A DNA stretch of 20,000 bases from IMG/VR virus record IMGVR_UViG_3300043423_000026. One strand, given 5' to 3'. The notes below the pieces were generated by a model. It was given only the letters and a program-made list of their open reading frames with translations. It searched no databases and was not told the DNA's origin. The DNA comes from an uncultured virus (IMG/VR IMGVR_UViG_3300043423_000026) (taxonomy: Duplodnaviria > Heunggongvirae > Uroviricota > Caudoviricetes > Crassvirales). This document shows, in pieces, positions 1-20,000 of the stretch. Within the stretch, counting starts at the first letter, position 1. Each line of letters starts with the position of its first letter. The position numbers and the translations under genes were made by a program.

Positions 1-1136
1 GACTGAAAAGTAATGCTTGTTATTGCATTACAGGCACTAAAACATCCTGATAATACCGAAGCATTAAAGTTAGTAGGAAGAACAATGTTTTTTAAATTAT
101 TACACCCATTAAAAGCATTTGAAAAATCATATATTGCATTTGATGAACAAGAGTTAGGTAAATAAATATTTTGCAATTTTGTACAAGTTTGGAAAGCCCC
201 TGAAAAAGTCACAGCAGTTCCTGTTGATACGGGCGCAGGCATTGAAGTAATTTTAACCCACTGCAAAGAAAAACAACCTGCAAATGTAGTTTGCAAACTA
301 TTTAATAAGTTAATACTTGGTAGCGTTATGTTTTTTAAAGCAACGCATCCGTTAAACGCGCTTGCCATTGTAGTACAACTATTCAACGTAGCTGGCAAAG
401 TGACACTCCTTAATTTCTGACAACTACTAAAAACGCTTGATAATTGCGTTATTTTCGTTGCGTTTGATGGAAAAACTATATCTAATAAATTGTAACAGCC
501 ATTAAATGTTAAGTTAAGTATACTCAATGAGCTCGCTGAAGTTGGCATTACAACTACATATAAATTATTACAAGTTTGAAACATATTTTGCATTTGACTT
601 GTCCAAGAAACAGTAGCTGGTAATTTAACATATTCTAACATCATAAAATTTCCAAATCCGAGTGTGGTTGAATATGAAGTAAAATAATTTGCAAAAAAAG
701 CAGATGTACTACAAGTTCCATCTCCAAAATAAGCTTCTAACAATCCAATCCCATAATATGGACTACCTCCTGTTGCTGAAAAATTCGGAATATGCCTTGC
801 ATTTGTTATTACACAAGTTGCATCCCCATAAATTCTTATCTTCCAAGTATTATAACCCCTTGAACAAGGCGTTCCTCCTGTTGAATAGATATGTGATGTG
901 TCTATTGAAGAAACAGTTGTAATTGTGTCAATTGTTCCATCTCCCCAATCAATATATATATTACCAGACGTACGAGTAAATGTAGTTCTAATTGTAAAAG
1001 CTTTTGTTCCTGTATCAGCTACTAAAAATTGTACTTCATTAGGAGTATCTGTTATTGCTACCCAATCGGAAGGTCTTACCCAATCAGGTGGGGTTGGAAT
1101 TGGAGCTATTGAATTTATAGGTACATTAAATGCCAT
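1..1136 (-). CDS. BspA-type leucine-rich-repeat protein with N-terminal PKD-like motif; putative receptor-binding/adhesin protein (3' end outside window)
   Basis: Not in ORF track. Manual translation from ATG at 1136 is open to the window edge: MAFNVPINSIAPIPTPPDWVRPSDW...IYIDWGDGT..., then repeats MFQTCNNLYVVVMP, TFNGCYNLLDIVFP, VFSSCQKLRSVTLP, AFNGCVALKNITLP, AFQTCTKLQNIYLP, AFNGCNNLKNIVLP (FxxCxxLxxIxLP, the BspA/LRR_5 pattern). Confidence 0.85.
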   Translation of the reverse strand, partial: MAFNVPINSIAPIPTPPDWVRPSDWVAITDTPNEVQFLVADTGTKAFTIRTTFTRTSGNIYIDWGDGTIDTITTVSSIDTSHIYSTGGTPCSRGYNTWKIRIYGDATCVITNARHIPNFSATGGSPYYGIGLLEAYFGDGTCSTSAFFANYFTSYSTTLGFGNFMMLEYVKLPATVSWTSQMQNMFQTCNNLYVVVMPTSASSLSILNLTFNGCYNLLDIVFPSNATKITQLSSVFSSCQKLRSVTLPATLNSCTTMASAFNGCVALKNITLPSINLLNSLQTTFAGCFSLQWVKITSMPAPVSTGTAVTFSGAFQTCTKLQNIYLPNSCSSNAIYDFSNAFNGCNNLKNIVLPTNFNASVLSGCFSACNAITSITFQ

Positions 1137-1141
1137 TAGAT

Positions 1142-4100
1142 TTAAGTTGTTTGTGTTATTACTATATCAACCACCATATCATCTTGTGGTGGAAATTGTG
1201 AGTAGAATGTAGCTACTCCTGCTGCAACATCTACAAATGGTAGTACTTGAGCGTTATATGCTGTTAGGTAACTTGCGTTTTGAGGTGTTACTGAAACATC
1301 GCAAGTAGTGTCTATATTTACATTACTAAATGCGTAAGTATAATAACTACCAACTAATGTCCAAGAACCTTCTGTTAAAGTTTGTGATGTAAGTTTAACA
1401 GGAGTTGAACCTCCACCTCCACCACTATACTGAGGAATATTTAAAGTAGCACCAACTAATGTAGCAGGTCCACTTGTTCCTGTAGTAGTTAGTGTTATTG
1501 TATTTTGTTTTGAATTGAAAGTACTCCAATCCGTAGAAGATAAAGCACCTCTATTAGCCGCTGATGCGGTAGGTACGTTTAAAGTTATTACAGGGGTTGT
1601 GGTTGGATTAGCTACTGTTGAACTTAAATCAGTTCCTGAAGTACCTAAAGTTAATGCAGCTACTGAAGTAACAGTACCTGAACCACCACCTCCGCCTACA
1701 GCAGTCCAAGCTGTTCCATTGTATTGGTATAGAGATAATAAATCCGTATCGTAAACAATTAAACCTGTAGCAGGAGAAGATATTGCGTTCTTCTGAGCGG
1801 TAGTCATACGTGGCGTAAGAAGCCCCTGTGTTGTTGATGTCAAATCTAACTGAGCAGATGGATGAGGCAATGAAAGTCCTACTGCTAAACTACTACTAGG
1901 TATACTAACTACATTTGAACCACCAAATGATGAAGATATTGAACCGCTAGCCATCTCAAAGGTAGCCGATGATGGGTCAAAAGAAATCATATTACCACCT
2001 GCTGCACATACTAATCTTTCAATAGCAGATGTTCCTGTTCCTAATTTTATATCTCCTTTTACGTGTAATCTTTCGTCAGGTGTAGCTATGCCTATACCCA
2101 ATCTATTATTAGTATCGTCCCAAAAGAAATTAGCATTGTCTTGTGCTATTGTAGTTCCATTAGAAAACAAAACAGAACCGCTTGTAAGAGCAGGTAATGT
2201 AAATTTAGCATTCCAAGTTGCTGCTGAAGCTATATAAGCATCCGCAATAGCTGTAGCATTCCATATTCCTGATGTAACTGTTCCTAATGCAAATGAAGCT
2301 CCATTTGTAACTCCAATTACCTTAGATGTTCCTTGTCCATCAAATGTAATATTTCCTCCTAAATACCAAGTCTTTGGTGCTGCTGAAGAAGTAACAATGT
2401 TACCATTTGCTAAGAATAATGATACATTCCCACCATAAGTAAGTCCTGCATCTCCATTCTCGGCATCTCCGTATAATCCAATATTGTAATTTCCTGTATG
2501 TGTATCTGTAGCATATCCTCTAACACCAACAGCAACCCCTGTATCAGCGGCTGTGCCAACGTGTCCTTCTCCTGTTACTCCTGTTCCTCTACCTGTTCCT
2601 GTAGAGTTTGTATATCCCGCTCCATAAATACCACTAGCCCAAGTACTTCCTACACTCAATCCTTCAGACATAAGTCCTATATACAAGGACTCATTATGTT
2701 GAACCCCCAAAGGAACATTACTTATAACAGATAAAGCATTAGGAAATCTTGTAAAGTTTGCAGAAGCAGAAGGACCGGTTAAGAACTTCCCTGAAAGCAA
2801 AGTATATGTGCCTAAATCAAGATTTGATGTAGCTCCTGTATAAGGAACATAACCTGTTAAAGAAGGTATATCACTTGTTAAAGCAATTGTTCCTGATGCG
2901 TCAGGCAAATCAAAAGTCTGACTAACTGTTAGGTTATCGGTACTAATTCTAGCCTCAATAAAATTTGTTTTGTTAAGGAAAAAAGAGCCGTCTCCAAAAT
3001 AAAACAAACTATCGCCTGATGCGCTCGTTGCGTAAAAATAGTTTTGGGAAGACTGCATAGACATATAAGCATTCTCATCAATGTCCCAAATATTAAGCGT
3101 GCCAATGCTTGCAGGTAGTATAGATATATTTCCTGCAGATAAAACTTGGTCTAAAGTAGGTGCTGGGTCCGATGTTAAAGCTATTGTACCCGATGCGTTT
3201 GGTAATTGAAAAACTCTTGTTGCCGTTAATGAAGTTGTTCTTATTGTAGCCTCTATTACAGGAGACTCAAATATAGTTAATCCACGTGGTTCAACACGAA
3301 ATACATAATCACCATTATAATCAGTAAAATAAAATGTCTTATCATTTGTGGTTATTTTTGAATATCCCGAACCTGCAAAATCATACAATCCAAGTGCACT
3401 ACCGATATTAGCATCTAATAATGAGCTGTTTCCAACCGTTAAAACGCTGTTTAAATCTTGCGAACCACCTGTAGTAACAGACCCGTCTGCCATTAAAAAC
3501 TGAGAAGATGTTCCTCCGTCTTTAACAAAAGAACCTCCTTTTACAGCACCTCTTAATCGAGTAGATGTAATCGCAGAACTACCTAATGTAACAGTATTGT
3601 TTCCTTCCCCAACAGCATTTGCGCCAATAACAATTTCATTAGTCGAAGATGTGTTGAGAGATTTTGAACTATAACCTATAAATATACTTTCTGTAGCTGT
3701 ATTTAGATTACCTGCTGAAGAATATCTACCTGCGTCCCTACCTAAAGCTGAAACGTAATTTGATAAAGAGTTTAATAATGAAAAATTACCAATTGCTACA
3801 TTATAGTTTCCTGTAGTGTTTGCTCTTAATGCTTCTTGGCCTACAGCGGTATTAAATGTACCTGATGTATTTGAGTTCATTGTTTCAGCACCTATAGCTG
3901 TATTTTTATCAGCTACATTATTTTCTAATACTCTATATCCTACAGCAGTGTTAAAACTACCAACAAGATTTCGATACAATGAATAAGTTCCGATTGATGT
4001 ATTAGACGCTCCTGTTGTACTTATTGGACTTGATAAAAGACCAACTGCTACATTATAGTTTCCTGATAAATTATTTCTTAATGAAGCGTAACCATTTGCT

Positions 4101-4846
4101 GTATTATAATTACCACCAATATTATCTCTTAAAGATTGAGCTCCTATTGATGTGTTATAATTTCCACTAGTATTATTTGCTAAAACAGTTGCTCCAATAG
4201 CAGTGTTATATAAAGAATTACCTGCACCTCTTCCTATTCTAAGTCCATTTATATAAATGTCTTGATTAGCAGTATCTCCTACAGACACAACATCCCCTAA
4301 TGTAGGAGTTGTTGAAGTAGGACTATTTATCCATCTTATCCCCGATGCAGTCTTAGAAAGAATCTGACCTGTGGTACCAATTCCCGCAGTATCATCTTGA
4401 ATGTTACCCGGAATTATTTTTGTTGAGGTAATATTCCCAACAATAGTAATATTTTGAGTTGCAGTATTACCTGCATCAAGAACTGATTGAAGATTACTTA
4501 CAGGTAAATCAACCCAATTAATACTTGTGGCTCCTTTACTAAGAAACTGAAAAGTAAGTCCTTGACTTCCGCTTGTATCCTCAATATTATCAGGTTTTAT
4601 CAATGTAGCATCAATAGTACCTGTTAATGTAATATTTTGAGTTGCGGTATTTCCTGCATTCAATACAGCTTGTAATGTTGCTGCAGGGAAGTTAGCAGAA
4701 AATAATTGTAATAGCTCCCCTAACGAAAAGTTTTTAGTGGCAAGCGGTGTTCGTGAAGGAACAGGTCTTGGTGCTTCCGTACCTATCAACCTATCGCTTA
4801 ACTGCAATGGCGTGTCGGCCAAAGCATAGGTAGCTATTTTTGACAT
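1142..4846 (-). CDS. Large fibre/adhesin virion protein (tail or head fibre), 1234 aa
   Basis: G/T/S/N-rich. Has LxxVLxxGNxxxxxI repeats (5 copies), about ten 14-aa NTAxG beta-roll repeats (YadA-head-like), duplicated F(Q/D)LP(N/D)ASGTIALTSD, NRLGIGxxTP and GLLTPRMTTAQKNAISSPATGLIVYDTD motifs typical of Bacteroidota fibre proteins. Confidence 0.85.
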   Translation of the reverse strand: MSKIATYALADTPLQLSDRLIGTEAPRPVPSRTPLATKNFSLGELLQLFSANFPAATLQAVLNAGNTATQNITLTGTIDATLIKPDNIEDTSGSQGLTFQFLSKGATSINWVDLPVSNLQSVLDAGNTATQNITIVGNITSTKIIPGNIQDDTAGIGTTGQILSKTASGIRWINSPTSTTPTLGDVVSVGDTANQDIYINGLRIGRGAGNSLYNTAIGATVLANNTSGNYNTSIGAQSLRDNIGGNYNTANGYASLRNNLSGNYNVAVGLLSSPISTTGASNTSIGTYSLYRNLVGSFNTAVGYRVLENNVADKNTAIGAETMNSNTSGTFNTAVGQEALRANTTGNYNVAIGNFSLLNSLSNYVSALGRDAGRYSSAGNLNTATESIFIGYSSKSLNTSSTNEIVIGANAVGEGNNTVTLGSSAITSTRLRGAVKGGSFVKDGGTSSQFLMADGSVTTGGSQDLNSVLTVGNSSLLDANIGSALGLYDFAGSGYSKITTNDKTFYFTDYNGDYVFRVEPRGLTIFESPVIEATIRTTSLTATRVFQLPNASGTIALTSDPAPTLDQVLSAGNISILPASIGTLNIWDIDENAYMSMQSSQNYFYATSASGDSLFYFGDGSFFLNKTNFIEARISTDNLTVSQTFDLPDASGTIALTSDIPSLTGYVPYTGATSNLDLGTYTLLSGKFLTGPSASANFTRFPNALSVISNVPLGVQHNESLYIGLMSEGLSVGSTWASGIYGAGYTNSTGTGRGTGVTGEGHVGTAADTGVAVGVRGYATDTHTGNYNIGLYGDAENGDAGLTYGGNVSLFLANGNIVTSSAAPKTWYLGGNITFDGQGTSKVIGVTNGASFALGTVTSGIWNATAIADAYIASAATWNAKFTLPALTSGSVLFSNGTTIAQDNANFFWDDTNNRLGIGIATPDERLHVKGDIKLGTGTSAIERLVCAAGGNMISFDPSSATFEMASGSISSSFGGSNVVSIPSSSLAVGLSLPHPSAQLDLTSTTQGLLTPRMTTAQKNAISSPATGLIVYDTDLLSLYQYNGTAWTAVGGGGGSGTVTSVAALTLGTSGTDLSSTVANPTTTPVITLNVPTASAANRGALSSTDWSTFNSKQNTITLTTTGTSGPATLVGATLNIPQYSGGGGGSTPVKLTSQTLTEGSWTLVGSYYTYAFSNVNIDTTCDVSVTPQNASYLTAYNAQVLPFVDVAAGVATFYSQFPPQDDMVVDIVITQTT

Positions 4847-4861
4847 TGTATTATTTTTTTA

Positions 4862-5095
4862 TTAAACTACGATTCTAACTTCTCCTGTTGCCGTTTTGTA
4901 TAATGTACCAACAGCTAAACCACCTGTTATAGCAGCAGCATTATCAGCAAAAGTAAGAAATGTACTACCTAACAAAGCAAGAACATCTGCTATCTCAAAG
5001 TTTTTTGTATTATCAGAATCACTTGTATCTGTTCCTAAAAGGAAATCAGTCAATGAAGGTGGATTTGGTTGAGGGTATGTACTTATTTTAGCCAC
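4862..5095 (-). CDS. Small virion protein paralogous to the N-terminus of the adjacent fibre
   Basis: GTG start. MAKISTY...TDFLLGTD...TKNFEIADVLAL aligns by eye with fibre MSKIATY...SDRLIGTE...TKNFSLGELLQL. Confidence 0.75.
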   Translation of the reverse strand: MAKISTYPQPNPPSLTDFLLGTDTSDSDNTKNFEIADVLALLGSTFLTFADNAAAITGGLAVGTLYKTATGEVRIVV

Positions 5096-5101
5096 AATCT
5101 A

Positions 5102-5443
5102 CTAGTTTAAAGTTAATAAATATAAAGTCTTATCCAATAAAGAAAGGATTTCGTCCATAATGTTTTGCAACTCAGAGCTGTAATTTGTTCTCTCTGTATC
5201 TACAATTGAACGTAATTCTTTTAAATGAGATACAGCTTCTACATTTTTAGATTCGGGAATAACTATCTCAACTCTTTTATTTCTACCAAAGTAAGCTTCA
5301 GTGAAAGTATCAGTTAAGTCAAGGATTCCATCATAATAAGCGTTTAAAGCTTTATGCTCAGCATAACTTGTTGTTTGAAGATGAGCAATATGCATTGCAT
5401 CTCTTGATTGGAACAATGTTCCGATAAATTTTCCCGGTGTCAT
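5102..5443 (-). CDS. Ferritin/Dps-like four-helix protein (phage DUF5856-like)
   Basis: HIAHLQTTSYAEHKALNAYYDGILDLTDTFTEAYFG resembles the Dps ferroxidase His/His/Asp/Glu pattern; C-terminal ELQNIMDEILSLLDKTLYLL helix. Confidence 0.75.
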   Translation of the reverse strand: MTPGKFIGTLFQSRDAMHIAHLQTTSYAEHKALNAYYDGILDLTDTFTEAYFGRNKRVEIVIPESKNVEAVSHLKELRSIVDTERTNYSSELQNIMDEILSLLDKTLYLLTLN

Positions 5444-5445
5444 AA

Positions 5446-5688
5446 TTATTCTGTTTTATGCGTTATCTCTCCTGTTTGAATATTGATAACAGCGTCTGCA
5501 CCGTACTTCTCAATTAAAGTTTTTTCTTGTGTAGAAAATTCTGTTTTCAATAATTCAATATGTTTTAAAATCTGTTGTTTCTGCAACTCAACATCTCCAA
5601 TAGCCATTTTTGCCTTATTGAACTCTGAGTTTAATTCGTTGATTTTAGTAAGCTCTTCTTGTGTTACTGTTTGAATTGTGTTTTCCAT
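5446..5688 (-). CDS. Small coiled-coil phage protein
   Basis: 80-aa ORF with heptad pattern ending EKYGADAVINIQTGEI; A-rich leader and its own promoter-like site upstream. Confidence 0.75.
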   Translation of the reverse strand: MENTIQTVTQEELTKINELNSEFNKAKMAIGDVELQKQQILKHIELLKTEFSTQEKTLIEKYGADAVINIQTGEITHKTE

Positions 5689-5714
5689 TTTTATTTGATT
5701 TAATTGTTATGATA

Positions 5715-5726
5715 CAAATGTAATAA
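5715..5726 (-). promoter_or_regulatory. Bacteroidota -7 promoter element (TTATTACATTTG)
   Basis: Reverse complement contains TACATTTG, matching TAnnTTTG, about 27 nt upstream of the ORF start at 5688. The same 12-mer occurs at 10207-10218. Confidence 0.6.
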
Positions 5727-5729
5727 TTT

Positions 5730-6197
5730 TTAAGGTAATATTTTAAATAACTTATTCCTGAAGTAAAAAATCAATATTGCTAATATCAATATCCAAAGCC
5801 ACAACCAATAAGCTAAATGACTTTCTTTTTTATCTACATCTTTCTTAAATGCTTTAACTGAAGTATTCTTTTTAACGTTGGCTTTAATTAAGACCTTTTC
5901 AGACACTTTTATTTTTGTGGTATCTACGAATACCTTTTTTGTTTTTTTATATCTAATCTTGGCGTTTTTGTACGTTATTCCGTTTACAACCATAGGTATT
6001 GAGTCCGACAATGGACACACCTCAAACTCATCTGTATCCGTTACAATACTAACGTGATTGTCTTGTGCAGATATAGTCTCTTTTTTAGTTACAGATGTAC
6101 TATCTGTTTTTACAACAGAGTCTATTTTATCTACGTTTACCTTTCTCGCTCCGCAACTAATTAGAAATAAACAAAAAAATAATGTTATATATCTCAT
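5730..6197 (-). CDS. Putative unimolecular spanin (lipoprotein with C-terminal TM helix)
   Basis: Signal peptide with lipobox (MRYITLFFCLFLIS-C), S/T/V/K-rich middle, C-terminal hydrophobic helix YWLWLWILILAILIFYF followed by RNK; directly downstream of the endolysin. Confidence 0.75.
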   Translation of the reverse strand: MRYITLFFCLFLISCGARKVNVDKIDSVVKTDSTSVTKKETISAQDNHVSIVTDTDEFEVCPLSDSIPMVVNGITYKNAKIRYKKTKKVFVDTTKIKVSEKVLIKANVKKNTSVKAFKKDVDKKESHLAYWLWLWILILAILIFYFRNKLFKILP

Positions 6198-6649
6198 ATT
6201 TTTATAAAATAATTAGCTGATTCTGATATTCTTCTTTTAGTCAATCCGTTTAAAACTTTACCTCCTGATTTATTCCATTTAAGAAACTCTTTAGCTATAT
6301 TAGCATCGTTTGGATTGTTATTAACTAGTTTTAAAAGCGTAGAATTATTAAAGTTAGCCTTACCAACGTTATAACAAAAAGACACTAAGGAGTTAAATTG
6401 ATTTTGATTTACATTAGATGTTACTTTTTTTGAAACGTGTTTAGCAAAATCATCAGCTACATCTTTAAATAACTCAAAAGCATCATCTATACTTATAGGC
6501 TTATCTTGTAAAGTAACCTTAGTACCGTCACTGTAGTAAGTATTTCCATATCCAATGGTAGGGCGTTTTGCGCTACATAAATATGGCTCTAGTGATAATC
6601 CTTCAAAATCTGTTATTAACTTATAACCTTTGTTATTTAGTGATTTCAT
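6194..6649 (-). CDS. Endolysin, GH24 phage lysozyme
   Basis: FEGLSLEPYLCSAKRPTIGYGNT (E-x8-C-x5-T catalytic motif), NQNQFNSLVSFCYNVG, FLKWNKSGGKVLNGLTKRRISE. Confidence 0.95.
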   Translation of the reverse strand: MKSLNNKGYKLITDFEGLSLEPYLCSAKRPTIGYGNTYYSDGTKVTLQDKPISIDDAFELFKDVADDFAKHVSKKVTSNVNQNQFNSLVSFCYNVGKANFNNSTLLKLVNNNPNDANIAKEFLKWNKSGGKVLNGLTKRRISESANYFIKI

Positions 6650-7067
6650 TTATGTCTTCTTTAACTTCTTTTGCTCTTAGAAATGCTTTTTTAAGTAAAC
6701 TCCAAATCTTTATACTATAAGCCTCTTCTATATTTTCTTTTATCGAAACCAATTCAATAAAAATTAAAAGAATAGCACATATTTTAGTAAACATATAGTT
6801 TATACTTAGCCATTTAAAAATAAACTCATTTAAAATAAATTTATCAATAACGAATAATAATACAACGCAAATTTCGTATAGCAACATTTTTGATACAATC
6901 TGAGATAATCTTCTACTTCTAACACTCTTCCAACCATTTAGCTTTACGCTTTTAAATACACCTGTGAATGTATCAAGAAAGATTGCAGCTCCTACAGCAA
7001 TAAGTATTCCATATATGGGAACAAATAGGAGTATTAATGACGAAAATATATAGTTAACGTATTTCAT
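6633..7067 (-). CDS. Holin (phage holin 4_1-like)
   Basis: Several TM segments, DTFTG motif, ELVSIKENI motif, basic C-terminus; overlaps the lysozyme start. Confidence 0.85.
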   Translation of the reverse strand: MKYVNYIFSSLILLFVPIYGILIAVGAAIFLDTFTGVFKSVKLNGWKSVRSRRLSQIVSKMLLYEICVVLLFVIDKFILNEFIFKWLSINYMFTKICAILLIFIELVSIKENIEEAYSIKIWSLLKKAFLRAKEVKEDINEITK

Positions 7068-7204
7068 TATTTTCCTTGTCCTTTGTATGGTTTAACATAG
7101 TTCTTGCTAGACTTAGACGTACTTGTCTTAGTCTTAGCGTGAACACCCTTTCGTTTTACCTTTGGATTTGCTTTAAATACCGATGTGTTAGTCTGTTTTG
7201 CCAT
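7067..7204 (-). CDS. 45-aa highly basic protein
   Basis: Not in ORF track. MAKQTNTSVFKANPKVKRKGVHAKTKTSTSKSSKNYVKPYKGQGK*; its stop overlaps the holin start (TAATG). Confidence 0.8.
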   Translation of the reverse strand: MAKQTNTSVFKANPKVKRKGVHAKTKTSTSKSSKNYVKPYKGQGK

Positions 7205-7205
7205 C

Positions 7206-7694
7206 TTACCAAAGAGCGTTTACAAGCGTTGCAGTTGTCCCTGTTGCTCTAAGTTTTAAAACTTGAATAGGTAGAGTAGTTCCCGCAGGCACTCCGCTAA
7301 AAGTAATTTGGTCCCCTCCTATTGTAATAACAGAAACATTTCCTGTTCCCCCTACATATAAAAAACAACCTGTATTACTAATACCTGATTGAGAAGATGA
7401 AGAATATAAAGTATATGCTTGTGCTGTTGATGTAAAAATATCAGCATTTAAAGTAATCTGAGTTGCGCTGTCTACAGAAACAACAGTAGCAGAAGTACCT
7501 GCTGTATCATTATGAACTATATCTCCCGGATAAACAGGGTTAGTTATAAAGCTTGCAGCAGAATTTATTAATTTAAAAGCTGTAGCTGTAGTATTAGTAC
7601 CTGTTGAATTTAAAGCCCCTGGATAAGCAAGATTTGCATTATCAGAAGGATGCGCTCTATTTACTCGTGTAAATGTTGTTTTAAATACTGACAT
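7206..7694 (-). CDS. Putative head-spike base protein (resembles RcGTA Rcc01079 family) with internal insertion
   Basis: N-terminal HPSDNANL and C-terminal LYVGGTGNVSVITIGGDQITFSGVPAGTTLPIQVLKLRATGTTATLVNALW match my recollection of that family's pattern. Confidence 0.65.
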   Translation of the reverse strand: MSVFKTTFTRVNRAHPSDNANLAYPGALNSTGTNTTATAFKLINSAASFITNPVYPGDIVHNDTAGTSATVVSVDSATQITLNADIFTSTAQAYTLYSSSSQSGISNTGCFLYVGGTGNVSVITIGGDQITFSGVPAGTTLPIQVLKLRATGTTATLVNALW

Positions 7695-7699
7695 AATTT

Positions 7700-7885
7700 T
7701 TATTTTGGGTTTATTTTATAAAATGTTTTGTTTATTATTAAATTGGGATTGTTCAAATTGTTTTGTCTTCCGTTACAGCCGCAGTCTTTAATCCCCATTG
7801 CTTCTGTTACAAACTCGACAGCTTTTTTTATTCCTGTAGCTGCAGTTATTTTCTCAATTGTATCTCCTAATCCTTTGCTTTTCAT
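7700..7885 (-). CDS. Small phage protein with GLGD...CGC motif
   Basis: MKSKGLGDTIEKIT...DCGCNGRQNNLN; a motif I recognise as recurrent in Bacteroidota phages, function unknown. Confidence 0.75.
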   Translation of the reverse strand: MKSKGLGDTIEKITAATGIKKAVEFVTEAMGIKDCGCNGRQNNLNNPNLIINKTFYKINPK

Positions 7886-7897
7886 TGTGTAAAGATA

Positions 7898-8158
7898 TTA
7901 AAAATTTTTTACTGAATTTGTTGTTGGGTTGTATTTAAAATCATCAACCGGACGACCTGTTTTTTTAGATGCCCTGTCTTTTGCTCTTTCTTCTGCAGTC
8001 ATTAAATTCCTCTTCATACCCTCTTTGGTATAAGTTTTTCCATCTGCTTTTAAATGACCTCTATCTTTCAGTATTCCTACTGCTAATTTCTTATCACCTA
8101 CCTGAGCTGTAAGTCTTTCTAATAACTTACCTCTACCCATAAACTTTTGAGTAGCCAT
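7898..8158 (-). CDS. Small basic hypothetical protein
   Basis: 86-aa K/R-rich ORF in a tightly packed operon. Confidence 0.75.
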   Translation of the reverse strand: MATQKFMGRGKLLERLTAQVGDKKLAVGILKDRGHLKADGKTYTKEGMKRNLMTAEERAKDRASKKTGRPVDDFKYNPTTNSVKNF

Positions 8159-8159
8159 A

Positions 8160-8378
8160 CTACTTCTTTTTAGCGGTAGGTTTAACGTTTCCTTTTAAAA
8201 ACTTCATAGGACCACTCAACGACTTTTTAGATTCGTATTTAGCAGCCTTACTTATTATCTTTTCTTGAGTAATCATTTTCTTGGTAGGCTTTTTACCTGA
8301 CCCTTTTGCGTCTCTAATATTATCCCAAAGACCTCTTTGAGATACTGACCCGTCTTTTCTTTTAATTAACTCTTTCAT
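8160..8378 (-). CDS. Small basic hypothetical protein (GLWDNIR motif)
   Basis: 72-aa Lys-rich ORF; start overlaps upstream stop (TAATG). Confidence 0.75.
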   Translation of the reverse strand: MKELIKRKDGSVSQRGLWDNIRDAKGSGKKPTKKMITQEKIISKAAKYESKKSLSGPMKFLKGNVKPTAKKK

Positions 8379-8665
8379 TAGTATTTCCCCTTTCTGTTTT
8401 TTGGGTTAGGAGTAGTAGAACCTCCCGGTCCTGCCCATAATTTTTTACACGCCCAATATCTTGGGGTTAGTTTATCATTTGCTGTATCGCAACTATGTCT
8501 TGCCTTAAAACTTCTACGAGCAGCAGGACTATAGTTATTACCATAACCCTTGGCCCCAAAATGGAGAAGTTTTTCTTCCCCATTGGAGCAGGCTTTTACC
8601 ATCATCTTCTTCCCCGCTCTATTTGAGGGAACAGGATGGTTACATTTCATTTTTGACTTATCCAC
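8378..8665 (-). CDS. Basic Cys/His-containing viral protein (DUF5754/DUF6321-like)
   Basis: HFGAKGY...RRSFKARHSCD...PRYWACKKLW pattern. Likely start is GTG 8665 or ATG 8650 rather than the track's 8710, which lies inside the upstream ORF. Confidence 0.7.
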   Translation of the reverse strand: MDKSKMKCNHPVPSNRAGKKMMVKACSNGEEKLLHFGAKGYGNNYSPAARRSFKARHSCDTANDKLTPRYWACKKLWAGPGGSTTPNPKNRKGKY

Positions 8666-8807
8666 GGAAAGCTCTTGTTGCGTGACCCGGAGCGCTTTCT
8701 TCTGAAGCAACCTCGATTACTACAGGCGCTTCTTGTTTTGGCTTAGCAACCTCTACAGTCTCAACTGTTTTCTCTACTAATCCGTTTTTTGTTTCTTTCT
8801 TGCCCAT
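8658..8807 (-). CDS. 49-aa hypothetical protein
   Basis: Not in track. MGKKETKNGLVEKTVETVEVAKPKQEAPVVIEVASEESAPGHATRAFRG*; A-rich leader (aaataaaatcaaaATG). Confidence 0.7.
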   Translation of the reverse strand: MGKKETKNGLVEKTVETVEVAKPKQEAPVVIEVASEESAPGHATRAFRG

Positions 8808-8825
8808 TTTGATTTTATTTAAAGA

Positions 8826-8993
8826 TTAGCAATAAGCGTTTTTACCTTTTATTCCACCTTTTTTTGCAGCAGCCATAACTTTATTAGTTACAGTTTTGCT
8901 TCCTCCCATTTTTCTTGGAGTGCTACCACTTGAGCTAGGCATCTGCATACGAGATGAACCTGGTAAGTTCGGAGTGTCTTTTACTTTAGCCAT
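8826..8993 (-). CDS. 55-aa basic protein (KDTPNLP motif)
   Basis: Not in track. MAKVKDTPNLPGSSRMQMPSSSGSTPRKMGGSKTVTNKVMAAAKKGGIKGKNAYC*; TAATG coupling to the upstream gene. Confidence 0.75.
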   Translation of the reverse strand: MAKVKDTPNLPGSSRMQMPSSSGSTPRKMGGSKTVTNKVMAAAKKGGIKGKNAYC

Positions 8994-9160
8994 TATTTCT
9001 TTTTAATTACTGATTTAACAATAGCTTTTGCTGCAACTTTTGCAGCTCCTTTTGCAGCGCCTTTAACAGCTCCTTTTACAGCAGCTTTAGCGACAGTTTT
9101 CTTTGCACCTTTTGGAGCCATCAATCTTGATGAAGCCGGTAAGTTTGGAGTGTCTTTCAT
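8993..9160 (-). CDS. 55-aa histone-H1-like K/A-rich protein (KDTPNLP motif)
   Basis: Not in track. MKDTPNLPASSRLMAPKGAKKTVAKAAVKGAVKGAAKGAAKVAAKAIVKSVIKKK*. Confidence 0.8.
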   Translation of the reverse strand: MKDTPNLPASSRLMAPKGAKKTVAKAAVKGAVKGAAKGAAKVAAKAIVKSVIKKK

Positions 9161-9162
9161 AA

Positions 9163-9291
9163 TTATTTCTTTTTTTGGTTTTTCATTGCCGCTTGGGCAT
9201 TTTTAGCATAGTTCTTTCTAGCACTTGCTTTTAAGTTTGGATTACTTGCTTCTTTAATGTCGTAAGCCGTTTTTTTAGTTACTTTTTTCAT
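9163..9291 (-). CDS. 42-aa basic protein
   Basis: Not in track. MKKVTKKTAYDIKEASNPNLKASARKNYAKNAQAAMKNQKKK*. Confidence 0.75.
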   Translation of the reverse strand: MKKVTKKTAYDIKEASNPNLKASARKNYAKNAQAAMKNQKKK

Positions 9292-9303
9292 TGTTTTTTA
9301 TAT

Positions 9304-9564
9304 TTATCTTACTATTTTACCACCCAAAGAAGTATTAAGTCCTTGAAGACTACCACCACTCTGTTTTCCTTTTGAATCCATTGTACTTCTTCTCTTATTT
9401 CTAGCAGATTCTCTAGCAGCATAAGCCGCAGCTCTTCTTTCATTAGAGTCTGATTGAATCTTTTTTAAACTTTCAGCTAATGTCTTAGGGTCCATATCAT
9501 ACTTTGGGCTTTCTGCCAAAGGCTTAGACTCTCTAACTTCCGATTTTTTCTTAGTATCAGCCAT
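9304..9564 (-). CDS. Small basic hypothetical protein
   Basis: 86-aa ORF in the operon; N-proximal SKPLAESP motif. Confidence 0.75.
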   Translation of the reverse strand: MADTKKKSEVRESKPLAESPKYDMDPKTLAESLKKIQSDSNERRAAAYAARESARNKRRSTMDSKGKQSGGSLQGLNTSLGGKIVR

Positions 9565-9570
9565 AATTAT

Positions 9571-9954
9571 TTATTTTTTACTCCAATCTTTTTTAGATTG
9601 TTTTGCTCCGGCCTTAGATATACCACATTTACCTGATTTAAAATTAGGGTCACTAGTATCGCAAGCAGGAACATCAGCTTTTTTGTTAGCGCTTCTTAAT
9701 TGTTCTACAGACATTCCTCTTGTTGCAGCATTTTTTGCAAATTGGTCTTCAATTTTTTTTTCGGTAGCGACTCTAACAGAGTCTTTGTACTGCATAAATC
9801 TTTTAGCACCACCACTTGCTATAAGCTCTTTCTTTTTAGCTCCTTTCTCAGCCAATGTCATTTCAGCCCAGCTTTTCTTTGGCTTAATTGTATCTTGAAC
9901 AACTCTTGGAGTTGGTGTAGCAGCTAAAGGAATATCTTTTCTATTGATAGCCAT
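9571..9954 (-). CDS. Basic hypothetical protein
   Basis: 127-aa Lys-rich ORF; N-proximal RKDIPLAATP motif. Confidence 0.75.
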   Translation of the reverse strand: MAINRKDIPLAATPTPRVVQDTIKPKKSWAEMTLAEKGAKKKELIASGGAKRFMQYKDSVRVATEKKIEDQFAKNAATRGMSVEQLRSANKKADVPACDTSDPNFKSGKCGISKAGAKQSKKDWSKK

Positions 9955-9956
9955 AA

Positions 9957-10172
9957 CTATTTATTTTTTTTCAAATATTTGAAATCTTCAGGATGAGCAA
10001 GCTCGTCTTTTCTTGAAATAACAACTCCTGTAGCATAGCCACCATTATTATCCACTTTCTTAACTACTTTAGTTTTAGCAACAGGCTTTTTAGCCGGTGC
10101 AGGTTTAGGGGTTGGAGCTAACGGAGTGTCAGGTCTTTTTAATACTTGCTTAGTAATTTTAAGTCCTCTCAT
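9957..10172 (-). CDS. Small basic K/P/A-rich protein, first gene of the late-type operon
   Basis: 71 aa; KRPDTPLAPTPKPAPAKKPVAK. Confidence 0.75.
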   Translation of the reverse strand: MRGLKITKQVLKRPDTPLAPTPKPAPAKKPVAKTKVVKKVDNNGGYATGVVISRKDELAHPEDFKYLKKNK

Positions 10173-10195
10173 TTCTTTATTGTTTTTTTAATTAA

Positions 10196-10218
10196 TAACT
10201 TTGTAGCAAATGTAATAA
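10196..10218. promoter_or_regulatory. Overlapping opposed -7 promoter elements
   Basis: TAACTTTG on + (10196-10203) points to the wHTH gene; TACATTTG on - (10207-10214) points to the structural operon. Confidence 0.6.
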
Positions 10219-10229
10219 AATTTTTTTAA

Positions 10230-10673
10230 ATGAAATCAAATACAGATAACTACTTGAAATATTGGAGAGTAATACGCCAATACGTAAAAATCAAATATGG
10301 CCTAACTCAATCAGACCTTGATATTATATTTTTTCTTTACTCCGAATCGTACTTTGACAGGGATAAGTTCCTTGAGTTTGATACTATACTTGGTTGGGAT
10401 AAACAGCGCTTTGAGAAGTTGCGAAAAGCAGGTTGGATAGAAGTATTTAGACAAAGAATGGGTAACCGAAAAGCTTTGTACCAATTGTCATCAAAAGCTA
10501 AGACAATGGTTCGGTTAGTTTATAACAAACTAAACGGGGAAGAAATCCCCGTTAGTAATTCTCAGAATAGAATGTTTGCTAGAAATGTATCATACACTGA
10601 TAAAAGATACCGTGCTATGATATTAGAAATGAATGCTATTATAAAACAACAACGACATCACGCTCCTGAATAA
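10230..10673 (+). CDS. Putative winged-helix DNA-binding regulator
   Basis: YGLTQSDLDIIFFLY...RFEKLRKAGWIEVF...KALYQLSSKAK resembles MarR-like wHTH; the only plus-strand gene in the left arm. Confidence 0.65.
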   Translation: MKSNTDNYLKYWRVIRQYVKIKYGLTQSDLDIIFFLYSESYFDRDKFLEFDTILGWDKQRFEKLRKAGWIEVFRQRMGNRKALYQLSSKAKTMVRLVYNKLNGEEIPVSNSQNRMFARNVSYTDKRYRAMILEMNAIIKQQRHHAPE

Positions 10674-10902
10674 TAGTGTGAGGTTTATCCTCTATTAGCA
10701 TCGTAAATCCGTGAGACTTGTCGTAATAGATAACATCATCCGCTTTGATATAATCCACCTCTGTACCTGATGATATTACGACAGCCTTTCTGTAACGCAT
10801 TCCTTTCACATCTTCGCCTGATAACACCAAGCCTGAGTCTGTTCTTACTTCCTCGTCAATTGTTTTGACAATAATATTTTTTCCGATTGGTTTTAATCCC
10901 AT
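10639..10902 (-). CDS. groES: Co-chaperonin GroES (Cpn10)
   Basis: LKPIGKNIIV, TDSGLVLS mobile loop, VISSG, IIQERDVVVVL; near groEL. Confidence 0.9.
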   Translation of the reverse strand: MGLKPIGKNIIVKTIDEEVRTDSGLVLSGEDVKGMRYRKAVVISSGTEVDYIKADDVIYYDKSHGFTMLIEDKPHTIIQERDVVVVL

Positions 10903-10927
10903 TTGTATTTAAATTTTAATTGTTTAT

Positions 10928-11179
10928 TTAATCGTTTATTAAGTTTATAAATATTGGTGTTCTTTCTCCGAAGTATGACCCTTCAATATTGTAGAAGAAA
11001 TAATCAGAGGCATCCTGATTAGTCCAATTGTTTCTCGACATTAGAATCTCAATTATTGTGTCTGTAGAATAAACGAGACAGCCGGTGCTGCTTACACCAA
11101 CAATAGCAGCATCGAAACCGTCCGCTTTTATATACCCATCTTCAGGGTACATATCTAATATTTTAGTCAACAAATCCAT
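10928..11179 (-). CDS. Conserved acidic phage hypothetical protein
   Basis: ADGFDAAIVG...VYS...YNIEGSYFGERTPIF pattern, familiar from environmental phages. Confidence 0.75.
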   Translation of the reverse strand: MDLLTKILDMYPEDGYIKADGFDAAIVGVSSTGCLVYSTDTIIEILMSRNNWTNQDASDYFFYNIEGSYFGERTPIFINLIND

Positions 11180-11399
11180 CCTCTTTTAAAAGTTTTATAA
11201 ATTTACGTTTATCTCCATTCTTTGGATACAATGCAATATCAATAAATCCTGAGTCTTGTCTGTGTCGTAAAACTTTAACCTCATATCTGTTAAGATGTAC
11301 AACAGCATTGACCAACAACTGACACTCTTCAATAGAAGCATCATAGCTTTGCATCAAACCGTAAATCTCTAATGTAATAAAATCAATTCCTCTTATCAT
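11163..11399 (-). CDS. Hypothetical protein
   Basis: 78-aa ORF overlapping its neighbours in the groEL-groES operon. Confidence 0.6.
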   Translation of the reverse strand: MIRGIDFITLEIYGLMQSYDASIEECQLLVNAVVHLNRYEVKVLRHRQDSGFIDIALYPKNGDKRKFIKLLKEDGFVD

Positions 11400-11598
11400 A
11401 ATCTTTTGATTCGTCTTTCCAATTTAACCAAAATCCAACTCCTACAATTATGTTCATACCCATAGAAGCAATTATCTCTGTAAGGTCTTCGTATATGTTT
11501 AAACTTAGATGAACGTGACCTATCGTCCAAAAAGGAATCGATAGGTTACACGCTATCCAAATTATAGTGAATTTACAAAACCTCTTCAGTTTGCTCAT
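11383..11598 (-). CDS. Small two-TM membrane protein
   Basis: Two hydrophobic segments; overlaps the groEL stop. Confidence 0.6.
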   Translation of the reverse strand: MSKLKRFCKFTIIWIACNLSIPFWTIGHVHLSLNIYEDLTEIIASMGMNIIVGVGFWLNWKDESKDYDKRN

Positions 11599-13216
11599 AA
11601 CTACGAGCCATTGTGATTATAGCATTCGTACTCAATATCGTCACAGCAACGCTCACAGCGTTTTGTAGCGCACTTCTAGTTACCTTTAAGGGGTCTATGA
11701 CACCCATCTTAATTAAGTCGCCCATTTGGCCTGTTTTTAAGTTGTAACCTTGACCTGCCTCAATACCATCAGGATAAATATCCTTAGCTTTCAGTCCTGC
11801 ATTTGAAAGTATCTGTAAGAACGGAGCCATAAGAGCTTCGCTCAATACGCTAGCTGCTACATTTCTCTCTTCACTTGTACCATCACAAACATCGTTCACT
11901 TTCTCGCAAACGGATAGTAAAGCACTTTCTTCAAGTAAAGCTTTACCTGCACCTGGTAAGATACCTTCCTCAAGCGCTGAACGAACTGCGCAAACAGCAT
12001 CATCAACTCTATCGTATAACTCTTTCTGCTCTAAGTCTGTTTGTCCACCTACGTAGATAACACCAATTCCACCTGTTAGCGATGCAATACGCTCTAACAA
12101 GAAATCCTTGTCCACTTTCTTAGTCGCATTTTTATGAGCGTCCCATAATTGGTCTACCCTTTCTTTTATCACAGACTCATCAGAACGAACGTCTGACTTA
12201 ATGATAACAGTTTTATCTTTACTTATAATCACCTTAGAGGCGTGTCCTAAATCTCCGAAGTTAATGATACTTAAATCATCCCCTGTTTTCTCACTGAAGT
12301 AAGTAGCACCTACGCTGATAGCAATATCGTGCATAAGCTCGTGTTGCTTGTATCCAAAACTAGGAGGAGCAACAGCACATACTTTTAAATTCCCCTTCAC
12401 GCTATTAGCAGCCAAAGTATTTACAACGTTAGCATTACACGGAGAGATAATCAAAAGCTTTTTACCTTCTGTGATAATTGGTTTCAATACGTTCTCAATC
12501 TGCAAAATATTCGCAATCTCCATATCAGCAACCAACACCATAACATCATCAAGAACACACTCGTCTTTCTTTTGGTCATTGATAAACATCGAGCTTAAAT
12601 AACCTCTGTCAAATTTCAAACCTAAAGTAGTCTCAGCATACGTCTCATCGTTTTGGCTTCTCTCTACAGTTACAATACCTGTCTTACCAACATTTTTGTA
12701 AACCTCAGAGATTATCTTCCCAATCTCTCTATCGTTATTAGCAGATATACTAGCAACGTCAATAAGCATTGAAGATGAAAGTCTCTTACTCTTACGTCTT
12801 AGGTTGTCCACAACCTTATCGCTCATCTCCACCAATGCTCTAAGAACCTCCGTTCTGTTATGAGTATCTTTGATTTGGTTTAATCCACCCAATACTAAAG
12901 CCTCAGTCAAAACAATTGCAGTGGTCGTTCCATCTCCTGCATTAGTAGCCGTTCTTTCAGCAGCTTCCTTCATCATCTTAACAGCCAAGTTCTCTACAGG
13001 GTCAAACAAGTCAATACTCTTAGCAACAGTTACACCATCCTTAGTCACAGTAATTCCGTGAGTGTGATTTGGACTCTCAATAAGTACAGTATTACCTCCT
13101 GGACCTAAAGTACTTTTTACAGACTTAGCCATTTTAGCTACCCCGTTAGCTAATTTCTTTCTTCCTTTATCCTCAAAATGTAAATCTTTTGGAGAATAAC
13201 CTTGATTTTGTGTCAT
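11573..13216 (-). CDS. groEL: Chaperonin GroEL (Cpn60), phage-encoded
   Basis: TLGPGG, VTKDGVTVAK, GDGTTT, FDRGYLS, ERIASLTGG, RVDDA, GVIDPLKVTRSALQNAVSVA. Confidence 0.97.
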   Translation of the reverse strand: MTQNQGYSPKDLHFEDKGRKKLANGVAKMAKSVKSTLGPGGNTVLIESPNHTHGITVTKDGVTVAKSIDLFDPVENLAVKMMKEAAERTATNAGDGTTTAIVLTEALVLGGLNQIKDTHNRTEVLRALVEMSDKVVDNLRRKSKRLSSSMLIDVASISANNDREIGKIISEVYKNVGKTGIVTVERSQNDETYAETTLGLKFDRGYLSSMFINDQKKDECVLDDVMVLVADMEIANILQIENVLKPIITEGKKLLIISPCNANVVNTLAANSVKGNLKVCAVAPPSFGYKQHELMHDIAISVGATYFSEKTGDDLSIINFGDLGHASKVIISKDKTVIIKSDVRSDESVIKERVDQLWDAHKNATKKVDKDFLLERIASLTGGIGVIYVGGQTDLEQKELYDRVDDAVCAVRSALEEGILPGAGKALLEESALLSVCEKVNDVCDGTSEERNVAASVLSEALMAPFLQILSNAGLKAKDIYPDGIEAGQGYNLKTGQMGDLIKMGVIDPLKVTRSALQNAVSVAVTILSTNAIITMARSYEQTEEVL

Positions 13217-13242
13217 TTGATTGTATTTAAAATTGATATGTG

Positions 13243-13250
13243 CAAATATA
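13243..13250 (-). promoter_or_regulatory. -7 promoter element upstream of groEL
   Basis: Reverse complement TATATTTG, matching TAnnTTTG, 27 nt upstream of the groEL ATG. Confidence 0.6.
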
Positions 13251-13340
13251 GTACATAAAATTCTTAATACCTACACTAAAAATAAAAAAGTTTATACATC
13301 TTCAGAATATTATATAACATCATTCCGAGGATTATTACGT

Positions 13341-13523
13341 ATGTCAGTTTTCTTTTTTCCTATATATATATATATATTTTCTCTTATATATAGTTTATTT
13401 CTCACTGTATTTCATTTTTTTTTTCGACATTTCCGACATAAAGAAAATAAAAGACTAATAATCAGTTAGTTACAAAATTAAAATCGACATAAAAATCGAC
13501 ATAAAAATGTCAGTTTTTGACAT
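13341..13523. repeat. Iteron-like GACAT/ATGTC repeat cluster with (TA)n tract and IHF-like site
   Basis: CGACAT at 13425, 13434, 13485, 13497; TGACAT at 13518; inverted ATGTCAGTTTT at 13341 and 13507; (TA)8 at 13361-13376; AATCAGTTAGTTA at 13460-13472. Confidence 0.7.
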
Positions 13524-13530
13524 AAGAAAT

Positions 13531-13565
13531 AAAAAAAGCGAGAAACTAAAAGAATCTCGCTTTTT
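13531..13565 (-). terminator. Intrinsic terminator (possibly bidirectional)
   Basis: AAAAAAAGCGAGA-11 nt-TCTCGCTTTTT, just downstream of ORF 13583..13816. Confidence 0.8.
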
Positions 13566-13582
13566 CAATAATCAATTAATGA

Positions 13583-13816
13583 CTAATCGCAATCAGAACA
13601 TATACCCATTTCCGACATAGACTCTCCCATTGCAGTACCTCTTGCAACAATTGAAATCTTCTCAGCAACTTTAGCTGACCTCTTAATCTGAGCAGCCTGT
13701 GCAATACCCGTTTGTCCATCAGGACGGTTGTTAATCAACCTACCGTTTCTCACAGTCAACCCATCATAGGCAGTCTGACCGTAAATACTGTTCTTTAAAT
13801 CTAATCCTCTTTTCAT
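13583..13816 (-). CDS. Hypothetical protein, monocistronic
   Basis: 77-aa ORF with its own -7 element and terminator; DGLTVRNGRLINNRPDG motif; ends CSDCD. Confidence 0.75.
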   Translation of the reverse strand: MKRGLDLKNSIYGQTAYDGLTVRNGRLINNRPDGQTGIAQAAQIKRSAKVAEKISIVARGTAMGESMSEMGICSDCD

Positions 13817-13836
13817 ATTATATGTGGTTTAAGGTA

Positions 13837-13844
13837 CAAATATA
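13837..13844 (-). promoter_or_regulatory. -7 promoter element
   Basis: Reverse complement TATATTTG, 21 nt upstream of ATG 13816. Confidence 0.6.
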
Positions 13845-13869
13845 AGAATTTATGAGATAATAAGATTGT

Positions 13870-14260
13870 TTGGATACTATACCCATTTTACGTGAGCGTG
13901 GCCGAAACGGAAACGATATTTATTTTAGGGGGTGGGGGTGCATTTCAAAAAAAGCGGGTCGGATTTTTTGGCGTTTTGGTGGGGGTGCCACACGTGGGCA
14001 ACGTGGCCGTCTTTGTTGGGCGTGGCCGTCTTGCTTGTACGCTATACCGCCCCCAACGGGTGACGCTTTGCACTCTCGCTACACAATAGCCCGCAAGCTC
14101 TCAACAATTGCCCCGCATTTGGGCTAAACTTTCCCCCAAAATCCCTTATTTTATAGGGGTTAACACACTATTAAGGGGGGCTTTATCCCCCGCCTATTGT
14201 TTTTCACCCTCAAAAACTACAAAAATTTAACATTGGGGAACCCGCATAAACAAAGGACTT
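13870..14260. other. GC-rich non-coding island at the transcription-strand switch (candidate genome end/packaging site or origin)
   Basis: GC content far above flanks; GGTGGGGGTGC x2 (13931, 13978); CGTGGCCG x3; several G/C-run hairpins; lies between divergent arms. Confidence 0.55.
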
Positions 14261-14303
14261 TCAAAAAAACTTTGCATAAAATGAAAAAAAAGTATCTTTT
14301 TAT

Positions 14304-14334
14304 TTTGTAATATAAAAGAAATGTACTAATATTG
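14304..14334 (+). promoter_or_regulatory. Bacteroidota sigma-A type early promoter, copy 1
   Basis: TTTG-19 nt-TAATATTG; spacer nearly identical to the copy at 17246. Confidence 0.75.
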
Positions 14335-14395
14335 TCAAAGAATTGAACGGGTAAAAAGCCCTATTTTAACTTAAGTAACTAAAAATCAATACATT

Positions 14396-14698
14396 ATGAA
14401 AACATTGTTAAAAAAGATTGACTTAATTAACTCAATGATTGAATCGGTAGAGCTATCGGAAAATATTCCTTTGACTTATTCGGGTGGAACATTCCCGCGT
14501 TATGTAGTAATTAAACCTATTAAAGTAAAAAATCAATTTGTTACTATTGAGGCCAATATAAAAAGCTATTCGTTTATAGACGGCAAAGAGCGTTATAATA
14601 TTAATAAGGCTTCTTTAATGGCTGATGAGTATTGCAAAAAACACCTTAATTATACTTTAAACATTATTTTAAAATCATTCAAAAACTCACTTAAATAA
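14396..14698 (+). CDS. Early hypothetical protein
   Basis: 100-aa ORF, first after the promoter; leader aatcaatacattATGAAAACA. Confidence 0.75.
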   Translation: MKTLLKKIDLINSMIESVELSENIPLTYSGGTFPRYVVIKPIKVKNQFVTIEANIKSYSFIDGKERYNINKASLMADEYCKKHLNYTLNIILKSFKNSLK

Positions 14699-14707
14699 TC
14701 AAACATT

Positions 14708-15049
14708 ATGAAAACAATTTCAGAAACTCAAAACTTTTTAAATTCATTAAACAAATTGACTTTTATTGATTCAGACGGCCAAAGCTTTACAACGTTGGAG
14801 GGCTTTATAGTATCGTATGAATTTAATATAATGGAGGTAACCAATAAAAGCTATCCGGTACAAATTTTATTTTATGTAAAAAAAGACGGGGCGCACGTTT
14901 TAACGTGGGGTTGCTATTCAAATGAATGTAACACATTTGCGGGGGCTTGGATACTAAAAATAAAATCCAAAGTAAGGGACGAAAAAAATTCAGTACAGGA
15001 CGAAAAAAAGGCCATTGCAAAAGCTTTATTTAATGAACTAATAAAATAA
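14708..15049 (+). CDS. Early hypothetical protein
   Basis: 113-aa ORF; leader aatcaaacattATGAAAACA. Confidence 0.75.
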   Translation: MKTISETQNFLNSLNKLTFIDSDGQSFTTLEGFIVSYEFNIMEVTNKSYPVQILFYVKKDGAHVLTWGCYSNECNTFAGAWILKIKSKVRDEKNSVQDEKKAIAKALFNELIK

Positions 15050-15094
15050 TATTAACGGGGGCAAAAGCCCCCAATTAAACCAATATAAAATGAA
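15042..15094 (+). repeat. Hairpin-containing gene-junction repeat, copy 1
   Basis: taaaaTAAtattaacGGGGGCaaaaGCCCCCaattaaaccaatataaaATGaa; 52/53 identical to 16387-16439. Confidence 0.95.
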
Positions 15095-15470
15095 AACAAC
15101 TTTAAATTTTTGGGAAAATACAATTTTAAATAATATCAATTTGGACGGGTACGAGCTACAAAGCCCTCAAAAACATATCAAATTTGATAAGCTTAATAAT
15201 TTTGATAAAGTGCAAAGCGTTTACAATATTTTTAAAGATGAATATTTGCACGCTAATAACAAACATTTGGGCGCTGAGACTTTGTTTTGTGAGTGGCTTC
15301 AAGGCTTGCCCAATTGTTTAAGTGTGCCTTATATGAATTACGAAATTTTAGAAAACGCCAAAAAATACGGTGCCTTTAATTTAGTAACCGAAATGCAAAA
15401 AGAAAACTTTTTAAATAACTATTGGCCAATGCTTGCAAAATCATTTTTTAACTTATCAATAAAATTGTAA
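15090..15470 (+). CDS. Early hypothetical protein
   Basis: 126 aa; EWLQGLP motif. Confidence 0.8.
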   Translation: MKTTLNFWENTILNNINLDGYELQSPQKHIKFDKLNNFDKVQSVYNIFKDEYLHANNKHLGAETLFCEWLQGLPNCLSVPYMNYEILENAKKYGAFNLVTEMQKENFLNNYWPMLAKSFFNLSIKL

Positions 15471-15565
15471 TGAAATATTTTTTACAACACAAAAAGCCCC
15501 AATACATTTTTTGTATTATAGTAACCTTATATATATTAATTCAAATAATCAGAATAAATCTTTAA
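15470..15565 (+). CDS. 31-aa single-TM peptide
   Basis: Not in track. MKYFLQHKKPQYIFCIIVTLYILIQIIRINL*; TAATG coupling, fills the gap exactly. Confidence 0.6.
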   Translation: MKYFLQHKKPQYIFCIIVTLYILIQIIRINL

Positions 15566-15569
15566 TAAA

Positions 15570-16394
15570 ATGAAAAAAATACATACCCCTCAAAATGTAG
15601 CGCATTTATTCGCTAATCAATTGCAAACAGAAGCAACCACACAAGGACGAAATTTCTACTTTATCAATGAAAAAATTTATAGTTATGGAAATCATTTTTG
15701 TATCGCTAAATTTGTGGATAATTATACGCTTTTATTTACTGAAAGAAGCTATAGCAATACAACCGCCAAGCATATAAACCACGTATACAACGCCACAAGC
15801 CACAAAAACAGAATCTTTTGTTATAACCCAATAGGGACGCACGAACAGAATTTTAAATATTGGTTTGACCAAGCCGAGGAAATACTAAAAAAACTATCTA
15901 ACGCCCGTAAACCTGAAATATACTTAAACCAATTAAACCAAATCAAAGATAAAGCCACTAAATACACTAACTATTTCGGAATAGATATATTTAAGCCGTT
16001 GGAATTATTGCTATCCATTACGGATAAGGACGAGGTAAAAAGCTATTTGGAAACCAAACAAAAGTTAATCGAGGCCGACAAAAAACGCATTGAAAAAGAA
16101 AAAGCAAAGGCGCATAAAATAGCCCTTTCAAAGTGGCGCAAATTTGAATCGCAAACACTTTACACCCGTGACGGGTTCGACTATTTGCGAAAAGATAGCG
16201 AAAACTTTCAAACCTCGCAAGGGGTTAAAATACCTTTGGCCGTTGGTTTACGTTTCTACAATAATTTAATTAACAACAAAGTAAAAGCGGGGGAAACTTT
16301 TTTAAGTTACACTATTAGCGAGGTTAGTAAAAAACTTATAAAAATAGGGTGCCATACTATAACACTAAAAGAAATTAACGCAATAGTAAAATAA
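15570..16394 (+). CDS. Early hypothetical protein (274 aa)
   Basis: IYSYGNHFCIA...YSNTTAKH N-terminal motif, coiled-coil middle, C-terminal IGCHTI. Confidence 0.85.
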   Translation: MKKIHTPQNVAHLFANQLQTEATTQGRNFYFINEKIYSYGNHFCIAKFVDNYTLLFTERSYSNTTAKHINHVYNATSHKNRIFCYNPIGTHEQNFKYWFDQAEEILKKLSNARKPEIYLNQLNQIKDKATKYTNYFGIDIFKPLELLLSITDKDEVKSYLETKQKLIEADKKRIEKEKAKAHKIALSKWRKFESQTLYTRDGFDYLRKDSENFQTSQGVKIPLAVGLRFYNNLINNKVKAGETFLSYTISEVSKKLIKIGCHTITLKEINAIVK

Positions 16395-16439
16395 TATCAA
16401 CGGGGGCAAAAGCCCCCAATTAAACCAATATAAAATGAA
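16387..16439 (+). repeat. Hairpin-containing gene-junction repeat, copy 2
   Basis: See copy 1. Confidence 0.95.
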
Positions 16440-16776
16440 TCCAAAAATAGAAACTATAAACAGAAAAAACGATTTAATTAAACAAGGTTGGAATTTTGTA
16501 ACATTAGAAACTTACAAAGAAATACTTTCAACATTTGGCTTAAAATTAGATAATAATAGTAAACATTTATATTATAATAACTTAAATAGAAAACTTGGGA
16601 ATTGGCTTGAATGCAGTATTGACGCAATAGACGAAACTAACAAAGGCTTTGCAAATATTTATGGCACCTTTTACAATAACCACGCAATGAAAAGAACAGA
16701 TATATATATTGAATTTAAAAAATTTAGAAATACATATTTCACCGAATTAAAAACAGGCCATTTAATTTGTATTTAA
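16435..16776 (+). CDS. Early hypothetical protein bounded by repeats on both sides
   Basis: 113 aa; ATG lies within repeat copy 2 and TAA within copy 3. Confidence 0.8.
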   Translation: MNPKIETINRKNDLIKQGWNFVTLETYKEILSTFGLKLDNNSKHLYYNNLNRKLGNWLECSIDAIDETNKGFANIYGTFYNNHAMKRTDIYIEFKKFRNTYFTELKTGHLICI

Positions 16777-16806
16777 TATCAACGGGGGCAAAAGCCCCCA
16801 ATTAAA
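16774..16806 (+). repeat. Hairpin-containing gene-junction repeat, copy 3 (partial)
   Basis: TAAtatcaacGGGGGCaaaaGCCCCCaattaaa, identical to 33 nt of copy 2. Confidence 0.95.
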
Positions 16807-16866
16807 ACGGCTTTAAACACTATCATAATTGTGTGGGCAAATTTTAAACTCTAAAACTTTAAAAAA

Positions 16867-17052
16867 ATGAAAAAATTAACTGCAAAAGAAGTATTAAAAA
16901 AATACAAAGGAAAATATATCGAAGTAAACGAATTGCCATTTTGGGACAAAAACGAAAAAGGGGAAACACTTTTTGAAGTCCGTAAAAGTTATGCGAAAAT
17001 ACAAGAAAACACAACGCTCGTGTTAGATACTAATTTTATAAATAATTACTAA
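16867..17052 (+). CDS. Hypothetical protein
   Basis: 61-aa ORF with A-rich leader. Confidence 0.7.
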   Translation: MKKLTAKEVLKKYKGKYIEVNELPFWDKNEKGETLFEVRKSYAKIQENTTLVLDTNFINNY

Positions 17053-17053
17053 A

Positions 17054-17224
17054 ATGAAATACTTTAATATTAAAACTCAATACGGAATTGAAACTATAGA
17101 CCAATTAAACGCAAAAGACTTTAATAGTTTGACTGAATTTAATAAAGAAATTAAACGGCTAAAAAGCGAATACCATTTGGCGGGAATAAATGTGTATATA
17201 AGTCAAAGGTCGTCAAAAAATTAA
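17054..17224 (+). CDS. 56-aa hypothetical protein
   Basis: Not in track. MKYFNIKTQYGIETIDQLNAKDFNSLTEFNKEIKRLKSEYHLAGINVYISQRSSKN*. Confidence 0.7.
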   Translation: MKYFNIKTQYGIETIDQLNAKDFNSLTEFNKEIKRLKSEYHLAGINVYISQRSSKN

Positions 17225-17245
17225 CAAAACTTTAACAAATTTAAG

Positions 17246-17276
17246 TTTGTAATGTAAAAGTAATGTACTATATTTG
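17246..17276 (+). promoter_or_regulatory. Bacteroidota sigma-A type early promoter, copy 2
   Basis: TTTG-19 nt-TATATTTG, a full -33/-7 consensus. Confidence 0.85.
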
Positions 17277-17302
17277 TACTATAATTATTAAATATTAAAA
17301 CT

Positions 17303-17452
17303 ATGGAAGAAACTGAGAAATTTTACCAATGGCTATTGAAAATAAAAAGCATTCATTTGGCCGACAATAAAAAGATGAATAAAGCCTATTCAATTGTTTA
17401 TGAAAATAGTCAACAACCTTTAAAGGAAAAGAAATGTATTTTATTTATTTAG
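17303..17452 (+). CDS. 49-aa hypothetical protein
   Basis: Not in track. MEETEKFYQWLLKIKSIHLADNKK...; first ORF after promoter copy 2. Confidence 0.6.
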   Translation: MEETEKFYQWLLKIKSIHLADNKKMNKAYSIVYENSQQPLKEKKCILFI

Positions 17453-17580
17453 AATATTTAGGAAATAATGAACTTGTAGCAAAAGTCAATAGCTACTATA
17501 GAGCAAAAAAAATGTGCAACAAACTAACCAATGAAAATTATATAGGTTGGTATAAAAAACAACAATTAAAACTTTATTAA
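17434..17580 (+). CDS. 48-aa hypothetical protein
   Basis: Not in track. MYFIYLEYLGNNELVAKVNSYYRAKKMCNKL...; ends 1 nt before the next ATG. Confidence 0.55.
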   Translation: MYFIYLEYLGNNELVAKVNSYYRAKKMCNKLTNENYIGWYKKQQLKLY

Positions 17581-17581
17581 A

Positions 17582-17815
17582 ATGAAAATTATATCAATAA
17601 CAAAACAAGAATGGAAAACAATTAGTCCAACAAAATCAGGAATTGACAATCAAAGATTGGATACTGAGTACCCTATTTTATTTAACACCAATGAAATGAT
17701 TACGGCAGAAAAAAGCGTATATGGAGGTACAAGGATAACCTATAAAAAAGCAATGGTCGATGTACTGTATTGCAAAGAAACATTGGAACAAGTAACTAAT
17801 TTAATAAATAAATAG
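17582..17815 (+). CDS. Hypothetical protein
   Basis: 77-aa ORF ending YCKETLEQVTNLINK. Confidence 0.7.
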   Translation: MKIISITKQEWKTISPTKSGIDNQRLDTEYPILFNTNEMITAEKSVYGGTRITYKKAMVDVLYCKETLEQVTNLINK

Positions 17816-17817
17816 CT

Positions 17818-17967
17818 ATGGAATCAATTAAACCTTATCGTATTTATTACGCAACAAAATACATTTGCACTGTATCGGCTTACACTAAATTTCAAGCCTT
17901 GGACAAAGTATATTACACGTTAAGTTATTTAAACATAGATAGAAACCTATTAACAACAAAGAAATGA
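17818..17967 (+). CDS. 49-aa hypothetical protein
   Basis: Not in track. MESIKPYRIYYATKYICTVSAYTKFQALDKVYY...; ATGA overlap with the next gene. Confidence 0.65.
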   Translation: MESIKPYRIYYATKYICTVSAYTKFQALDKVYYTLSYLNIDRNLLTTKK

Positions 17968-18251
17968 AAATACACCTTAAATTTGACCACACTAAAAAAC
18001 ATTGTTTGGAGGCCTTAGATTGTCCGTATACTATAGACGAATCAAACGAACAAGTTAACAATGTTATTGAGAAAATGATTAACGCTAAAGGTATGGATAA
18101 GAAAAGCCAATTAGCTGAGCTAATCAATCAGGAACTTGACTACTCAATCATCCTATACTTGGCCACTAATTTAGTCACCAAGGAAATGGAGAAAAGAATG
18201 ATGAAAATAATGTTAAACCAATTTTTAGATGATGATGATGAACTTATTTAA
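17964..18251 (+). CDS. Hypothetical protein
   Basis: 95-aa ORF with acidic C-terminus. Confidence 0.7.
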   Translation: MKIHLKFDHTKKHCLEALDCPYTIDESNEQVNNVIEKMINAKGMDKKSQLAELINQELDYSIILYLATNLVTKEMEKRMMKIMLNQFLDDDDELI

Positions 18252-18462
18252 AGTAAACACAACGGGTTATTCTGAGGAGGATTTCTACCTACAGACTGAA
18301 CTTGAAGAGCAGGATATTATAGAGGTTATTACGCCTATAGTTAATCGAGAGCGTGATGGCTATGAAGATTACGACAACGAATTATTATTTGACGCTTTGA
18401 AAGAGCGCTATCCAAGAAAAAAGATTAAACTATATACAGAGTTTCATCTTATAACAATTTAG
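18229..18462 (+). CDS. Acidic hypothetical protein
   Basis: 77-aa D/E-rich ORF; exact start among four consecutive ATGs uncertain. Confidence 0.7.
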   Translation: MMMMNLFKVNTTGYSEEDFYLQTELEEQDIIEVITPIVNRERDGYEDYDNELLFDALKERYPRKKIKLYTEFHLITI

Positions 18463-18464
18463 AA

Positions 18465-18612
18465 TCGAGTAGTATTAAAGGAATCCTTGATTGTCGTCAA
18501 TGTAGGCCGTTGTAATGCCATTGGTTAATTCAGGTTCTACTCGAAAGGTTTAACGCCTTATTCATACTCTGAAATTACAATAAGACTGACTAATAGGAAA
18601 GACTATTTTTTA
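18465..18612 (+). ncRNA. Structured intergenic RNA with predicted pseudoknot (manA-motif-like)
   Basis: TCGAGTAG(18465-72)/CTACTCGA(18537-44) closes a multiloop with two internal hairpins; loop GTTGTAAT is complementary to ATTACAAT (18574-81); 3' AATAG-GAAAGA-CTATT hairpin followed by a T-run. Confidence 0.65.
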
Positions 18613-18635
18613 TTAACTTAAAAACAAATAAAATT

Positions 18636-18890
18636 ATGAAATATTATGATTACGATAAAGCTAAATCAATTATCGAAGAAAATAAAAATAAAGGTTTAGT
18701 AGAAGCAATTTTAGGAATGAAAGAAGATTGGAATTGGACATCTGAAACAATTTGGGATAATGGTAAATACGTTATGGTATTAGAAGAAGATACAGAAATT
18801 GCGGGTATTAGTGGTTCAACGTGGGCTACACCCGTATTAGAATTATTTTATTCAGATGAAACAAAAATAACTTTAAATTGTTACAAATAA
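18636..18890 (+). CDS. Hypothetical protein
   Basis: 84 aa; LGMKEDWNWT...GISGSTWATP. Confidence 0.8.
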   Translation: MKYYDYDKAKSIIEENKNKGLVEAILGMKEDWNWTSETIWDNGKYVMVLEEDTEIAGISGSTWATPVLELFYSDETKITLNCYK

Positions 18891-18891
18891 T

Positions 18892-19167
18892 ATGGAAGCA
18901 AATGAAATAACAATAAAAGACCACATAGATATAAGTGCGGTGCTTAAACAATTAGATATTGAGAACGCAAAGCAAGTGTTAAAATCAGCGGGTTACTATG
19001 TAGATAACCTTTGGCAAACTCAGGATGTATTTTCCCGATTTGAATGTACAGAACAAGAGGCTCAAGAGATACTTGACCAAGCGCATACTGACGACATCAT
19101 CCAAGAGAAAATTTGGAATGAAATAGGATATTGTGCGGAAAATATGAACTTAAAACCAATAGAATAA
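18892..19167 (+). CDS. Hypothetical protein
   Basis: 91-aa acidic ORF. Confidence 0.75.
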   Translation: MEANEITIKDHIDISAVLKQLDIENAKQVLKSAGYYVDNLWQTQDVFSRFECTEQEAQEILDQAHTDDIIQEKIWNEIGYCAENMNLKPIE

Positions 19168-19349
19168 TGTGTACACAACCTAACAAACAACGTACAGACT
19201 TAATAAGCATTAAGCCCGTACAAAATGGATTCTTAGTTTACATCAATGATTTTGGAAATTCGGGAACAGTAAGACCCGTACCATTTGTCTTTGAAACTAT
19301 GGACAACCTATTAGAATTTATAAAAAATGAATTTAAAGACTATGAATAA
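19167..19349 (+). CDS. Hypothetical protein
   Basis: Track ORF 19131..19349; likely start is ATG 19167 (TAATG coupling); IKPVQNGFLV motif. Confidence 0.65.
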   Translation: MCTQPNKQRTDLISIKPVQNGFLVYINDFGNSGTVRPVPFVFETMDNLLEFIKNEFKDYE

Positions 19350-19692
19350 ACATATATCAACAACAATATTACTTATCTTTGGGTTATGTATTCAGAGTTG
19401 CACTACAGACATTGAGCAAGTACAACAAGCAATACAACAAGACACACAACACACCATTAGAATATCAAACGAAGGTAAGCCTTTTGAGTATTGGCTATAT
19501 CAGGCGCATTACAATAGTGATGGACAAGATGTTAATATATCGGTGGAATCAGGCACACAGATAACAATGAGTGCGATAGTACCCGTAGTGAATGGTGTTG
19601 CAATTACCCCAAACTTTGATGTGTATCAGGATGGTTTACCCGTAGAGATAAAACAAGTTACATCAGCATTCTATTGGTATAAAGTATTATAA
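19342..19692 (+). CDS. Putative lipoprotein
   Basis: MNKHISTTILLIFGLCIQS-C lipobox, followed by a beta-rich domain. Confidence 0.7.
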   Translation: MNKHISTTILLIFGLCIQSCTTDIEQVQQAIQQDTQHTIRISNEGKPFEYWLYQAHYNSDGQDVNISVESGTQITMSAIVPVVNGVAITPNFDVYQDGLPVEIKQVTSAFYWYKVL

Positions 19693-19708
19693 TAAATAAA
19701 CAATTAAG

Positions 19709-19888
19709 ATGAAACAATCAGCAGTAGAATGGTTAGAGGAAAACTTAATTTCAGAACCTTATAGTGAGTCAGATTTTAAATACAATTCTGAGTGTTGGAA
19801 TCAAGCCAAAGAAATGGAAAAGGAACAATTAAAAGAAATGTACTTAAAAGGTATTAAGAATTATGACCCAAACTTTAAAAACAAATAA
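19709..19888 (+). CDS. 59-aa phage protein (KQxAVEWL...QAKEMEKEQ family)
   Basis: Not in track. MKQSAVEWLEENL...WNQAKEMEKEQLKEMY...; motif I recognise as common in Bacteroidota phages. Confidence 0.8.
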   Translation: MKQSAVEWLEENLISEPYSESDFKYNSECWNQAKEMEKEQLKEMYLKGIKNYDPNFKNK

Positions 19889-19891
19889 AAT

Positions 19892-20000
19892 ATGAAAAGT
19901 AAAACTAAAACAGATATATGTAACAAATTTTGTAAAGGTTGTGAAGAATATACAGATAAGTTAGATAATTGGGGTACAGATGGTATTGATTTATGTGAGG
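19892..20000 (+). CDS. Cys-rich hypothetical protein (partial)
   Basis: MKSKTKTDICNKFCKGCEEY...DLCE, open to the window edge; possible Zn-binding. Confidence 0.55.
   Translation, partial: MKSKTKTDICNKFCKGCEEYTDKLDNWGTDGIDLCE

What the first reader, a model, noticed from the sequence alone, without database searches (positions are those of the whole stretch)
18465..18612. Pseudoknotted intergenic RNA (manA-like) in a Bacteroidota phage early operon
Seen: a 173-nt gap in an otherwise packed operon. It has an 8-bp closing stem; internal hairpins ATTAAAGG-aat-CCTTGAT and CAAT(gta)GGC-loop-GCCATTG; a loop GTTGTAAT complementary to ATTACAAT; a competing helix CTTATT(18557)/AATAAG(18579) that overlaps the pseudoknot strand, giving switch potential; and a final GAAAGA-loop hairpin plus T-run just before the next gene. 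Segments TGTAGGCCG, GGTTTAAC and ACTGAC..GGAAAGAC resemble my recollection of the manA orphan riboswitch candidate, which was described from marine metagenomes, Photobacterium and cyanophages. That match is unverified. Here it precedes a hypothetical gene rather than a sugar or nucleotide metabolism gene.
Basis: partly seen in the sequence, partly recalled or inferred. Interest (0 to 1): 0.7.

Follow-up and report, generated by a model that had tools for sequence, protein, structure and literature searches.

The report
New knotted small RNA in phages
The gap holds a real, intricately folded small RNA of a large phage family that is in no RNA catalogue, often sits flush against phage tRNA genes, is not the manA riboswitch, and has no known job yet.

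Summary
The structure is real, but it is not manA. Window 18464-18610 (+) is one copy of a conserved RNA of about 147 nt.

- **Family size:** 104 distinct close relatives in uncultured viral, metagenome and Flavobacteriaceae-bin contigs.
- **Covariation:** 87-90% of cells paired against 68% in shuffles. The covariation score is 0.48-0.54 against 0.15, with 0 of 500 shuffles as high.
- **Rfam:** Rfam 15 finds nothing here or in 40 related loci, manA included.
two internal hairpins and the "switch" helix are peculiar to this window.
- **Context:** neighbouring genes vary. tRNA genes start 3-6 nt after P5 in 10 of 104 members and end 3-8 nt before P1 in 4 of 104.
- **Wider family:** the 3' module occurs in at least 119 viral contigs. 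These include subfamilies with other 5' cores and the same architecture, mostly flush with tRNA-Arg(UCU).

Best reading: an autonomous, stable phage small RNA that is cut out or terminated like a tRNA. Its target is unknown. A ribozyme role is not excluded.

The parts
18465..18472 (+). P1 5' strand (TCGAGTAG). It begins 3 nt after the TAG stop codon (18460-18462) of the upstream 77-aa ORF.
   Evidence: Pairs with 18537-18544. In A3 the 7 modelled pairs are 91.6% paired, each with 5-6 standard pair types. My own parse finds a helix of 5-12 bp at this place in all 104 members.
18473..18484 (+). A-rich joining strand J1/2, ending in a conserved AAU.
   Evidence: Length varies, with a mode of 9 nt. 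The last three letters are nearly invariant.
18485..18506 (+). P2 hairpin. CCU/AGG is the lower stem, AUGU is a bulge, the upper stem has 4 bp, and the loop is UGUC (18492-18495).
   Evidence: All 7 pairs are kept in 97 of 97 rows. The two middle pairs covary: AU 69, GC 19, UA 8, CG 1 for one, and CG 46, GC 42, UA 5, AU 4 for the other.
18493..18495 (+). PK2 5' side: GUC of the P2 loop, which pairs with GAC at 18584-18586.
   Evidence: G-C in 85 rows, A-U in 12 rows and never broken in 97 rows. UUAUCG always goes with AAGAUUGAC.
18509..18516 (+). PKa 5' strand (GUUGUAAU).
   Evidence: Pairs with 18574-18581. It is 99.5% paired and 7 of 8 pairs covary. 33 distinct strand-sequence combinations are seen.
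18517..18525 (+). P3, a short variable hairpin (GCC-AUU-GGU) that branches between PKa and PKb.
   Evidence: By eye and by my parse. In other members it is capped by GNRA-type loops or is longer. Its two closing pairs hold in only 43 of 97 rows of A7, where this part is not aligned by structure, so it is weakly supported.
18529..18534 (+). PKb 5' strand (UUCAGG), 2 nt before the P1 3' strand.
   Evidence: Pairs with 18568-18573. A helix of at least 4 bp at this place is found in 99 of 104 members, with more than 50 distinct sequence pairs. In A7 the four inner pairs are about 80-90% paired, with 5-6 pair types each.
18537..18544 (+). P1 3' strand (CUACUCGA).
   Evidence: See P1 5' strand.
18545..18559 (+). 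P4, a hairpin of variable length (AAGGU-UUAAC-GCCUU).
   Evidence: Found by my parse in most members, with lengths and sequences that differ. It was not modelled or counted formally.
18568..18573 (+). PKb 3' strand (UCUGAA).
   Evidence: See PKb 5' strand.
18574..18581 (+). PKa 3' strand (AUUACAAU).
   Evidence: See PKa 5' strand.
18582..18590 (+). Conserved single strand AAGACUGAC. Its first GAC is the PK2 3' side.
   Evidence: Nearly invariant in sets that were not selected for it. Together with the P5 loop it forms the 3' module that hit at least 119 viral contigs.
18592..18607 (+). P5 hairpin: AAUAG/CUAUU with loop GAAAGA.
   Evidence: The stem is 87-88% paired and all 5 pairs covary. The loop GAAAGA is kept in most members and is UAAU in a subgroup from large contigs.
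18606..18611 (+). Run of six T directly after and overlapping the P5 3' strand. It is a likely but weak intrinsic terminator.
   Evidence: Read from the sequence. The terminator scan did not call it, because the stem has one G-C pair. 30 of 104 members have at least 4 T within 10 nt after P5.

Best explanation
Window 18464-18610 (+) encodes one member of a large, uncatalogued family of phage small RNAs of about 140-165 nt.

**Shown**
- The RNA folds into a compact knot. P1 and PKb form an H-type pseudoknot.
- Inferred from the adjoining strands rather than tested: P1 and PKb stack end to end, PKb continues into PKa across a three-way junction with P3, and the UGUC loop of P2 reaches over to pair with the strand just 3' of PKa.
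- A hairpin with a conserved GAAAGA loop closes the unit.

**Inferred**
- It is an autonomous, stable RNA rather than a regulator of the next gene.
- It is transcribed with the neighbouring early genes.
- Its 3' end is set in one of two ways. In this window the P5 hairpin plus U-run would set it. In relatives a tRNA starts 3-6 nt after P5, so RNase P cutting at the tRNA 5' end would set it.
- Where a tRNA lies upstream, tRNA 3'-end processing sets its 5' end.
- The invariant unpaired letters around the knot form a specific binding surface or pocket for a host or phage factor, probably one connected with tRNA or translation. The RNA then acts in trans.
- The target is not known.
For: **Structure**
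- A3 (65 distinct rows): 89.9% of cells paired against 68.2% in shuffles; covariation 0.543 against 0.145; 0 of 500 shuffles as high; slid controls 0.075-0.090.
- A7 (97 distinct rows): 87.0% against 68.3%; 0.482 against 0.150; 0 of 500.

**Strand**
- U-G in P2 is invariant in 97 of 97 rows, and G-U occurs in 51 rows at the end of PKa. On the other strand these would be mismatches.

**Not coding**
- No ORF of 40 aa or more lies in the gap, and no conserved ORF lies over it in relatives.

**Autonomous unit**
- The genes downstream differ: 84, 134, 65, 220 and 52 aa and others, or tRNAs.
- The upstream 77-aa gene occurs without the RNA in Flavobacterium elemo phages, where the gap to the next gene is 12 nt.
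- A phage from GenBank with a 60%-identical GroEL lacks the RNA.

**Ends flush with tRNAs**
- ARAGORN tRNAs start 3-6 nt after P5 in 10 of 104 members and end 3-8 nt before P1 in 4 of 104.
- In 37 variant members a tRNA, mostly tRNA-Arg(tct), abuts the unit: upstream in 13 and downstream in 4. In another look, 7 of 20 variant loci had an adjacent tRNA.
- A T-run follows P5 in 30 of 104 members.

**Phage-specific**
- Model R1 gave only two marginal matches (27 bits) in 150 other genomes of the family of a Polaribacter bin.
- The window itself has exactly one copy, scoring 127.8 and 126.0 bits.
Against: - No expression data exist. No RNA run holding the stretch was listed, so the transcript, its ends and its stability are all inferred.
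- Most members have no adjacent tRNA: 90 of 104 by ARAGORN.
- In about 18-46 of 104 members P5 is followed by a second hairpin without a U-run, and about 20-30 nt later by a start codon. There the RNA would stay part of an mRNA unless it is cut out.
- The window's P5 stem has a single G-C pair and was not called a terminator.
- The spacing from an upstream tRNA to P1 ranges from about 1 to about 37 nt in the variants (my reading), so no precise coupling shows on that side.
- A very strongly conserved unpaired core fits a ribozyme or a ligand sensor as well as it fits a protein-binding RNA.
- No partner was identified.
Confidence: 0.5

Rival explanations
1. It is a new class of self-cleaving or otherwise catalytic RNA. 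The knot forms an active site, and cleavage separates the upstream message or tRNA from what follows.
For: - About 35 near-invariant unpaired or tertiary letters sit around helices whose sequences have fully diverged.
- The order of strands is P1 5', pseudoknot 5', hairpin, P1 3', variable hairpin, pseudoknot 3'. From my own knowledge this resembles the nested double pseudoknot of HDV-like ribozymes.
- Distribution among related phages is sporadic and accessory, which from my own knowledge is also true of known small ribozymes.
- One member (L104) has a hammerhead type III candidate about 240 nt upstream: 36.5 bits against a gathering score of 48.5, with the core letters aligned.
Against: - No ribozyme family of Rfam matches.
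- The first P1 pair is not a conserved G-U: GC 24, AU 13, UA 10, CG 8, GU 3.
- The letters before P1 are not conserved.
- Most adjacent tRNAs in the close family lie downstream (10 against 4), which cleavage at the 5' end would not explain.
- The hammerhead neighbour is a single case among 40 loci scanned.
Confidence: 0.2
2. It is a cis-acting element of the operon. Either it is a ligand-sensing riboswitch that controls termination at P5, or it is an RNA that makes RNA polymerase resistant to termination through the untranslated or tRNA genes that follow.
For: - It always lies on the same strand as, and between, co-directional genes.
- P5 is followed by a T-run in 30 of 104 members.
- It often stands just before tRNA genes, which are untranslated.
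That is an untested lead.
Against: - The P5 stem varies freely while the core is invariant, and no conserved alternative pairing links them.
- The downstream genes share no function.
- In the window the element lies about 4 kb into the operon that starts near 14396, not at its head.
- Some members lie after a tRNA, not before one.
Confidence: 0.15
3. It is a manA riboswitch candidate (Rfam RF01745).
For: Only a recalled likeness of short segments, plus a shared marine and phage setting (PMC2864571, passages read).
Against: - There is no match to RF01745 or any other family at E up to 10 on window 18380-18700, at gathering score on the whole window, or in 40 related loci at E up to 1.
- The downstream genes are small hypothetical proteins or tRNAs, not sugar, nucleotide, chaperone or photosynthesis genes.
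Confidence: 0.01
4. It is a decoy or mimic that takes part in the phage's tRNA-based counter-defence. It would either present a tRNA-like coaxial stack (P1 of 7-8 bp on PKb of 5-6 bp) or bind a tRNA-targeting host nuclease.
For: - It lies flush with phage tRNA genes in several subfamilies, above all tRNA-Arg(tct).
- The combined length of P1 and PKb is 12-14 bp in most members. From my own knowledge this is close to the acceptor/T-arm stack of a tRNA.
- It is accessory and lies in an early-gene region.
Against: - There is no T-loop or D-loop sequence, and ARAGORN finds no tRNA in the window, so none in the element.
- The 3' strand of P1 runs on into P4, so there is no free acceptor end.
- The window phage has no tRNA gene in 20 kb.
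- No test bears on binding.
Confidence: 0.1

Closest known systems
Phage T4 small stable RNAs rnaC (species 1) and rnaD (species 2)
   Same: - They are discrete RNAs of 119-139 nt with unknown function, encoded in a phage tRNA region.
- In T4, rnaD starts 1 nt after tRNA-Arg and rnaC follows it (annotation of NC_000866). The variant subfamilies here likewise abut tRNA-Arg(tct).
   Different: - There is no detectable homology. Model R1, run with filters off, gives nothing at rnaC or rnaD; the best score in the 10-kb region is 10.3 bits, elsewhere.
- The T4 RNAs end in tRNA-like sequences (read). This RNA has none.
HDV-like self-cleaving ribozymes, including the tRNA-adjacent 'theta' ribozymes of gut phages (recalled; not read here)
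   Same: - The topology is a nested double pseudoknot, with a P1 of about 7 bp that encloses the 5' strand of the pseudoknot and a hairpin.
- A variable hairpin follows before the 3' strand of the pseudoknot.
- Both occur next to phage tRNA genes.
   Different: - This RNA has an extra helix PKb, an extra conserved hairpin P2 with its loop pseudoknot, and a 3' module.
- There is no conserved G-U at the start of P1.
- No Rfam HDV-type model matches.
- The adjacent tRNAs are mostly downstream.
manA RNA motif (RF01745; Weinberg et al. 2010, PMC2864571)
   Same: It is an orphan structured RNA from marine metagenomes and phages, with a proposed pseudoknot.
   Different: - The covariance model does not match.
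- manA lies in 5' UTRs of metabolic genes of cyanophages and gamma-proteobacteria.
- This RNA lies between small hypothetical genes or tRNAs of phages of Flavobacteriia.
GOLLD and ROOL large phage-associated RNAs (recalled; both are in Rfam)
   Same: They are orphan, highly structured RNAs of phages and prophages that, as I recall, often lie next to tRNA genes.
   Different: - They are several hundred nucleotides long; this RNA is about 147 nt.
- No Rfam match was found.
HK022 put RNAs (processive antitermination; recalled)
   Same: It is a structured RNA inside an early phage operon that acts whatever the downstream genes are.
   Different: - As I recall, put is two stem-loops near the promoter.
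- This RNA is a multi-pseudoknot unit, often flush with tRNAs, and lies 4 kb into the operon in this window.
- No test was possible.

Membership tests
manA RNA motif (RF01745) | Match to the Rfam covariance model at or near its gathering score | tested here: not met
   No hit on the whole window at gathering score. No hit on window 18380-18700 at E up to 10; only three unrelated matches of 13.7-16.1 bits appeared outside the element. No hit in 20 + 20 related loci at E up to 1.
manA RNA motif (RF01745) | Location in 5' UTRs of mannose/fructose, nucleotide-synthesis, ibpA or photosynthesis genes (PMC2864571) | tested here: not met
   The downstream gene here is an 84-aa protein of a PHROG of unknown function. 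In relatives the downstream genes are varied small ORFs or tRNAs.
manA RNA motif (RF01745) | Occurrence in marine metagenomes, T4-like cyanophages and gamma-proteobacteria | tested here: inconclusive
   The relatives are uncultured viral and metagenome contigs, plus Polaribacter and Flavobacteriaceae bins. No cyanophage or gamma-proteobacterial record was seen, but the contigs carry no taxonomy.
HDV-like ribozymes | Nested double pseudoknot (P1 with P2, a P3 hairpin inside, P4 outside) | tested here: inconclusive
   The order of strands is similar. However, an extra helix PKb splits the pseudoknot strand, and P2, PK2 and P5 have no counterpart.
HDV-like ribozymes | Conserved G at +1 forming a G-U wobble at the base of P1 (recalled feature) | tested here: not met
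   The outermost modelled P1 pair reads GC 24, AU 13, UA 10, CG 8, GU 3 and other 7.
HDV-like ribozymes | Self-cleavage at the 5' end of P1 | not testable with these tools
   This needs an in vitro transcription and cleavage assay.
T4 rnaC / rnaD | Sequence and structure homology to the T4 RNAs | tested here: not met
   R1 with filters off on NC_000866 66000-76000 gave no match at 70908-71171; the best score was 10.3 bits, elsewhere.
The family described here (working definition) | P1, P2 with UGUC loop, PKa, PKb, PK2, AAGAYUGAC and P5 in this order | tested here: met
   The window scores 127.8 bits with R1 (P1, P2, P5) and 126.0 bits with R2 (P2, PKa, PKb, P5). All pairs of P2, PKa and PK2 are present in the window row.

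The most novel reading that the evidence does not exclude
The family, with its variant subfamilies that share the UGUC-loop/GAC pseudoknot and the AAGACUGAC-hairpin module, is a new functional class of phage RNA that acts on tRNA metabolism. It could be a new self-cleaving or processing ribozyme that shapes tRNA-operon transcripts. Or it could be a knotted RNA that binds and blocks a host factor that targets tRNAs. The repeated flush placement against tRNA-Arg(UCU) and other tRNAs would then reflect function and not mere co-transcription.
Probability: 0.25. Interest if true: 0.9.

Novelty: categorically new. Interest (0 to 1): 0.75.

Why it matters
Complex folds with many invariant unpaired letters have, in the past, usually turned out to be ribozymes, riboswitches or specific protein partners. 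This one has:

- three crossing helices proven by covariation;
- more than a hundred close members, and at least 119 viral contigs that carry its 3' module;
- no entry in Rfam 15;
- a recurring place at the edge of phage tRNA genes.

It gives a well-defined, small (about 147 nt) and phylogenetically rich target for structure determination and for self-cleavage, ligand and pull-down screens.

If it acts on tRNA processing or on tRNA-directed host defences, it would add an RNA player to a field that so far knows phage tRNAs and proteins.

It may also throw light on an old puzzle: what the non-tRNA stable RNAs in phage tRNA clusters, such as T4 species 1 and 2, are for.

One caveat on novelty. 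A 2023 catalogue of 10,006 unnamed candidate structured RNAs from IMG/VR (PMC10690425, passages read) may list this family in its supplementary tables, which I could not open.

Tried and rejected
- **Single-sequence folding:** z 0.14 and 0.69, uninformative.
- **tRNA/tmRNA scan of the window:** none found.
- **blastn against GenBank phages:**
  - The 1.5-kb region gave no match.
  - The gap gave only short A/T-rich hits over the terminator and leader part, none covering the core.
  - Variant subfamily members gave none.
- **The window's own assembly** is not held. The nearest record, G001, is an 18.8-kb fragment with the identical element.
- **Relatives of the downstream 84-aa protein** (L003-L006) do not carry the element.
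- **Public RNA runs:** no RNA holder was listed. This says nothing on expression.
- **Host genomes:** R1 on 150 other genomes of the family of a Polaribacter bin gave two 27-bit matches (E about 0.006-0.008 per genome). One of them (L144) lacks the core motif, so I take both as chance.
- **Chance matches of the search patterns** were set aside:
  - L053 and L091;
  - L061, L062, L065-L067, L069 and L070;
  - about 20 of the 80 metagenome loci;
  - about 15 of the 56 new 3'-module sequences that lie in coding or unrelated DNA.
- **MAFFT alone** put P1 and PKb out of register, so I used two covariance models. Each aligns only its own nested helices. P1 is therefore best read on A3 and PKb on A7; the other helix looks weaker on each alignment (61.9% for P1 on A7, 60.1% for PKb on A3).
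- **Mismatched-partner control for PKb:** it separates only in the mean, 11.7 against 8.3 with sd 2.3; 21 of 104 exceed the 95th percentile.
- **A related GenBank podovirus (MW202828.1)** has neither the RNA nor tRNAs in the 49.9 kb searched.
- **Earlier notes of this scan:** look-ups by place and by sequence found nothing.
- **Paper searches:**
  - 'structured RNA / bacteriophage / tRNA / pseudoknot / Flavobacteri': 116 papers, 25 listed.
  - 'Cellulophaga phage / noncoding RNA': 0 papers.
  - Neither search brought up a description of this family.

Full report
**What is at the coordinates.**
- The 173-nt gap 18463-18635 lies between a 77-aa ORF (18229-18462) and an 84-aa ORF (18636-18890). 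Both are on the + strand, inside a run of small co-directional genes that starts near 14396.
- The window is phage DNA. It encodes a tail spike, an endolysin, GroEL and GroES.
- The 77-aa protein has relatives at 66% identity in 68 Flavobacterium phage records.
- Folded on its own, the gap is no more stable than shuffled sequence: z 0.14 on the + strand and 0.69 on the - strand.
- ARAGORN finds no tRNA in the window.

**Not manA and not any catalogued family.**
- Rfam 15 (4227 models) gives no match on the whole window at gathering score.
- At E up to 10 on 18380-18700 it gives only three unrelated matches of 13.7-16.1 bits, all outside the element.
- The same holds for 20 loci of close relatives and 20 loci of variant subfamilies. 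There only the neighbouring tRNAs and one hammerhead candidate score.
- Weinberg et al. 2010 (PMC2864571, passages read) place manA in 5' UTRs of mannose/fructose, nucleotide, ibpA and photosynthesis genes of cyanophages, marine metagenomes and two gamma-proteobacteria. None of this applies here.

**Relatives.**
- The element recurs just after homologues of the 77-aa gene in four IMG/VR contigs, at 77-79% nucleotide identity.
- Two core patterns then found it in 40 and 72 viral contigs.
- It was also found in 4 contigs of Polaribacter and Flavobacteriaceae bins; the other 7 genome hits are chance.
- After duplicates were removed, 104 distinct members remain.
- The window has exactly one copy, 18464-18610, scoring 127.8 bits with model R1 and 126.0 bits with R2.
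- The Flavobacterium elemo phages keep the 77-aa gene but have only a 12-nt gap after it, and no match.
- A GenBank podovirus whose GroEL is 60% identical also lacks the element.
- 150 other bacterial genomes of the family of the Polaribacter bin gave only two marginal matches.
- The RNA is therefore phage-borne and accessory.

**The fold** (window coordinates).

| Element | Coordinates | Notes |
|---|---|---|
| P1 | 18465-18472 with 18537-18544 | closing stem |
| P2 | 18485-18491 with 18496-18499 and 18504-18506 | AUGU bulge; UGUC loop |
| P3 | 18517-18525 | short variable hairpin |
| PKb | 18529-18534 with 18568-18573 | ends 2 nt before the P1 3' strand |
| P4 | 18545-18559 | variable-length hairpin |
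| PK2 | GUC 18493-18495 with GAC 18584-18586 | inside the conserved AAGACUGAC |
| P5 | 18592-18596 with 18603-18607 | GAAAGA loop; six T follow |

- P1 and PKb make an H-type pseudoknot whose helices share one continuous strand.
- PKb and PKa share the other strand and flank P3, which gives a three-way junction.
- The coaxial stacking is my inference from this strand continuity.

**Covariation evidence.**

*Alignment A3* (model R1: P1, P2, P5; 65 distinct rows):
- 89.9% of cells are paired against 68.2% in shuffles.
- The covariation score is 0.543 against 0.145; 0 of 500 shuffles reach it, and slid controls give 0.075-0.090.
- P1 is 91.6% paired, and all 7 pairs change on both sides.

*Alignment A7* (model R2: P2, PKa, PKb, P5; 97 distinct rows):

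| Helix | Result |
|---|---|
| Whole structure | 87.0% paired against 68.3%; covariation 0.482 against 0.150; 0 of 500 |
| PKa | 99.5% paired; 7 of 8 pairs covary |
| PK2 | G-C in 85 rows, A-U in 12, never broken |
| P2 | 100% paired; two pairs covary |
| PKb | four inner pairs about 80-90% paired, 5-6 pair types each |
| P5 | 87.3% paired; all 5 pairs covary |

- Each model aligns only its own nested helices. P1 therefore looks weak on A7 (61.9%) and PKb looks weak on A3 (60.1%). That is an alignment effect, and I report it as such.
- My own parse finds a P1 helix in all 104 members, and a PKb helix of at least 4 bp in 99 of 104 with more than 50 different sequence pairs.
- Invariant U-G and frequent G-U pairs fix the strand as +.
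- The invariance of the letters that I used as search patterns is partly circular. Even so, each pattern's set shows the other pattern's letters conserved.

- Confirmed: the closing stem, the loop-to-downstream pseudoknot and the GAAAGA hairpin with its T-run.
- Not conserved:
  - hairpin ATTAAAGG/CCTTGAT, whose core is kept in 3 of 97 rows;
  - hairpin CAAT..GGC/GCCATTG, kept in 13 of 97 rows;
  - the competing helix CTTATT/AATAAG, kept in 1 of 97 rows.
- I see no sign of a conserved switch.

**Context and ends.**
- The element always lies on the strand of its neighbours, and no conserved ORF covers it.
- The downstream genes vary.
- After P5, among the 104 members:
  - 30 have a T-run;
  - 10 have an ARAGORN tRNA starting 3-6 nt later (Ile, Pro, Leu, Met, Trp and others), and at least 4 more have tRNA-like starts that ARAGORN does not call;
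  - roughly 18-46 have a second G+C-rich hairpin without a T-run, followed by the usual A/T-rich leader and a start codon.
- In 4 of 104 members a tRNA (Met or Asn) ends 3-8 nt before P1.
- This flush packing with tRNAs is what one expects of a unit that tRNA-processing enzymes cut free. That step is inferred, not shown.

**A wider superfamily.**
- Of the 80 loci fetched, 18 are the close family.
- About 40 carry other 5' cores, for example ACCUUGUCGGGUGAGGUGGG or CGGAUGUCUUCGGGUGUGAAGG.
- These have the same order of P1, a UGUC-loop hairpin, PKa, PKb and the 3' module.
- This reading of the variants is by parse and by eye, not by formal counts.
- R1 scores grade from 99 bits down to about 25 bits. 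The lowest are carried by the 3' module alone.
- In 37 such members a tRNA abuts the unit upstream in 13 and downstream in 4. Fifteen of these 17 are tRNA-Arg(tct).
- T4 shows the same neighbourhood: tRNA-Arg, then rnaD 1 nt later, then rnaC. The T4 RNAs do not match the model.

**How it most likely works.**

| Reading | Confidence | Note |
|---|---|---|
| Autonomous, stable small RNA whose knotted core presents a specific surface to a factor linked to tRNA or translation | 0.5 | best reading |
| New ribozyme | 0.2 | |
| Cis-acting switch or antitermination element | 0.15 | |
| tRNA-related decoy | 0.1 | overlaps the best reading |
| manA | 0.01 | |

- The first three are alternatives. Together with manA and the remaining unknowns they make up the whole.
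- The decoy is scored as one special case of the best reading.
- The evidence for and against each is set out in the fields above.
- No expression data could be found.

**Earlier notes of this scan.**
- Searches list about 25 uncatalogued pseudoknotted RNAs in phage tRNA arrays.
- One of them lies 3-4 nt before tRNA-like genes. Another carries an antitermination proposal.
- Look-ups by sequence found no look-alike of this family, so I treat these notes as parallel leads only.

**Novelty.**
- Neither Rfam 15 nor my two paper searches hold a description of this family.
- The 2023 IMG/VR catalogue of unnamed candidates (PMC10690425, passages read) may list it in supplements that I could not see.

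Noticed in passing
window 15056-15073, 16401-16418, 16783-16800 (+): Three identical G+C-rich hairpins (CGGGGGCAAAAGCCCCCA) lie in the short gaps between + strand genes upstream of the finding; 0 are expected by chance. They may be processing sites, stabilisers or terminators of the operon.
   Followed up: partly
window 18615-18634, and several places downstream in G001 (L012-L019): An A/T-rich leader of about 20 nt just before the ATG recurs in front of several downstream genes. It is probably the phage's usual translation-start region rather than part of the RNA.
   Followed up: partly
L104:1186-1240 (+): A hammerhead type III candidate scores 36.5 bits against a gathering score of 48.5, with the core letters aligned. 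It lies about 240 nt upstream of the family member in that viral contig.
   Followed up: partly
L276, L283-L285, L306-L308, L319, L325, L328, L341 (upstream); L297, L302, L317 (downstream): The variant subfamilies of the RNA lie flush against tRNA-Arg(tct), which accounts for 15 of the 17 adjacent tRNAs among 37 members. T4 has the same neighbourhood with rnaD and rnaC.
   Followed up: partly
L122:956-1063 (+): A second, partial match (30.7 bits, 3' module only) lies about 600 nt downstream of the full copy in the same contig.
   Followed up: no
L310, L322, L332: The 3' module follows a different upstream part that holds a repeated GACTGTGGAA element. This may be another RNA that shares the module, or chance.
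   Followed up: no
L088, L093, L109, L133 (contigs of 76-119 kb): This subgroup has a 9-bp PKa, a longer P3 ending in an AAUU loop, and a P5 loop of UAAU within AUAAUU. The two loops are complementary, so they could kiss. This was not tested.
   Followed up: no
L026, L030, L031, L036, L038, L041 and others, about 25-35 nt before P1: A conserved motif TTGTTCACAC(T/C)CAT precedes the RNA in one subgroup. Part of it can pair with the P1 5' strand or form its own hairpin. It may be a promoter, a processing site or an alternative pairing.
   Followed up: no
window 10639-10902 (-) and 11573-13216 (-): The phage encodes its own GroES and GroEL. The closest GroEL in GenBank phages is 60% identical, in an uncultured podovirus.
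   Followed up: partly
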